A stretch of 64,000 nt of DNA. Source: Chloroflexota bacterium. GTDB lineage: Bacteria > Chloroflexota > Anaerolineae > Anaerolineales > VGOW01. Where the stretch lies: assembly GCA_016875735.1 (NCBI GenBank), contig VGOW01000011.1, forward strand, positions 9,288 through 73,287, in the 5' to 3' direction. The translations under genes were made by a program, and so were the position numbers. Every line of letters begins with the position of its first letter. The stretch's first letter is position 1. A model generated the notes under the pieces. That model was given only the letters and a program-made list of their open reading frames with translations. It searched no databases and was not told where the DNA came from. Below are positions 1 to 64,000 of the stretch, piece by piece.

Positions 1-2
1 CC

Positions 3-293
3 GTGAAGACGGTGGCGATGGAATATGCTCACGCCGACGAAAGCGAAATGCAGGCCGACACGGTAGCCGAGATCAAAACCATGCTCGCCCGCTATTTGCC
101 GGGCGCCGAGTCGGCGCAAGTGAGTCTCTCGCGCCCGATGTCGCCCATCAACGCCAAAGCCAAAGGCTCGCCCACGCATCGCGTATACACCGTCGCCAAA
201 ACCGTGCGCTCGGCCGCGCACACCCTGCCCGCCTTCGCCCGCATCACCGTGAACAAAGCGGGCAAAGTGGTGAAGGTGGCGGTGTCGAAATAG
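3..293 (+). CDS. small conserved hypothetical protein, possibly 5'-partial at the window edge; paralog of 2950..3189
   Basis: The C-terminus '...RITVNKAGKVVKVAVSK' parallels '...RVTADGKGRVIKISASR' of 2950..3189. Composition is coding-like. Confidence 0.5.
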   Translation: MKTVAMEYAHADESEMQADTVAEIKTMLARYLPGAESAQVSLSRPMSPINAKAKGSPTHRVYTVAKTVRSAAHTLPAFARITVNKAGKVVKVAVSK

Positions 294-409
294 CGGTTAG
301 CAGTTGGCGGTTAGTGAATGACCGCTTCGCGTGGCGAGCGGCGAACATCTGCCGACTACTGATTACCAATCACTGATTACCGGCTTCTAACTTCCGACTT
401 CTGCCTCCT
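293..409. repeat. STRR-like short-word tandem repeat cluster (intergenic)
   Basis: The words GCGGTTAG, CTGATTACC and CTTC(T/C)(A/G)ACTT each occur twice. Confidence 0.6.
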
Positions 410-1765
410 ATGCTCCCCACTCCCGAATTCAACACCGGCCTCGGCTTCCACTACTTCCCCGACGACGCGCACTACCGCGCCGCCGATTTGCAGGCATGGC
501 TGCCCGAACTCAAGGCGCTCGGCGCGTCGTGGCTCACGCTCGTCGGATCGCCCACCCGCGCCATCCCAGAATCATTTCTGCGATCACTGATCGAGGCGGG
601 CATCGAGCCGATCATTCACATCCCCATCGCGCCCGCGCCGTACGATCTCAACGAACTGCGCACGCTGTATTTCACCTATGCCCGTTGGGGCGCGCATTAC
701 GTGGTGCTCTTCGATCAGCCGAATGTCAAATCGCAATGGGCCGCCGAGTCGTGGGCGCAGGAAGGGTTGGTGGGGCGCTTTCTCGATCTTCTGCTCCCCG
801 CCCTCCAAATCGCGCAGAATGCCAGGCTCGTTCCAGTGTTCCCGCCTCTGCGGCAGGGCGGCGACTATTGGGATATATCGTTCCTCGACAACGCCCTCGC
901 CCTCCTCAAACAGCGCAATCAACAACGATTGCTCAAAGAGATGGCCTTTGCCTTTTACGCTTTTGCCGGAAACCGCCCCGCCGATTGGGGCGCGGGCGGC
1001 TCGGCGCGTTGGCCGAAAGCACAGCCCTACAATGTGCCGCCCGACTCTCAGGATCAGCGCGGCTTCCGATCCTTCGAGTGGTATCAAGAAGTGATCACCG
1101 CCCGAACGGGCGCGCCCCGCCCCCTGCTGATGATGGCCGGGGGCGCGCGGCTGGGGGACACCGACGACTCCAACTTCCCGCCGGTGGACAATGGCAGGCA
1201 CGCTTTGTGCAACAACGCGATTCTAACGGCCATGCTCAATCGCGAACTCCCCACTTATGTCACGAACGTGTCCTTCTGGCTTCTGGCCGCCACAGAGGAC
1301 TCTCCGCACGCCAAACAGGCTTGGTATCGCGCCGATGGATCGACTCTGCTGATGGCGGGAGCGATGCGGCAGGCAGTGGCGGCGGCAACGCAGGCAGTGG
1401 CCGCCAACGAAAAACGCACCCCCGCCGGGACTCCGAAAACGGTCGGGCGCGGAGTCAAGCCCATCTTTCATTATCTTCTGTTCCCCACCTTCGAGTGGGG
1501 CGTCTCCGATTGGCATTGGGCGGCGGCGGGCGATTACATCCGCACGTTTCAACCGGCGTGCGGCTTCTCGTCCGAAGAAGCGCAAGCCGCCGAGCGGGTG
1601 ACGATTGTGGGCAACGAGCAGGGCGTGAGCGCGGATATCGAGAGCGCCCTGCGCGCCGCCGGTTGCAAAGTGGAGCGCGTGTGCGGGCGCGACGGCGAAG
1701 AGACTCACCGACACTTGAGCGAAATGGCAAAGGACGGTCGGCGGTTTTTGGAGGAGGCGGCGTGA
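410..1765 (+). CDS. hypothetical protein with a glycoside-hydrolase-like (TIM-barrel-like) N-terminal region
   Basis: A 451-aa ORF. Its stop overlaps the ftsZ GTG start (GTGA at 1762-1765). The N-terminus 'GFHYFPDD...LKALGASWLTLVG...GIEPIIHI' resembles GH-like barrels. I do not recognise a precise family. Confidence 0.6.
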   Translation: MLPTPEFNTGLGFHYFPDDAHYRAADLQAWLPELKALGASWLTLVGSPTRAIPESFLRSLIEAGIEPIIHIPIAPAPYDLNELRTLYFTYARWGAHYVVLFDQPNVKSQWAAESWAQEGLVGRFLDLLLPALQIAQNARLVPVFPPLRQGGDYWDISFLDNALALLKQRNQQRLLKEMAFAFYAFAGNRPADWGAGGSARWPKAQPYNVPPDSQDQRGFRSFEWYQEVITARTGAPRPLLMMAGGARLGDTDDSNFPPVDNGRHALCNNAILTAMLNRELPTYVTNVSFWLLAATEDSPHAKQAWYRADGSTLLMAGAMRQAVAAATQAVAANEKRTPAGTPKTVGRGVKPIFHYLLFPTFEWGVSDWHWAAAGDYIRTFQPACGFSSEEAQAAERVTIVGNEQGVSADIESALRAAGCKVERVCGRDGEETHRHLSEMAKDGRRFLEEAA

Positions 1766-2937
1766 TCAATTTGCAGACGGTCATCAAAGTTCTCGGGCTC
1801 GGCGGCGGCGGATCGAATGCCGTTGATCGCATGATTCAGTTTGGCATCGAGGGTGTGGAGTTCATCGCCGCCAACACCGACGCGCAAGACTTGGCGAAAA
1901 GCGAAGCGCGGAAGAAGCTATTGCTGGGCCGAACGCCGCGCGGGTTGGGCGCGGGCGGCAACCCGGCCAACGGCGAATGCGCCGCCGAGGAAAGCGAGAA
2001 CGCCATCCGCGAGGCCGTGCGCGGAGCCGATGTGGTGTTTTTGGCGGCAGGGATGGGCGGCGGCACGGGCACGGGCTCGATCCCGGTGGCGGCGCGCATC
2101 GCCCGCGAAGAGGGCGCGATCACGGTGGCTGTCGTCAGCACACCCTTTGCCTTCGAGGGCAAGCGCCGCAGTCAGAACGCGCAAGCCGGCATTGCCAAAC
2201 TGCGCGAGCAGTGCCATTCGCTCATCGTCGTGCCCAACGACAAACTGCTCTCCATCGTGGATAGAAGCGTGACGCTCGATCAGTCCCTGCGGGTAGCCAA
2301 CGAAGTTTTGCGGCAGGGCGTGCAGGCCATCGCCGAACTCGTCACCCGCCCCAGCGTGATCAATGTTGATTTCGCCAATGTGTGTTCGCTCATGCAAATG
2401 CCCGGTGGGGCGTTCCTCGCCATCGGCACAGGCAAAGGCGCAAACAAAGCGGTGGATGCCGTGAACGAAACACTGCGCCACAAACTCCTTGAGCCCGACA
2501 CACTGGCGCAGGCCAGCGGCGTGCTGGTTCACTTCACCGGCGGCAACGACCTCGGCTTGTTCGAGATCAATCAGGCCATGGAAATGGTGCGCCGCGCCGT
2601 TCAACCCGAAACCCAAACCGTGTTTGGGGTGATGGTGGATGAAAACATGACCGGGCTGGCGCAAGTGATTCTTGTGGCGACGGGTGTGGGCGCGAATCCG
2701 ATCCCCGCCTCCCGCCCCGAAACGGCCCGAGACGCCGCCGAACCCGACCCTGCGCCCGCGCCCGAACCGGAACCGGCGCTCGCCCGTTCGCTGTTCGCCA
2801 ACGCCGCAGGTCAAGCGCAATCGGTGAAGTGGGTGATGCCCGAAGAGGCCATTGTGGCGGGCGCTCCGGCTCCGGCGATGATCGCCGACGATCTCGATGT
2901 CCCGGCCTTCTTGCGGCGCCGCCGCGCCGGGTTGTAA
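1762..2937 (+). CDS. ftsZ: cell division protein FtsZ
   Basis: Contains 'GLGGGGSNAVDRM', the tubulin signature 'GMGGGTGTGS', and the C-terminal 'DLDVPAFLRRR'. GTG start at 1762 is preceded by GGAGGAGG (1750-1757). The N-terminal 420 aa of track ORF 496..2937 is an off-frame shadow of the upstream gene. Confidence 0.95.
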   Translation: MINLQTVIKVLGLGGGGSNAVDRMIQFGIEGVEFIAANTDAQDLAKSEARKKLLLGRTPRGLGAGGNPANGECAAEESENAIREAVRGADVVFLAAGMGGGTGTGSIPVAARIAREEGAITVAVVSTPFAFEGKRRSQNAQAGIAKLREQCHSLIVVPNDKLLSIVDRSVTLDQSLRVANEVLRQGVQAIAELVTRPSVINVDFANVCSLMQMPGGAFLAIGTGKGANKAVDAVNETLRHKLLEPDTLAQASGVLVHFTGGNDLGLFEINQAMEMVRRAVQPETQTVFGVMVDENMTGLAQVILVATGVGANPIPASRPETARDAAEPDPAPAPEPEPALARSLFANAAGQAQSVKWVMPEEAIVAGAPAPAMIADDLDVPAFLRRRRAGL

Positions 2938-2949
2938 AGGAACACGGTC

Positions 2950-3189
2950 ATGCCTCTCAACTCATCGCAACTCGACACGATCTCTCGGCAGGTCTACCAA
3001 AAGTTCCCCGACCTCAAAGGCACGCCGCCGGTGGTGCAGAGCCAATCAGCCCCCGGCGCAAAATCGCCCGGCGGCTCGGATCAGTACCTCGTGGTCTTCA
3101 AAGGCAAAACGCCGCAGAACATCGTCCGCGTTGTTCGGGTGACGGCGGATGGCAAAGGCCGCGTGATCAAAATCAGCGCTTCGCGATGA
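2950..3189 (+). CDS. small conserved hypothetical protein (paralog of 3..293)
   Basis: A 79-aa ORF starting 13 nt after ftsZ. It shares C-terminal beta-rich motifs with the 3..293 product. Confidence 0.55.
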   Translation: MPLNSSQLDTISRQVYQKFPDLKGTPPVVQSQSAPGAKSPGGSDQYLVVFKGKTPQNIVRVVRVTADGKGRVIKISASR

Positions 3190-3245
3190 GCGACGCTCGC
3201 CCAACCAAAGGCGCATTGACTCCAACGCACAGAAAGGATAAACTC

Positions 3246-3464
3246 ATGCAACGCATAGCATCTCCACAGACTATGGTATTCCATCTCATCCAACGCGCCG
3301 ATATGGCGCTCACCTCTCGCACCGCCGACGCACTACACCACCTGCTCCTGCGTTGGTGGCAAGCCAAACAACTCAAGCGATCAATTATCGAATACGGCAT
3401 CGTCGCCCTCACCGGCCTCTCGGCAGGAGCCTTGTACTCGCTGGTAACGACTTGGTTGATGTAG
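3246..3464 (+). CDS. possible small membrane protein
   Basis: The last 72 codons of track ORF 2829..3464, from an ATG. It has a C-terminal hydrophobic helix 'IVALTGLSAGALYSLVTTWLM' and locally lower GC. No homology recognised. Confidence 0.3.
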   Translation: MQRIASPQTMVFHLIQRADMALTSRTADALHHLLLRWWQAKQLKRSIIEYGIVALTGLSAGALYSLVTTWLM

Positions 3465-3492
3465 GGACTGGTTGCTCGACTCCTCTTTCGAG

Positions 3493-4728
3493 ATGAACGC
3501 ATTGCGTAAACCGCATTGGGGGCTCCTGATCGCCGCTGTGTTGGCTATTCTGGCGGGTCTCATCATCATGCCCCTCGCGCAGGTGACTGCCGCCCCCAAT
3601 TCCATTGCGCCAGGGTTCGGCCTGCGCATGGATCTGACGGTTGGCAACAACAACCCCGCTCTGCTCAACGCCGCGCAGATCACGCGCGCCGACTGGATCG
3701 CCCAGAGTGTGCAGTGGAAAGACATCGAAGCCGAACCGGGCGATTACAATTGGGCGAAACTCGACGCCGCACTGCTCGCCGCCCGCCCCTATGGCTTCCG
3801 GATCATGCTCACCGTGTCGGGCGCGCCCGATTGGGCGCGGCCCGCCGGAAGCAGCCTCAACTTCGACGGCCCGCCCGCCGACTATTCCCAATTCGCTAAC
3901 TTCATGTCGGCGCTCACCGAACGCTACGCGGGAGTGGTGGGCGCTTACGAAATCTGGCCCGAAGCGAATCTACAGTCGCGATGGTCGACAGCCGAAGGCG
4001 TATCGCCCGAACGCTATACCGAACTGCTGAAGCAGGCATCGGTTGCCATCCGCGCCGCCGACCCCATGGTCATCATCGTCGCCGGGAGTCTGGCCCCCAC
4101 CGGATCGAGTGACGGCGTCACCGTGATCGACGACCTCACGTTCTATCAGCGAATGTACGATGCCGGGGCGGCTCACTATTTCGACGTGTTGGGCGCGCGA
4201 GTCGATGGATACAACAATCCGCCGGGTGACACGGTTGAATTTAGCTCCGTCACCACCACCACTTACAAAGGCCACAGCAGTTTTTATTTCCGGCATTACG
4301 AGGCCGTCCGCGAAGTCATGGCGGCGAACGGCGACTCGGCCTCCACCCTGTGGCTCACCTCAGCGGGATGGGCGTCGTCGTCCGACCAACTGCCGGGAAT
4401 GGAATACGCGGCGGACGTGAGCGAAGAGCAACAAGCCAATTGTCTTGCCGAAGCGATGGCGCAGGCTCACAGCCAAGAATACATCGGCGCAATCTTCATC
4501 AACAACTTCAATCTTGCCACGGCAAAAGATGCGCCGCCCGAACTGGCCCCTTACGGCCTCATTCGCGCCGATTGGTCGGCGCGGCCGGCGTTCATTGCAT
4601 TGGCGCAGTTGCGGCAGGGCGATACGCTTTCCGCGCTCGTTCCCGTCACCGGCCCAACCCATCGCAAGCACATCCTTCCCAACTGGCGGCCTCGCCTGCG
4701 CTACGACTTCCACACCGAACAACCATAG
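3493..4728 (+). CDS. secreted or membrane-anchored glycoside hydrolase (GH5/GH39-like cellulase-superfamily fold)
   Basis: Signal-anchor 'WGLLIAAVLAILAGLIIMPLA'. Also 'WKDIEAEPGDYNWAKLD', 'YEIWPEANL' (NE-type catalytic motif context) and 'LWLTSAGW'. I chose the ATG at 3493 over the TTG at 3472. Confidence 0.7.
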   Translation: MNALRKPHWGLLIAAVLAILAGLIIMPLAQVTAAPNSIAPGFGLRMDLTVGNNNPALLNAAQITRADWIAQSVQWKDIEAEPGDYNWAKLDAALLAARPYGFRIMLTVSGAPDWARPAGSSLNFDGPPADYSQFANFMSALTERYAGVVGAYEIWPEANLQSRWSTAEGVSPERYTELLKQASVAIRAADPMVIIVAGSLAPTGSSDGVTVIDDLTFYQRMYDAGAAHYFDVLGARVDGYNNPPGDTVEFSSVTTTTYKGHSSFYFRHYEAVREVMAANGDSASTLWLTSAGWASSSDQLPGMEYAADVSEEQQANCLAEAMAQAHSQEYIGAIFINNFNLATAKDAPPELAPYGLIRADWSARPAFIALAQLRQGDTLSALVPVTGPTHRKHILPNWRPRLRYDFHTEQP

Positions 4729-5454
4729 ATGACGCGGCTCGCGAGCGCAATTCATTCCGGCATGGTCATTGTGTTGGCCGTCTCTGCCGTGGTTGGCGCG
4801 GCGGCCACGCGCCCGCTGTTCGAAAAGTGGCACAAGAATTGGCGAGCGTCCGCGCCCACCTCCGCTCCCCCCGCCGCATCGGTCATCACCCATGAAACCT
4901 TCTTGCTTTTGGGGTTGGATGACTTCCTGAATCCTCAGCCCCAAGTGGAAGCAGTGTGGTTGGCCATCGTGCCATCGGATGGTTCGGCTGTCGAACTCGT
5001 AGGCCTCGACCCCAAACCCTTCGCCGGGCAATACTCCCCCGCGCTCAAAAGCTTGCCGTTGATGATGCTTCAGCCCTATCTTCGCGGCACGTTATCGGGC
5101 ACGGCCATTCTTGATCGCGCTGGCTTGATTGAGTTGGCAGAGCGATTGGGCGGCGGATATTTGATGGGGCGCACAACCAACGGCGCGGGACTGCTCGATT
5201 ACATCGACTCTGCTGACCCGAACCGCCCCGACGATTTGCTGGTGAGGCAAGCGGCAGTGGTGCAAAGTCTGTTGGCGCAGGGCGCAATCGTTGGGGTGAA
5301 CTTCGATCTCCCTGCGCTGGCGCAAACCCCCAGCCACTGCTCCATCAACGAAGAGCGGATCATGGAATTGATCATGCGTTACTATCCGCTGAAAGCCGAG
5401 TTTGTTCGTGTGCGGCTCGCGTCCAACATGACGGCGTCGAACGCCGCGCCGTAA
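4729..5454 (+). CDS. degenerate LytR-CpsA-Psr (LCP)-like protein
   Basis: An N-terminal TM segment, then 'FLLLGLD...AVWLAIV', 'ILDRAGLIELAERLGGGYL' and 'DLLVRQAAVVQSLL', which resemble LCP motifs. The ATG directly abuts the upstream stop. Confidence 0.45.
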   Translation: MTRLASAIHSGMVIVLAVSAVVGAAATRPLFEKWHKNWRASAPTSAPPAASVITHETFLLLGLDDFLNPQPQVEAVWLAIVPSDGSAVELVGLDPKPFAGQYSPALKSLPLMMLQPYLRGTLSGTAILDRAGLIELAERLGGGYLMGRTTNGAGLLDYIDSADPNRPDDLLVRQAAVVQSLLAQGAIVGVNFDLPALAQTPSHCSINEERIMELIMRYYPLKAEFVRVRLASNMTASNAAP

Positions 5455-5457
5455 TCC

Positions 5458-6201
5458 TCATTCGTTGGAGACGGCGTCCCCGCGCGCAGCCCAAATCTTC
5501 ATCGCCGCAAGGGAGGCCGCCAACGATGCCATCCCCCACAACTGCGCGGATCGAATCCCGCCAACGGTGAGCAGGCTGTCGCCGCGAAAGGCCTCAAGAA
5601 AAATGCGCGCCGTCGCCGAGAGGGCGACGACCAGCAAAAAGGCAAAGCCGGGAAACGAAGGCCATCCCCGCAACTGCCGCCACACGCCCAGCACAATCAA
5701 CGCCCCGATCCATTCATAGATTTGCGACGGGTGGCGATAGTCGTCCCACAAGTAAACGCTCCACGGCAAACGCGCTGGCGATCCGAAGGCATCGCCGCTG
5801 GCAATGTGCGCCAGCGCAATGGCGGCCATCATCAACGCGATGGCCGGAGCGAGGGCATCGAGCGTGGGGCGCAGTGGCAGTTTGCGCCGCGCGCCGTAAA
5901 TGGCGGCGGCAATAATGCCGATGAGAAAACCTTCGGCGGCGGCGAGTGTGGCCGGGTTGGGGAGAATGATGCCCAGTGGGTCGGCGGCGTAGGCGCTGAA
6001 GTATCGAGCAACATACACCAACCGCGCGCCGATCACTCCGGCAATGAGTCCGGTGAAGGCAAGGCTGTAAACGGCATCGGGCTTGAGGCGCAGGCGGGCG
6101 GCTTCGCGTTCGGCCAGCGAGAGGCCAACCCACACGCCGGTGAGCAAAACGAGTCCGGGAACTTGAATGGCGAGAGGGCCGAGTTGGAGAATGGGGAACA
6201 T
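5458..6201 (-). CDS. lgt: prolipoprotein diacylglyceryl transferase
   Basis: 'RHPSQIYE', a polytopic TM profile, and an ATG at 6201 ('MFPILQLG'). The upstream part of track ORF 5458..6597 is Arg/Pro-rich shadow. Confidence 0.85.
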   Translation of the reverse strand: MFPILQLGPLAIQVPGLVLLTGVWVGLSLAEREAARLRLKPDAVYSLAFTGLIAGVIGARLVYVARYFSAYAADPLGIILPNPATLAAAEGFLIGIIAAAIYGARRKLPLRPTLDALAPAIALMMAAIALAHIASGDAFGSPARLPWSVYLWDDYRHPSQIYEWIGALIVLGVWRQLRGWPSFPGFAFLLVVALSATARIFLEAFRGDSLLTVGGIRSAQLWGMASLAASLAAMKIWAARGDAVSNE

Positions 6202-6204
6202 GGG

Positions 6205-6243
6205 GATTGCAGATTTGAGATTGAAGGTTGAAGGTTGAGAGAG
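6205..6243. repeat. heptamer array (GATTGCA/GATTTGA/GGTTGAA family), intergenic
   Basis: A 7-nt register: GATTGCA GATTTGA GATTGAA GGTTGAA GGTTGAG. Confidence 0.65.
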
Positions 6244-6260
6244 AGGGCGGAGCGCGCTGA

Positions 6261-6824
6261 TTACGGTGACTCGGCGAGGAGGGGCTCGATTTTGGATTGG
6301 AGCAGAGCATCGCTGGCCGGGCCGCCGATGACGACCGAGCGAATGAGGCCATCCCGATCCACGATGAATGTGCTGGGCAGAGCGCGCAAAAGGTAGCGGC
6401 GGCTCACCGAGCCGTCGCGGTCGAGGACGACGGTGAAGGTCAAATCCATTTCGTCCGCAAACGCGCGGGCGGCGGCCTCCGTATCTTGAATGGTGCTGTT
6501 CACTGCCAGCACCACCAGCCCGCGATCTCGATTGGAGTCGTACAGCCGTTGGAGGGCCGGCATTTCGGCGCGGCACGGCGCGCACCAACTGGCCCACAGA
6601 TTGACGACGACCACCTTTCCGCGCAGTGACGACAGGGCAATCGAGTCTCCGCTGAGCGTATCAAGGGTGAAGTCGGGCGCGGGGAAACCTTCGCGCGGGC
6701 TGGCGACTCGATCGGCGCCCGCCGATTGAACATCGCGGGTGAGCCACGTCCATGCTCCAGCGGCGAGGAGAACGGCGGCAACAAAGGCCCACCAACGGCG
6801 AGGGTCGTTTATCGTAAGTTTCAT
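6261..6824 (-). CDS. TlpA/ResA-like thiol:disulfide oxidoreductase (thioredoxin fold)
   Basis: Contains 'VVVNLWASWCAPCRAEMP' (CxxC) and an N-terminal TM segment. The ATG at 6824 overlaps the upstream stop (ATGA). Confidence 0.85.
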   Translation of the reverse strand: MKLTINDPRRWWAFVAAVLLAAGAWTWLTRDVQSAGADRVASPREGFPAPDFTLDTLSGDSIALSSLRGKVVVVNLWASWCAPCRAEMPALQRLYDSNRDRGLVVLAVNSTIQDTEAAARAFADEMDLTFTVVLDRDGSVSRRYLLRALPSTFIVDRDGLIRSVVIGGPASDALLQSKIEPLLAESP

Positions 6825-7783
6825 GGCGCGGGAGTGACGGCGAGGCTGAAGGCTTCGGCCACGATTTGGCCGTCGGCGTCCGGCGGGAGCGAAAGGCCGA
6901 GAACGTATAACGCAGTGGCGGCGGTGTCGGTAGTCACCACCGGCGACTCGAGTTCGTGATCGACAACGACGTTCGGCCCGGCGATCATCCACGAAATGGT
7001 CATATCTTCGGGGATGTCGGCCCCGTGCCGTATGCCGTGCCCGCCGTGATCGGCAGTGAGGATGATGGTGGTGTCTTCCGGCAGCGCATCGAGGATGCGA
7101 TCCACGGCTTCATCGGTCTGCGCGATGCGGGCGATGTACTTTTCCGACATCCAGCCGGTGGAGTGGCCGAAGAAATCAACGTTGGGGAGGTGGATGAACA
7201 TGAGGTCGAAACCTTTTTCGATTTCGACTATGGCGGAGTCGGCCACGCTTCGGTCGCCCTCGATGGCGAAGGTGTACGAGTCCACTGTGCCGGGCGCGGC
7301 GAACAAATCCATTTTTTGTTTGCCCACAATCATCACGGTGCGCAGCCCGGCTTCGTGCGCAGTGGCGAAGATTGTCGGCGCGAGGGTTGAGCGATTGGGG
7401 CGACGGTCGTTCCACGTGACGCCGTGCCCATCGAGGCCGTAGCCGGTGAGCATGGAGGCATGACTCGGAAGCGTGGCGGGCGGAAAGGTGGTCTGCGCTC
7501 GCCAAGTGTACGCGCCGCGATGGGCGAGGGCGATGATATTCGGCGCATCGGCTTGCAGGAGGGCATCGGGGCGCAGGCCGTCAATGGAGAGGATGACGAG
7601 GTGAGGGGTGGGAGTTGGGGTGGATGTTTGAGTTTGAGTTGGGGTGAGGGTTGGAGTTGGATTTTGAGCTGGGGTTTGGGAAGGTGAGGCGGTGGGCGGC
7701 GGGGGAGAGGCGGTTGGCGAAACGGGGGCGGCGCAACCAGCCAGTACAAGCGCAATGGCAATGAGGCAGAGTCTTCGACTCAC
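6821..7783 (-). CDS. lipoprotein, alkaline-phosphatase superfamily nucleotide pyrophosphatase/phosphodiesterase (NPP-like)
   Basis: Contains 'ILSIDGLRPD', 'TTFPPATLPSHASMLTG' and 'TADHGGHG'. Lipobox 'LVLAGC' is followed by a Pro/Thr linker. The GTG at 7783 overlaps the hlyIII stop (GTGA). Confidence 0.8.
   Translation of the reverse strand: MSRRLCLIAIALVLAGCAAPVSPTASPPPPTASPSQTPAQNPTPTLTPTQTQTSTPTPTPHLVILSIDGLRPDALLQADAPNIIALAHRGAYTWRAQTTFPPATLPSHASMLTGYGLDGHGVTWNDRRPNRSTLAPTIFATAHEAGLRTVMIVGKQKMDLFAAPGTVDSYTFAIEGDRSVADSAIVEIEKGFDLMFIHLPNVDFFGHSTGWMSEKYIARIAQTDEAVDRILDALPEDTTIILTADHGGHGIRHGADIPEDMTISWMIAGPNVVVDHELESPVVTTDTAATALYVLGLSLPPDADGQIVAEAFSLAVTPAP
7601..7680. repeat. heptamer-derived array in frame in the NPP lipoprotein linker
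   Basis: GAGTTTG/GAGTTGG words, as at 35815 and 27385. The array encodes 'PTPTLTPTQTQTSTPTPTP'. Confidence 0.45.
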
Positions 7784-8436
7784 GGCGCGCGCGGATATGG
7801 GGCGACGTACAACAACATCACAAGAAAATGGCACAAGCATCCGGCAATGACAAAGAGGTGCCACACTTCGTGAAAACCGAACACGCCCGGAACGAAGTTC
7901 ATCTTTTTGGTGACGTAGATCACCGCGCCGACGGTGAAGAAGAGTCCGCCTGCCAGCAACAACGCAATTGCGCCCGCCGGGAACAGCCGGAACATTTCAC
8001 CCCCGCCCATCACGCCGAGCCAGCCCATCACGATGTACGGCGCGGCGGAAAGCAGGCGCGGGGTTTTGATGAAGGCGATTTTAAATCCGCTTCCCGCCAG
8101 CGCCATCGCCCAAATGATTGTCAGCAGGCCCCAACGCCAGAAGCCCGTCAGCACGTTATAGCAGATCGGCGTGTACGTTCCGGCGATGAGAAAGTAGATC
8201 GCCGTGTGATCGAGTTTGCGGAGGAATTGAATGCGCGGCGGCGCGCCTTTGATTAAGTGATAGGATGCGCTCGCCATCAACAACAGAATCAGCGAAACAC
8301 CATACACGATCAACGACAGTTGTTTCAGAACGTCATCGCGGCTGATGATCACCAGCGCCGCCAGCCCGGCCACTGCCGCAATAGCGGCGAAGTAGTGGGT
8401 GAGGCCATTGACGGGTTCGCGTAAGTGTTTCCACAC
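7780..8436 (-). CDS. hemolysin III / PAQR family membrane protein
   Basis: A 7-TM profile with 'NGLTHYFAA', 'SASYH', 'LDHTAIYFLIAGTYTP' and 'HEVWHLFV'. Confidence 0.9.
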   Translation of the reverse strand: MWKHLREPVNGLTHYFAAIAAVAGLAALVIISRDDVLKQLSLIVYGVSLILLLMASASYHLIKGAPPRIQFLRKLDHTAIYFLIAGTYTPICYNVLTGFWRWGLLTIIWAMALAGSGFKIAFIKTPRLLSAAPYIVMGWLGVMGGGEMFRLFPAGAIALLLAGGLFFTVGAVIYVTKKMNFVPGVFGFHEVWHLFVIAGCLCHFLVMLLYVAPYPRAP

Positions 8437-8448
8437 GAGTCACCTTCC

Positions 8449-8514
8449 CGAAAAGCGAAGAGCGAAGAACGCCAGACGGATTTTCCGCCCTTCGTCTTTC
8501 GCTCTTCGAAAAGC
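8449..8514. repeat. inverted heptamer arrays forming a hairpin (AGCGAAG family), intergenic
   Basis: AAGCGAAGAGCGAAGAACG ... CTTCGTCTTTCGCTCTTCG. Confidence 0.65.
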
Positions 8515-8547
8515 ACAACAGTAATTGATGGGTGCTATTGTATCACT

Positions 8548-10140
8548 TTACCGCGCCCGCTTCACATCGCTCAAAATTTCGCGCGCGGCGTTTTGGCCGG
8601 GACGCCCGTGAATGCCCGCGCCGGGATGCGCGCCCGCGCCGCACAGATACAGCCCGTCGATGGGCGCGCGATACTGCGCCCAGCCGCCCACAGGCCGCAT
8701 GAAGAAGAGATGCTCCAGCATCATCTCGCCGTGACTCACGTTGCCTTCGCTGAGGCCGTATTCATTTTCGAGATCGACCGGCGTGAGCACTTGCCGGTGG
8801 AGGATCGCGTTCTTGAGATTGGGCGCGTATTCGGCCAGCGTGTTCACCACCGCGTCGCCCAACTGCTCTTTGGCCCCGGCCCAATCGCCGCGCAAGTGAT
8901 ACGGCGCATACTGGGCCCACACCGACATCGTGTGCTTGCCTTCGGGCGCGCGCGACGGATCGGTGAGTGAGGGGATGACGGCTTCGAGGTACGGCTTCTG
9001 CGAGGCCCGGCCATACTTCGCGTCGTCGTGCGCGCGTTCGAGATAGTTGAGATCGGGGCTGATGGAGATCGTGCCGCGAAGGTGCGCGCCACTTCCCGCC
9101 ACGGCGGTGAAGTTCGGCAATTCGGCCAGCGCCAAATTGACCTTCGCCGCTGCGCCGCGCATCTTGATGTTACGAACGCCGCGCACGAAATCGGGGCCGA
9201 GCAGCATCGGATCGAGCAAACCGAAAAATGTGCGCTTCGGATCGAGGCTGGATACGATTCTCTTCGCGGCGATCTCTTCGCCGGTGGACAGCGCCACTCC
9301 CACCGCCCGCTCACCCTTCACGATGATTTGAGCCGCTTCCGCGCCCGTCCGTATTTCTGCGCCGAAACTTTTGGCCGCGCGGGCCAGCGACTCGGCCAAC
9401 TTGCCGATGCCGCCGCGCACGAGGCCGTTGGCGCGGAACACTCCGGCGGGAGCGCTCACGCAGTTGTGCAGGAATAGCAGGCCCGTGCCGGTGGCGCGCG
9501 GCCCTTGCGTGAGTCCGCTAATGCCCATCGCGCCCAGCGTGCCTTTGAGCACGTCGGTCTCGAACCAATCGTTGAGCAACTCGAACACTGAAATGGGGAT
9601 GAAGCGCAGGAACTCCGGGCGATCTTTGCCGTTGAGTTTTTGCAGCTGGCGGCCCAAGCCGGCCAGCGAAAGCAGTTCGGCGGGCGAGGGGTTGGGCACG
9701 CCCGGCATGGTTAGCGACTCGATGTGTTCGAGCACGGCGGCCATGCGCGCCACCAGCGAAACGAAGGCGGGCCATTTCTCCGCATCGCGTTTCGAGAAGC
9801 GTTGGATCGCGTCGATGTTGCGCGCGGTCTCTTGCCACAACAGAAGATGGCCGCCATCCACGAGGGGCGAGAACACGGTCGGGTTCGAGCGAACGATGTC
9901 CAAACCGTGTCGGCCTAAATCCAGATCGCGCATCATCGCGGTGTTGAGCCAGCCGATGCTGTGAGCCACGCTATCGAATTTGAATCCGGGAAAGACTTCT
10001 TCGGTGGCGGCCATGCCGCCGAGCACAGGCCGCCGCTCGAGCACGATCACTTTTTGCCCGGCCTTCGCCAAATAGGCGGCGGTGGTGAGCCCGTTGTGCC
10101 CGCCGCCGATGATGATTGCGTCGTATGTGTTTGCCATCAT
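8548..10140 (-). CDS. NAD(P)/FAD-dependent oxidoreductase, phytoene-desaturase-related (COG1233-like), copy 2
   Basis: 'YDAIIIGGGHNGLTTAAYLAKAG' is a dinucleotide-binding motif. The ATG at 10140 overlaps the stop of the upstream paralog (ATGA). It is colinear with 10137..11726 along the full length. Confidence 0.85.
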   Translation of the reverse strand: MMANTYDAIIIGGGHNGLTTAAYLAKAGQKVIVLERRPVLGGMAATEEVFPGFKFDSVAHSIGWLNTAMMRDLDLGRHGLDIVRSNPTVFSPLVDGGHLLLWQETARNIDAIQRFSKRDAEKWPAFVSLVARMAAVLEHIESLTMPGVPNPSPAELLSLAGLGRQLQKLNGKDRPEFLRFIPISVFELLNDWFETDVLKGTLGAMGISGLTQGPRATGTGLLFLHNCVSAPAGVFRANGLVRGGIGKLAESLARAAKSFGAEIRTGAEAAQIIVKGERAVGVALSTGEEIAAKRIVSSLDPKRTFFGLLDPMLLGPDFVRGVRNIKMRGAAAKVNLALAELPNFTAVAGSGAHLRGTISISPDLNYLERAHDDAKYGRASQKPYLEAVIPSLTDPSRAPEGKHTMSVWAQYAPYHLRGDWAGAKEQLGDAVVNTLAEYAPNLKNAILHRQVLTPVDLENEYGLSEGNVSHGEMMLEHLFFMRPVGGWAQYRAPIDGLYLCGAGAHPGAGIHGRPGQNAAREILSDVKRAR

Positions 10141-11726
10141 TGCCTCCACTCCTTCAACACTTCCAGCGCGGCCAGCCGCCCGTTGGCGCCCATGATGCCG
10201 CCGCCGGGATGCGTGCCCGAGCCGCATTGATAGAAACTGCGGAGGGGTGTGCGGTAGTCGGCCCACGCCGGTGTGGGGCGAAGGAAGAAGAGTTGGTGCA
10301 GTAACAGCTCGCCGTGAAAGATGTTGCCTTCGGTGAGGCCCATCGAGTTTTCGATGTCCCACGGAGAAAGCACTTGCCGATGGAGGATGGCGCGTTTGAT
10401 GTTGGGCGCGAATTGCTCCAGCGTGTTGATCACCGCATCGCCGAAGGCTTCGCGTTTGGCCTCATCCCATCCGCCGTTGAGGTTGTATGGCGCGTACTGC
10501 ACGAAGCACGACATCACGTGTTTGCCGGGCGGGGCCATGTGCGGATCAATGAGCGAGGGGATGATGCAATCAATGTACGGCTGGCGCGAGAACTCGCCGT
10601 ACTTCGCGTCGTCGTAGGCGCGTTCGAGATGATCGAGCGTGGGGCTGATGGACATGGCCCCCCGAAGATGAGGCCCCATGCCGGGCATGGCGGTGAAGTT
10701 CGGCAGCTCGCTCAGCGAAAGATTCACTTTGCCCGACGAGCCTTGAATTTTGAATCGGCGGATGGCGTCGAGAAAATCGTTCGGCAGTTCTTTCGACTCG
10801 ATCAGTTTGAGGAAGGTGCGCTTCGGGTCGAGGCCGGAGAGGATGACTTTGGCGTAAATCTCTTCGCCGCTTTCGAGCGCGACACCGACTGCCTGCCCGT
10901 TTTTGATGATGACCTGCGACACTCCGGCGTTGCACCGAACCTCTGCGCCCAAACTTTTCGCCGCGCTGGCAATCGCCTCGCTGATGCCGCCCGTGCCGCC
11001 TTTGGCAAAACCCCAGGCGCGGAACGCGCCGTCGATCTCGCCCATGTAGTGATGCAGAAGAACGTAGGCCGAGCCGGGCGAGCGCGGCCCCATGAATGTG
11101 CCGATGATTCCGCTGGCCGACTTGGTAGCTTTGAGCGGCTCGCACTCGAACCACTCTTCCAAAAAGTCGGCCGCGCTCATGGTCATCAATTTGTACAGCC
11201 CGCGAAATTTGTCTTCGCCGAGCGAGGCCATATGCCCGCCGAGCGCGGCCAGCCCGCGCAGATCGCCGAAACTCAAGGCGGTGATGTCCGGCGGGATCAT
11301 GCTGAGGATGGGTTTGACAGCGCGGGCCATGTGATACATCGCCCGCCCGTATTCGTCGTACACGTCGGCATCCTTCGGCGAGTGGCGGTAAATCTCGCGC
11401 CGAGTCTTATCGTGATCATCCCAAAAGGCAATGTAGTCGCCGTTGAGCATGGGGGTGAAGGTGCTGGGCAGGGGCAGAATGGTGAGGCCGTGTTTCGCCA
11501 ATTGCAGATCACGAATGATCTCCGGGCGCAGGAGGCTCACTACATACGAGGCCACCGTGTATTTGAAGCCGGGGTTGATCTCTTCGGTGACGGCCGCGCC
11601 GCCGACGAGGTAGCGTTTTTCGAGCACAAGAGCGCTTTTGCCCGCCCGCGCCAAATAGGCCGCGGCCACCAATCCATTGTGCCCGCCGCCGATGATGATT
11701 GCGTCGTAAGTTTTTGCCATAGTCAA
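10137..11726 (-). CDS. NAD(P)/FAD-dependent oxidoreductase, phytoene-desaturase-related (COG1233-like), copy 1
   Basis: Contains 'YDAIIIGGGHNGLVAAAYLARAG'. It is the tandem paralog of 8548..10140. Confidence 0.85.
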   Translation of the reverse strand: MTMAKTYDAIIIGGGHNGLVAAAYLARAGKSALVLEKRYLVGGAAVTEEINPGFKYTVASYVVSLLRPEIIRDLQLAKHGLTILPLPSTFTPMLNGDYIAFWDDHDKTRREIYRHSPKDADVYDEYGRAMYHMARAVKPILSMIPPDITALSFGDLRGLAALGGHMASLGEDKFRGLYKLMTMSAADFLEEWFECEPLKATKSASGIIGTFMGPRSPGSAYVLLHHYMGEIDGAFRAWGFAKGGTGGISEAIASAAKSLGAEVRCNAGVSQVIIKNGQAVGVALESGEEIYAKVILSGLDPKRTFLKLIESKELPNDFLDAIRRFKIQGSSGKVNLSLSELPNFTAMPGMGPHLRGAMSISPTLDHLERAYDDAKYGEFSRQPYIDCIIPSLIDPHMAPPGKHVMSCFVQYAPYNLNGGWDEAKREAFGDAVINTLEQFAPNIKRAILHRQVLSPWDIENSMGLTEGNIFHGELLLHQLFFLRPTPAWADYRTPLRSFYQCGSGTHPGGGIMGANGRLAALEVLKEWRQ

Positions 11727-11730
11727 AGCC

Positions 11731-11793
11731 GTCAGCAGTCAGCGGTCAGCGGTCAGACTCGACACAGGCTGATCGCTGATTGCTGAACGCTGT
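11731..11793. repeat. inverted heptamer arrays forming a hairpin (GTCAGCG / GCTGATC family), intergenic
   Basis: GTCAGCAGTCAGCGGTCAGCGGTCAG ... CTGATCGCTGATTGCTGAACGCTG. Confidence 0.7.
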
Positions 11794-11796
11794 TCG

Positions 11797-12987
11797 CTAT
11801 TTCCGTTTTCGCTCCGGATCGAAGAACGGCAGTTTCGCCACGAAGGCTCGCGCCAGCCGCCGCTTGTGATCGACCGTGATTTCCATGAAGACCTGAGTGC
11901 CCGGCTGAGCGTGCGTCGTTTCGAGGTGCGCCAACACGATGTACTTCTTGAGCAGAGGCGACCACACGCCGCTCGTCGCGTAACCGATCTGCCGCCCGCC
12001 GGAATAAATGGGGACATCGGATCGCCATGCGGTCATCGGCAGATTCACGGGCAGGCCGACTTCGTTGTGCGCCCTCTCCAGCGACTCCCATTCCACTTCC
12101 AACCCAACCATGTGCCACGCCGAGCCGCGCTCCTTTTCGGCCAACAGCGCGCGCTTGCCCACGAAGTCGCCTTTGTCGAAGCTCACCGTCCAGCCCAAGC
12201 CCAACTCGAACGGCGATGACTTCTGCGATTCGATGAGCGCTTTCTTGGCCGAGGTGTAATCCACGTCAAGCATGATCAACCCGGCCTCGATGCGAGCCAC
12301 GTCGAGGGCGAGTATCCCGGCGGGGGTGATGTCATACGGAGTCCCGGCCTCGATCAACGTATCCCACAAGGCCGAGGCGTTGGCGGCGCCCACCCAGATT
12401 TCGTAGCCGAGATCGCCGGTGTATCCGGTTCGGGAAATCGTGGCCGCGATCCCGCCGATGCGCGCCGAAGTTAATCGGAAGTATTGGAGGCCGTCAAGAT
12501 TCGTATCACAGGCTTGATTGAGGATGGCGCGGGAGAGCGGCCCCTGCAATGCCACCGCGGCTGTGGAATCGGACTCGTCTTCGATCGCGAGATTCTTGAG
12601 GCCGAAGGCGTTGGCGTGCAACCAATGGAGATTCGGCTCGGCGGCGGTGAGGCGGAAAGTTTGCTCGTCGAGTCGGGCCAGCGTGCCGTCGTCGATCACT
12701 TTGCCATCTTCGTCGCACCACGTCGTGTACAACATTTGCCCCGCCGCACATTGGGCAACGTTGCGCGTCACCAATCGGTTGAGAAACCGAACGGCGTCGG
12801 GGCCGCGAATGATGTATTTGTGCAGGGGGGTGATGTCGATGAGCGCCGCCGAATTGCGAATGGCAAAGTATTCGCGGTCGTGATTCAATTCGTATGAGCC
12901 GACGACAAAGTAGCCGGCCCATCGCCGCCAGTTTTGCGGCTCGCACAACGGCGCCGTTCGGGGATGAAAAGGTGTGCCTCGCGTCAT
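11797..12987 (-). CDS. aminomethyltransferase-family protein (GcvT/DmdA-like, folate-dependent)
   Basis: Contains 'EYFAIRNSAALIDITPLHKYIIRGPDA', 'TRTGYTGDLGYEIW' and a C-terminal barrel region. These match the GcvT fold. Confidence 0.85.
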   Translation of the reverse strand: MTRGTPFHPRTAPLCEPQNWRRWAGYFVVGSYELNHDREYFAIRNSAALIDITPLHKYIIRGPDAVRFLNRLVTRNVAQCAAGQMLYTTWCDEDGKVIDDGTLARLDEQTFRLTAAEPNLHWLHANAFGLKNLAIEDESDSTAAVALQGPLSRAILNQACDTNLDGLQYFRLTSARIGGIAATISRTGYTGDLGYEIWVGAANASALWDTLIEAGTPYDITPAGILALDVARIEAGLIMLDVDYTSAKKALIESQKSSPFELGLGWTVSFDKGDFVGKRALLAEKERGSAWHMVGLEVEWESLERAHNEVGLPVNLPMTAWRSDVPIYSGGRQIGYATSGVWSPLLKKYIVLAHLETTHAQPGTQVFMEITVDHKRRLARAFVAKLPFFDPERKRK

Positions 12988-12999
12988 AAATGTCTCCGT

Positions 13000-13764
13000 T
13001 TATTTTGAGTATCCCAACGTTTTGGAGATCCGATCCGCCGCTTGAATCGCGCGCGGCGTTAGTTCCGCAATTCGCTCCGGCGTGAGCCGCGCGCTCGGCC
13101 CGCCCACCGAGATGGCCGCCACCACCCGCCCCTCGTGATTTCGCACCGGCGCACCCACCGCCACATGCCCCACTTCGAGTTCTTCGTCGGCAACGGCGTA
13201 GCCCTGCTCGCGCACGCGGTTCAGTTCGCGGCGAAGCGCGGCGGGCGAGGTGACGGAGTTCGCGGTGGGCTTCGCCAGTCGTCCGCTCAAAATGGCGTCG
13301 AACTCTTCGGTGGAGAGGTGAGCCAACAGCACTTTGCCGGTGGAGGTGGTATGCGCCGGCCAGCGCGTGCCAATGGAAGGGGTTGCGCCGACGAAATAGT
13401 GGCTAAGCACTTCATCGAGAATCAGGGTTTCGCCGCCGGTGAGAACTTCGAGCGTCGCCGTCTCGCCGGTCTTCTGCGCCAGGGCTTCGAGCTCGGGGCG
13501 GCTGGCGAGGTAGAGTCGGTTGGCGCGCAGGGCCCGGCCCCCCAGCGCAATGGCTTCGGGGCCGAGTCGGTATGAGTCGGTTTCGTCGTTTTTGGAGATC
13601 AGCCCAGCGCTTTCGAGCGCGGTGAGCATCCGAAAGGCGGTGGTCTTGTTCAGTTTGGCGGCGCGCGCCAGTTCTTTCAGCCCGAGTTCGGGTTGCGAAT
13701 CGGTGAAGGCTTTGAGCAGAGCCACCGCGCGCAATACAGATTGGGTGCCGGGATAGGCTGGCAT
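13000..13764 (-). CDS. IclR-family transcriptional regulator
   Basis: HTH 'LKELARAAKLNKTTAFRMLTALESAGLI' plus an IclR effector domain ('VGAPVRNHEGRVVAAISV'). I preferred the ATG at 13764 over the TTG at 13794. Confidence 0.85.
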   Translation of the reverse strand: MPAYPGTQSVLRAVALLKAFTDSQPELGLKELARAAKLNKTTAFRMLTALESAGLISKNDETDSYRLGPEAIALGGRALRANRLYLASRPELEALAQKTGETATLEVLTGGETLILDEVLSHYFVGATPSIGTRWPAHTTSTGKVLLAHLSTEEFDAILSGRLAKPTANSVTSPAALRRELNRVREQGYAVADEELEVGHVAVGAPVRNHEGRVVAAISVGGPSARLTPERIAELTPRAIQAADRISKTLGYSK

Positions 13765-13778
13765 GAGGAGAAAATTCC

Positions 13779-13807
13779 TTGACAACGCCCGCAAAGCCGA
13801 ATAGACT
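13779..13807 (+). promoter_or_regulatory. sigma70-like promoter in the iclR/yitT divergent region
   Basis: TTGACA (13779-13784), a 17-nt spacer, then TAGACT (13802-13807). The surrounding intergenic region is AT-rich. Confidence 0.4.
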
Positions 13808-13838
13808 ATGTTTCATATTGTAAAATGGTGTTTCAATA

Positions 13839-14705
13839 ATGTCAACGTCCAGATTCCACCAAATCGGCGATTACGCCATCATCATCGTAGGGGCATCACT
13901 GCAAGCGGTGGCCTTCTTTCTGTTTCTCGTCCCGGCGCAGTTTGCGCCCGGCGGACTCAGCGGCGCGGCGCAGATTCTCAACAGTTTCACCGGCTGGCCC
14001 ATCGGCGCGATTGTGCTGATTGCGAATGTGCCGCTCTTCATTCTCGGCTGGCGCTTTTTGGGCGGGCGGCGATTCTTCGCCCGAACGATCTTTGCTTCGG
14101 TCGTGTTCTCGGTGGTGCTCGATGCGCTCGCGCTTTTCTTTCCGCGCGGCGGCGTCACTGCCGATCCGGTGCTGAACGCGCTGTACGGCGCACTGCTGGG
14201 AGGCGTGGGCGGCGGGCTGGTCATCCGCTTTCAGGGCACGAGCGGCGGCACCGAGATTCTGGCGCGGCTCGTGTCGCAACGATACGGCATCCCGCTCTCG
14301 CAAAGCTACATGTACACTGATGCGGTTGTGGTGTTTCTGTCGGGATTGGCTTTCAGTTGGAGTCACGCGCTGTACGGACTCATCGTGCTGTATCTGTGGG
14401 GCGTCGTCACCGATTTCGTCGTCGAGGGGCAAGGCGTGATTCGCGCGGCGATGATCGTCACCGAACAGCCGGAGGCGGTGTCACGTCAGATCATGGCCGA
14501 CCTCGCGCGCGGCGTGACGGCGTGGGCGGGAACGGGAATGTATTCGGGCGAGGGAAAGCAGATCCTGTATTGCGTCGTCACCCGCTCAGAGTTGGCGCAG
14601 CTCAAAGCCATCATTCACGAAGCCGATCCGGATGCGTTTGTGGTGATCGGCGTGGCGCACGAGGCGTTGGGAGAAGGATTCAAACGACTGGGCGGGGAGA
14701 GGTGA
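13839..14705 (+). CDS. YitT-family membrane protein with a C-terminal DUF2179 domain
   Basis: Contains 'FLVPAQFAPGGLSG', 'GGLVIRFQGTSGGTEI' and a C-terminal 'MIVTEQPEAV...VVIGVAHEALGEGF'. Confidence 0.85.
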   Translation: MSTSRFHQIGDYAIIIVGASLQAVAFFLFLVPAQFAPGGLSGAAQILNSFTGWPIGAIVLIANVPLFILGWRFLGGRRFFARTIFASVVFSVVLDALALFFPRGGVTADPVLNALYGALLGGVGGGLVIRFQGTSGGTEILARLVSQRYGIPLSQSYMYTDAVVVFLSGLAFSWSHALYGLIVLYLWGVVTDFVVEGQGVIRAAMIVTEQPEAVSRQIMADLARGVTAWAGTGMYSGEGKQILYCVVTRSELAQLKAIIHEADPDAFVVIGVAHEALGEGFKRLGGER

Positions 14706-14734
14706 GTTATCATTCGCTCAAAGGAGTCCTCACG

Positions 14735-15559
14735 ATGAACACGCCCCTACCCCATTGGCGATACGACCGCCTCACTTGGCCGGAGATGAAAGCGGCTCTG
14801 GCTCGCAAGCCACAGCCCGTTGTGGCCGTGCCCATCGGCGCGGTGGAAGATCACGGCCCGCACACGCCCCTCTCCACCGACAACGACATCCTCGAAGGTG
14901 TGCTGGCCGAGTGCGGCAAACGCGCCGATGGCGATCTGCTCATTCTGCCGACGATCCCCTTTGGGCTTGACGAGCATCACATGGATTTTCCCGGCACGAT
15001 TGCGATTGACATCGAGACGACGCTGGCCTATCTTTCGCAAACGGCCATCTCCGTTGCCCGGCACGGCTTCACCCACATTTTGATCGTGAACGGGCACGGA
15101 TCGAATCAATCGATCTGCGATCTGGCGGCGCGCAAGTGTGTGCTTGCCGCCGGCATCGCCTGCGCCGCCACCACCGTGAACGCCGCCGTGAGTCCGGCGC
15201 TGGTGGCCGACGTGCTCGACACTGAGCGCAGAGGCGGCTGGGGCAGTGTGGGGCACGCCTGCGAATACGAGACGGCGATGATGCTGCATCTGCATCCCGA
15301 ACTTGTGCAGATAGATAAAGCCTACCGCGACATCGGCCAAGCCAAACTGAAATACTTCAATTGGGACTACCCGGAGCCGAGCGCGTATTCGTGGCAGGAT
15401 TGGTGGAGCCGATTTTCAAAGGAAGGGATCTGCGGCGACGCCTCGGCGGCCACCCCCGAGTTTGGCCGCCGGATGTTCGAGGTGACGGTGTCCCGTTTCG
15501 TCGAGCTCGTCCGCGAGTTTCAGGCCATCCCCATCAAGCCGCGAGTCGATCATCACTGA
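14735..15559 (+). CDS. creatininase-family amidohydrolase
   Basis: Contains 'VAVPIGAVEDHGPHTPLSTD', 'ILIVNGHGSN' and 'GHACEYETAMM'. The ATG at 14735 is preceded by AAGGAG. The upstream part of track ORF 14357.. is shadow. Confidence 0.85.
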   Translation: MNTPLPHWRYDRLTWPEMKAALARKPQPVVAVPIGAVEDHGPHTPLSTDNDILEGVLAECGKRADGDLLILPTIPFGLDEHHMDFPGTIAIDIETTLAYLSQTAISVARHGFTHILIVNGHGSNQSICDLAARKCVLAAGIACAATTVNAAVSPALVADVLDTERRGGWGSVGHACEYETAMMLHLHPELVQIDKAYRDIGQAKLKYFNWDYPEPSAYSWQDWWSRFSKEGICGDASAATPEFGRRMFEVTVSRFVELVREFQAIPIKPRVDHH

Positions 15560-15560
15560 G

Positions 15561-15589
15561 TTGCGCCTCTCCTCCTCAGTGCTATAATC
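15561..15589 (+). promoter_or_regulatory. sigma70-like promoter of the amino-acid ABC operon
   Basis: TTGCGC (15561-15566), a 17-nt spacer, then TATAAT (15584-15589). GGAGGAG precedes the ATG at 15620. Confidence 0.5.
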
Positions 15590-15619
15590 CGTCACACTAT
15601 CCTGAAGGAGGAGAGCAAA

Positions 15620-16531
15620 ATGAAAAAACTGAATATCGCCGTTAGCCTGCTGGTCGTCGCCGCGTTCGTGTTGGTTGCCTGCGGCGGCGGCGCCACCGAA
15701 GCGCCCAAGGATCTGCTCGGCCAGATCATGGCGCGCGGAACGCTCGTCGTTTCCACTGATCCGAACTACGCGCCGCAGAGCGTTGCCAAGCCCGATGGCA
15801 AGCGCACCGAGGGCACCAAGTGCGCCAGCGATCAGTTGACCGCCGGAGAACTCGAAGGCTTCGATGTTGACGTGGCCCTCGAACTGGGCAAGCGACTCGG
15901 CGTGGAGACATGCTTCGTCACCCCCGGCTGGGATCTGATCACCGCCGGAAGTTGGGCTGACAAATGGGACATCAGCGTTGGCTCGATGACCATCACCACG
16001 GGCCGCCAGCAAGTTTTGCACTTCACATCGCCGTATTATTACACCCCGGCGCAGTTCGCCGCCGCCGCCGATTCGGGCATCGCCTCGCTGGACGACATCG
16101 CTAACCAGCCGGTGTGCGTCGGTGTAGCCACCACCTATGAGTCGTATCTCAACAAGAAGTTCGACGATCTCGGCCTGCCGGAATCGAGCATCTACGCTCA
16201 GCCGCCGGAAGGCGTTACCGTCATCCCGCTCACGAGCGATCAGGACTGCGCGCAATCCATCGGCGCCGGCCGCACCGACTTTCAGGTGTATCTCACTTCG
16301 GGCACCGTCGTCGATCAGAACATCGCCAGCGGCGTGCCGGTGGTGAAAGTCGGCTCGCCCGTGTACTCGGAAGATTTGTCGGTGGCGATTGACAAGTCGC
16401 ATTCGCTCGACCCGACCTCGCTGGTGAGCAAACTCGATGAGGCGGTCAAAGCCATGCACACCGATGGCACACTAGCCAAACTCTCGAACCAGTGGTTTGG
16501 CATTGACCTGACACAGGCCCCCAACAAATAA
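15620..16531 (+). CDS. amino-acid ABC transporter substrate-binding lipoprotein (family 3 SBP)
   Basis: Lipobox 'LVACGG', plus 'LVVSTDPNYAPQS' and 'GFDVDVALELGKRLG'. Confidence 0.85.
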   Translation: MKKLNIAVSLLVVAAFVLVACGGGATEAPKDLLGQIMARGTLVVSTDPNYAPQSVAKPDGKRTEGTKCASDQLTAGELEGFDVDVALELGKRLGVETCFVTPGWDLITAGSWADKWDISVGSMTITTGRQQVLHFTSPYYYTPAQFAAAADSGIASLDDIANQPVCVGVATTYESYLNKKFDDLGLPESSIYAQPPEGVTVIPLTSDQDCAQSIGAGRTDFQVYLTSGTVVDQNIASGVPVVKVGSPVYSEDLSVAIDKSHSLDPTSLVSKLDEAVKAMHTDGTLAKLSNQWFGIDLTQAPNK

Positions 16532-16546
16532 CCCTCACGTTGACAT

Positions 16547-16580
16547 GTGGAAGCGGCTGGAAAGCCGCTTCCACTTTTTT
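16547..16580 (+). terminator. intra-operon terminator/attenuator hairpin after the SBP gene
   Basis: GTGGAAGCGGCT-GGAA-AGCCGCTTCCAC followed by TTTTTT. Confidence 0.7.
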
Positions 16581-16583
16581 GCT

Positions 16584-17549
16584 ATGGCAACCGTCACCAC
16601 CACCCCTTCGGCCTCCACCCCCGCCCCCAAAAGTCAGGCGCAGTTGATCCTCGAACGGAATCGACGAGCCCGCCGCAACTTCACGCTCAGTGTAGTCGCC
16701 TCGTGGATCGCCATGCTCCTCCTGTTGTTGTTTCTGTTCAGCGGCCTGAAGCTCAAGTCGAGCGCCGCCGGAACGCAAATTGCGATCACAAAATGGGTGG
16801 AGACAACAGGCAACAAACAGAAGCAGGATGAGACGCTGTTCAGTCTGCCCGTTGGAATCCCCAGCGGCGAGTTCGCGTATTCGACCATCACCCTCGACTG
16901 GGGCTTCGTGGGCAAAAACTTTGCCTTCATTCGAGACGGCATTTGGCAGACGATTGGCATCTCGGCCCTCTCGATTGTGACCGCCACCGTTTTGGCGCTG
17001 TTGGCCGCGCTCGGGCGGCTGTCCACCTTCCCGCCCGTGTACGCGCTTTCCACGTTTTACGTTTCGCTCATTCGCGGCACACCGCTCTTTTTGCAGGTCA
17101 TCTTCTTCTTTCTCGCCCTGCCGCAACTGGGCATCGATCTGTCTGGCCTGTGGGCCGGTGTGATCGCGCTCGGACTCAACTACGGCGCGTACATGAGCGA
17201 AATCTTCCGCGCCGGTTTGCTCTCGGTGGGCAAAGGCCAGCGCGAAGCGGCGTTGGCGTTGGGCATGACTCAATCGCAGATGATGCTTCGCATCGTCATC
17301 CCGCAGGCTCTGCGCTTTGCCGTTCCGCCCACGGGCAACGAATTCATTGCCATGCTGAAAGATTCCGCGCTGGTGTCGGCCACCGGCTTCGTGCACGAGA
17401 TTCTGTGGCGGGCCGGGGCCGCCGGAAAGCCGGTGAATCGCAACCTCGAGGCGTTGATGATCGCCGCCGTGTTCTACTGGTTCATGACTATTTCGTTCTC
17501 CGCACTGCAAGACCGGCTGGAAAAATACATGGCCCGCGGAGACCGGTGA
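16584..17549 (+). CDS. amino-acid ABC transporter permease (HisMQ/GlnP type)
   Basis: Contains '[14 protein letters not shown]' and the EAA-like '[23 protein letters not shown]'. I moved the start to the ATG at 16584 because 16547-16580 is a terminator-like hairpin. Confidence 0.8.
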
Positions 17550-17551
17550 CC

Positions 17552-17616
17552 ATTGCAGATTGCAGATTGCAGATTGCAGATTGAAAAATCTGCAATCTAA
17601 CATCTGCGATCTAAAA
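17552..17616. repeat. inverted heptamer arrays forming a hairpin ((ATTGCAG)x4), between the permease and ATPase genes
   Basis: ATTGCAG repeated four times perfectly, then AATCTGCAATCTAACATCTGCGATC. Confidence 0.8.
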
Positions 17617-17622
17617 TCCCCC

Positions 17623-18372
17623 GTGCCCATCGTCAAAGTTTCCAACCTCGACAAATACTTTGGCCGCCTGCATGTGCTGAAAAACATTTCGCTGGAAGTG
17701 GCCGAGCGCGAAGTGGTGGTGATTATTGGCCGCAGCGGCTCCGGCAAAAGCACCCTGCTCCGCTGTATTAACTTCCTCGAAGAGCCGGACAACGGGATGA
17801 TCGAAGTGGACGGCATCTCGGTGCCGGCTACCCACCGCAAGACGCGCGAGCACAATCAGCAAGTGCACGATCTGCGGCTCAAGACCGGCATGGTCTTCCA
17901 AGAGTTCAATCTGTTTCCGCACCTCAACGTGATCGAGAACATCATCGAAGCGCCGGTCACGGTGAAGAAGATGAGCAAAGAGCAGGCGTCGGAGATCGGG
18001 ATGCGCTTTTTGGAGAAGGTGGGGCTGGCGGCCAAGCGCAGTGAGTTTCCGGCGCGGTTGTCGGGCGGGCAGAAACAGCGGGTGGCCATTGCCCGCGCGC
18101 TGGCGATGGAGCCGCGGGTAATGCTCTTCGACGAGCCGACTTCGGCGCTCGACCCGGAATTGATCGGCGAAGTGCTGAACGTGATGAAGCAGCTGGCCAA
18201 AGAGGGCATGACGATGGCCATCGTCACCCACGAAATGTCGTTTGCCCGCGAGGTGGCCGACCGGGTGATTTACATGGACGAGGGCTGTATCATCGAGCAG
18301 GGCGAGCCGGAGAAAATCTTTGCCGCCCCCGCCGACCCGCGCACCAAACAATTCCTCGAACGCATTCGGTGA
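17623..18372 (+). CDS. amino-acid ABC transporter ATP-binding protein
   Basis: Walker A 'GRSGSGKST', signature '[15 protein letters not shown]' and Walker B '[11 protein letters not shown]'. The GTG at 17623 gives the usual '[13 protein letters not shown]' N-terminus. The upstream 21 codons of the track ORF are a heptamer repeat. Confidence 0.85.
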
Positions 18373-18419
18373 GGGAGGGCACGCCCCTTCCATCGCGCGT
18401 CAGCCCGCTGTTTTAGGCA

Positions 18420-19166
18420 GTGAGCACCGGCAAGCCACCCAGAGATCGCAGCTCAAACAACCCTGCAATGCCAAACGACGACTTCGTCTGGACAGTCCGC
18501 ACGTTCATCTACCAGCATTTTGCGGCGACGACGCGCGCGCCGGGGCTCGGCGAGATCGCCCGACACTTTGGCCTGAGCGCCGGGCAAGCGGGCGAAACCC
18601 TCACGGCGCTTCACGAGAAGCACGCGCTCTTTCTCGAACCGGGGACGCTCGACATCCGCATCGCCAATCCCTTTTCGGCCATCCCCACTCCGTTCGAGGT
18701 GGAAGCGGACGGCAAAAGATATTGGGCCAACTGCGCCTGGGATAGTTTCGGCATCCCCGCCGCCCTGCACGCCACCGAGGCCGCCATCCGATCGGTGTGC
18801 GCTCACAGCGGAGCGCCGCTGTCGTTGAGCGTGAAGCAAGGTCGGGCCGTGAGCAGCGGAGAAGTCGTCCATTTTCTCGTGCCGTTCCAACGGTGGTACG
18901 AAGATATGACCTTCACTTGAGCGACGATCCGATTCTTCCGGTCGGAAGAAGACTTACAGCAGTGGCAAAGCGAGCGCGGCAAGGCCGAGGGCGAAACGCT
19001 CCGCCCCGAACAAGTTTGGGAGTTGTCGCGACTGTGGTATCACAACCGCCTCTCGCCGGACTACCGGGGCCGAACGGTAGCGCAAGTGGAAGAGATTTTC
19101 CACGCGCTCAATCTCACCTCGAAGTTTTGGTACATGGACAAGCCGACGGACGAATTGCAGAAGTGA
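18420..19166 (+). CDS. alkylmercury-lyase (MerB)-family protein with in-frame UGA at 18918-18920 (candidate selenocysteine)
   Basis: The track ORF stops at the TGA at 18918. The same frame then stays open for 81 codons with no start codon, and continues the MerB fold ('ATIRFFRSEEDLQQW...'). 'NCAWD' and 'VCAHSGAPLSLSV' match the MerB Cys96/Asp99 and Cys117 regions. A hairpin lies at 18933-18950. An alternative start is the ATG at 18468. Confidence 0.7.
18933..18950 (+). promoter_or_regulatory. SECIS-like hairpin downstream of UGA 18918
   Basis: A perfect 7-bp stem TTCTTCC/GGAAGAA with loop GGTC. It begins 12 nt after the UGA. Confidence 0.6.
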
Positions 19167-20713
19167 CTGTCGGCAACAAGGCTTTTCACCACTGAGTTCA
19201 CAGAGAACACGGAGAAGACCCATAAAAATCTCTGTGAACTCTGTGGCCTCAGTGGTTCAAATGCCAGTTCTTGTGCGGGATTCGGATTCAAGAAGCGCTC
19301 TCTCAGGGCGCCGCGCAGAGCAATTCGTTCGATGCATTCGGCAGTATCGGCGGGCAACAGCGGCGGCTGATGCTGTTCGATGAGCGCGCGAGTCCGGGTG
19401 TTCACCCGACTCTCGAAAGCCAACCGCTCCGAGTCGGCCCACTCTTTATCTCCACCCCGATACAGCAATTGCGAATACCACACATCGCGCATGTGTTCAA
19501 GCGTATAGGGATGGGTGACAAATTCGCCCCTCGTTTCAACTCCGGCAAATAGATTGAGCGACAACGAGTCGGCGTCCACCGCCACCGCGCCGAAGAGGTG
19601 CGAGAGCATCGCGGCAATTTCGTCGGTCGCCGCAATCATCTCCGGCATCACCACCGTCGCGCTTCCCAGCAACCCCACATCGTGAATCAGATTCGCGCCG
19701 ACGAGGCTGGCCATCATGCACGACGAGGCCGCTTCGAGAATCGCTTGCCCGTCGAACGTCTGCGAGTCGCTGGTACCGCCGGTGCCGAAATTTGGCAGTT
19801 CGAAATAATGCGCCATCTCGGCCATCAGCGAATTGCCCAATTGAAACTCCGGCGCCCCGTATGAAAACACGGTGGTCTTCATATCCATCACCGAAGCCAT
19901 GCCGCCGAAGATGAACGGCGCGCCCGGGCGTTTGAGTTGATGCACGACCAACGCGCTGAGCGATTCGGCGCACAGTTGAGCGATGATGGCCGCCTGACTC
20001 TGCGGGGCCGTGCCGCCCATCGCCGCATACGGAACATAGGCGACGGGCAGGCCGTGTTCGGCGCAATACAACAGCTTGCCGATAGACTCATCGGGGTGCA
20101 GCAACGGGGACACCGGCTCCGCGTAAACGATCACGTTCGAGCGCGCGCGCAATGCCGAGTCGCCGCCCACCGCCAATGCGGCCATCTCTCGCATGTCGCG
20201 CAGTGAGTCGAGAGAGATGGGCATGGTCAGCACGGGCTTCGTCGAATGCTGGAGGCACTGCGCCAGCGATACGCGGTCGGCGATCTCCGGCGGGCAATCG
20301 GCAGTCAAGCCGGAGGCGGTGATGAAGTGAATGTTTGGCAGTGAGTCGGCGAGCACGGCATTGCCAATCACATCCTGTTTGAGGCATGGCCGCCGCTCGC
20401 GCGTGAACGGATCGAGCACGTCGGGCGCGTCGGTGTGCGCCCCGTAATAAATGTTGCGGCCCTCCAAGCGCATGGCCTCGCCGCCATGGCGCGCAAAAAT
20501 CGAAATCGCGCTCGGCGCGCACTCCACTGCTTGCACGATCAAGTGCGGCGGAATGAAAACGCGGTCGCCTTCGATGCGCGCGCCCGCGCGCCGCAAAAGT
20601 TCGCGGGCTTCCGGCTCGGTGAGGCGCACGCCGATTCGGTCGAGCAAGTTGTGCGCGGCTTCGGCGATGGCTTCGCGCTCTTCGCCGCTCAAAAGGTGAA
20701 GTGTCGGTTTCAT
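19061..20713 (-). CDS. MttB-superfamily (trimethylamine methyltransferase family) protein, non-pyrrolysine type
   Basis: Full-length similarity to the MttB family ('PVAYVPYAAMGGTAPQS', 'GTGGTSDS'). There is no in-frame TAG. The C-terminal ~85 aa runs through a hairpin repeat and is antisense to the merB-like 3' end, so the native stop appears to be lost. Confidence 0.8.
   Translation of the reverse strand: MKPTLHLLSGEEREAIAEAAHNLLDRIGVRLTEPEARELLRRAGARIEGDRVFIPPHLIVQAVECAPSAISIFARHGGEAMRLEGRNIYYGAHTDAPDVLDPFTRERRPCLKQDVIGNAVLADSLPNIHFITASGLTADCPPEIADRVSLAQCLQHSTKPVLTMPISLDSLRDMREMAALAVGGDSALRARSNVIVYAEPVSPLLHPDESIGKLLYCAEHGLPVAYVPYAAMGGTAPQSQAAIIAQLCAESLSALVVHQLKRPGAPFIFGGMASVMDMKTTVFSYGAPEFQLGNSLMAEMAHYFELPNFGTGGTSDSQTFDGQAILEAASSCMMASLVGANLIHDVGLLGSATVVMPEMIAATDEIAAMLSHLFGAVAVDADSLSLNLFAGVETRGEFVTHPYTLEHMRDVWYSQLLYRGGDKEWADSERLAFESRVNTRTRALIEQHQPPLLPADTAECIERIALRGALRERFLNPNPAQELAFEPLRPQSSQRFLWVFSVFSVNSVVKSLVADSHFCNSSVGLSMYQNFEVRLSAWKISSTCATVRPR
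19187..19258. repeat. imperfect palindromic repeat element between convergent genes
   Basis: CCACTGAG-TTCACAGAG...CTCTGTGAA...CTCAGTGG. Confidence 0.7.
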
Positions 20714-20719
20714 GGGGAC

Positions 20720-21874
20720 TCACAATCCGGCCAACGCGCTCCGCAAGTCGGCGATCAAGTCATCTTTGCTTTCCAGCCCCACCGAGATTCGGATCAACCC
20801 GGCGCTCACTTCGAGCGGCGAGCCTTGCGTGCTGGCGTGAGTCATCGCCGCCGGAATCTCGATGAGCGATTCGATGCCGCCGAGCGACTCGGCCAATGCA
20901 AACAACCGGGTGCGCTCCGCCACCCGCCGCGCCGCGTCGGCGCCGCCGCGCACCACAAACGAGATCATGCCGCCGCCGTTTCGCATCTGCCGCATGGCTA
21001 ACGCGTGCTGAGGATGATCGGGCAGGCCGGGATAGATCACCTCGTCCACTGCCGGGTGGTCGGCAAGAAATTGGGCGACGGCCAGCGCGTTCCCGGCGTG
21101 GCGATCCATGCGCACCGGCAGAGTCTTCACCCCGCGCAGAACGAGCCAGCAATCCATCGGGCCCGGCACCGCGCCGATGGCGTTCTGCAAAAACTTCAGC
21201 CGTTCGTGAATCGCGTCGTCGTCGAGGATGGCCGCGCCGCCGATCACATCGGAGTGCCCACCGAGATATTTGGTGGTGGAGTGCGCAACGATATCCGCGC
21301 CGAGTTCGAGCGGTCGTTGCAGGTAGGGGGTGGCGAAGGTGTTGTCCACGCCCATCAGCGTGCGCGGGCCGTTGGCGTGCGCGAGGTCGGCGATGGCGCG
21401 GATGTCGAAAATTTTGAGGCGCGGGTTGGTGGGTGTCTCCAGCCACACCAGCCGCGTGTTCGGGCGCAGGCCGTCGCGCACAGCGGCGAGATCGGTCATC
21501 TCCACAAACGTGTATTCGATGCCATAGTCTTTGAGAATTTTGTCGAGAAGCCGGAACGTGCCGCCGTACACATCGTTGCCCGCCAGCACGTGTTCGCCCG
21601 CCGCCGCCAGCCGGAACACGGTATCGATGGCGGCCATGCCCGACGCAAAGGCCAGCCCGTGCTTGCCGCCTTCGAGCGCGGCGAGGCAGGCTTCGAGCGC
21701 CGCGCGCGTGGGGTTGCCCGTGCGCGAATACTCGTAGCCTTTGTGTTGGCCCACCCCATCCTGCACGTAGGTTGAGGTTTGATAGATCGGCGTCATCACC
21801 GCGCCGGTGGATGGATCGGGCTGTTGCCCGGCGTGGATAGCGAGGGTTTCGATGCGGTAGTGGTGATCAGTCAT
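20720..21874 (-). CDS. PLP-dependent cystathionine gamma-synthase/gamma-lyase family enzyme
   Basis: Contains 'YSRTGNPT', 'NTFATPYLQRPLELGADIVAHSTTKYLGGHSD' (PLP-Lys) and 'RISVGLE'. The ATG is at 21874. Confidence 0.9.
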   Translation of the reverse strand: MTDHHYRIETLAIHAGQQPDPSTGAVMTPIYQTSTYVQDGVGQHKGYEYSRTGNPTRAALEACLAALEGGKHGLAFASGMAAIDTVFRLAAAGEHVLAGNDVYGGTFRLLDKILKDYGIEYTFVEMTDLAAVRDGLRPNTRLVWLETPTNPRLKIFDIRAIADLAHANGPRTLMGVDNTFATPYLQRPLELGADIVAHSTTKYLGGHSDVIGGAAILDDDAIHERLKFLQNAIGAVPGPMDCWLVLRGVKTLPVRMDRHAGNALAVAQFLADHPAVDEVIYPGLPDHPQHALAMRQMRNGGGMISFVVRGGADAARRVAERTRLFALAESLGGIESLIEIPAAMTHASTQGSPLEVSAGLIRISVGLESKDDLIADLRSALAGL

Positions 21875-22008
21875 TGTGCGCGCAACGGTGGGCGGGGAGT
21901 GGCGGACGACCGTGATCGTCCGCCCCACCATCCACCGTCAAACTGAAATGTTCTCGCAATATGCCTTTGTCGCCCCGACAGGGTGTTTATTGTATAATCG
22001 TTCGGAGC

Positions 22009-22365
22009 ATGGAAGAAATCGAATTCGTGGAGCCGGAGGAGATGCCTCAGCCGCCGGAGAGTGTGACGATTGAGAGCCTGCAAGCGCGAGTATACCCCGA
22101 CGGGCGGCGAGTGCGGCTGGAGGTGAAGATCACGCCATTCTTCCAGCGCCCCAATCTTGAGTTTACCATCACCAACGCCGAAGGGCGCGAAGTGGCCTCG
22201 CTGGCAGTCATCGAGTCGATAGATCACAAATTCGAAATGACCGCTCACCTGCGCGGGCCCCAGCCGGTTGGCCGGCACACCCTGCGCGGCGAACTCTTTT
22301 ACGAACCGGAGTCCCCCCGAAAGGCAGTCGAAGTGACATTCGACGTTGCCCCGACGGGAAATTAA
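22009..22365 (+). CDS. hypothetical protein
   Basis: 118 aa from the ATG at 22009, preceded by GGAG. Coding-like composition. No family recognised. Confidence 0.5.
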   Translation: MEEIEFVEPEEMPQPPESVTIESLQARVYPDGRRVRLEVKITPFFQRPNLEFTITNAEGREVASLAVIESIDHKFEMTAHLRGPQPVGRHTLRGELFYEPESPRKAVEVTFDVAPTGN

Positions 22366-22385
22366 TCTTTATCACAGGCACGCAC

Positions 22386-24455
22386 ATGGATTCTTCTTCG
22401 ATGATCGGCAAAATGGTTGGCCGCTACCAGATTGTGGAACTGCTGGGGCGTGGAGGCATGGCCGAAGTGTACAAGGCTTATCAGCAGAGCCTTGATCGCT
22501 ACGTAGCCATTAAGTTGATGCACACCTTCCTCTCGGAAGACTCCGACTTCTTCGAGCGCTTCAACCGCGAGGCCAAGAACGTGGCCGCCCTCCGCCACCC
22601 CAACATCATCCAGATCCATGACTTCGACCACGAAGGCGAAACGTATTACATGGTCATGGAGTTCGTGGACGGCGGCACGCTAAAAGATCGGCTGGAGCAA
22701 CTCGCCCGGCAGGGGCAGCGCATCCCGCTCAACGAAGCCGTGGGCATCATCAAAGATGTCGGCTCCGCGCTTTCCTATTCGCACAAGCGCGGCATGATCC
22801 ATCGCGACATCAAACCGGCCAACGTGATGATCGACTCGAATGGCCGGGTGATCCTCACCGACTTCGGCATCGCCAAAATGCTTTCCGGCGCGAAGTTCAC
22901 CGCCTCCGGGTCGATCCTCGGCACGCCGTCGTATATGGCCCCCGAACAGGGTCTCGGCCAACCCGGCGACGCCCGCGCCGACATCTACTCGCTCGGCGTG
23001 CTGCTCTATCAACTCTCCACGGGCCGCCTGCCCTACGACGCCGACACGCCCGTGGCCGTCATCCTCAAACACGTCAACGAGCAGTTGCCGCCGCCGCGCA
23101 CGATCAACCCCAACACCCCGCAGAGTGTCGAGAACATCATCGTTAGGGCGCTGGCAAAAGACCCGGCGCATCGTTATCAAACTGTGGAAGAGATGCTGGC
23201 CGATCTCAACAACATTGATTCGGCGGCGCACCTCGAACTGCCTCCCGACAGCACCATTGCCAACCGGCCCGGCGAGCGCACCATGCGCACCGTGCCCGAT
23301 GCTCACGTCGGGGCAACGGTCGTGAGCAGTGAGCATACAAAACACATGGTCGCTGGCGGCCCGGCCAGCGCCCTCTCCGAACCGGCGCTCAAGCCCACCC
23401 CAGCTGCGGGGCCGAACCTCACGCCCTTCATCATCGGCGGGGTCGCGTTGGTGGTCATCGCCATCATTGTCGGCGTGGTCATCGTCGGCGGCGGACTGTT
23501 CGCCGCCTCACAGCAGCCCACCGCCACTGCGGTGGCGGCCATCACCCACACATCCGCCCCCACCGACACCGCCAAACCCGGCGGCTCGCCCACCATCGAT
23601 CCGGTCATCATGGCCATCACCGAGCAAGCCGGAACCGCCGCCGCCCAGCAAGCCACCATCGCCGCCCTGCAAGCCACCGACACCCCCGTGCCCACGCCTA
23701 ACCTCACCGCAACGTTCGAGGCCTGCACGTTCGACGCAAAGATCGTCAGCCAAGATCCGAAAGACGGATCGAGTCTGACCATCAATAAAGAAACGAAGGT
23801 CAACATTGAAATTCAGAACACCGGCACGTGCGCGTGGGAAGACACCACTCAACTGACCTTTGACAGCGGCGACTCGATTCACACCGCCGCCAGCGTGCCA
23901 GCCCCCGCCGCCAAATCGGGCGACACTGTTGTTGTCGCCGTGGCCCTCAAGCCCGCCGAATCCCGAACGTACACCGCAAAGTGGATCGTACGACTGGCTT
24001 CCGGCCGAGACGTGGGCGCGCCGTTCACGCTGACGTATAAAGGCATCGTGGCCGCCACCGCCGCGCCGAGGCCCACACTCGTTCCCACCCCCGTTCCACC
24101 CACGCCCACCTCGGCAGTCATCGGCGGCGGCCCGATCACCGGCGCAAATCCCACATTCTTCTCATGCTCGTACGTCCCCAACACCACCGACTATCAATGC
24201 CTCACCAGCATCGGAGTCGGCGGCGGCACGGCGCCCTACACCATCACCATTGATGGCGACTCCAGCACCACTAAGACCGGGAGCACCGCGCAGAATCCGT
24301 ACTTCATTCAACTGCGCGGGCGGCGCTGTATCGACCGCATCTTCACTTTCCAAGTGATCGACGCTACCGGCCAAGTGTTCAATGGCTCCGGCGCTTTCTA
24401 TCCGAAGGAGTCCAAACTCTTCAACAACAACACCGAAGTCTGCGGCGATGGGTGA
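22386..24455 (+). CDS. Hanks-type Ser/Thr protein kinase with a TM segment and a C-terminal extracytoplasmic NBR1-like/Ig-like region
   Basis: Contains 'LGRGGMAEVYKA', 'HRDIKPANVM', 'DFGIAK' and 'GTPSYMAPE'. TM segment 'FIIGGVALVVIAIIVGVVIVGGGLF'. Confidence 0.9.
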   Translation: MDSSSMIGKMVGRYQIVELLGRGGMAEVYKAYQQSLDRYVAIKLMHTFLSEDSDFFERFNREAKNVAALRHPNIIQIHDFDHEGETYYMVMEFVDGGTLKDRLEQLARQGQRIPLNEAVGIIKDVGSALSYSHKRGMIHRDIKPANVMIDSNGRVILTDFGIAKMLSGAKFTASGSILGTPSYMAPEQGLGQPGDARADIYSLGVLLYQLSTGRLPYDADTPVAVILKHVNEQLPPPRTINPNTPQSVENIIVRALAKDPAHRYQTVEEMLADLNNIDSAAHLELPPDSTIANRPGERTMRTVPDAHVGATVVSSEHTKHMVAGGPASALSEPALKPTPAAGPNLTPFIIGGVALVVIAIIVGVVIVGGGLFAASQQPTATAVAAITHTSAPTDTAKPGGSPTIDPVIMAITEQAGTAAAQQATIAALQATDTPVPTPNLTATFEACTFDAKIVSQDPKDGSSLTINKETKVNIEIQNTGTCAWEDTTQLTFDSGDSIHTAASVPAPAAKSGDTVVVAVALKPAESRTYTAKWIVRLASGRDVGAPFTLTYKGIVAATAAPRPTLVPTPVPPTPTSAVIGGGPITGANPTFFSCSYVPNTTDYQCLTSIGVGGGTAPYTITIDGDSSTTKTGSTAQNPYFIQLRGRRCIDRIFTFQVIDATGQVFNGSGAFYPKESKLFNNNTEVCGDG

Positions 24456-24503
24456 TAAGACGATGCTCCGATCCTGAGCAAAGTGGATGTGCTCAGGGCA
24501 TGA

Positions 24504-24752
24504 ATGGGTCAGCGCATGAGCGTCGACGTTTTGGGCGTCATTGGCGATATTGAAATCATTGCCGTCGGCAGTTCCATTCAAGAGATCGCGCGCTTGCGAA
24601 AAGTCTACGGCAAAGGCCGTTGGCGAAAGATGAAAGGCATTGCACTCGTTCGTTTGCCAGATGGCGCGATTTGTCGGGCCGAGATCCACTGGTACGAAGC
24701 GCATGGACTCGGCAAGAAGGAAATCAAAGTCAAGCGAATCTTGGCGGAGTAA
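24504..24752 (+). CDS. small hypothetical protein (low-GC cassette, gene 1)
   Basis: 82 aa with '...[40 protein letters not shown]'. I have seen this motif in small conserved bacterial proteins but cannot name the family. Confidence 0.5.
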
Positions 24753-24754
24753 AC

Positions 24755-25012
24755 ATGGCAACAAAACCGACGGCAACCGCCTCACGAAAGGCCCTCAAAT
24801 CCCGTTTTGTGATCTGCGTGAAAAACGAGGGCTATCTTGCATCGTTGGAGAAGCGAAAAATCTATCAAGTGTTGCCGGATGCCAAAGCCAGCGCTCATAA
24901 ACTTATTCGGGTAATCGACGAGTCCGGGGCCGACTACCTCTACCCGGCAGACTTTTTCGTTTCGGTTCGATTGTCGCAAAGGATAGCTGCAACGCTTGCG
25001 TTGGCTGCCTAA
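24755..25012 (+). CDS. small hypothetical protein (low-GC cassette, gene 2)
   Basis: The ATG lies 2 nt after the gene 1 stop. Contains '[25 protein letters not shown]...[19 protein letters not shown]'. A terminator follows at 25022-25046. Confidence 0.5.
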
Positions 25013-25021
25013 ATCGTGCGC

Positions 25022-25046
25022 GCGGGCCGCTCCTCAGGGCGGCCTT
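25022..25046 (+). terminator. rho-independent terminator after the low-GC cassette
   Basis: GGCCGC-8 nt-GCGGCC followed by TTTT. Confidence 0.55.
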
Positions 25047-25080
25047 TTCGTTTATTCGTCGCCCATTCGTTGACACGCTT

Positions 25081-27822
25081 GTGGATCTCTCTGCCACCAT
25101 TCGCCTGCTCGGCGACCTGCTCGGCGAGGTGATCGCCGAACAAGAGTCCCCCGCCATCTTCGAAGCCGAAGAGCAAATCCGCGCCCTGGCCAAAGCCCGC
25201 CGCGGCGGCGACCCCTCCGCCGCCCTCCGCCTTCCCACCGAAGTCGCCTCCCTCTCGCCCGAATCATCGCGCGCCATTGCCTCGGCCTTTGCCCTCTATT
25301 TCGATCTCATCAACCTCGCCGAAGAATCTCAGCGCGTCAGCGCCCTCCGCCAGCGCGAACGCGACCGCCACCCCGAGCCCACTGGCGAGTCCGTTGCCGA
25401 AACCATCGCCGCGCTCAAACAACGCGGCCTCACCGCCGAGCAGGCGCGAGCGCTCCTCGAAAACCTCAGCATCGAACTCGTCCTCACCGCTCACCCCACC
25501 GAAGCCAAACGCCGCACCGTCCTCTCCAAACTCGAACGCATTGCCCGCCATCTTCACTTTCTGCGCGAGAATGACCCCCTGCCCCGCGAGCACGCCGACT
25601 CCATCGCCGCGCTCCGCGCCGAGATCACCGCCCTGTGGCTCACCGACCGCGCCCGCACTGCCCGTCCCGCCGTCACCGACGAAGTGCGCACTGGCCTCTA
25701 TTTCGTTGACGACATTTTTTGGGACGCGCTCCCGCGCATTTACGCCGACCTCGACTCCGCGCTCGCCGAACACTATCCCGATCTGACCGCCCCCTCTCGC
25801 TGGCTCACCCTCGCCTCGTGGGTTGGCGGCGACCGCGACGGCAACCCCAACGTCACCGCCCCCGTCACCGCCGAAACCCTGCGCCTCCATCGCGGCCTCG
25901 CCGTCGAAAAGCATCGCCGCGCATTGCAAGACCTCGCCCGCCGCCTCAGCATCAGCGACCGCCGCATCCCCATGCCGCCCGATCTGCGCGAGTGGCTCGA
26001 CGCCCGTCGGCCTCTCCCGCCGCACGTGGCCTACCTCGAAACCCGTTACGTCCACGAACCGTTCCGCCTCGCCATCGCCCTCCTCGCCGCCGATCTCGAA
26101 TCCGCATCGAAAGAGGACATGACCGCGCGGCTGCTCGACGCCGCGCCGCACACCGCCCGCGTCCGCGCCGACGACTTCACCGCTCTGCTCGATCTCATCA
26201 CCCACGCCCTCCCCCGCTCAATTACGCATAACCAATTACTCACCCTCCACCGCCAGTTCGAAATCTTCGGCCTCCACGCCGCCCGCCTCGATCTCCGCGA
26301 AGACTCGTCTCGCCTCAACGCCACCCTCGCCGAAACATTGCGCGCCCTCAAAATCGATTTGCAATTCGACTCGAAAGATGATCGCGCCCGCGCCGAACTT
26401 TTGAGTCGGCTGCTCGACACTACGGGCGGGTCAGAGGCCCGCCCCTACGGCCCCGACAATTTGGCCGCCCTGCCCGCCGCCACCGCCGACTCCGCCGAAA
26501 CGTGGGCGCTCTTCCGATTGCTCGCTCGTGTTCACGCCGTGTATGGGCGCGACCTGCTCGGCCCGTTCATCGTCTCCATGACTCGCGGCCCCGCCGACCT
26601 CCTCGCCGTTCTGCTCATGGCCCGCTGGAGCCATTGCGCCGACGGCCTCAGCATCGTGCCGCTGTTCGAGACTCTCGACGACCTCGCCGCCGCGCCGCGC
26701 ATCCTCGCCGATCTCTTTTCGCTCGACTCATACCGCGCGCACCTCGCCGCGCTCGGCAACGAGCAAATCGTGATGATCGGCTACTCCGACAGCAACAAAG
26801 ACGGCGGATACCTCGCCGCAAACTGGGCGCTGTATCAAGCGCAAGAGCACATCGCTCGCGTGTGCCGCGAACACGGAGTCCGCCTCACCCTGTTTCACGG
26901 GCGGGGCGGCACGGTGGCCCGGGGCGGCGGTCCCGCGAATCGGGCTATTCGAGCCCAGCCGCCCGCCACGGTCAATGGCCGCTTCCGCCTCACCGAGCAG
27001 GGGGAGACCGTCGCCTCTCGATACTCTGATCCCGTTCTCGCCCATCGCCACCTCGAACAGATCGTCAGCGCCGTCCTCCTCGCCTCCGCGCCTATCGCCA
27101 ATTACCAATCACCAATTACCAATGAGTGGCGACACGCCTTGTCAGCCATGTCCGCCGCCGCCCACGCCGCCTATCGCGCGCTCGTCTTCGAGACTCCCGG
27201 CTTCATCGAGTTCTGGCAAACCGCCACACCCATCGACGAGATCAGCCGCATGAGAATCGGATCGCGCCCCACCGCCCGCCGCGCCGGGAAACTCGAAGTG
27301 CACAACATCCGCGCCATCCCGTGGGTCTTTTCGTGGATGCAGAGCCGCTTCAACCTGCCCGGCTGGCTTGGGTTGGGAACGGCAATCTCAAATCTCAAAT
27401 CTCAAACTCCAAACTTCAAAGAGATGTACGAGGGTTGGCCCTTCTTCCGCGCATTGCTTGACAATGCCGAAATGTCGTTGCTCAAAGCCGATCTCGGCAT
27501 CGCCGCCCTCTACGCCGATCTTGTGCCCGACCGCGAACTGGCCGGCCGAATCTTCGCCCTCATCCGCGATGAATACGAACGCACCTGCGAGGCCGTGCTG
27601 GCCGCCTCCGGCCACACCGAACTGATGGACGCCGACCCCGTGATCCAACGATCCGTTCAGCTCCGCAACCCTTACGTCGATCCATTGAACTACCTGCAAG
27701 TGGAAACGCTCCGCCGCCTGCGCGCCTTGCCCGAAGAACAGCGAGAGGGGGCCGAAGCCCTCCACGATGTCATGATCCTCACCATCAACGGCATTGCCGC
27801 CGGGTTGAGGAACACGGGCTAA
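25081..27822 (+). CDS. ppc: phosphoenolpyruvate carboxylase
   Basis: Contains 'VLTAHPTE', 'VMIGYSDSNKDGG', 'LFHGRGGTVARGGGP', 'FSWMQSRFNLPGW' and the C-terminal 'NGIAAGLRNTG'. GTG start. Confidence 0.95.
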   Translation: MDLSATIRLLGDLLGEVIAEQESPAIFEAEEQIRALAKARRGGDPSAALRLPTEVASLSPESSRAIASAFALYFDLINLAEESQRVSALRQRERDRHPEPTGESVAETIAALKQRGLTAEQARALLENLSIELVLTAHPTEAKRRTVLSKLERIARHLHFLRENDPLPREHADSIAALRAEITALWLTDRARTARPAVTDEVRTGLYFVDDIFWDALPRIYADLDSALAEHYPDLTAPSRWLTLASWVGGDRDGNPNVTAPVTAETLRLHRGLAVEKHRRALQDLARRLSISDRRIPMPPDLREWLDARRPLPPHVAYLETRYVHEPFRLAIALLAADLESASKEDMTARLLDAAPHTARVRADDFTALLDLITHALPRSITHNQLLTLHRQFEIFGLHAARLDLREDSSRLNATLAETLRALKIDLQFDSKDDRARAELLSRLLDTTGGSEARPYGPDNLAALPAATADSAETWALFRLLARVHAVYGRDLLGPFIVSMTRGPADLLAVLLMARWSHCADGLSIVPLFETLDDLAAAPRILADLFSLDSYRAHLAALGNEQIVMIGYSDSNKDGGYLAANWALYQAQEHIARVCREHGVRLTLFHGRGGTVARGGGPANRAIRAQPPATVNGRFRLTEQGETVASRYSDPVLAHRHLEQIVSAVLLASAPIANYQSPITNEWRHALSAMSAAAHAAYRALVFETPGFIEFWQTATPIDEISRMRIGSRPTARRAGKLEVHNIRAIPWVFSWMQSRFNLPGWLGLGTAISNLKSQTPNFKEMYEGWPFFRALLDNAEMSLLKADLGIAALYADLVPDRELAGRIFALIRDEYERTCEAVLAASGHTELMDADPVIQRSVQLRNPYVDPLNYLQVETLRRLRALPEEQREGAEALHDVMILTINGIAAGLRNTG
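27098..27125. repeat. heptamer array (CCAATTA/CCAATCA) in frame in ppc
   Basis: CCAATTA CCAATCA CCAATTA CCAATGA, encoding 'ANYQSPITNE'. Confidence 0.7.
27385..27421. repeat. heptamer array (CTCAAAT/CTCAAAC) in frame in ppc
   Basis: ATCTCAA ATCTCAA ATCTCAA ACTCCAA ACTTCAA, encoding 'ISNLKSQTPNFK'. Confidence 0.7.
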
Positions 27823-27830
27823 CCCCCTCG

Positions 27831-30146
27831 TTATTTCACTGTTACCGTTGCCAATTCGATAGCGCGGTCGGGCCACTCACTGCCATCGGCGCGGAAAGCG
27901 ATGAGCGGAATGACGGTCGCCGGATCGTACAGCCCGACGAAAAGGCGATAGTCGCCCGCAGAGGGGATGATGAGCGTGTGCGTATCCACAACGGGATGCG
28001 CCGGGCGCCACAAACTGGTGGGCCAGTTTCCGTTCGCCGGGGGGCCGTCGGCCTGCGCGATCAGCGCCCCGCCCCCATCCCGGTCGCGCACATGCACGAA
28101 CACGGTGAGATCGGCGGCGAGGGATTCTGAGGCAAGCCAATAGAGAGTGAGCGAGATCGGTTGATTGGCGATGAGGGGTTGCGGAAGATCGTAGCCCAGC
28201 AGTGAGAGGCCGCCTTCGAGAGTCGAGTCGGCGGGGTGAGTGGGATTGACGGTGATCGGTTGGGATGAGTCGAGCGTGCCGACGCCCACAAGCGCCGAAG
28301 GGATGGGGCCGCCGTCGAGGGTGGTGATCGGAAACGGTCGAGCGGGGTCGGAGTTCCACATAGCAATATCGAGCCACAACGCGGTGGGAGTGGTTGAATC
28401 AGAATCAATTTCGATGACGTAGGAATCGGGGTAAAGGTCGCCGGGCTTCCAAAACGAAGTGGGGCGGAGGCCGCCGCCGGGCCACGAATCGACACTGCCG
28501 ACGAGCGCGCGGTCGCGTCCGAGCAGATGGAGGAAGAGGTTGTAGTCTTCGGCTATTGGCGCGAGGGAGCGCCAGTAAAGGGTAATTAGTAATTGGTTAT
28601 TGGGGGTGAGGCGGTCGGGCGAGTCGAGAGTGTAGCCGATGAGTTCAACGCCGGGCGCGATGATGGCGCGCACGGGTTTGAGGTTAGGCGGGAGTTGAGA
28701 GTCGGCGATGGGCGACGGAGGAATGTATGCGGCGGCAACGCTGTTGGCGGCGGTGAAGGCGGCGATGAAACCAAACGCGCCGATGAGCACGCCGACGACT
28801 CGCATCGTGTGCTGTCGCGGAATCCATGCCAGCAATGCAACGGAAAGATAGGCGCACAACGGGGCAAGGGTGGTGAACATGAGCCGCCCTTGCGCCGAAT
28901 AGCTGAGGAGATTCCAGCGCAAGAGGCTGGCGGCGGTGGTGATGATGAACACGACGAGAAGCGCGTGTGTGAGCCATTGCCAGCGCGAGAGGCGGCGCAG
29001 TGATTCGCGGCGGGCAATGAGAGCCAGCGCTCCGCTGGCAATGCCGATGAGGGTGAGCGCAGTATAAAAGTTGTACATCCAGCGCGGGGCCATAATGTTG
29101 AACGAGCCGAACATGCCCCAAAACGAAAGCCAGAAACTCGGCCACTCGGAGAGGAAGGTTTGCAGGGTGTATGGTTCGAGGCGAGTGGCGGTGATTTGCG
29201 AATGGATTTTGATGGCGAGCAGTTCGCCGTAGAGGGCGATGTTGCGAACGTACCACCAGCCGGAGAGGAGGGCGACGATGACGACGATGATTGTGCCGTT
29301 GACGAAGAAGCGTTTCCATTGGCCGGTGCGGGCGGCTTGCAGAAGCAGAGCGAGTCCGACGATGGGGATGAGGATGAGCGCGGAGACTTTGGAGAGCGCG
29401 CCGATTCCCAAAAGGAGGCCGACAGCGGGAACATCCCATCGGCGTTCGCCGATCTCGCGAGAGAGGATTTGCGACGGGCCGAGGGCGAGGTGAACGGCAA
29501 CGAGCAGAGAGAGCGCGGCGATGAGCCAGGTGAGGCTGTCGTTGTTCACCGAAGCGGTGATGAAGATGAAGGTGGGGTTGAAGGCGAGGAGGGCGGTGGC
29601 GAGGATGGACACCCCTGCCCCCACCCTGACCCTCCCCCGTTCAGCAGTTCTCTGAACGGGGGAGGGGAAAAGAGCGACAACAAAAAGATAGGTGGCTGCT
29701 ACCGTGCCCGCGCCCATGAGGAGAGAGAAAGTGCGAATGATGTAGATCGCCAGCGCCGAGCCACGCAGGGCAAACGGCTCGACGACGGCGCGGCCCACGG
29801 CGCGAGTGTAGTTAACGTTTTGCGGAGCGCCGGGGATGCCAATGCGGGCGAACGGATTGGGGGCGCGCAGTGAGTCGAAATCGCTGGTGTCGATCCAAAA
29901 AGTGAGCGCCGCGCTGAGGTAATAATAGGCTGGAGGGTGAAAGCCCACTTGCTCCCACGGTTGTTTGACGTCAAGCCGTTGAACGGGAAGACCGCGGCCG
30001 AGTGCGACGTGGCGAACGAATGGATAATGGAACACTTCATCGGAGGCCTCGAAGGGCGGCGTGGCGAGGGTATAGAGGAGGCCGAGCGAGAGGTAGGCGA
30101 GGAGGATGAAGAATAAAGGGTAAACGCGAAATACCAAGGAGCGCAT
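27831..30146 (-). CDS. GT-C fold glycosyltransferase family 39 (ArnT/PMT-like) membrane protein with a duplicated C-terminal extracytoplasmic domain
   Basis: Contains 'PPFEASDEVFHYPF', a polytopic N-terminal half, and two C-terminal repeats of the 'L.L.GY...L.LYW....Y..F.H...'-type module. Confidence 0.8.
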   Translation of the reverse strand: MRSLVFRVYPLFFILLAYLSLGLLYTLATPPFEASDEVFHYPFVRHVALGRGLPVQRLDVKQPWEQVGFHPPAYYYLSAALTFWIDTSDFDSLRAPNPFARIGIPGAPQNVNYTRAVGRAVVEPFALRGSALAIYIIRTFSLLMGAGTVAATYLFVVALFPSPVQRTAERGRVRVGAGVSILATALLAFNPTFIFITASVNNDSLTWLIAALSLLVAVHLALGPSQILSREIGERRWDVPAVGLLLGIGALSKVSALILIPIVGLALLLQAARTGQWKRFFVNGTIIVVIVALLSGWWYVRNIALYGELLAIKIHSQITATRLEPYTLQTFLSEWPSFWLSFWGMFGSFNIMAPRWMYNFYTALTLIGIASGALALIARRESLRRLSRWQWLTHALLVVFIITTAASLLRWNLLSYSAQGRLMFTTLAPLCAYLSVALLAWIPRQHTMRVVGVLIGAFGFIAAFTAANSVAAAYIPPSPIADSQLPPNLKPVRAIIAPGVELIGYTLDSPDRLTPNNQLLITLYWRSLAPIAEDYNLFLHLLGRDRALVGSVDSWPGGGLRPTSFWKPGDLYPDSYVIEIDSDSTTPTALWLDIAMWNSDPARPFPITTLDGGPIPSALVGVGTLDSSQPITVNPTHPADSTLEGGLSLLGYDLPQPLIANQPISLTLYWLASESLAADLTVFVHVRDRDGGGALIAQADGPPANGNWPTSLWRPAHPVVDTHTLIIPSAGDYRLFVGLYDPATVIPLIAFRADGSEWPDRAIELATVTVK

Positions 30147-30150
30147 GGAA

Positions 30151-30190
30151 GAGCAATTGGTGATTAGCGATTGGTGATTGGCGATGGGCG
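30151..30190. repeat. heptamer array (GATTGGT/GATTAGC) spanning the YfhO stop and the intergenic region
   Basis: GGTGATTAGCGATTGGTGATTGGCGATGGGCGG. It encodes the YfhO C-terminus 'PSPITNR'. Confidence 0.65.
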
Positions 30191-32257
30191 GCTAGCGACG
30201 AACAATGCGATGTAAATCGTGAGGGCGATGATGGAGATAATCGCGCCAACGATGAATGCCACAGGGCGATAGTTCAGTTCAATAGTCGCCGGGCCAGCGG
30301 GGACGGGAATAGCGATTAGAAACGCGTCGGCTTCGAGGGCAGGCGCGGGTTGGCCGTTGACGGTGGCAACCCAGCCGGGATAGTAGGCTTCGCTGACGAC
30401 GAGGAGCGCGGGTGAATCAGCAGTGACGGTGAAGGCGAGGCGGCCCGGAGAATCTTCGAGGGTAGAAGGGGCAGGCGCAGCGGCGAATGGCCGCTCCGCG
30501 TTGCGAATGGCGAATTGTGGATCGCGGATGATAGCAGTGGTGAAGGGATCGAAGGCGGGGGTTTGCAGGGCAGCGAACACCGAGTTGCGGTCGGCGGCGA
30601 TTTGAGCTTGATGCACGAGCCACGCGCGGCGCGGAATCTCGAACATGCGATAGACTTTCGCATCGCCTTTGGGGGCCGCGCCCTCGGCCACGCGCTCAGC
30701 GGGCGGCAGTTCGTTTTCGCGAGTGAGCGCTCCGTTCTTCCACGTGATCAAATACTTCATGCCGATCACTTTCCAGCGCAAACTTTCTGGCGCGCGTTCG
30801 TCGAACTCGGCCCACGCCGCCGGACGAATGGGCGAGATGCCGCCCCACTCTTTGAAGCCGTAGCCGCAGGCAAAGTGGCCCTGCATTCGGGCATCATCCT
30901 GCACCCGAAAGAAAGGGGCGGGATCGGCGCGGATGGGATCGAGGATGGAAAAAGGAGGATACGGGTCGAAAGGCGCGACGAGGTTCGACGCAGTTCGGTT
31001 GGAATAGAGATCGATGACGGTGGCGGCCGCCACCGCGAGGGCGACGATCACTGCGGGGAGCCGGGTCCGCGCGCTGATCGATCTCAGTAGTTGATCGAAT
31101 CCCAATGCGGCGAGGATCGCTATCGAAAACGAAACGAGCGCGGCAATGCGCTCTTGCCCGCGAAAGAGGCGATAGCCGGGCAATAACCAGTAGGCGATAG
31201 AGTACACAGGCGTGTTGCCGCCGAACGAAAGAAGGAGGCCGACGACGGCGACGGCGAGCCAGAAGGCGGCCCTCACCCCCCGAAACGCAATAGCCAGCAT
31301 TGCCAACGCCAGCGGCGCGAGGCCAATGTACAACGGGCTCCACATCGGATCGGTGAAGAGGAATTGTTTGACGATGCCGAGAGGGAAGCCGCGAGAAAGT
31401 TCCTCGAAGGAGAGCGAGGCGCGAGTGGAGAGGGAGAGGTATTGCGCCTGCGGCAAAAGCTGCACGAGCGAAAGGCCGAAGAGCAAGCCGAAGATCGCGG
31501 CGAGGCGAGTCAGAGTCCAGCGCCACGGGCGGCCATCGAGCGCGGCGCGATGGATGAAATACGCAATGGAAAGGTAGGCGACGAAGAGAAAGGTTTGAGG
31601 GTGCCCGGCGAAGAAGGCGAGGGCGAGCGTGAGAGCAGGCCAGATTGTGGAGCGAAGAGCGTGGGGCGTGGGGCGTGAAGCGGAGAGGCGGCGAAGGGAG
31701 AGGAGGAGGAGCGGAAGCCAAACAATGGTTTCGAGGATGGCTGTTTGCAATGGCGGGTAGCCGATGAGGTAGCCGCCGTAGGTGAAGACGATGGCGCCGA
31801 GGAGGGGAGGGAGATCGCAGATTGCGGATGGCTGATTGCTGATTGCCGCTGGCTGATCGCTGAGTTCGGCGCGGAGGAAGAGGAAGGTGAAGAGGCTGGC
31901 GAGGAGGTAGTGAGAGGCCGCTTCGAGGGTGAGGGCGAAGAGGGGGAAGTGGCCGTAGCCTAACAGTTTCAGAATCGCATAACTGATCCAGATTGGCGGG
32001 TAGAACAGTTGCGATTGCGGATCGGCGTGAAAGGGATAACCGGCAAAGAAGCAGTCGGCCCACAGCGGCAGGCGCCCCGCGGCGAGGGCGCGATAGGCGA
32101 TGTTGCGGAAAACAAAGAACTGCTGGGTGAAGTCGCCGTCGGGGAAGGAGGCTTGCCCGGCGAGGTAGCGCCAGAAGAAGAGCAGCCAAAGGGCGAGGAG
32201 AAGGATGAAGGATGAACCCCCTGGCGAGGGCAGGTGATGAAGGATGAAACGGCGCAT
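30164..32257 (-). CDS. YfhO-family membrane protein (putative glycosyl/glycopolymer transferase)
   Basis: Contains 'FPDGDFTQQFFVFRNIAYRALAAGRLPLWADCFFAGYPFHADPQSQLFYPP' and has a polytopic profile. I moved the start to the ATG at 32257 because the first 12 track codons are repeat-derived. Confidence 0.7.
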   Translation of the reverse strand: MRRFILHHLPSPGGSSFILLLALWLLFFWRYLAGQASFPDGDFTQQFFVFRNIAYRALAAGRLPLWADCFFAGYPFHADPQSQLFYPPIWISYAILKLLGYGHFPLFALTLEAASHYLLASLFTFLFLRAELSDQPAAISNQPSAICDLPPLLGAIVFTYGGYLIGYPPLQTAILETIVWLPLLLLSLRRLSASRPTPHALRSTIWPALTLALAFFAGHPQTFLFVAYLSIAYFIHRAALDGRPWRWTLTRLAAIFGLLFGLSLVQLLPQAQYLSLSTRASLSFEELSRGFPLGIVKQFLFTDPMWSPLYIGLAPLALAMLAIAFRGVRAAFWLAVAVVGLLLSFGGNTPVYSIAYWLLPGYRLFRGQERIAALVSFSIAILAALGFDQLLRSISARTRLPAVIVALAVAAATVIDLYSNRTASNLVAPFDPYPPFSILDPIRADPAPFFRVQDDARMQGHFACGYGFKEWGGISPIRPAAWAEFDERAPESLRWKVIGMKYLITWKNGALTRENELPPAERVAEGAAPKGDAKVYRMFEIPRRAWLVHQAQIAADRNSVFAALQTPAFDPFTTAIIRDPQFAIRNAERPFAAAPAPSTLEDSPGRLAFTVTADSPALLVVSEAYYPGWVATVNGQPAPALEADAFLIAIPVPAGPATIELNYRPVAFIVGAIISIIALTIYIALFVASRPSPITNR
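31813..31865. repeat. heptamer array in frame in YfhO
   Basis: GATCGCAGATTGCGGATGGCTGATTGCTGATTGCCGCTGGCTGATCGCTGAG, encoding 'SDQPAAISNQPSAICDL'. Confidence 0.65.
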
Positions 32258-32261
32258 GGGG

Positions 32262-32326
32262 TTTGACAAGATGAGTGGATGAGGGGGTGACAAGATGAGT
32301 CATGCACTCATCGTGTCATCGTGTCA
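32262..32326. repeat. direct plus inverted word repeat hairpin at the YfhO 5' end
   Basis: TGACAAGATGAGT occurs twice, followed by the inverted ACTCATCGTGTCATCGTGTCA. Confidence 0.65.
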
Positions 32327-32328
32327 AA

Positions 32329-34659
32329 TCAGGGAAGGACTCTGATCTTCGATAGATACACAAAATTGTCGGTGAGGCGGCCATCGGGCAGGAGGAGCTG
32401 CAGGCGAACGCCGCGCTCATCGTAAAGCCCTACTTCCACATCATACACGCCGGGCGGAGTGTCAAACTTGAGGGGGAGCACACGAATATCGGCCACGATT
32501 TGATTCGGCGCCCATGCCGCAGTGGGGGCCGCGCCGTCGAGCGGCCACGAATCGGATTGCCCCCACAACGTCTCGCCCGCGCCGCGCACGTGCGCAAACA
32601 CTGAATAATTTTTCGCCATCGGTTTCAACCCGCGCCAGTGCAGTGTGAGCGTGAGCGACTCACCGGGCGAGAGCGCGCGGCGATCCATGTCGTAGCCGAT
32701 CAATTCGATCTGCCCGCCGAAGTTGAACGATTGGGGATTGGGGGCACTGCCGGGGTTGGCGGCGATGGCGAGGGGCGAGAGCGTGAGCGCGTCGCGTCCG
32801 GCATCCGGGCCGCCTTCGGTGGCGACGAGCAGTCGGTCGCCCGTCGCGTAATCATAGAGGCCGATCTCGATGGCCGCCTCGCTCGGCGCATATGTTGTCG
32901 GCGGAATGGTGGTCACATATGTGTCAGCCAGCGTTCGCCCCACCTCCCATTTGCGCGTGGGCATGAGGCCGAGTCCGGGAAACGTGTCGCGCTGGGCGAC
33001 GACGATTTGATTCTCGTCGATGACGTGAACGAACACGCTCCAATCTCTGTCCATGGCAACGAGCGATTGCCAATAGAGGATGAGGGTGAGTTGTGAGCCG
33101 GGAGTGGCGAAGGCGGAGTCGAGAGAATAGCCGAGCAGGCGCATCTCGGCGGGGAAGCCCGGCGCGCCGAAGTCCACATTGGCGCGGTGAGGGATGGCGG
33201 CGATTTGATCGGGCGTGAGCGCGGGGGGGTCGGCGTAGGCAGGGGCGATGAAGGCAAACGGCGCAACAACGGTGACGGCGGCCATGAAGAGAATGATGGC
33301 GGCGAGGGCGAGGGGGCGAATGCGAGTCGGCAGGATGGTTCGCAACCCGAGGGCGATCAGCACACCGATGGCCGAGAGGCCGGAGAAGATGAGTCGGCCT
33401 TGCGATGACCACGTGATCGTTGCCCACTGAATGAGGCCGTAGCCGATGAGGGCGAGGTGGCCGAAGAGCAACAGATAGCGGGCGGCAAATGGCGAATGGC
33501 GGGTAGCCGATGGCAAATGACGAAACAGCGTGATGGCGCTTTGGACAATGAAGAGGGCGAGGCCGATGAGGGCAACGAGGGCGATAGTGTTGAGGGCGGT
33601 GTAAATCCAATCGCTCATGGGAATGTTGACGCCGCCGAAGAGGCCCCAAAAGGAGCGAGTGAAACTTTCGCGCTCGCCCCACAATTGGAGGAGTGAGGCG
33701 GGCGCGGCGCGCTTGCCCAGCACGGCGATGAAGGCATTCCAGCCGAGCAGGTCGCCGTAGAGAGTGAGGTTGCGGTAATACCACCAGGAGGGGAGGAGGA
33801 GGGCGGGAATGAAGATCAATGAACAATGAACAATGAAAGAATGAACAATGGCAGAATGAGCGCTGATCGCTGACGGCTGAAGGCTGATGGCTATGAGGGT
33901 GAGGCCGGTGAGGGCGAAGAGGCCGAGGGCCGATTGTTTGGTGAGGGCGGCGAGGCCGAGCAGGAGGCCGAGGGCAAAGGACTGTTGATTGGTAATTGGT
34001 AATTGGTAGTTGGCAACCGCTGATGGCTGACTGCTGACCGCTAACCGCTGACCGCTGATGCGAACGAGAATGAAAAGGATGGCGGCGGAGAGGAGCGAGG
34101 CGAGGTTGTCATTGTTCACGGCGCCGGAGATGAAGGCAAACATGGGAATGAAAGCGACGAGCCCGGCGGCGGCGAGGCGCGAAGGCTCGTCGTCGAAAAA
34201 CTCGCGGGCGGTGAGATAGGTGAACAGCACTGTGCCTGCGCTCATCAACACCGAGAGGAGGCGGATGAGGCGCACGGCCAACACTGCGCCTCGCCATGGG
34301 AAGTTTTCGGCGGAGGTGTGAACAACGAGATTGGTGTTGCCATCGGGTGTGATCACGCCGTTGTCAACGTGCGGGTTGAGCCAGCGCACTTGCGGCATGT
34401 CGCTCGTGTCGATCCACGCCGTGGCCCAGCCCATGAGGTAATAATAGAGCGGCGGCTGGCTGGCTTCTTGCCGCCACGGGCCCACGTTGGCCGGGTCTTG
34501 CACCGGCAGCGCCCCACCCCGCGAAAGATGCTGAACCATCGGGTAATGCCAGAGTTCGTCGGAGGCTTCGAAGAGGGGCGTGGCGACAGCGTAGACCGCG
34601 CCGGTGATGAGAAAAGCGAGGAGAAGCCAGATGACGGGCTGGCGCTTCACAATTTGCAT
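32329..34659 (-). CDS. GT-C fold glycosyltransferase family 39 (ArnT/PMT-like) membrane protein, second copy
   Basis: Contains 'PLFEASDELWHYPMVQHL' and the same duplicated C-terminal module as 27831..30146. I chose the ATG at 34659 because the longer track ORF overlaps the upstream gene. Confidence 0.8.
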   Translation of the reverse strand: MQIVKRQPVIWLLLAFLITGAVYAVATPLFEASDELWHYPMVQHLSRGGALPVQDPANVGPWRQEASQPPLYYYLMGWATAWIDTSDMPQVRWLNPHVDNGVITPDGNTNLVVHTSAENFPWRGAVLAVRLIRLLSVLMSAGTVLFTYLTAREFFDDEPSRLAAAGLVAFIPMFAFISGAVNNDNLASLLSAAILFILVRISGQRLAVSSQPSAVANYQLPITNQQSFALGLLLGLAALTKQSALGLFALTGLTLIAISLQPSAISAHSAIVHSFIVHCSLIFIPALLLPSWWYYRNLTLYGDLLGWNAFIAVLGKRAAPASLLQLWGERESFTRSFWGLFGGVNIPMSDWIYTALNTIALVALIGLALFIVQSAITLFRHLPSATRHSPFAARYLLLFGHLALIGYGLIQWATITWSSQGRLIFSGLSAIGVLIALGLRTILPTRIRPLALAAIILFMAAVTVVAPFAFIAPAYADPPALTPDQIAAIPHRANVDFGAPGFPAEMRLLGYSLDSAFATPGSQLTLILYWQSLVAMDRDWSVFVHVIDENQIVVAQRDTFPGLGLMPTRKWEVGRTLADTYVTTIPPTTYAPSEAAIEIGLYDYATGDRLLVATEGGPDAGRDALTLSPLAIAANPGSAPNPQSFNFGGQIELIGYDMDRRALSPGESLTLTLHWRGLKPMAKNYSVFAHVRGAGETLWGQSDSWPLDGAAPTAAWAPNQIVADIRVLPLKFDTPPGVYDVEVGLYDERGVRLQLLLPDGRLTDNFVYLSKIRVLP
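33815..33895. repeat. heptamer arrays (TGAACAA; GCTGATC/GCTGACG) in frame in GT39 copy 2
   Basis: AATGAACAATGAACAATGAAAGAATGAACAATGG...GCTGATCGCTGACGGCTGAAGGCTGATGGC. Confidence 0.7.
33985..34062. repeat. heptamer arrays (GGTAATT; GCTGACC) in frame in GT39 copy 2
   Basis: TTGGTAATTGGTAATTGGTAGTTGG...CGCTGATGGCTGACTGCTGACCGCTAACCGCTGACCGCTGATG, encoding 'ISGQRLAVSSQPSAVANYQLPITNQ'. Confidence 0.7.
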
Positions 34660-34670
34660 GAGAGGCCGAG

Positions 34671-35204
34671 TCACCGCCCGTGTTTGGGGAGTCGCTCCGG
34701 GTGGTCTGCCGGAATGTATGGAATCAAACCCTGACGATAGGCTTCTTCCTGAGCGCCGCGCGGCATATATCGAATATCCACTATCATGCCATTCACGTTG
34801 AGTATCCAAACCAGCGGATTGCTGTCCACGAGGCTCGGCAGTGTCCAACGGGGATCGAGCTGGAACATGTCGAACATATCACGGATGATCTTGGCTTTGG
34901 CCGAGCCACTGCTCGGGCTGACGCCGAAGGCGGCGCACAATTCATCAGCCCTCATGTATGGAGGATTGGACTTATCGAAGAGGAAGTTGACTGTGCCGAG
35001 TGCATACACGATGGCGCAGGCCCACATCTCCGGCTTGCCACGATCAATGGGAGATGGTCTTTTGCGAGCCAGCGCCGCCGCCAGTTCATGGCCCAGAGTC
35101 GCGTACTCATCATTGAGATGCGTTTTGCAAACCGAGTCTATCAGAGCCACAATGGCATCGTAACGGGGCCGCATTGCTTTGGGGATGCTTGAGTCAGCGC
35201 TCAT
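34671..35204 (-). CDS. conserved hypothetical protein (soluble), embedded in the glycosyltransferase operon
   Basis: A 177-aa ORF with visibly lower GC. Its start overlaps the GT4 stop (ATGA). No family confidently recognised. Confidence 0.55.
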   Translation of the reverse strand: MSADSSIPKAMRPRYDAIVALIDSVCKTHLNDEYATLGHELAAALARKRPSPIDRGKPEMWACAIVYALGTVNFLFDKSNPPYMRADELCAAFGVSPSSGSAKAKIIRDMFDMFQLDPRWTLPSLVDSNPLVWILNVNGMIVDIRYMPRGAQEEAYRQGLIPYIPADHPERLPKHGR

Positions 35205-36355
35205 GGCGTTTTTCCTTTCTTGAGCAGTATCACCATTGACAAGAAGTCAACAGTCCGCGCCGCAATTTTATCCCATGTGAAGTTATCGGCGAGGGCGAGG
35301 GCGCCCGCAGAGAGCCGCGCCCGCAGAGCAGGGTCGGCGGTCAGTTCGCGGATGGCGGCGGCCAACGCGGCGGGGTCTTCGGGCGGGACGAGTCGAATGT
35401 TCTCGCCGTCGCGCAGTTCGGGCAGTGGAGTCGCCGGGCGGGTGGTGATCGTCGGCATCCCGTGAGCGAGGCAGGCCATGAACGTTCCGCGCCGAAACGA
35501 CACGCCATCCACATACGGCATCGCCATTACATCACAAGACCAAAAGGCTTCGGTCGTTTCGCGCGGCGGCAAAAAGCCGGTGCGGGTGATCCGATCGGCA
35601 ACGCCAAGACTGGCGGCGAGCGACTCAATTTCGTCGGCGAAGGCCGCGTTTGTTTTGTCACTGCTCCCGGTGCGCCCGCCGATGAGGAGCAGTTTGCAAT
35701 CGGGGAGCGCGGCCAACGCGCGAAGCAGTGTGCCGCCGCCTTTGCTGGCGTTGAGAAAACCGAAGTAGCCGACGACGGGATTGCGGATTGCGGATTGCAG
35801 ATTGCGGATTGCAGATTTGGGAGTTTGGAGTTGGAAGTTTGGAGTTACATTGCTTCCAATGGGGATTTCGATCACTCGTTTGATTCGGGGATCGCGCTGA
35901 AGCGCGGACAGATCGTCGGGATTGGTGACGATGACTCCTGTCGCCGACCGGGCGAGGAAGTTCACCGCTGTGCGCCGTAGGGCTCCGGCTTTCGGAAACA
36001 GGTAGGGGACACGGAGATCGTGAAAGGTGACGACCGACGGCGCCCCGATGATCAACGGCAGACAATGAATCGGCGGCGTCATCCCATAGGCGGCGGCTTG
36101 ATATTGGATGTTGACGATGTCGAGCGAAAGCGATCGCGCGAGCCGCCGAATCAAAAAAAGCGAGGGGAGATTCCACGAGCGGATGATCGGGTGAATCGTT
36201 GGGGCAGGCCTTGCGTCTGCCCCCGCCCCGGCGTGGGTGATGATGTGAACGCGGTGGCCGAGCGCGGCCAATGCCAACGACACCTCGCGCGAGAAATCGC
36301 CCACGCCGCCCTGCATGGGAGGGTATTCGCCGGTGACCAGACCGATTTTGAGCAT
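35201..36355 (-). CDS. GT4-family (GT-B fold) glycosyltransferase
   Basis: Contains 'KIGLVTGEYPPMQGGVGDF' and a C-terminal 'E..G....EA.A.G.P'-like region ('TFMACLAHGMPTITT'). It carries an in-frame heptamer-repeat insert. Confidence 0.8.
   Translation of the reverse strand: MLKIGLVTGEYPPMQGGVGDFSREVSLALAALGHRVHIITHAGAGADARPAPTIHPIIRSWNLPSLFLIRRLARSLSLDIVNIQYQAAAYGMTPPIHCLPLIIGAPSVVTFHDLRVPYLFPKAGALRRTAVNFLARSATGVIVTNPDDLSALQRDPRIKRVIEIPIGSNVTPNFQLQTPKSAIRNLQSAIRNPVVGYFGFLNASKGGGTLLRALAALPDCKLLLIGGRTGSSDKTNAAFADEIESLAASLGVADRITRTGFLPPRETTEAFWSCDVMAMPYVDGVSFRRGTFMACLAHGMPTITTRPATPLPELRDGENIRLVPPEDPAALAAAIRELTADPALRARLSAGALALADNFTWDKIAARTVDFLSMVILLKKGKTP
35778..35847. repeat. heptamer arrays (GATTGCG x5; GAGTTTG) in frame in GT4
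   Basis: GATTGCG GATTGCG GATTGCA GATTGCG GATTGCA, then GATTTGG GAGTTTG GAGTTGG AAGTTTG. Together these encode 'NFQLQTPKSAIRNLQSAIRNP'. Confidence 0.75.
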
Positions 36356-36361
36356 GGCCGA

Positions 36362-37108
36362 TCAGCCGAAGCGGCCGGTGATGTATCGCTCGGTAGTTTC
36401 GCGCTGGGGGCGGGTGAAGAGGTTGGGGGTGAGATCGAACTCCACGAGTTCGCCGAGCCAGAAGAGGCCGGTGCGGTCGGAGACGCGCGCGGCTTGCTGC
36501 ATGTTGTGGGTGACGATGACGATGGTGTATTGCTTTTTGAGTTCGGCGATGAGCTCTTCGATTCTGGCCGTGGCCACCGGGTCGAGCGCCGAGCACGGCT
36601 CGTCCATCAGGATCACTTCCGGCTCCACCGCCAACACGCGAGCCATGCACAGGCGCTGCTGCTGCCCCAACGAAAGGCCGAGCGCCGACTCGCCCAGATG
36701 ATCTTTCACCTCGTCCCACAGCGCGGCGGCGCGAAGCGACTGCTCCACCAGTTCATCGTGATCGCGTTGAATGCCCAGCACGCGCGGGCCAAAGGCCACG
36801 TTGTCGCGCACCGATTGCGGGAACGGATTCGGTTTCTGAAACACCAGTCCCACCCGCTGGCGCAGGTGAGCCACGTCGAGGCCGGGCGCGTAAATGTTCT
36901 GCCCGTCGAGCAAAATCTGCCCGGCCACTCGCGTGTTGGGGATGGTGTCGTTCATTCGATTGAGGCATCGAAGAAAGGTGGACTTGCCGCAACCCGACGG
37001 CCCGATGAGCGCAGTCACTTCGCGCTCGGCGATCTCCATCGAAACGTCGGCGAGGGTTTTCTTGGGGCCGTAGTAAAAATCTAAATGCGTGACGCTGAAT
37101 TTGCCCAT
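36362..37108 (-). CDS. pstB: phosphate ABC transporter ATP-binding protein PstB (divergent copy)
   Basis: Contains '[19 protein letters not shown]', '[13 protein letters not shown]' and the C-terminal 'YITGRFG'. The signature motif reads 'LSLGQQQRL' rather than LSGGQ. The ATG is at 37108. Confidence 0.9.
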
Positions 37109-37166
37109 ACGGGGAATCATTCTACCTGAGAATCCGCCGAGTGCGAGACTCTCATGGGCGCCGCCG

Positions 37167-37208
37167 TTAAATAAAATTAACGAGCGCGGGGCCGATGGCG
37201 GATATAAT
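37167..37208 (+). promoter_or_regulatory. putative pst promoter with a Pho-box-like direct repeat
   Basis: TTAAATAAAATTAAC (TTAA repeated at 11-bp spacing) sits where a -35 would be. TATAAT lies at 37203-37208, 12 nt upstream of the pstS ATG. Confidence 0.3.
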
Positions 37209-37219
37209 CGACTCGGATC

Positions 37220-38095
37220 ATGCGCACATTCTTCCTCCGTTGTTTGGCAATCATCATCGTTGTTGCGCTGACGGCTTGTCGCCGCCCCAGCGATCTGGGG
37301 GAGGCCGCCGCTGCATCGGCTATCGAAAACAAAGGCTCCGATACGATGGTGAACCTCGCGCTGGCGTGGGCCGAGTCGTATCAAACCGAGCGGCCCGATG
37401 TGCGCCTCTCGGTCACCGGCGGCGGATCGGGCACGGGCATTGCCGCGCTGATCAACGGCACGGTGGACATCGCCAACGCCTCGCGGGCGATCAAAAGCGA
37501 GGAACGAGAAAAGGCGCGAGCCAATGGAATCGAGCCGGTGGAATTTGTGGTGGCGCGGGATGCGATTGCCATCATCGTCCACCCGGCCAACCCGGTGAAT
37601 CAAATCAGCCTCACACAACTTTCGGCCATCTATCGCGGCGAGATCACCAACTGGCGCAGCGTGGGCGGAGAGGATCGCCCCATTGTATTGCTCTCGCGCG
37701 AAACCAATTCGGGCACGCATGTTTTCTTCCTCGAGCACGTTTTGCGGCTGGGGAAGAAAGACGACAAATCGTTGTTCTCGCCCGATACATTGCTCATGCC
37801 CAGTTCCGAGGGCATCTCTGCCGAGGTGCGGCAGAACCCCAATGCCCTCGGTTACGACGGACTCGGTTACGTGACGCCGGACATGAAAACGTTGGCGGTG
37901 GCCCAAGCCGATGGCGAGCCGTTTGTGCTGCCCACTATTGCCACCGTCAACGACCAGTCGTATCCCATCGCCCGCGAGCTGTATATGTACACGCTCGGCC
38001 AGCCGTCCGGGCAAGTGAAAGAGTATATGGATTGGGTGCTCGGCCCCGAGGCGCAGAAAATTGTGGCCGAGTTGGGATTTGTGCCGGTGAGGTAA
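37220..38095 (+). CDS. pstS: phosphate ABC transporter substrate-binding lipoprotein PstS
   Basis: Lipobox 'ALTAC', plus 'GSDTMVNLA', '[23 protein letters not shown]' and 'RETNSGTH'. Confidence 0.9.
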
Positions 38096-38101
38096 TTTCA
38101 G

Positions 38102-38158
38102 ATGCCAGAGGTCAGTAGTCAGAAGTCAGTGGTCAGAGGCCAGAGGCCGGAGGTCAGA
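38102..38158. repeat. heptamer array (GTCAGNN) at the pstC 5' end
   Basis: GTCAGTA GTCAGAA GTCAGTG GTCAGAG GCCAGAG GCCGGAG GTCAG. Confidence 0.7.
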
Positions 38159-39046
38159 TATGGCAGTGGGGCGGAGTTTGTTATCGAGGCGCTCATCCGC
38201 GCGTCGGGGTACTCGGCGATTCTTTTTGTCGGGCTGATTCTGATCTTTCTATTGAAAGAGAGTCTGCCCGCGTTTGCAGAAGTGAAGCCCGAAGCGCTCT
38301 TCGGCCAACGGTGGTATCCCATCGAGGGGCACTTTGGTTTGTTGCCGCTCATCGGCGGATCGCTCATCGTCACGTTGGGCGCGACGGCCATCGCCGTGCC
38401 CTTCGGGCTGGCCGCCGCCATCTTCATTGCCGAGGTCGCCCCGCGCTGGGCGCGCGAAGTTCTCAAGCCGCTCATCGAAATCCTCGGCGGCCTCCCCTCG
38501 GTGGTGTTGGGCTTCATGGGCATGTTGGTGCTCGCCCCTTTCATTCGCGTCACGCTCGATACGCCCACCGGACTCACCGCGTTCACCGGATCGGTGTTGC
38601 TGGCTGGAATGGCCCTGCCCACACTCGTCTCGGTGGCCGAAGACGCGCTCGACGCCGTGCCGAAGAGTTACCGCGATGCGGCGCTCGCGCTCGGCGCGAC
38701 TCAGTGGCAAACCATTTGGCGGGTGACGCTTCCGGCGGCGCGCACCGGCGTGCTCACGGCGGTGATGCTCGGCATTGGCCGGGCCATCGGCGAGACGATG
38801 ACGGTGATGATGGTGACGGGCAACGCGGCGCGGATGCCCACCGCGCTCAACGCCCTCTTCCTTCCGGCGCGGACGATGACGGCCACCATCGCCGCCGAGA
38901 TGGGGGAAGTCGCCAACGGGAGCGCGCACTATCATGTGCTGTTCACCATCGGCATCGCGCTGTTTGTCATTTCGTTCGCCGTCAACCTCGTCGCCAGCGC
39001 CGTCGTCTTCCAACAGCAGAAACGATCGCAACGCTTGCTTTCATGA
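38102..39046 (+). CDS. pstC: phosphate ABC transporter permease PstC
   Basis: Contains '[34 protein letters not shown]'. The first ~19 codons are a heptamer array, so the start is uncertain. Confidence 0.85.
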
Positions 39047-39071
39047 CTCACGCGAAAGTTCTTGGGAACGC

Positions 39072-39160
39072 GGATGAACGCTGATTGGGGCTGATGAACG
39101 CTGATATTTTTGATCAAGATGATCAGCGTTCATCAGATTTTTCAGCGTTTATCTGCGTTT
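39072..39160. repeat. hairpin repeat element (GATGAACGCT words), copy 1, between pstC and pstA
   Basis: CTGATGAACGCTGAT (39091-39105) and ATCAGCGTTCATCAG (39122-39136) form a perfect 15-bp inverted repeat around a TGATCA-containing loop. Confidence 0.8.
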
Positions 39161-39191
39161 CGCTCGACCTGCGAGTAGACACGAATCGCCT

Positions 39192-40037
39192 ATGTCTCGC
39201 CAGCTCACCCAACGCCTCGCCTTCACCCTGCTCACCGCCGCCGTTGCCCTCACCATTCTGCCCATCGTGATCGTCGTGGGCTACATTGCAGTGGCGGGCG
39301 CTCCGGCCCTCTCGGCCGAGTTCCTCACCGCCATGCCGCGCAATGGAATGCGCTCCGGCGGCATTTGGCCGGCCATCGTCGGCACGCTGTATCTCACCTT
39401 GGGCACCGGGCTGGTGGCCGTGCCGCTCGGCATCGCCGCCGCCATCTATCTGGCCGAATACGCGAAAGACAATCAAATCACTCGCGCCATCCGAGTCGCT
39501 ATCATCAACCTCGCCGGCATCCCCTCGGTGGTGTATGGGTTGTTCGGACTCGGGCTGTTCGTGCTCTTCCTGCAATTCGGCGCCTCCATCGTTGCCGGAT
39601 GCCTCACCCTTTCGATCATGACTCTGCCGGTGATCATCTCCACCGCCGAAGAGGCCATTCGCGCCGTGCCGCAAAGTTTTCGAGTCGTCAGCGTCAGCCT
39701 CGGCGGAACGAAATGGCAAACCATCCGCCGCGTGGTGTTGCCGCAGGCGCTGCCGGGCATCCTCACCGGAGTCATTCTCGGCCTCGAACGCGCCGCCGGA
39801 GAGACGGCGCCCATTCTGTTCACCGCCGCCGCCTTCTTTCTGCCGCGCCTTCCCGCTTCAATCTTCGACGCGACCATGGCCCTGCCCTATCACCTCTTCG
39901 TCATCTCCACTCAAGTGCCGGGAATGCCATTGGAGATTCAATACGGCACCGCGCTGGTATTGCTTGTGTTCGTTCTTTCGATGAATGGGATCGCCACCGT
40001 GATACGCGCCCGCGCCCGCGCCCGGAGGCAGTGGTGA
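39192..40037 (+). CDS. pstA: phosphate ABC transporter permease PstA
   Basis: Contains 'EEAIRAVPQSFRVVSVSLGGTKWQTIRRVVLPQALPGI'. Confidence 0.9.
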   Translation: MSRQLTQRLAFTLLTAAVALTILPIVIVVGYIAVAGAPALSAEFLTAMPRNGMRSGGIWPAIVGTLYLTLGTGLVAVPLGIAAAIYLAEYAKDNQITRAIRVAIINLAGIPSVVYGLFGLGLFVLFLQFGASIVAGCLTLSIMTLPVIISTAEEAIRAVPQSFRVVSVSLGGTKWQTIRRVVLPQALPGILTGVILGLERAAGETAPILFTAAAFFLPRLPASIFDATMALPYHLFVISTQVPGMPLEIQYGTALVLLVFVLSMNGIATVIRARARARRQW

Positions 40038-40807
40038 CCGACTCCGCGCCCCAACCCAAAATCGTCGTCGAGCGCCTCTCGATCCAATACGACGACGGCG
40101 CCGAATCATTGCGCGAGGTGTCGCTCGCCATTCCGGCAAATCAGATCACGGTGCTGTTCGGCCCGGCCGGCGGCGGCAAAAGCACCCTGCTCCGCGCCAT
40201 CAACCGGCTCAACGATCTGGTGGACGGAGTCCGCACCACCGGAAAGATTCTGCTCGACGGAAAAGAGATCAGCGGCTCCGGTGTGGACACCACCGCCTTG
40301 CGCCGCCGAGTCGGAATGGTGTTCGCCCAACCCGTGCCACTACCCATGAGCATCCGCGAAAACGTAACTTACGGACTCGAGTTGGCCGGAATGCGCGACG
40401 CAAAGAGAAAAGAGGGCGCGGTCGAAAAATCTTTGCGCGCCGCCGCGCTGTGGGAGGAAGTGCGCGACCGCCTCGACGCGCCCGCCGTGGCGTTATCCGG
40501 CGGCCAGCAACAGCGGTTGTGCCTCGCCCGCGCTCTGGCCCTCGAGCCCGAAGTCGTTCTGCTCGACGAGCCGACCTCCGGCCTCGATCCCATTTCGACT
40601 GCAAAAGTGGAAGAGTCTCTGCAAGAGATCAAGCGCGAGTACACCATCGTCATCGTCCCGCACTCGGTGCAGCAGGGCGCGCGCATCGCCGATTACGCCG
40701 CCTTCTTTTTGCAGGGTGAATTGGTGGAGCACGGCCCGGGTCCACAAATCTTCCTCGCCCCCAAAGACAAACGCACGCACGATTACGTGACGGGGAGATT
40801 CGGGTAA
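40034..40807 (+). CDS. pstB: PstB-like phosphate ABC transporter ATP-binding protein, divergent second copy
   Basis: The GTG at 40034 overlaps the pstA stop (GTGA), with GGAGG upstream. Contains 'GPAGGGKST', 'LSGGQQQRL', 'LLDEPTSGLD', 'VPHSVQQ' and the C-terminal 'YVTGRFG'. Confidence 0.85.
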   Translation: MTDSAPQPKIVVERLSIQYDDGAESLREVSLAIPANQITVLFGPAGGGKSTLLRAINRLNDLVDGVRTTGKILLDGKEISGSGVDTTALRRRVGMVFAQPVPLPMSIRENVTYGLELAGMRDAKRKEGAVEKSLRAAALWEEVRDRLDAPAVALSGGQQQRLCLARALALEPEVVLLDEPTSGLDPISTAKVEESLQEIKREYTIVIVPHSVQQGARIADYAAFFLQGELVEHGPGPQIFLAPKDKRTHDYVTGRFG

Positions 40808-40830
40808 GGCAGATGTAACCACAAGGGGAA

Positions 40831-40922
40831 CGCAGATAACGCTGATGAATCGGATGAACGCTGATTCTTTTTGATCAAGATCATCAGCGTTTATCGAGCC
40901 CAATCTGCGTTTATCAGCGTTG
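40831..40922. repeat. hairpin repeat element (GATGAACGCT words), copy 2, after pstB2
   Basis: GGATGAACGCTGATTCTTTTTGATCAAGATCATCAGCGTTTATC. This ~45-bp core is nearly identical to copy 1. Confidence 0.8.
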
Positions 40923-40943
40923 CCAGTAACGTTGGGGGAGCGA

Positions 40944-41942
40944 TCAAAGATCGCGGTTCACGACATACCCGGCGATGGCGCGCAGGTTTTCCACGTGCGG
41001 CCCGGCGGGCAGAACATCCAGCGCGGCAATGCCCCGATTGACGAACTCGCGCGCTTCGTTAAGCGATGCCTGTATCGCCGCCGAATGGCGAATGGCCTCC
41101 ACCACTTTCGTCGAGAGCGCGGCATCGCCCATTCTGCCGTTGAGCAATGAGGTGAGGTCGGGATCGTTGGGGCGCATGTCGAGATAGCACAGCGCCGGAA
41201 GAGTCACCAACCCCTGCCGCAAGTCGCCGCCCACTGGCTTGCCAATGTGATGCGGATCGCCGGTGAAATCGAGAATGTCGTCGATGATCTGAAACGCGGA
41301 GCCGACTTCACGCCCGAAGGTGGCCAGAGCGGCGATCTCCCGCTCGGTGGTGTCGCCCAGCACCGCCGCCGATTCGCATGCGGCCTCGAACACCGACGCT
41401 GTCTTCGAATAGATTCTCCTGAAATAATCCTCGCGGCTGGCAACCCCGCGGCTGGTGAACATCTGATTGATCTCGCCGTTGACGAGCACGCTGAGGGTGC
41501 GGGCGAAGATACGCATCACGCGCACGTTGTCGGCCTGGGCGGCGAAGTCGGCGGCGCGGGCGAACACGTAATCGCCGGTGAGCACCGTGGCGCCGGGACT
41601 CCATTGCGCGTTGAGGGTGGGGATGCCGCGCCGCAGGAGCGCCCCATCAACAAGATCATCGTGAACGAGGGTGGCCGTGTGCAGCATCTCGATGGCCGCC
41701 GACACCGACACGAGCCGGTCGAACTCGGCGTTGAAAATGCCGCCGGAGAGGAGGGCAATGGCCGGGCGGATTCGTTTGCCGCCCGAGGCCAGCAAATGTT
41801 CAATGACCGCTGTCAACGCCTCGTGCTGGCCGGCCATGCCTTCGCGCATACGATCTTCCACCGCGTTCAACCCGTCGCGCACAGGCGCGAAGAGTTGGGT
41901 GATGGAAGGCTGGGTCATCGTCGTCAAATCAATCAACTCCAA
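40944..41942 (-). CDS. polyprenyl diphosphate synthase (trans-IPPS; IspB/HepT-like)
   Basis: Contains 'GGKRIRP', the first DDxxD 'LVHDDLVD' and the second 'QIIDDILD'. Confidence 0.9.
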   Translation of the reverse strand: MELIDLTTMTQPSITQLFAPVRDGLNAVEDRMREGMAGQHEALTAVIEHLLASGGKRIRPAIALLSGGIFNAEFDRLVSVSAAIEMLHTATLVHDDLVDGALLRRGIPTLNAQWSPGATVLTGDYVFARAADFAAQADNVRVMRIFARTLSVLVNGEINQMFTSRGVASREDYFRRIYSKTASVFEAACESAAVLGDTTEREIAALATFGREVGSAFQIIDDILDFTGDPHHIGKPVGGDLRQGLVTLPALCYLDMRPNDPDLTSLLNGRMGDAALSTKVVEAIRHSAAIQASLNEAREFVNRGIAALDVLPAGPHVENLRAIAGYVVNRDL

Positions 41943-42727
41943 TCAAAAAGCGCGGCGGCGTTGGCGCTCGTCTGCGCGGCCACGTCACTCAGCGGCAGTC
42001 CGCGCACTTCGGCAATTTTTTCGGCCACGCGCCGCACGTGAGCCGGTTCGTTTCTTCGCCCCCGATCGGGCATCGGCGCCAAATACGGCGCGTCGGTTTC
42101 AATCAAAAGATGCGCGAGCGGCGCTTCTTGCGCCACCGCCCGCAGTTCGTCGGCCTTCGGAAAAGTGATCGGCCCGGAGATGCCGATGGCAAACCCGATG
42201 CTGATCGCCTTCTGCATCCCGGCGCGATCACTGCTGAATGAATGTAACACGCCGCGCCGCCCCCCGTTGCGCTCGGCGGCCCACTCGCTCAACATTGCCA
42301 TCACATCGTCGTGCGCTTCGCGGCTGTGAATGACCACCGGCAAACCGAGTTCGCCCGCCAATTCTAATTGCTGGCGAAAGACTCGCCGCTGAATATCGCG
42401 CGGCGATAAGTCACGATAATAATCGAGTCCGATCTCGCCGATGGCTTTGACCTTGGGGTGCTTCGCCAGTTCTCTCAATTCATTCAATTGCGCCGCGCCC
42501 ATCGCCGCCGCATCGTGCGGATGAAAGCCCACCGCCGCATACAGTTCGGGGTACGATTCGGCGAGGGCCACCGCGCGTCGGCTCGATTCGAGATCGATGC
42601 CCGGATTCAGAATCCGAGTCACTCCGGCGGCGCGGGCGTGTTCAATCACCGCGCCCCGATCCGAATCGAATTGTGAAAGATCAAGATGGCAATGCGTGTC
42701 CGTCAGCACTTGTGATAATTGTATCAA
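41933..42727 (-). CDS. tatD: TatD-family metal-dependent hydrolase
   Basis: Contains 'DTHCHLD', 'VGFHPH', 'IGEIGLDY', 'PVVIHSREA' and 'ETDAPYL'. The start is either the TTG at 42727 or the GTG at 42709. Confidence 0.85.
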   Translation of the reverse strand: MIQLSQVLTDTHCHLDLSQFDSDRGAVIEHARAAGVTRILNPGIDLESSRRAVALAESYPELYAAVGFHPHDAAAMGAAQLNELRELAKHPKVKAIGEIGLDYYRDLSPRDIQRRVFRQQLELAGELGLPVVIHSREAHDDVMAMLSEWAAERNGGRRGVLHSFSSDRAGMQKAISIGFAIGISGPITFPKADELRAVAQEAPLAHLLIETDAPYLAPMPDRGRRNEPAHVRRVAEKIAEVRGLPLSDVAAQTSANAAALFDWS

Positions 42728-42790
42728 TGCTATCTGCTTTTTGGCTACCCCCCAACTTTATCGCTTGCCTTGCCTGCTTGGAGTGGTTCT

Positions 42791-42866
42791 CACCACCAAG
42801 ACACAAAGGCGCAAGGACTCACAAAGATTCTCTTGTGCTTCTGCATGTCTCTGCGGCTTCGTGGTG
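42791..42866. repeat. imperfect palindromic repeat element, intergenic (tatD/deoB)
   Basis: CACCACCAAGACACAAAGGCGCAAGGAC ... CTTGTGCTTCTGCATGTCTCTGCGGCTTCGTGGTG. Confidence 0.6.
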
Positions 42867-42899
42867 AATCGCTCCAAGCCATTACGCAAGATGATCTCA

Positions 42900-44078
42900 T
42901 CATCGCAACACGATGGATGCGAATTCTTCTCCCTCGCCCGCGCCGGGCACGCCGAGCATTGCGGCGATGGTGGCGGCCACATCGGCAAAGGTCTTTCGCG
43001 TGCCAATGGCCGCGCCGGATCGAATCATCTGCCCGGCGATCAAAAACGGCACGCGCTCGCGCGAATGATCGGTGGAAGGAGTCGTCGGATCGTTGCCGTG
43101 GTCGGCGGTGATCATCAGCACGTCATTATCGCCGAGCGCGTTCAGTATTTCGGGCAGGCGCCAATCGAACTCTTCGAGCGCACGCGCATAGCCGGGCACG
43201 TCGTTGCGGTGGCCGTACAACGCATCGAAGTCAACAAGATTGGCGAAGACAAGTCCGCGCCGCCGCGCGCGAGTGAATTCGAGGATCGCATCCACTCCGG
43301 CATTGTTGTTGCCGGTGTGATTCGAATCGGTGAGGCCGCGGTGGGCAAAGATGTCTTCGATTTTCCCGACGCCCGCGCACATCAAGCCCGCCGCTTTCAC
43401 CGTGTCCAGAATCGTGTCGTGCGGCGGATAGAGCGAAAAGTCGCGGCGGTGTTCGGTGCGCTTGAACGCGCCGGGCTGGCCGATGAATGGCCGGGCGATC
43501 ACCCGCCCCACCGCGAGATCGCCGGTGAGCATCTCGCGCGCGATCTCGCACATCTCGTACAATTTTTCGAGGGGGATGATCCCTTCGTGCGCGGCGATCT
43601 GGAAGACACTGTCGGCAGAAGTGTAAATGATGGCTTTGCCGGTGGCGAGGTGCTCCGCGCCCAACCGTTCGATGATGACCGTGCCCGACTCTGGATAGTT
43701 GCCGATCGTTCCACGCCCGATGCGTTTCTCGAACGCCCGAACGAACTCTGCCGGGAAGCCGTTCGGAAACACAGGGAACGGTTTGGAGAGCGACGCGCCC
43801 GCCAACTCCCAATGGCCGGTGGTCGTGTCTTTGCCCGCCGACACTTCGGTGAGCCGCCCGAATGCGCCCGATGGATTCTCAACCGCAGGCACGCCGGCAA
43901 GATCGCCCAAGTGTCCGAGTCCGAGCGCGGCCATGTTCGGAAGTTTGAGACCGCCCATGGCCCGCGCAATGTTGCCGAGCGTGTTCGAGCCGGAGTCGCC
44001 GTAGGCTTCGGCGTCCGGCGCATCGCCGATGCCCACGCTATCGAGCACAATGAGGATCACTTGATTCACGTCGCCCAT
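42900..44078 (-). CDS. deoB: phosphopentomutase
   Basis: Contains '[24 protein letters not shown]', 'TGHWE' and 'TADHGNDPT'. The ATG at 44078 overlaps the glmM stop by 1 nt. Confidence 0.9.
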
Positions 44079-45541
44079 CAATGCGGCCTCATCAAACCGC
44101 CCCGCGTGCAGTTCTGAATTTCCACTTCCGCGCGGTCGGCTCCGGCGGCGCTCTGCGCGAGGCGGCAGATCCGCAGAGCCATTGCGGCCAATGCCTCTTC
44201 CGATTGTTGGCCGTCGGATTCGAGCATGGCGCGGAACTTCGGTTCGGTGCCGGAGTAGCGCAAGTTGATGCGCGTGAGGCCGGGCGTGGAATCGAGCGCC
44301 TGCTTTTCCATGCCGTCGAGCGATGCGCGATCCAATCGCGGCCCGCGCCCCACATCCGCCGACGCGATCACTTGCGGCGTTTTGCCGATTCCGGCGGCGA
44401 ATTCGGACATCGATCCGGCGCGGCTTTCGACGAAGGCGCGAATGACGAACAGCGCGGTGCGCATTCCGTCGCCGGTCGAGTGTTCGCTGTCCAACAGCAC
44501 CACGTGCCCCGACTGTTCGCCGCCGAGTCCGATCATCGCCTTCGGCGTCACCGCCGTTTGTAGGCTCATCAATTTTTCCACAACGTATTTATCGCCCACC
44601 GGAGTCTCGTGAAATTTCAATCCCGCTTTTTCTACGAACGCTTTCAATCCGCTGTTGCGCATCGTCGTCGTCACCACCGCATGAGCCATGAGCATTCGCC
44701 GCCCTTCGAAGTAACGCGCCAGCATCCCCAGCATGTGATCGCCGTCCACCACCCCGCCCTGCTCGTCCAAAAAAATCACGCGGTCGGCGTCGCCGTCGAA
44801 AGCGATCCCGAACTTGGCTTCATAGCTTCGCACCAGCCCGCCAATCTTCTCCGGCCTCTGCCGCACGAATTCTGATCCGGCCTCCGCGTTGATATTGAGT
44901 CCGCTGGGCGAGGCATGCACGGCGGTGACTTGCGCGCCCAGCCGGGAAAACAGGTCGGGCGCGAAACGGGAGGCGGCCCCGTTGGCGCAATCCACCACCA
45001 GCGTAACGCCGTCGAGCCGCAGATCGGGATGCTCGGCCAAAAGCGACTCGATGTATCGCTCGTGCATCCCGCGCGAATCCATCACCCGCCCCAAACGCTT
45101 GGCCGCCGAAAACGTCGGCGGCGGATCGCCGGGCTGAGGGTCGGCCAACGTTTCGATCTCTTCCTCAACCGCCTCCGGCAATTTGATCCCCGATGCGCCG
45201 AAGAACTTGATTCCGTTTTGCTCCACCGGGTTGTGCGAGGCGGAGATGACCGCGCCGGCATCGGCGTTGAGGCGGCGCACCATCCACGACACGCCGGGCG
45301 TGGTGATCACGTCGGCGTCGAGCACATCGACTCCGGCAGACAACAAACCGGCCGTCAACGCGCTCTGCAGCATCGGCCCCGATTGGCGCGTGTCGCGGCC
45401 CACAATGACCGACGGGCGTTTGCTGGCGCGACTCGCCAGCACGGCTCCGGCAGCCTGCCCCAATCGCAGAGCAAACTCGGGCACGAGCGGCCACTCGCCC
45501 ACCGTTCCCCGAATTCCATCCGTGCCAAAAAGACGCGGCAT
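44078..45541 (-). CDS. glmM: phosphoglucosamine mutase
   Basis: Contains 'LFGTDGIRG', '[15 protein letters not shown]' and 'FDGDADR'. Confidence 0.9.
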
Positions 45542-45547
45542 AGCGAC

Positions 45548-47481
<1,934 letters not shown>

Positions 47482-47556
47482 TCTTCGATGAAATAGTCTG
47501 AATCCAAGATTAGCCCCGCAAGGAAAATGTCTGCGGCATTATACCGTGATAATTGT

Positions 47557-47586
47557 TTGACAGTTGATCGGGGTCACGGTTATAAT
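47557..47586 (+). promoter_or_regulatory. sigma70-like promoter of the S1-domain gene
   Basis: TTGACA (47557-47562), an 18-nt spacer, then TATAAT (47581-47586). Confidence 0.55.
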
Positions 47587-47610
47587 CGGCGGCGTTGTCG
47601 CTGAAAACTC

Positions 47611-47637
47611 AGCCGCCTCTTCGGGCGGCTTCATTTT
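47611..47637 (+). promoter_or_regulatory. leader hairpin (terminator-like) in the 5' UTR of the S1-domain gene
   Basis: AGCCGCC-TCTTCG-GGCGGCT followed by TCATTTT. It lies between the predicted -10 and the GTG start at 47673. Confidence 0.4.
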
Positions 47638-47672
47638 GCAGTCACCCCCTGAGAACTTGGAGGAAGAATAGT

Positions 47673-48389
47673 GTGACCACTCAAACTGCTGGCGAGGCCA
47701 CGCCACTCAAACTGACCGACTTGCGGCCCAAAATGCAGCTGCAAGGCAAGATCAAAAAAATCGAATTGTTCGGCGCGTTCGTGGATGTGGGCGCGGAGCG
47801 CGACGGCCTGTTGCACATCTCGCAGCTGCGCCGCGAGCGCACCAACCGCGTGGAAGACGTTGTAACACTCGGGCAAGAGGTGACCGTGTGGGTGCGCAAA
47901 GTGGATGTGGGCACGGGCCGCATCGACTTGACGATGGTCGAGCCGCTGAAACTGGATTGGGATGAGCTCAAGACCGGCATGGTGGTAAAAGGCAAAGTGA
48001 CCAAACTGGAGCGCTTCGGGGTGTCGGTGGACATCGGCGCGGAGCGGCCGGCCTTCATTCACGTGCGCGAGCTATCCACCGACCGCGTGTCCGAGCCGGG
48101 CGAAGTGGTGAAGCCCGCGCAGGAAGTGGAAGCCAAAGTGATCCTTGTGGATCGCAAGAAGCGCAAGATCGATCTAAGCCTGAAGGCGATGGAAGATTTT
48201 ACGCCGGAGGACGACGAGCCCGATGTGAAACCGATGAGCGCCATGGAAGCGGCTCTACGGAGCGCCATGTCCACGAGCCGGGATGCGGTCGGCGACCGGG
48301 AACGGTCGAAAAAGAGCAAAGCCGCCCGCTCCGAATTGGAAGACGCATTCGAGCGCACACGGCAGCAGCACATCGCCAAAAAGAATTGA
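47673..48389 (+). CDS. RNA-binding protein with two S1 domains
   Basis: Contains 'GKIKKIELFGAFVDVGAERDGLLHISQL' and 'GKVTKLERFGVSVDIGAERPAFIHVREL'. The GTG at 47673 lies 8 nt after GGAGGA. Confidence 0.8.
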   Translation: MTTQTAGEATPLKLTDLRPKMQLQGKIKKIELFGAFVDVGAERDGLLHISQLRRERTNRVEDVVTLGQEVTVWVRKVDVGTGRIDLTMVEPLKLDWDELKTGMVVKGKVTKLERFGVSVDIGAERPAFIHVRELSTDRVSEPGEVVKPAQEVEAKVILVDRKKRKIDLSLKAMEDFTPEDDEPDVKPMSAMEAALRSAMSTSRDAVGDRERSKKSKAARSELEDAFERTRQQHIAKKN

Positions 48390-48401
48390 GGCAGCCGACT
48401 C

Positions 48402-48438
48402 AAAAGGCCGACAGCATTTCGATGCTGTCGGCCTTTTT
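48402..48438. terminator. bidirectional rho-independent terminator between convergent genes
   Basis: AAAAGGCCGACAGCAT-TTCG-ATGCTGTCGGCCTTTT, a perfect 16-bp stem flanked by A and T tracts. Confidence 0.8.
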
Positions 48439-48474
48439 GTTTTGCGAAATCGCCGCCCAATTCAGCGCAAGCAA

Positions 48475-48723
48475 TCACTCATATTCGTCGTCGTCATCCT
48501 CGTCCCAATCTTCCTCTTCGTCTTCATCCTCGTAGAGATCATCTTCCTCCTCTTCGGCGTCCGCCAACTCCTCCTCCCACTCTTCGGCCTCCACCGCCTC
48601 GGCCTCATCCACTTGCGAATATGTCAGACATCCAGAGTCGGGGTCGATTTCGACTGCGGCGGCGCCACAATACTTCTCTTCTAAAAATACGCAATCTTCG
48701 TAATGGCATCGTATGCGAGGCAT
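48475..48723 (-). CDS. small DUF1540-like Cys-motif protein with an extremely acidic C-terminal tail
   Basis: 'IRCHYEDCVFLEEKYCGAAAVEI' fits the C..C......C.A..I pattern. The last ~45 residues are almost all Asp/Glu. Confidence 0.6.
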   Translation of the reverse strand: MPRIRCHYEDCVFLEEKYCGAAAVEIDPDSGCLTYSQVDEAEAVEAEEWEEELADAEEEEDDLYEDEDEEEDWDEDDDDEYE

Positions 48724-48747
48724 AGGCTCCCTCCAGTGTTATGAGTG

Positions 48748-49224
48748 TTATGAGTCTGTGTCGGGCCGCCACAAACGGACGACCGAGATCACAAGAATAA
48801 GCGTGATGGCGATGGCTGAGACAACGCAATACGGGCACACGGCGTGGAGCACGGCCAATTCGATGTAAGTGAGATAAGCCGAGTAGAGTGTTCCAAAGAG
48901 GGCCAGGCCGAACACACCCACCGGCGACCACTGCCGCCAAAATTGACCGCGCCCCTCCATGAAATGCAAAGCAAGCATGGCCGCATACGCGCCCGCGCCC
49001 AACAATGCAATGGGTATGCCGCCGATGACGGAAAAGCGGCTGGCGTTCACCGACTCGCAATCGCCGACGCCTCCGCAGAACGCAGAGGTGTTCGCAAGTT
49101 TGACCCATGTGAGATACAGCGAAACCAACAACCCCAACCCGGCCAGCGCCGCGCTCGCCCGGCGCAACCACACGGCGGGCGCAATCTGCCGTTTCTCTTT
49201 TTCTTCCATTGCTTTTACAGTCAT
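48748..49224 (-). CDS. vitamin K epoxide reductase (VKOR)-family membrane protein
   Basis: A 4-TM profile with loop cysteines 'FCGGVGDCESV' and the active-site 'CPYC'. The ATG at 49224 overlaps the moeA stop (ATGA). Confidence 0.85.
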   Translation of the reverse strand: MTVKAMEEKEKRQIAPAVWLRRASAALAGLGLLVSLYLTWVKLANTSAFCGGVGDCESVNASRFSVIGGIPIALLGAGAYAAMLALHFMEGRGQFWRQWSPVGVFGLALFGTLYSAYLTYIELAVLHAVCPYCVVSAIAITLILVISVVRLWRPDTDS

Positions 49225-50474
49225 TGCCAATCAACCTCTTCAGGTCCGTCCAGCATCCAAGCCTTCACCATGCTGCCCGACGGGATTTCGACGACTCCTT
49301 CGGGAATGATCACCAGCGCATTGGCGTTGACCAGCGCGGAGAGGATGTTCGATCCCTGCCCGCCCGCGCTGTGGGCCGCCAATTCATTTCCAACTTTCCG
49401 AACCACTGCCCGCAAATACGTTTCGCGCCCATCGGAGTGCAGTGGCTCGCTCACCTTCACATCAACGGCGGGCTTCTCCAAATTTCGCCGCCCACCCAGT
49501 TTGAGCAGCACGGGCCGCACGAAAATCTCGAAACTTACAATGGCCGACACGGGGTTGCCCGGCAACCCAAAAAACGGGATGCCGCGATACTGCCCAAAGG
49601 CCACCGGCTTGCCGGGTCGCATCCGCACTTTCCAAAAGTCCAACGCGCCATCGCGCTCCACTGCGGCCTTCACCACATCGTATGCGCCCACCGACACTCC
49701 GGCAGAGGAAACGATGAGGTCGGGGTGAAGATCGGCGGCGGCCTGCAATTTGGCGGTGACGGCCTCCACGCGGTCGCGGGCGACCCCCAGCATCAAAGGT
49801 TCACCGCCGTATTTGTGAGTGAGCGCGGCGAGGCTGTAACTGTTGGAGTCGCGGATCTGTCCGGGCCGCAAGGGCTGATCGATCTCCACCAACTCATCGC
49901 CGGTGGAAATGACGGCCACGCGGGGGCGCCGAATCACGTTGACGCGAGTGAGGCCGAAGGAGGCCAACAGGCCGATGTCGTACACTCGCAGTACCCGACC
50001 GGCCTCCATCACCGTGTCGCCGGAACGAACGTCTTCTCCCTTCGGGCGAATGTATGCGCCGGACTCAATGGGCTGATGCAGAGCGATGGCGGTGGGCGGG
50101 GGCGCATCGACGACCGAGCGATCTGCGCCGGTGGCTTCGATGGGCACGACGGAGTCTGCGCCGTCGGGAACGTGCGCGCCGGTCATAATGCGGGCGGCGG
50201 TTCCGCGCTCGAGGGAAACGGCGGGCGCGGCGCCTGCCGGAATATCGCCAATGACTGTGAGGGTGGTGGGTCTGTGGGCCGAGGCAGTGCGCAAATCTTC
50301 GGCGCGCACCGCGTAACCGTCCATGCTTGAGTTGGGAAAGGGCGGAAGGTCGAGAGTGGCTCGAATGGGCTCGGCTAGCACCCGCCCCACAGCGCTTTCA
50401 GAACGGATCGACTCTGCTTCGAGTGTGCGGAAACTGCTGAGGACTTTCGCCAGCGCTTCAGAGACGGTGAGCAT
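49221..50474 (-). CDS. moeA: molybdopterin molybdenumtransferase MoeA
   Basis: Contains 'PPFPNSSMDGYAV', 'ISTGDEL', 'DSNSYSL', 'SAGVSVGAYD' and 'GLPGNPVSA'. Confidence 0.9.
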   Translation of the reverse strand: MLTVSEALAKVLSSFRTLEAESIRSESAVGRVLAEPIRATLDLPPFPNSSMDGYAVRAEDLRTASAHRPTTLTVIGDIPAGAAPAVSLERGTAARIMTGAHVPDGADSVVPIEATGADRSVVDAPPPTAIALHQPIESGAYIRPKGEDVRSGDTVMEAGRVLRVYDIGLLASFGLTRVNVIRRPRVAVISTGDELVEIDQPLRPGQIRDSNSYSLAALTHKYGGEPLMLGVARDRVEAVTAKLQAAADLHPDLIVSSAGVSVGAYDVVKAAVERDGALDFWKVRMRPGKPVAFGQYRGIPFFGLPGNPVSAIVSFEIFVRPVLLKLGGRRNLEKPAVDVKVSEPLHSDGRETYLRAVVRKVGNELAAHSAGGQGSNILSALVNANALVIIPEGVVEIPSGSMVKAWMLDGPEEVDWQ

Positions 50475-50559
50475 TGGCTGCAGTAATCATTCGAGGCGTT
50501 TTGTGTATCTCAACCCTTGTTCGCTGGCATTATACCATGCGTGTCAACCGCCTTTTCGC

Positions 50560-50769
50560 ATGCGCGAGGACGACGAACACAAAAGCATCCCGGTGATCAT
50601 CGTTTCGATCCGCGCCGATCCGGCATTCCGCCTCCGCGCCCAAGAATTGGGCGTGTTCCGGTATTTGCTCAAGCCCTTCTCGCCCACCGTCCTCCGGCAG
50701 GAGATCGAACTTGCGCTCGGAGTCAACTGGGAGAAATACTGGTCGGGCACATTGGCGCGGAAATCGTAG
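50560..50769 (+). pseudogene. C-terminal fragment of a response-regulator receiver (REC) domain
   Basis: 'SIPVIIVSIRADPAFRLRAQELGVFRYLLKPFSPTVLRQEIELAL' corresponds to REC beta4-alpha5. The phospho-acceptor Asp half is absent, because the upstream sequence is the moeA 5' end on the other strand. Confidence 0.6.
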
Positions 50770-50778
50770 CCGCCGCCC

Positions 50779-53004
50779 TTACCCCGGCTTCCACCGCCTC
50801 ACGTCCAACACATTCGGCAGCTGCTCGATGCGATTCAGAATCCGCCCCAACTGAGTCAGGTCGGACACTTGCAGGGTGAGCAGAATGTTGGCCATGTTCT
50901 TCTTCACATCCGGCACATTCACCCGGCTCATGCTCACCTTTTCGTCGGCCACAATCGTCGAAACGTCGCGCAACAGCCCTTCGCGGTCGAGCGCCTGAAT
51001 TCGGATGGGCACAGCGTAGGTTTGCTCCACCGCCCCGCCCCAGTTCACTTGAATGAGTCGCTCTGTCTCGAGGATGCGGACGGCGTTGGGACAATCTTGC
51101 CGATGAATGGTGATGCCGCGCCCGCGGGTGGTGAAGCCGATGATCGGATCGCCCTTCACCGGGTTACAGCATTTTGCCAAATGAGTGAGCAACCCTGCCG
51201 TGCCCTGAATAGTGACATCTTCCGGCCCGGTTTTGGGCGGCCGGCGTTCGGGAACAGGAGGCGGCAACGTTTCGTGCTCGGCTTCGCTCTGCTCGCGCAC
51301 GAAGGCGACGATGCGGTTGACCACCGTTTGGGTATGGATGTCGCCGCACCCCAGCGCGGCCATGAAATCGTTGACTTTCTCGAATGAAAAGAATTCGGCG
51401 ATCTTTTCGTAAGTGAGCTTGTCGATCCCCAACCGATTCAGTTCGCGCTCCAACAGCGCGCGACCGGTGGACACATTCTGTTCGTAATCCTGCTTCTTGA
51501 ACCAATTGCGAATCTTCTCGCGCGCCCGCGCCGATTTGACGAAGCCGAGATCGGGGTTAAGCCAGTCGCGGCTGGGGCCGCCGCGTTTGGCGGTGATGAT
51601 CTCCACTTGATCGCCGGTGCGGAGGGCCGTGTTGAGCGACACGAGTTTGCCGTTCACTTTTGCGCCCCGGCAGCGCTCGCCTACCGCCGTATGCACGTGA
51701 TAGGCAAAGTCGATCGGCGTCGCGCCCATCGGCAAATCCACAATGTCGCCGCGCGGGGTGAAGGCATACACGCGATCCTGAAAGACATCCGTCTTCAGCG
51801 CCTCGACAAAATCGCGGCCTTCGGTGAGATCGCTTTGCCATTCCATCAACTGCCGCAGATAAGCCACGCGGCGCTCGAACGCCTCATCACGCTTCTTCGT
51901 TCCCTCTTTGTATCGCCAGTGCGCGGCAATGCCGAACTCGGCGTTCTCGTGCATCTCCGGCGTGCGTATCTGCACTTCGAGCGGTTTGCCGTCGTCGTAC
52001 ACCACTGCCGTGTGCAATGATTGATAGAAGTTTTCCTTCGGCGTGGCAATGTAATCGTCGAACTCGCCCGGCTGGGGCCGCCACAGGCTGTGGATCACAC
52101 CCAACACCACGTAGCAGGCCGGAATATCTTTGACGATGACTCGCACGGCGCGCACATCGTAGATCCGATCAAAGTCCGTCTGCTTGCGATTCATCTTCTT
52201 CCAGATCGAATAGATGTGCTTGGGCCGGCCGCTGATCTCGATCGGCTCGAGGTGGTGCTCGGCCAGCGTCGTCCGGATTTTCTGAATGATGGCCGCCATC
52301 GTGCGCTCGCGGTCGCCGCGCCGCTCGTCGAGCATTCCGGCAATCTTCTTGTATTGATCGGGGTCGACGTACCGAAAGCCGAGGTCTTCTAATTCCCATT
52401 TCATGCGCCAAATGCCGAGCCGGTTGGCCAGCGGCGCGAATATCTCCAGCGTCTCTCGGGCAATGCGCCGCTGTTTGTCGGGCTTGAGGTGTTTGAGCGT
52501 GCGCATGTTGTGCAGTCGGTCGGCCAGTTTGATCAGCACCACGCGCACATCCTCGCCCATCGCCAAAAACGTCTTGCGAATGGTTTCGGCTTCGCGGTCG
52601 TGTGTGCGCTGATCGGCGCGCTCTTCGGGCACGTGCTCCGCCGGAGCCACTCCGCCGGTCAGAGGCCGATCCAATCGCGACACGCGCGGCAGGTTGGTGA
52701 GTTTGGTCACCCCGTCCACCAGCTGCGTCACTTCGTCGCCGAAATCGCGGCGCACGTCATCAAGCGTCACCGGCGTGTCTTCGACAATGTCGTGCAGCAG
52801 CCCGGCGGCAATGACCGGGCCCGGCAAATTCATCTCGTTGAGGATTTTGGCGACGGCCACGCAGTGCGTCACATACGGATCGCCTGAGGCGCGGGTTTGC
52901 CCGGCGTGATACTTCACGGCCACTTCATAGGCGCGTTTGATGTCGTCGCGATCTTGGGGGGAGAGGTTCGGCGAGAGTTCGCCGAGAAAATCATCGAACT
53001 TCAT
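50779..53004 (-). CDS. bifunctional (p)ppGpp synthetase/hydrolase (RelA/SpoT homolog)
   Basis: HD domain 'LLHDIVEDT', synthetase motifs 'RPKHIYSIWKKM' and 'YQSLHT', plus TGS and ACT regions. Confidence 0.95.
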   Translation of the reverse strand: MKFDDFLGELSPNLSPQDRDDIKRAYEVAVKYHAGQTRASGDPYVTHCVAVAKILNEMNLPGPVIAAGLLHDIVEDTPVTLDDVRRDFGDEVTQLVDGVTKLTNLPRVSRLDRPLTGGVAPAEHVPEERADQRTHDREAETIRKTFLAMGEDVRVVLIKLADRLHNMRTLKHLKPDKQRRIARETLEIFAPLANRLGIWRMKWELEDLGFRYVDPDQYKKIAGMLDERRGDRERTMAAIIQKIRTTLAEHHLEPIEISGRPKHIYSIWKKMNRKQTDFDRIYDVRAVRVIVKDIPACYVVLGVIHSLWRPQPGEFDDYIATPKENFYQSLHTAVVYDDGKPLEVQIRTPEMHENAEFGIAAHWRYKEGTKKRDEAFERRVAYLRQLMEWQSDLTEGRDFVEALKTDVFQDRVYAFTPRGDIVDLPMGATPIDFAYHVHTAVGERCRGAKVNGKLVSLNTALRTGDQVEIITAKRGGPSRDWLNPDLGFVKSARAREKIRNWFKKQDYEQNVSTGRALLERELNRLGIDKLTYEKIAEFFSFEKVNDFMAALGCGDIHTQTVVNRIVAFVREQSEAEHETLPPPVPERRPPKTGPEDVTIQGTAGLLTHLAKCCNPVKGDPIIGFTTRGRGITIHRQDCPNAVRILETERLIQVNWGGAVEQTYAVPIRIQALDREGLLRDVSTIVADEKVSMSRVNVPDVKKNMANILLTLQVSDLTQLGRILNRIEQLPNVLDVRRWKPG

Positions 53005-53072
53005 AAGGCAAAAGTATAACCGCGCGAGCGCGTGTTGTCTATCTTAATGACGTGTGCTATAAACCGAGTAAT

Positions 53073-53190
53073 AGTCGAGTAGTCGAGTGGTCTGCGGGTC
53101 TCTTAGTCGGCGGCACGACCCACAGACCACCCGGCTACTCGACTACAAGACCACCCGACCATAAGACCACCCGACCATAAGACCACGAGG
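53073..53190. repeat. octamer-register inverted arrays plus a 16-nt tandem repeat, intergenic
   Basis: GTCGAGTAGTCGAGTGGTCTGCGGGTC ... GACCCACAGACCACCCGGCTACTCGAC, followed by (GACCACCCGACCATAA)x2. Confidence 0.7.
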
Positions 53191-53195
53191 CGTCC

Positions 53196-54314
53196 ATGTC
53201 CCTTCAAGGCAAAGGTTTCTATATTTGGCAGATCAAAAACTGTGAGGGCGGCAACCCGGAGTCCATTGCCGCCAAAGCGCAGGCGGCCGGCCTCACACAC
53301 GTCCTGCTCAAAATCGCCGACACTACTTTCGCCTTCGGCTTCGACCGCAACAACAACGACATCACCGCGCCGGTCGCCAACGCGCTCCGCAATCGGGGCA
53401 TCCAAGTGTGGGGGTGGCATTACGTGAAAGGCAACGACCCGGCAGGGGAGGCGCGCATCGCCGCGCAGCGCACGCGCCAACTGCGGCTCGACGGTTACGT
53501 GATCGACGCCGAGATCGAATACAAAGCGGCAGGCAAGGCCGCCGCCGCGCGCGCTTTCATGAACGAGTTGCGCGCCGGCCTGCCCAATCTTCCGATCGCT
53601 CTCAGTTCATTCCGCTACCCCTCGTATCACAAAGAATTACCGTGGCGCGAATTCCTCGAACAATGCGATCTCAACATGCCGCAAGTGTATTGGGAGCAAG
53701 CGCACAACGCCGACGTTCAACTGGCGCGCAGTGTGACCGAGTTCGGCAACAGCGCATTGGTTGGCTTCGTGCGCCCGGTCGTCCCCACTGGCGCGGCCTA
53801 CGGCGCCAGCGGCTGGCGAGCCACGCCCGATGACTTGCGAGCGTTCTTCTCGAAAGCGCAGGAGTTGGGATTGGAAGCGGCCAACGCCTATTCGTGGGAT
53901 TGGGCCACCTCGCCCGGCAACACCGATCTGTGGGATGCAGTGGCTCAAGTGAACTGGGCGACCGAGACCCCGCCCCTTCCCTCGCGTGACATCGCCACCG
54001 ATTACTTCACCGCGCTCAATCAGCGCGATCTCGATTCCCTCCTCGCCCTCTATCAGCCCAACGCCGCGCACGTCACCGCCAAACGCACCATCGTCGGGGC
54101 CGAAGCCATCCGCGACTATTACACCGATCTCCTCTTCAACATTCTCCCCGATGCGGCCTTCACCCTGCTCGACTCAACCGGGCAGGACCCATCGCGCCTG
54201 TTCACTTGGTCGGCGACGAGCGCACGCGGAAATGTGATTGACGGCAACGATACGCTGGGCTTGCGTGACGGGCTGATCCAGTATCACTACACGCGCTTCA
54301 GCCTCAGCGGATAG
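53196..54314 (+). CDS. hypothetical fusion protein: GH-like TIM-barrel N-domain plus SnoaL/NTF2-like C-domain
   Basis: N-terminal 'GFYIWQIKNCEGG...THVLLKIADTT...WGWHYV'. C-terminal 'YFTALNQRDLDSLLALYQPNAAH...' is typical of the SnoaL-like fold. Confidence 0.6.
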   Translation: MSLQGKGFYIWQIKNCEGGNPESIAAKAQAAGLTHVLLKIADTTFAFGFDRNNNDITAPVANALRNRGIQVWGWHYVKGNDPAGEARIAAQRTRQLRLDGYVIDAEIEYKAAGKAAAARAFMNELRAGLPNLPIALSSFRYPSYHKELPWREFLEQCDLNMPQVYWEQAHNADVQLARSVTEFGNSALVGFVRPVVPTGAAYGASGWRATPDDLRAFFSKAQELGLEAANAYSWDWATSPGNTDLWDAVAQVNWATETPPLPSRDIATDYFTALNQRDLDSLLALYQPNAAHVTAKRTIVGAEAIRDYYTDLLFNILPDAAFTLLDSTGQDPSRLFTWSATSARGNVIDGNDTLGLRDGLIQYHYTRFSLSG

Positions 54315-54353
54315 CAAATAGCGGATGGCGAATCGCTAACCGCTGATCGCTAT
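54308..54353. repeat. heptamer words (GCGGATA/GCTGATC), intergenic
   Basis: GCGGATAGCAAATAGCGGATGGCGAATCGCTAACCGCTGATCGCTATC. Confidence 0.55.
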
Positions 54354-54952
54354 CACCCTCTCTGCCTCAACAGCGCCACCACTCCGGCGAACACGCCGAC
54401 GACGAACAAGCCAATGATGATCAACGCCGGAGGGAATCCGCCGCCGCCCAAATCCGGCGACTCGAACGTGGGCTGAACAATGGGCGGCCCGGCAGTGAAC
54501 GTGGGCAAGCGAGTCGGAACGGGGGTGCCGGCCTCGAACGTTCCGGGCAGCAGAGTCGGCGTGGGCGGCAGAGTCGCCGTGGGCGGCGCATCCACCACCG
54601 GCAGAACGTCAATCGTTCCGGCGCGCAATGCAACGAGCAACGCATACACCCACGCCTTGCCGCCCGGCGCACCCGGATACTCGATCTGAATCCACTCCGA
54701 CGCTACCGACCGGCCAATGGCCGGAGCCGTTTGCCCGGCAATGAGCACGCCGACCTGATCGTAATTCGTGCCCGGCCCGGAGCGCGCGTTCACTTGCTCC
54801 GCCGCAAACACCGTCGGCCCGCCGAACGTCGCCGTGGGTTGAAGCGTTTCGGTGGGCAGCTGCGCCGCGCGCAACATGCCAGCGTTCAGCGCCGTCATCG
54901 CCAGCGCGGCCATCACAATCACGCAAACAGAAAGCAACTTGAATTGACGCAT
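54353..54952 (-). CDS. secreted SH3b-domain protein with a C-terminal membrane anchor
   Basis: Has a signal peptide, 'VNARSGPGTNYDQVGVLIAGQTAPAIGRS....WIQIEY' (bacterial SH3), a Pro/Thr linker and a terminal TM segment. The ATG is at 54952. Confidence 0.7.
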   Translation of the reverse strand: MRQFKLLSVCVIVMAALAMTALNAGMLRAAQLPTETLQPTATFGGPTVFAAEQVNARSGPGTNYDQVGVLIAGQTAPAIGRSVASEWIQIEYPGAPGGKAWVYALLVALRAGTIDVLPVVDAPPTATLPPTPTLLPGTFEAGTPVPTRLPTFTAGPPIVQPTFESPDLGGGGFPPALIIIGLFVVGVFAGVVALLRQRG

Positions 54953-54960
54953 GGCCGCGA

Positions 54961-55701
54961 TTATACCAACTTGGTCAGCCTCACTTTGCGCAGCAACTGC
55001 GCCTGTATTCCTTGCCGGATGAACGGCGCCGCCCCGCGCCCCGCGCGCGACAGCGCCTCCACCAATCGCAGTGACGTTTCCTCGCCGACGCTCCGATGCT
55101 CCCACTCCTCGCTGACACACTCGATCAGATCATCCGCGTCGTCGAACACATCCACCCATTCGAACCGGCGGGGCGCCGGGGCCGCGAACCAACCCTCATT
55201 CAGAATTTGATCCACCGCTGCGCTGGCCTGCGCGTGACCCACCGGGCCGTCGCCAACCCAGGTGAGGCCGCCGCACCGAGTCTCGCCTCCACTGCGATCT
55301 CGCACCCACACTTCCGGCTCATCCGCCACCGGGCGAATGTCGAGCACAAACCAGCGCGCCACTCGCCATGCTTCTCGGAGGGCATGAACCATGCCCGACG
55401 GCTGCACTCATCAAAGCGACCAGCCGAACACCGCCAGATCGAAACTCGACTCGGAGAAAGGCAATCGCTCGGCCTGCCCGTGCGCGAGGCGCGCGTTCGT
55501 GTCTTTGAGCGACTCGGCGCGCGCGGCGATCAACTCATCCCAATCCGAGTCGAGCGCAACCGTCAACGCCGTCTCCCGTAGATAATGGCGAATCATGCGC
55601 CCATCGCCCGCGCCGATCTCCAACACCCGCGCGCCGCGAAAGTCGGCCAGCGCGTGAAGGACATCATGCTCAAGTTGTTCGGGATTCGGGAAGTCTGTCA
55701 T
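54961..55701 (-). CDS. class I SAM-dependent methyltransferase interrupted by two consecutive in-frame UGA codons (recoded gene or pseudogene)
   Basis: Track ORFs 55411..55701 and 54961..55407 are in the same frame, separated only by TGATGA (55413-55408). Motif I is 'VLEIGAGDG'. '...FDLAVFGWSL-**-VQPSGMVHALREAWRV' is colinear with the usual MTase core, with no gap. A hairpin lies at 55380-55396. Confidence 0.55.
55380..55396 (-). promoter_or_regulatory. SECIS-like hairpin downstream of the UGA-UGA doublet
   Basis: On the coding strand this reads GGGCATG-GTT-CATGCCC, a perfect 7-bp stem. It starts 11 nt after the second UGA and 14 nt after the first. Confidence 0.45.
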
Positions 55702-55762
55702 TTTACGGAGAGCGCGATTTGATCTATGATTAGCGCAGTTATATCACAGCATAGAGGCCAAC

Positions 55763-56359
55763 ATGACTCAGCGCATCTTTCACGGCGACATCACCCCCGA
55801 CGATCTGGCGACTGCCCTTGAGGGCGAATTCAATCGCGGCGATCTGCGCGTCACCCGTTCCGGCGGCGGCGATGAGGCCGTCGTCAACATTCACACACCC
55901 TCACGCCGCTCTTCCGGCGGCTCCACGGCCCTCAGCATGACCATCCAAAAACACGAAGACGGAGTCCTCGTTGCTTTGGGCGATCAGGAATGGCTGGGAG
56001 TAGCGGCATCGCTGGGGCAGACCGCGCTCTCGGTGTTCCAAAATCCAATGAACATCCTTGGCCGGCTCGACGATGTGGCCGCCGATGTGGATTCACTCAA
56101 ACTGCCGGAGAAGGTGTGGGAGGCCATCGAGCGGTTCGTCAAAAGCAAAGGCGCATCGAAACAGATTTCGGAGCGGCTCCGAACGACTGCCTGCCCGTAT
56201 TGCAAGGCCGCCAACGCAGTGGGCGCGACCTCCTGCGTGCAGTGCGGCGCTCCGCTCGGCAGTGTGCAACCCGGCTCGTGCGCCAACTGCGGTTTCGTGA
56301 ATGTGAAAGAGGCCAAGTTCTGCGCCAACTGCGGAAACAAACTGAAGGATGAAGGATGA
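55763..56359 (+). CDS. double zinc-ribbon domain protein
   Basis: C-terminal 'CPYCKAANAVGATSCVQCGAPL...CANCGFVNVKEAKFCANCG'. Confidence 0.7.
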   Translation: MTQRIFHGDITPDDLATALEGEFNRGDLRVTRSGGGDEAVVNIHTPSRRSSGGSTALSMTIQKHEDGVLVALGDQEWLGVAASLGQTALSVFQNPMNILGRLDDVAADVDSLKLPEKVWEAIERFVKSKGASKQISERLRTTACPYCKAANAVGATSCVQCGAPLGSVQPGSCANCGFVNVKEAKFCANCGNKLKDEG

Positions 56360-56376
56360 AGGCAGAAGGATGAATG
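56345..56376. repeat. heptamer array (GAAGGAT), left arm flanking the four-helix-bundle pseudogene
   Basis: GAAGGAT GAAGGAT GAAGGCA GAAGGAT GAATG. It overlaps the zinc-ribbon gene stop. Confidence 0.7.
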
Positions 56377-56623
56377 TCAGACCTTTCTGCTTTTCACTTT
56401 CTTGATAATTGTGACGAAGATGGCGATGAGTTGATCCGTTTCATCCTGCAATAGCGTCACGATAATTGGCTCCAACGGCAGTGCTTGAGCGCAAAACCTG
56501 CTTGCCCAACACCTGCGCCACCGTCGTCTTTGGCAACGCCGAATACATCTTGATGATCCGCAATGCGAAAGTCTTCGTTCGCGTCCTCAGATCCTCCGGC
56601 TTGCCTCCTGTTTCATCCTTCAT
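56377..56623 (-). pseudogene. four-helix-bundle (23S rRNA IVS-type) protein gene with an internal deletion and frameshift
   Basis: The N-terminal part 'TFALRIIKMYSALPKTTVAQVLGKQVLRSSTAVGANYRDA' stops at a TGA. The typical family C-terminus 'DQLIAIFVTIIKKVKSRK' follows in another frame. About 50 central residues are missing. Confidence 0.65.
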
Positions 56624-56643
56624 TCCTCCTCCTTCATCCTTCC
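56613..56643. repeat. heptamer array (ATCCTTC), the inverted right arm flanking the four-helix-bundle pseudogene
   Basis: TCATCCTTCATTCCTCCTCCTTCATCCTTCC is the inverted complement of the GAAGGAT family. It overlaps the M20 stop. Confidence 0.7.
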
Positions 56644-57984
56644 AACAATCCTCGCCGTGTGTTTCGTCCCCGTCACAAAATGATCGATTACCATATTCTC
56701 GTTCGGCGCGTGCGCCTGTGAGCCCGGGTAGCCCACGCCCGCCGTCACGATGGGCACATTGAGCGCCTGCAGAAAAACGTGGTTCGGCCCCGAGCCGCCG
56801 ATCATCGGATGCACCACCGGCTCCACCCTATAGGCCTCGCGCGCGGAATCCAAAACAAGTTTGACAAACGGGTGGTCGGGGTCGGTGCGGCCCGGCGCTT
56901 CCCCGCCGAGATAGTTCACCTCCACATCCGAGAATCCTTCGGCCTCCAAATGCGCGCGCAACTTCCGTAGAATGTCGAGCGGCTCTTGATCGGGCACGAG
57001 CCGGAAGTCCACCTTGGCGCTGGCTTGCGCGGGCAGCGCCGTTTTTGATCCCGGCCCCTGATACCCCGACGTGAGTCCGCAAATGGTGCAGGTCGGCACG
57101 AACACTTCCTCGCGCCGCAGTTCCGGCCCGCCCGGCATCCCCTTCAAGAATCCTTTGAGGCCGTAGCGTTTCAGCAAATCATCCGAGTTGTCGGGCAGTG
57201 CGGCCAGCAGTTCGAGGTCGCGCGCCGAAGGCGGCTTCACCGCATCGTAGAAGCCGGGGATGCGAATGCGCTCGTTTCCATCTTTCAGCGTGTTCAGCGC
57301 CCACACCAATCGCCAGGCCGCGTTCGGGAAAATCGATCCGCCGAGTCCCGAATGAGCGTCGAGCGTTCCGGTCTTCACGCTCAGTTCAACATAGCAAATA
57401 CCGCGCAGGCCAAGATATTGAGTCGGCCTCCCCTCATGATCGACGCCGCCGAACTCCCACACGCACCCATCGGCCTTGAGTTTGGCCGCGTGATCTTTGA
57501 CGAACGCTTCGAGATTGAGGCTGCTGGTTTCCTCTTCGCCTTCGATCACGAATTTGATCCGGCACGGATACGATCCGGTTACTGCCTTCACCGCATCCAA
57601 CGCCGAGAGGCGGCACTGGATGTGGCCTTTGTCGTCGGACACCCCGCGCGCAAAAAGTTTGCCGTCGCGAAGCGTCGGTTGAAACGGCGGCGAGTCCCAC
57701 AGTTCGAGCGGCTCCGGCGGCTGCACGTCGTAATGGTTGTAAAAGAGGAGGGCGCGATCGCTGTCGCCCGCCGCTTCTCCGTACACCACCGGGTGCCCGT
57801 TCGTGGCGATGATCTCCACCGCGAACCCGCGCCGCTTCAGCATCTCGGCCACCAATTCGGAGCATTCGCGAATTCCGAGTCCCTGCGCCGACACGCTCGG
57901 CTGGGCGCACAACCGCGACAACTCGGCCATCGAGTCGTCGAGGTGATCCACGATGTATTTGTCAATTGCGGCGAAGTCAGTCAT
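56620..57984 (-). CDS. M20-family metallopeptidase (dipeptidase/ArgE-like)
   Basis: Contains 'LLFYNHYDVQP', 'LFARGVSDDKG', 'IEGEEETSS' and 'HAPNENM'. The ATG is at 57984. The upstream 300 codons of the track ORF are shadow. Confidence 0.85.
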   Translation of the reverse strand: MTDFAAIDKYIVDHLDDSMAELSRLCAQPSVSAQGLGIRECSELVAEMLKRRGFAVEIIATNGHPVVYGEAAGDSDRALLFYNHYDVQPPEPLELWDSPPFQPTLRDGKLFARGVSDDKGHIQCRLSALDAVKAVTGSYPCRIKFVIEGEEETSSLNLEAFVKDHAAKLKADGCVWEFGGVDHEGRPTQYLGLRGICYVELSVKTGTLDAHSGLGGSIFPNAAWRLVWALNTLKDGNERIRIPGFYDAVKPPSARDLELLAALPDNSDDLLKRYGLKGFLKGMPGGPELRREEVFVPTCTICGLTSGYQGPGSKTALPAQASAKVDFRLVPDQEPLDILRKLRAHLEAEGFSDVEVNYLGGEAPGRTDPDHPFVKLVLDSAREAYRVEPVVHPMIGGSGPNHVFLQALNVPIVTAGVGYPGSQAHAPNENMVIDHFVTGTKHTARIVGRMKEEE

Positions 57985-58050
57985 CGTCAAATTCCTTTCG
58001 CGCAAGATTATAGACCGGAATATAATTGGCGCACTGGAGATCGAACGCGC

Positions 58051-59037
58051 ATGGAGTATCGCAACCTCGGCCCCACCGGCCTCGACGTTTCGGCGATCTG
58101 TCTCGGCACAATGCAGTTCAAGTGGACAGCCGATGAGTCGGCTTCGTATGCCGTGCTCGATTCGTTTTACGAGTCGGGCGGCAACTTCATCGACACCGCC
58201 GACATTTACTCGAACTGGGCGCCGGGCCTCTCCGGCGGCGAAGCCGAAACCGTCATCGGCGAATGGATGAAACGCAAAGGCAACCGCAGCAAAATCATCC
58301 TCGCCACCAAAGTGCGCGGCAAAATGTGGGATGGCCCCGACGGCGAAGGCCTCAGCCGCGCTCACATCATGCGCGCCGTCGAAGACTCTCTGCGCCGACT
58401 GCAAACCGACACCATTGACCTCTATCAATCGCACTGGCCCGATACCGACACTCGAATTGAAGAAACCATGCGCGCCTTCGATGATTTGGTGAAGCAGGGC
58501 AAAGCGCGGTTCGTCGGCTGTTCGAACTACAGCGGCGATCAATTGGCCGAAGCCCTGCAAGCCTCCAAGCGCGACGGGCTGATCGAATACACCACCATTC
58601 AACCCCACTGGTCGCTCGTCGAGCGGCAGAAGTTCGAACTCGAAACTTATCCCACCGTCAAAATCTACGGACTCGGCATCATTCCCTACAGCCCGCTCGG
58701 CCGCGGCTTCCTCACCGGTAAATACCGCGCCAACAAACCTCTGCCCAAGAGTCTGCGCATCGAAAGCGTGAGACCCCTGCTCAACAACAAGAACTTCATC
58801 CTCCTCGACAAACTCGAAGCCATCGGCAAAGCGCGCGGCAAGAGCATCGCCCAAATCGCGCTCGGCTGGCTGCTTGCCCGCGATCAAGTGGTGTCGGTCA
58901 TCATCGGCGCGAACACCCCCGAGCAGCTCGCCGACAGTCTCGGCGCATCGGGCCTGCGCCTCACCGACGACGAGATGTACGAACTCAACCGACTCACCTC
59001 GTGGGCCACGGGCATCCTCAGCACGCCGGTATCGTGA
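58051..59037 (+). CDS. aldo/keto reductase
   Basis: Contains 'LGTMQFKW', 'FIDTADIYS', 'LATKV', 'IDLYQSHWPD' and 'IPYSPLGRGFLTGKY'. The ATG is at 58051. Confidence 0.9.
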   Translation: MEYRNLGPTGLDVSAICLGTMQFKWTADESASYAVLDSFYESGGNFIDTADIYSNWAPGLSGGEAETVIGEWMKRKGNRSKIILATKVRGKMWDGPDGEGLSRAHIMRAVEDSLRRLQTDTIDLYQSHWPDTDTRIEETMRAFDDLVKQGKARFVGCSNYSGDQLAEALQASKRDGLIEYTTIQPHWSLVERQKFELETYPTVKIYGLGIIPYSPLGRGFLTGKYRANKPLPKSLRIESVRPLLNNKNFILLDKLEAIGKARGKSIAQIALGWLLARDQVVSVIIGANTPEQLADSLGASGLRLTDDEMYELNRLTSWATGILSTPVS

Positions 59038-60458
59038 ACCTCCTCCTCGCCTGCTACGAACTCGGCCACCAACCGCTCAGCCTCGCCTGGCCGCTGGCCT
59101 TCCTCAAACGCGCCGGGGCCGAAGCCATCGCGCTCGATCTCGCAGCCCAACCCTTCTCGGACGAACTTGCCGCGCAGGCCCGCTTCGTCGGCATCGCCGC
59201 GCCCATGCACACCGCCCTGCGCATCGGCGTGGAAGCCGCCGCCCGCGTGCGCGCCCTCAACCCCCGCGCGCACATCTGCTTCTTCGGTTTGTATGCCTCG
59301 CTCAACGAGGATTATTTGCTCGAGGGCATCGCCGATTCGGTGATCTCAGGCGAATACGAAGAAGCGCTCACGCAGTTGATCATCGCCATCCGGTCGGGGA
59401 ACCGCCACCCCGCTCAAGTGCCCGGCGTATCCACTCCCGACTCCCGCGCCCACCCCGCCCTCAACCGTCTCCCCTTCCCTCTCCCCGAACGATCATCATT
59501 GCCCGCGCTCGATCATTACACTCGCTATCGAAACAACGGCCACATCCAACTTGCCGGATACACCGAAGCCAGCCGGGGTTGTTTGCACACTTGCGCTCAT
59601 TGCCCCATCGCGCCGGTGTACGGCGGTCGCTTTTTCGTCGCGCCAATCGAAACCGTCCTCGCCGACATTCGCCAGCAAATCGACTCGGGCGCGCAGCACA
59701 TCACCTTCGGCGACCCCGATTTTCTCAACGGCCCGCGCCACGCCCTCGACATCGCCCGCGCCCTGCGCGCCGAGTTTCCTCAAGTCACTTTCGACTTCAC
59801 GGCCAAAGTCGAACACATCATCAAACACCACTCGCTGTTCCCCCAATTCGCCGAACTTGGCTGCGCGTTCATCACTTCGGCCATCGAATCGCTCAGTGAT
59901 GTTGTTCTGCAGAGGCTCGCCAAAAGCCACACCGCGGCCGACATCGAAACTGCGCTGGGCATCCTCGACTCGGCGGGCATCGCCCTGCACCCCACGCTCG
60001 TCGCCTTCACCCCCTGGACGACGCTCGACGATTACCTCGCGCAGATCGAATGGATTCACGCGCGCGGACTCGCTCATCACATCGCGCCCGTGCAGCTGTC
60101 CATTCGACTCCTCGTCCCGCCGCGCTCCGCCCTCCTCAATCTGCCCGACACCCCGCATTGGCTCGGCCCATTGGACTCCGCCAACTTCACCTACCGTTGG
60201 TCGCACCCCGATCCGCGAATGGATAAACTCCACTCTCAAATTTCCGCTCTCGTTGAAGAGGCCGAACTCGCCGACGAGCCTGCTCCACTCGCCCACAACC
60301 GAATCCGCGAAGCGGCCTTCACCGCCGCCGGGCTTTTCGCCCCCCCGCCCTCTCCGTCTCACATCCCCCGCCCCGCCCCTCCGCGCCTCACCGAAAACTG
60401 GTTCTGTTGAGCAGAGCCGACACGAGATCAGGTTGGTCTTTTAGCGAATGGCGGATAG
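59034..60458 (+). CDS. radical SAM enzyme with a C-U-A-E-P tail (in-frame UGA at 60408-60410; CUAEP/CCAEP-tail radical SAM selenoprotein family)
   Basis: Cluster motif 'SRGCLHTCAHCP' (CX3CX2C), plus an N-terminal B12-binding-like domain. The track ORF ends '...TENWFC' at a TGA, and the next codons read A-E-P. The frame continues 15 codons to the TAG at 60456. The GTG at 59034 overlaps the AKR stop (GTGA). Confidence 0.75.
60424..60440 (+). promoter_or_regulatory. SECIS-like hairpin downstream of UGA 60408
   Basis: GAGATCA-GGT-TGGTCTT, a 7-bp stem that includes two G-U wobble pairs. It starts 13 nt after the UGA. Confidence 0.5.
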
Positions 60459-60519
60459 CGGATAGCAGGTAGCAGGTAGCAAGTAGCATTGTTCATTGTT
60501 CATTGTTCATTGTTCATTC
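60446..60519. repeat. consecutive heptamer arrays (GCGGATA x2, GCAGGTA x3, CATTGTT x4)
   Basis: GGCGGATAGCGGATAGCAGGTAGCAGGTAGCAAGTAGCATTGTTCATTGTTCATTGTTCATTGTTCATTC. Confidence 0.8.
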
Positions 60520-60725
60520 AAAAACACTTGCAGCGGCTCGCCGCCGAACCGCGGCCCCGGCGTGAAGTAACTCACGCCGAACGAGGCCGTGCGATAGCCC
60601 GTGAGTCTCAGATACGGAACGGCGGGATGCCCCAGCGCGCGCAGAATGATCTACCACCGCCCGGTGAAACTCAACAGCGTGAGCAGTCCGTCATATCCGC
60701 GTAATCCGCGTTCCCACTTTTCCAT
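60507..60725 (-). pseudogene. remnant of a UPF0104/lysyl-PG-synthase-TM-domain-family membrane protein gene
   Basis: '...LLSFTGRW*IILRALGHPAVPYLRLTGYRTASFGVSYFTPGPRFGGEPLQVF' has an in-frame TAG at 60651-60653. It is only ~72 codons long and is truncated at a (CATTGTT)n array. Confidence 0.4.
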
Positions 60726-60810
60726 CGGCCAAAGCTGCGAATGAATGGAACGATTAAACCAAAACGCCCCGAATACAAAACCTTCGGGGCGCTGGTGAAA
60801 ACGATGCAAA

Positions 60811-61344
60811 TCACAACGCCGGTTGCGCCAGCGACTCCTTCAGCCGCTCGATGCGCCGCTGGATGTATGGAGAGAAGTGCCCGGCATATTTTTCCTGCAA
60901 TTCGGGAAGCATCCAATCGTTGCCGGTGATTCGGCCCCGGCAAGTCGGCATCCCACAGCCGCACTCGAATTCGTCATAGGGGCTGGCATCCGTCATCGCG
61001 TAATCGAAACACACTTCCTCGCCCGGCTTAATGTCGCGCAGAGCCACCAGCGCAATCTGCCCCACCAGTCCGGCGTTCGGCTCGCAACTATGGTTGATGT
61101 GATCCGCCGGATCCTCCGGCGAGTTCGAGACGAGGTAACGATCCTCTTCCACTTGCACGCTTCGGCTTTGCAGCTCCATGGGCAAGGTCACGAAAGTCTG
61201 ATGATCCACCACACTGCCGCCCCACACCACCACCAGTTCTCCGGCGCTCACCCGGTGTCGAGCGTACACGCCAAAACCGCCTTTGGCCGGGTTCAGCCGC
61301 CCTTCCAATTGGGGCGAGAGATACCCATCGCGACGTTGCGCCAT
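60811..61344 (-). CDS. SET-domain protein (putative protein-lysine methyltransferase)
   Basis: Contains 'GFGVYA', 'INHSCEPN', 'GEEVCFDY' and a post-SET Cys cluster 'FECGCGMPTCRG'. Confidence 0.8.
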   Translation of the reverse strand: MAQRRDGYLSPQLEGRLNPAKGGFGVYARHRVSAGELVVVWGGSVVDHQTFVTLPMELQSRSVQVEEDRYLVSNSPEDPADHINHSCEPNAGLVGQIALVALRDIKPGEEVCFDYAMTDASPYDEFECGCGMPTCRGRITGNDWMLPELQEKYAGHFSPYIQRRIERLKESLAQPAL

Positions 61345-61508
61345 CTTCTTTCGTTCTTTGCATCCTCCGGTTAAAAGATTTCAGCGCCCCACAGTTCGCG
61401 CCGCAAAGCGCGAGTGCAGTTCGCTGATACCGCCGAGTTGGGAGTATAGCCCCCAAACACCCGGCGTCAAGCCCCGCCAGAAATTTTAAGCCGCGATACA
61501 ATCACCCC

Positions 61509-61805
61509 ATGCGCCTCTCCCGCAATCTCGCCATCCTCACCGCGTCATCGCTCATCCTCTCGCTTGGGCAAGAAATGTGGTTCGGCTTCGCGCCCGAATT
61601 TCTGCGCGCGCTCGGCGCGGGGGTCATCGCCGTCGGCTTCTTCAGCAGTCTGCAAGATTTGTTCGAAGCCCTCTATCACTACCCGGGCGGATGGCTCACG
61701 GATCGTTACGGCGTGCGCCGCTCGTTGATCATCGCTAACCTCGCCGCCGGACTCGGATACTTCATCTACCTCATCAGCCCGCATTTCGCCGTAAAGTTTG
61801 AGTGA
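61509..61805 (+). pseudogene. N-terminal fragment of an MFS transporter
   Basis: 98 aa covering about 2-3 TM segments, with 'GGWLTDRYGVRRSLI' (the MFS motif A region). It ends at a 15-bp direct repeat. An intact MFS protein has 12 TM segments. Confidence 0.55.
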
Positions 61806-61829
61806 GCGCGGGGTGAACCATGCATAAAT

Positions 61830-61857
61830 AGTCCAGCCGCCTGAGGGCGGCTGGACT
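61830..61857. terminator. hairpin (bidirectional terminator-like) between the MFS fragment and the MCP gene
   Basis: AGTCCAGCCGCC-TGAG-GGCGGCTGGACT, a perfect 12-bp stem. Confidence 0.6.
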
Positions 61858-61888
61858 CGTTGAATGCAGTGAGTGAGCGCGGGGCGCG

Positions 61889-64000
61889 CTATCGCGCGGA
61901 AACGGCGCCGGCGGCTCGCTTCGAATGCTCGGGGGATGGCACAGTCCATTGCACATCGTACTCACAGAAGGCGTCGCCACTGTGAGCGCAGTGCGTCTTC
62001 TCCACCGTGCCCTCGCCGCCCGCGGCTCTGATCGCCCCCTCCATCCAGCCCGGCAAATTATAGTGGCACATGTCGCTCGTCAACCCATCCGCCTCCCTCA
62101 CCTGCACTCGGAGGTGGCCCTCGCTTTCAACTTGCACCTTCACCGGCGCCTCCCCCCAATAATGGCGAATGATGAGATCCATTCGGCGGAGGGTGTGGCC
62201 CGGATCGCCCTTCTTGAAGTAGTGCGAGAGTCCCCGATGCAAATCGTCTTCCGCCAAATACGCCGCCATCTCGCGCAGCACGTCCAAACGCCCGCCAGCC
62301 AGCTCTTTGAGAATGGCCGCCATGAGCGTCTTGAGATATTCGCGGGGGAATTCGGCGTTGTCGAGCAGCTCGCCGCGAAGGATGTTTGCCAGCTCGGGCG
62401 GCAGCCGTTTGAGCAAACGATCCAGCGCCCCGCCGCCGTATCGCTCGGCCACAAAATTGAGGCGCGCGCGCAAGGCCGAGCCGCGCGTGACCTGCCCGGC
62501 GCTGGCCGACACCATGAATTGAGCGATGGCTTGCTGAAGGGTCACCGCCATTTCACTCAACGACTGCGCCGATGCGCTCACCTCTTCAACCTGCGCGCTC
62601 ATCTCTTCCGTTTCTGCGCTCACTTCTTCTACCGCCGCGCCGTTTTCCTCACTCACGCTGGCAATGTTTTCCATTGACTGCACAACCACTTCCGATCCCG
62701 CCGCCATCTTTGCCGTCGCCGCCATCGTCTCTTTCACCACCCCGCTCACCACATCGGTCGCCGCAACCAAGTCACCCGAAAGCGTCATCATGTGCTGGGT
62801 GGCCGCCAGCGCCGACTGGGCTTGCTTTTGCACCGCCTCGGCCGCTTTGAGGATGTTCGCCAGCGCATCCCCCGCCTGATTCGCCCGCGCCACGCCCGTC
62901 TCCACTTCCTTCGCGCCCGCGTCCATTGCCGACATCGCCTCGCCCATCGTCTGCTGGATGCCGCGAATCAACCCGCCGATCTCCTTCGTCGCCCCGCTCG
63001 CCCGCTCCGCCAACTTGCGAACCTCGTCGGCCACCACCGCAAAACCCCTGCCGTGCTCCCCGGCGCGCGCCGCCTCAATCGCCGCGTTCAGCGCCAGCAG
63101 ATTCGTCTGCGAGGCAATTTCTTCAATCGTCTCCACGATCACCCCAATCTGATCCGACCTCCGCCCCATCTCTCTCACCTTCTCCGCCGACAGGCCAACT
63201 TTGACTTTGATCGTCGCCATCCCGCGAATCGTTTCGTCCACCGTCTTGGCTCCGGCTCGCGCCGCCGTGGCCGTCTCCGCCGAATCAGCCGTCACCGCCT
63301 GCGCATTGCCCGACACTTGCCTCACCGCCGATGTGAGTTGCGAAGTCACATCGGACACTTTTCCAACAGCCTGCGCCTGTTCCTGCGCGCCGTGCGCCAG
63401 CCCCTCTATTGCCCGGCGCAGTTGTTCCATCGTCGTTGCTGTCGTCGTCACGCTTTCAGATTGTTGGGCGGTGCCCTTGGCGACCTGCTGAATGATGGAA
63501 GAAATTTGCGATGTCGCCCGCCCGGCCTGATTGGCCGCCGAAGCCAATTGCCCGGAAGCGGCGGCGAGGTTGTTGGCGCTGGCGGCAACATCCGAGACAG
63601 TTTGCCGGAGGGTCACGATCATTTTGGCGAAGGCCGCGCCCAGCGCGTCCCGATCCGACTTGGGCGTAACATCCTTTGTCAGATCGTTGCGAGCCATTCT
63701 CGCGGCCACCTCGGCCATCTCCTTGAGGTAGGCCACCATGTCCCGGAATGTCCCGGCCATGACGCCAATCTCGTCCCGACTGGCAATGTCTATTTGTTGG
63801 TCGACATCGCCCCCGGCGATGGCTTGGGCCGCTGTTGCCAGGCGCTTGACCGGGCGGGTAATGGCCCGCGCGCTGAACACACCCAGGCCCAAACCGATCC
63901 CCAACGCCACCCCAACCAGAATCAACGAAGTCGTGATCACTGCCTGGACACGAGCGTTAGCGGCCGCCTGGGCCTCGTTCAGACGGGTAGCTTCCAGATC
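61889..64000 (-). CDS. methyl-accepting chemotaxis protein, 5'-partial (continues beyond the window), with an extra C-terminal V4R/DUF2378-like domain
   Basis: Has a TM segment, a HAMP domain ('[17 protein letters not shown]...') and an MA signalling domain ('[39 protein letters not shown]'). The frame stays open to position 64000. The C-terminus ends '[18 protein letters not shown]'. Confidence 0.85.

Follow-up and report, generated by a model that had tools for sequence, protein, structure and literature searches.

A predicted CUAEP-tail radical SAM selenoprotein gene related to ArsL in a Chloroflexota genome

To our knowledge, ArsL is the only canonical-fold radical SAM (rSAM) enzyme known for the combination of a 3-amino-3-carboxypropyl (ACP) radical and a C–As bond. 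The C-terminal tail of ArsL binds As(III) and the enzyme makes an ACP radical (10.1101/2024.02.01.577332; 10.64898/2026.04.29.721666), with the vicinal Cys pair of the tail binding the substrate atom (10.64898/2026.04.29.721666). Homologues of ArsL have been reported not to bind cobalamin (PMC12931638). In NCBIfam, ArsL is represented by NF040542 (RCCLKC-tail radical SAM protein, arsinothricin biosynthesis; curated cutoff 450 bits). A separate entry, NF040546, is titled "CUAEP/CCAEP-tail radical SAM (seleno)protein" and has a curated cutoff of 500 bits. The only literature mention of the latter family that was found is a preprint by Haft (bioRxiv 10.1101/2022.07.06.499078), in keeping with an original prediction for the locus described here, which had called the substrate of the family undescribed. 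A structurally related enzyme, AprD4 (PDB 6fd2), is a cobalamin-free radical SAM diol dehydratase that lacks a Cys/Sec tail and performs 5′-dA chemistry on an aminoglycoside.

The locus lies in a 64-kb stretch of Chloroflexota DNA (the window), and the original prediction had assigned it to a CUAEP-tail radical SAM selenoprotein cut short by the ORF caller. The gene at 59034–60458 is indeed a radical SAM enzyme gene in which an in-frame UGA almost certainly encodes selenocysteine within a conserved C-U-A-E-P tail (Table 1), and it is a new member of a family that is catalogued already. When the read-through product, with U entered as C, was searched against the NCBIfam HMMs, NF040546 was retrieved at 683.3 bits (cutoff 500; E = 1.5e-205), and the alignment covered profile positions 2–467 of 468, passing through the UGA. 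No family-defining feature differs: the CX3CX2C core is present, the tail fits L-T-E-x-W-F-C-[U/C]-A-E-P, and Sec alternates with Cys in the same way. What distinguishes it from NF040546 at large is a lineage-specific aldo/keto reductase (AKR) gene joined to it by a GTGA overlap. A search at E ≤ 1e-30 retrieved 425 clusters at 50% identity from many phyla, a count that includes ArsL-like relatives.

The truncated form of the protein is already represented by a 100% identical sequence (P0001) called from GTG 59034. Homologues start at the position matching this codon, with the pattern M.LL.ACYELGH, and an alternative upstream start at GTG 59001 was ruled out, as all homologues begin at the position of 59034. 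The predicted CX3CX2C motif in RGCLHTCAHCP was located within a radical SAM core domain that scores above the Pfam gathering threshold, and its three Cys residues are invariant in 119 homologues, being common to ArsL-type proteins as well. At the other end of the gene, the last residues of the read-through protein extend into a heptamer tandem-repeat tract.

Table 1. Features of the CUAEP-tail radical SAM locus, in window coordinates
Feature	Position	Strand	Details
Aldo/keto reductase gene	58051..59037	+	328 aa; TGA stop overlaps rSAM GTG as GTGA
CUAEP-tail radical SAM CDS, full read-through	59034..60458	+	474 codons; TAG 60456-60458; Sec = residue 459
N-terminal Rossmann-like domain, degenerate B12-binding-like fold	59040..59378	+	Residues 3-115
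Radical SAM core domain	59571..59984	+	Residues 180-317; Pfam PF04055, 35.5 bits vs gathering score 29.5
CX3CX2C [4Fe-4S]/SAM motif in RGCLHTCAHCP	59580..59603	+	C183, C187, C190
Tail motif L-T-E-N-W-F-C-U-A-E-P	60387..60419	+	Residues 452-462
Mini-hairpin UGGUUCUGU-UGA-GCAGAGCCG	60399..60419	+	UGA in triloop; formed by the W-F-C-U-A-E-P codons
In-frame UGA, predicted selenocysteine (U459)	60408..60410	+	TGA in 58 vs TGC/TGT in 13 loci; aligns with second Cys of ArsL CC
SECIS hairpin GAGAUCA-GGU-UGGUCUU	60424..60440	+	13 nt after UGA; 7 bp, two G-U pairs

Inspection of the gene end agreed with the earlier reading in each respect: the TGA lies directly 3′ of ...TENWFC, the next codons (GCA GAG CCG) specify A-E-P, and the frame runs 15 codons past the UGA before reaching a TAG. 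On the + strand, this region reads ...LTENWFC-UGA-AEPTRDQVGLLANGG-TAG. Across 119 homologues, five tail residues (L452, E454, W456, F457, and C458) never vary, and relatives with as little as about 32% identity still carry the tail motif. The codon that follows WFC was compared in 71 genome loci from many phyla and proved to be TGA in 58 of them (59 counting the window) and TGC or TGT in the other 13, with the downstream AEPT..Q kept in TGA-type and Cys-type loci alike. One TGA-type gene belongs to Thermomicrobium roseum (NC_011961.1, 796591–798027, extended to the next stop), where the tail reads ...SWFC-U-AEPLEDPSGPVASQVR. A Cys-type example is the gene of Thermogemmatispora carboxidivorans PM5 (L075). 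Both tail types are likewise visible in protein collections: 81 of the best 120 protein clusters stop at WFC while 38 run on as CCAEP or CCSEP, and among the 50%-identity cluster representatives about 39 are cut at WFC and about 40 read CCAEP. Because NF040546 aligns through the UGA and UGA alternates with Cys codons in 71 independent loci, the pattern with its conserved AEPT..Q is far beyond chance. The UGA is almost certainly not a stop, and translation would run through A-E-P-T-R-D-Q... to the TAG at 60456.

The stem that had been predicted beyond the UGA was found as described and occupies a family-conserved position. This hairpin is the bacterial SECIS of the family. The conserved part of the stem pairs 60424–60429 with 60435–60440 around the loop A-GGU-U, and the hairpin is present in the minimum-free-energy fold (z = −2.3 for 60399–60449). 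In alignment A2, the stem (columns 26–31 with 37–42) is 86% paired and five of its six pairs change on both sides, giving a covariation score reached by 0 of 500 shuffles; slid controls collapse. The hairpin is largely missing from Cys-type genes, and the median stem length at this position falls from 6 bp in Sec-type genes to 3 bp in the Cys type (p = 6e-6). Loops across the family read AGUUN, AGUU, or GGU; in the present gene the loop G-U lies about 24–26 nt from the U of the UGA. Three loci (L016, L043, and L077) have lost the Gln codon that coincides with the loop and kept the hairpin. No Rfam family matched anywhere in the window at gathering thresholds.

In the fdhF-type SECIS of Escherichia coli, the hairpin starts about 13–16 nt past the UGA, with the apical-loop G-U about 23–26 nt from the U. 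The CUAEP hairpin resembles it in both spacings, and its geometry is that used in SelB-dependent bacterial Sec insertion. It differs in its shorter stem (6–7 bp) and in a loop of A-G-U-U-N rather than GGUC, in a comparison that covered spacing, stem length, and loop sequence. Two further differences are that the CUAEP loop doubles as a conserved Gln codon and that an additional mini-hairpin, visible in the predicted folds, encloses the UGA. The mini-hairpin is 94% paired across 57 Sec-type sequences, with no double-sided changes. At 60413, the third base of the Ala codon, a purine closes this structure; 55 of 57 Sec-type but only 7 of 13 Cys-type sequences have a purine there (Fisher p = 3e-4; background 51%). 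Both hairpins also occur in the cultured T. roseum.

These observations bear on a reading in which the UGA simply terminates translation, or the gene is in decay, such that the protein ends ...WFC and the A-E-P codons and hairpin are a coincidence or a terminator. Gene callers do end the protein at this codon, and Sec machinery was not seen within the window. ARAGORN detected no tRNA or tRNA-Sec in the 64 kb, and NCBIfam scans of approximately 38 window ORFs gave no SelA, SelB, or SelD, in both cases over a length that cannot show genome-wide absence. However, codons downstream of the UGA are conserved across phyla, a Cys codon occupies the same site in 13 loci, the curated NF040546 model includes the tail, and the covarying hairpin is largely restricted to UGA-type genes. 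It is also followed by no T-run, and no + strand terminator was called there. Termination at this codon is therefore barely credible. Two other genes of the window carry an in-frame UGA with a hairpin at the same spacing, and these speak for Sec decoding in the genome.

The two further selenoprotein candidates of the window, both uncurated, are a tandem UGA-UGA methyltransferase and a MerB-like lyase. The methyltransferase selenoprotein was considered as an ArsM-like partner of the rSAM enzyme and rejected, being found near the rSAM gene only within the syntenic clade discussed below. Distant Cys-type relatives of the methyltransferase sit in unrelated contexts.

An N-terminal B12-binding-like domain had also been proposed. 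The Rossmann-like fold stands, but the Pfam B12-binding match is weak and falls short of the gathering threshold (29.8 versus 32.1 bits). The domain is probably vestigial, because the predicted fold most closely matches that of AprD4, which is cobalamin-free, and homologues of ArsL are reported without cobalamin binding. This match was obtained from an AF2 model of a homologue (P0003), for which AprD4 was the closest structure (Foldseek E = 7e-18, TM about 0.7). The likeness comprises the N-terminal Rossmann-like, degenerate B12-like domain together with the radical SAM barrel, at an identity of only 18%. A profile search of the PDB returned only distant B12-rSAM, AprD4, and MiaB proteins, and a PDB search with the single sequence returned no match. 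Model confidence was lowest in the tail (pLDDT 80, then 58).

By sequence comparison, the closest characterized relative is ArsL. Identity to RCCLKC-tail proteins is 35–40% over about 410 residues, and NF040542 was the second-best NCBIfam match (300.9 bits, below its cutoff of 450). The two proteins have the same domain order and 33 invariant residues in common, and the vicinal CC pair in the C-terminal tail of ArsL aligns with C458–U459. The third Cys of ArsL aligns with P462, and the CUAEP protein accordingly offers two chalcogen ligands rather than three in a tail that reads WFCUAEP instead of FKRCCLKC. It further differs in its use of Sec, in an extra linker of about 45 residues before the tail, and in a very different taxonomic range (Chloroflexota, Acidobacteriota, Nitrospirota, and others). 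Homology would place the CUAEP enzyme in an ArsL/AprD4-like radical SAM branch, in which a vestigial Rossmann domain precedes the CX3CX2C [4Fe-4S] core and the protein ends in a flexible tail.

The two families also differ in genomic context. Genes of the ars type abound at the RCCLKC loci of Bacillus and Priestia, whereas CUAEP genes have no ars operon context. There are no arsenic genes near the gene at 59034–60458. With the arsenic-island proteins of the B. cereus ArsL-like locus as queries, no homologues of ACR3, MIP, ArsD, or GNAT (ArsN-like) were found near the 71 loci, where ArsR and ArsC gave a single match in one locus each. Arsenic was ruled out as a likely substrate on these grounds, and no metalloid or metal-resistance context was found in the 71 loci. 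The neighbours that do recur encode L-amino-acid-ligase (LAL) ATP-grasp enzymes, YggX, and Nfu. Of the 71 loci, 24 have an LAL-type ATP-grasp gene at a distance of up to about 2 kb (26 within the flanks searched), in several phyla and on either side and either strand, with the Blastocatellia loci L006 and L007 as examples; the gene is missing from most of the 71 loci and from this window. LAL-type genes recur beside the ArsL family too, in the Bacillus and Priestia islands that carry RCCLKC rSAM genes. The Bacillus and CUAEP-linked ATP-grasp proteins share only 22–30% identity, and the LAL_C2 domain present in both does not imply orthology.

The upstream AKR gives only sub-cutoff matches to NCBIfam AKR-type models, the best being L-glyceraldehyde-3-P reductase at 148 bits; Pfam Aldo_ket_red was found for the AKR on an identical contig. 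The original prediction had inferred coupling of this gene to the rSAM gene, and part of that holds: the GTGA overlap at 59034–59037 is real, but only a single syntenic clade of Chloroflexota has the two genes side by side. Within this narrow clade, which shares a RelA-SnoaL-SH3-MT-DZR-M20-AKR-rSAM block, the genes overlap or are separated by 2–3 nt. Conservation of the pair beyond this clade was not borne out, as the adjacency is absent from 71 other genome loci and from a 65%-identical relative that has no AKR. The window neighbours AKR, M20, SET, SnoaL, and DZR were searched for in the 71 loci, and none was conserved outside the close clade, which rules out an AKR partnership as a family trait.

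A dedicated two-enzyme pathway can nevertheless be envisaged, in which the GTGA overlap ensures stoichiometric co-translation and the AKR reduces the substrate or product of the rSAM enzyme. The 4-nt overlap is found both here and in a 74%-identical relative, and relatives at 63–65% identity, one of them Cys-type, keep a gap of 2–3 nt. Yet synteny in those contigs extends over all 10 kb of the block, RelA and further housekeeping genes among them, so that shared descent explains the adjacency. The AKR is missing from the 65%-identical relative, and across the 71 loci a search reaching about 9 kb from the gene turned up a single AKR, which shares 24% identity and is encoded 3.4 kb away on the opposite strand. 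We regard such a pathway as improbable. The AKR may be translationally coupled here, but it is a lineage-specific neighbour, not a family partner.

Taken as a whole, the locus very probably encodes a Sec-decoded CUAEP selenoenzyme, accompanied by a lineage-specific AKR, and ArsL-like tail chemistry on a soft, non-arsenic atom is proposed for it. The precedent is ArsL, where the vicinal Cys–Cys pair and a third Cys hold As(III) for attack by a SAM-derived ACP radical. By analogy, the Cys458–Sec459 pair may bring a soft, two-coordinate atom, judged from gene context not to be arsenic, to the active site for carbon–heteroatom bond formation by a SAM-derived radical. The product would be an amino-acid-like compound, which in many genomes might then be handled by the neighbouring L-amino-acid-ligase-type ATP-grasp enzyme.

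A different role for the tail deserves consideration, namely that the Cys–Sec pair is a redox shuttle or H-atom donor rather than a substrate holder in an enzyme using ordinary 5′-deoxyadenosyl radical chemistry. A selenenylsulfide on the flexible C-terminal arm would then deliver electrons or an H atom to the product radical, much as in the GCUG tail of thioredoxin reductase. It is established chemistry that Sec donates H atoms and electrons more readily than Cys. CC tails are known from MerA, and CU motifs from the selenoproteins SaoL, HgcA, and MerT. The CUAEP tail may be functionally analogous to all of these, whose folds and chemistry are unrelated to its own: an adjacent Cys–Sec or Cys–Cys pair, borne on a flexible arm at the C-terminus, would pass electrons or a soft metal on to a buried active site. 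This role is consistent with the placement of the vicinal C-U on a low-confidence, Pro-rich tail, with two chalcogens in place of the three of ArsL, and with the lack of nearby metal or metalloid genes; the tightly coupled, NAD(P)H-type AKR of this clade would fit the redox theme. Against it, the AKR adjacency does not extend across the family, the gene has no recurrent thioredoxin or reductase partner nearby, and the nearest characterized homologue binds its substrate atom with the aligned CC pair (10.64898/2026.04.29.721666). We consider a redox role possible but doubtful.

The substrate-holding reading can be extended to the family. CUAEP/CCAEP enzymes would form a large, phylum-spanning sister group of ArsL, whose Cys–Sec or Cys–Cys tail presents a two-coordinate soft atom (selenium, sulfur, mercury, or another metalloid) to an ACP radical. 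The new C–heteroatom bond would yield a previously unknown amino acid, which the L-amino-acid ligase often encoded next to the gene would convert to a dipeptide and an Atg22-like MFS protein would export in some lineages. We offer this detailed scheme tentatively and judge it unlikely in its entirety.

In genome annotation, this protein is routinely ended after 458 aa at ...WFC, and Sec459, the likeliest residue to carry out the chemistry, is lost. The SECIS itself, which covaries and has a loop that is also a conserved Gln codon, provides a clean case of joint RNA and protein constraint and could improve bacterial SECIS models. The sisterhood with ArsL, the aligned Cys–Sec pair, and the LAL neighbours of both families turn the question of function into a direct experiment. 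If the proposed family-wide scheme is true, these genes would reveal that aerobic bacteria of soil and freshwater widely possess a hidden pathway to organo-chalcogen or organometallic amino acids.

The called open reading frame of the radical SAM (rSAM) gene ends at an in-frame TGA after ...PRLTENWFC, which the original prediction took to be a Sec codon within the C-U-A-E-P tail of a known rSAM family. All of its sequence statements on this gene proved correct: the codons 3′ of the TGA are GCA GAG CCG (A-E-P), a total of 15 codons lie in frame between the TGA and a TAG, a CX3CX2C motif (RGCLHTCAHCP) is present, and the GTG start overlaps the TGA stop of the upstream aldo/keto reductase (AKR) gene as GTGA. 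Homologues start at the position matching this GTG, reading M.LL.ACYELGH; an earlier GTG at 59001 is therefore unsupported as the start. When the U is entered as C, the score of the read-through product against NCBIfam NF040546, the equivalog model "CUAEP/CCAEP-tail radical SAM (seleno)protein" (cutoff 500), is 683.3 bits, and the alignment reaches profile position 467 of 468, through and past the UGA. This family was listed as an uncharacterized selenoprotein with a rare CU motif in a preprint by Haft (10.1101/2022.07.06.499078) and is absent, by accession or name, from a 2026 review of prokaryotic selenoproteins (PMC13188914); a literature search found no paper on the function of the family. 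The finding is thus real and was correctly identified, and the gene is a further member of a catalogued family, so that its novelty is modest. Three abutting heptamer tandem arrays (TAGCGGA ×3.6, TAGCAGG ×3.7, and CATTGTT ×4.6) begin within the last rSAM codons and contain the TAG stop. Farther downstream, a 98-residue reading frame with a weak MFS_1 match, resembling the N-terminal remnant of a transporter gene, lies just ahead of a convergent gene for a methyl-accepting chemotaxis protein.

Coordinates of the genes and RNA elements discussed, in window numbering
Feature	Position	Strand	Remark
MerB-like gene (PF03243)	18468-19166	+	one in-frame TGA, 18918-18920
Hairpin of MerB-like gene	18933-18950		UUCUUCC-GGUC-GGAAGAA, 3′ of the UGA
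MttB-family gene	19064-20719	-	trimethylamine methyltransferase-like
Methyltransferase gene (Methyltransf_11/25)	54961-55701	-	two back-to-back in-frame TGA, 55413-55408, where ORF callers split it
Hairpin of methyltransferase gene	55396-55380		GGGCAUG-GUU-CAUGCCC, 3′ of UGA-UGA
AKR gene	58051-59037		TGA stop overlaps rSAM start
rSAM gene	59034-60458	+	GTG start 59034; TGA 60408-60410; TAG stop 60456-60458
CX3CX2C motif	59580-59603		within rSAM gene
UGA mini-hairpin	60399-60419		W-F-C-U-A-E-P codons
SECIS hairpin	60424-60440		GAGAUCA-GGU-UGGUCUU
Heptamer arrays	60442-60518		three abutting arrays
98-aa ORF	61509-61805	+	weak MFS_1 match
Chemotaxis protein gene	61889-63940		convergent

Signs of recoding are evident across the family. 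From one-genome-per-species contigs, 80 loci were sampled in phyla including Chloroflexota, Acidobacteriota, Nitrospirota, Gemmatimonadota, Rokubacteria/Methylomirabilota, Planctomycetota, and Poribacteria, and the tail motif was readable in 71. The codon following W-F-C is TGA in 58 of these, TGC in 7, and TGT in 6, with A/S-E-P-T-x-x-Q next in both TGA- and Cys-type loci. At the protein level, 81 of the best 120 clusters end in ...WFC and 38 read WFCCAEPT or WFCCSEPT; among 50%-identity representatives, the split is about even, and the motif is kept in relatives down to about 32% identity. Such alternation of UGA and Cys with conserved downstream residues is, at the level of sequence, the classical signature of a selenoprotein family. 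A TGA-type gene also occurs in a cultured organism, Thermomicrobium roseum DSM 5159 (megaplasmid NC_011961.1, 796591-798027), where the database record stops at the UGA and both RNA hairpins described below are present.

The stem predicted to begin 13 nt past the UGA was recovered in the minimum-free-energy fold. In an ungapped alignment of 57 UGA-type sequences, its helix (columns 26-31 with 37-42, equivalent to 60424-60429 with 60435-60440) is 86% paired, even though the register is shifted by one base in some members. Double-sided changes (AU, CG, GC, UA) are found in five of six pairs, the covariation score was reached by none of 500 shuffles, and pairing falls to about 50% once the 3′ partner is moved along by one column. 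The loop is A-G-U-U-N, A-G-U-U, or G-G-U, placing G-U about 24-26 nt from the U of the UGA; the Escherichia coli fdhF SECIS has G23-U24. The loop also encodes protein, as it comprises a conserved Gln codon (CAG) and the opening bases of the codon that follows. Three loci that lost the Gln (L016, L043, and L077) still have a hairpin here, so the constraint acts on RNA. The median uninterrupted stem at this position is 6 bp in UGA-type versus 3 bp in Cys-type genes (Mann-Whitney p = 6e-6), and the sole long-stem Cys-type gene, from Thermogemmatispora, looks like a recent conversion.

A further element, unmentioned in the original prediction, is a 9-bp mini-hairpin formed by the W-F-C-U-A-E-P codons, with the UGA as its triloop. 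It is 94% paired across the family and shows no double-sided changes, as the protein fixes most positions. At the only loop-closing position free to vary, which is the Ala codon's third base, 55 of 57 Sec-type genes have a purine, compared with 7 of 13 in the Cys-type group (Fisher p = 3e-4, although the sequences are related and the test hence not independent), against a same-gene background of 51%. This bias suggests RNA-level selection on the mini-hairpin, which may be a second RNA element involved in decoding Sec.

The 64-kb window contains no tRNA gene or Rfam match, and no SelA, SelB, or SelD was found among its scanned ORFs, to which the search was confined. Strong, if indirect, support for Sec decoding by this genome comes from two other genes of the window that carry a UGA followed by a hairpin. 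The first, a methyltransferase gene, reads ...FGWSL-UGA-UGA-VQPSGMVHAL..., and syntenic homologues display WSL-CC-V (L085), WSL-U-C-V (L084), or WSL-UU-V (L082) at this site; all 12 full-length database homologues read WSLCC. Its perfect 7-bp hairpin is confined to UGA-type genes, and no curated NCBIfam family claims the gene, which may represent a new family of selenoproteins with two Sec residues side by side. In the second, a MerB-like gene, the UGA sits opposite the catalytic Cys when aligned with MerB2 (PDB 5c17), a C-x-x-D motif lies upstream, and a conserved extension of 76-81 residues follows. Among its 120 best homologues, mostly from Chloroflexota, 119 are truncated at the UGA site and the sole full-length one has Trp (TGG) there. 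The product falls under the MerB and SaoL cutoffs, and the gene apparently represents an uncurated selenoprotein family mis-annotated as a 150-aa "organomercurial lyase". Both genes seem to belong to selenoprotein families that current curation lacks. An MttB-family gene (296 bits, cutoff 525) overlaps the MerB-like gene at its read-through end by about 100 nt with its own unconserved C-terminal 86 residues; it is adjoined by a gene for cystathionine gamma-synthase and by an ABC transporter of the cystine type.

Co-translation of the rSAM with the AKR, also proposed originally, fared less evenly. The GTGA overlap is real and recurs in a 74%-identical relative. In relatives with 63-65% identity, including a Cys-type one, a gap of 2-3 nt takes its place; in all of these contigs, the whole RelA-SnoaL-SH3-methyltransferase-DZR-M20 peptidase-AKR-rSAM block is syntenic. 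Translational coupling is plausible in this lineage. A 65%-identical relative resides in a different neighborhood without an AKR, and in the 71 wider loci no adjacent AKR was found; one locus has an AKR on the opposite strand at a distance of 3.4 kb. A family-wide partnership is therefore unsupported.

Clues to function come from ArsL, the rSAM enzyme of arsinothricin biosynthesis, whose RCCLKC-tail model (NF040542) ranks second among NCBIfam models at 301 bits, under its cutoff of 450. RCCLKC-tail proteins from Bacillus and Priestia plasmids are 35-40% identical to the rSAM over about 410 residues. In a MAFFT alignment, 33 invariant residues are common to both families, cluster cysteines among them; the CC pair of ArsL aligns with C458-U459 and its third cysteine with P462, whereas the CUAEP family has about 45 extra residues before the tail (a helix and Pro-rich linker). 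ArsL splits SAM into MTA and a 3-amino-3-carboxypropyl radical, and As(III), the substrate, binds to cysteines in the tail (10.1101/2024.02.01.577332; 10.64898/2026.04.29.721666). In the main rival to an ArsL-like role, the Cys-Sec tail may work like that of thioredoxin reductase, as a shuttle for redox equivalents or H atoms. Pfam detected Radical_SAM; the predicted N-terminal B12-binding-like domain was matched, but below threshold, and since ArsL homologues reportedly do not bind cobalamin (PMC12931638), this domain is probably vestigial. The AlphaFold model of a 69%-identical Cys-type homologue (pLDDT 95.6) is very confident save for the tail (80, then 58), and among solved structures it best matches cobalamin-free AprD4, followed by OxsB and TsrM; sequence searches gave no closer solved relative.

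Arsenic-island genes are essentially absent near CUAEP genes. Among the 71 loci, an LAL-type (L-amino-acid ligase) ATP-grasp gene (ATP-grasp_4 + LAL_C2, BacD/DdaF-like) accompanies 26 (24 within about 2 kb) in several phyla, on either side and either strand. A YggX/Fe(2+)-trafficking gene lies immediately upstream on the same strand in 25 (Chloroflexota), a divergent formyltransferase-like gene upstream in 19 (Chloroflexota), and an Nfu-type Fe-S carrier immediately downstream in 14; DUF169 (8, mostly Nitrospirota) and an Atg22-like MFS transporter (7, mostly Blastocatellia) also recur. YggX and Nfu probably service the rSAM Fe-S cluster in aerobes. ArsL-like RCCLKC islands of Bacillus cereus pAH820_272 and Priestia pBEH3 likewise possess an ATP-grasp gene, which neighbors ArsR and a gene of the carboxymuconolactone-decarboxylase family. 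In B. cereus, this ATP-grasp is LAL-type (ATP-grasp_4 + LAL_C2), with only 22-30% identity to the CUAEP-linked ligases. Bacillaceae may thus incorporate arsinothricin-type products into peptides by ligation. Together, the recurrent neighbors and island ATP-grasp genes would point to an amino-acid-like rSAM product, often ligated further.

These results supply quantitative SECIS evidence for the CUAEP rSAM family and reject the AKR partnership as a family trait. T. roseum DSM 5159, being in culture, would be well suited to proving Sec insertion directly, and the ArsL relationship provides an experimentally testable hypothesis on the role of a large selenoenzyme family.
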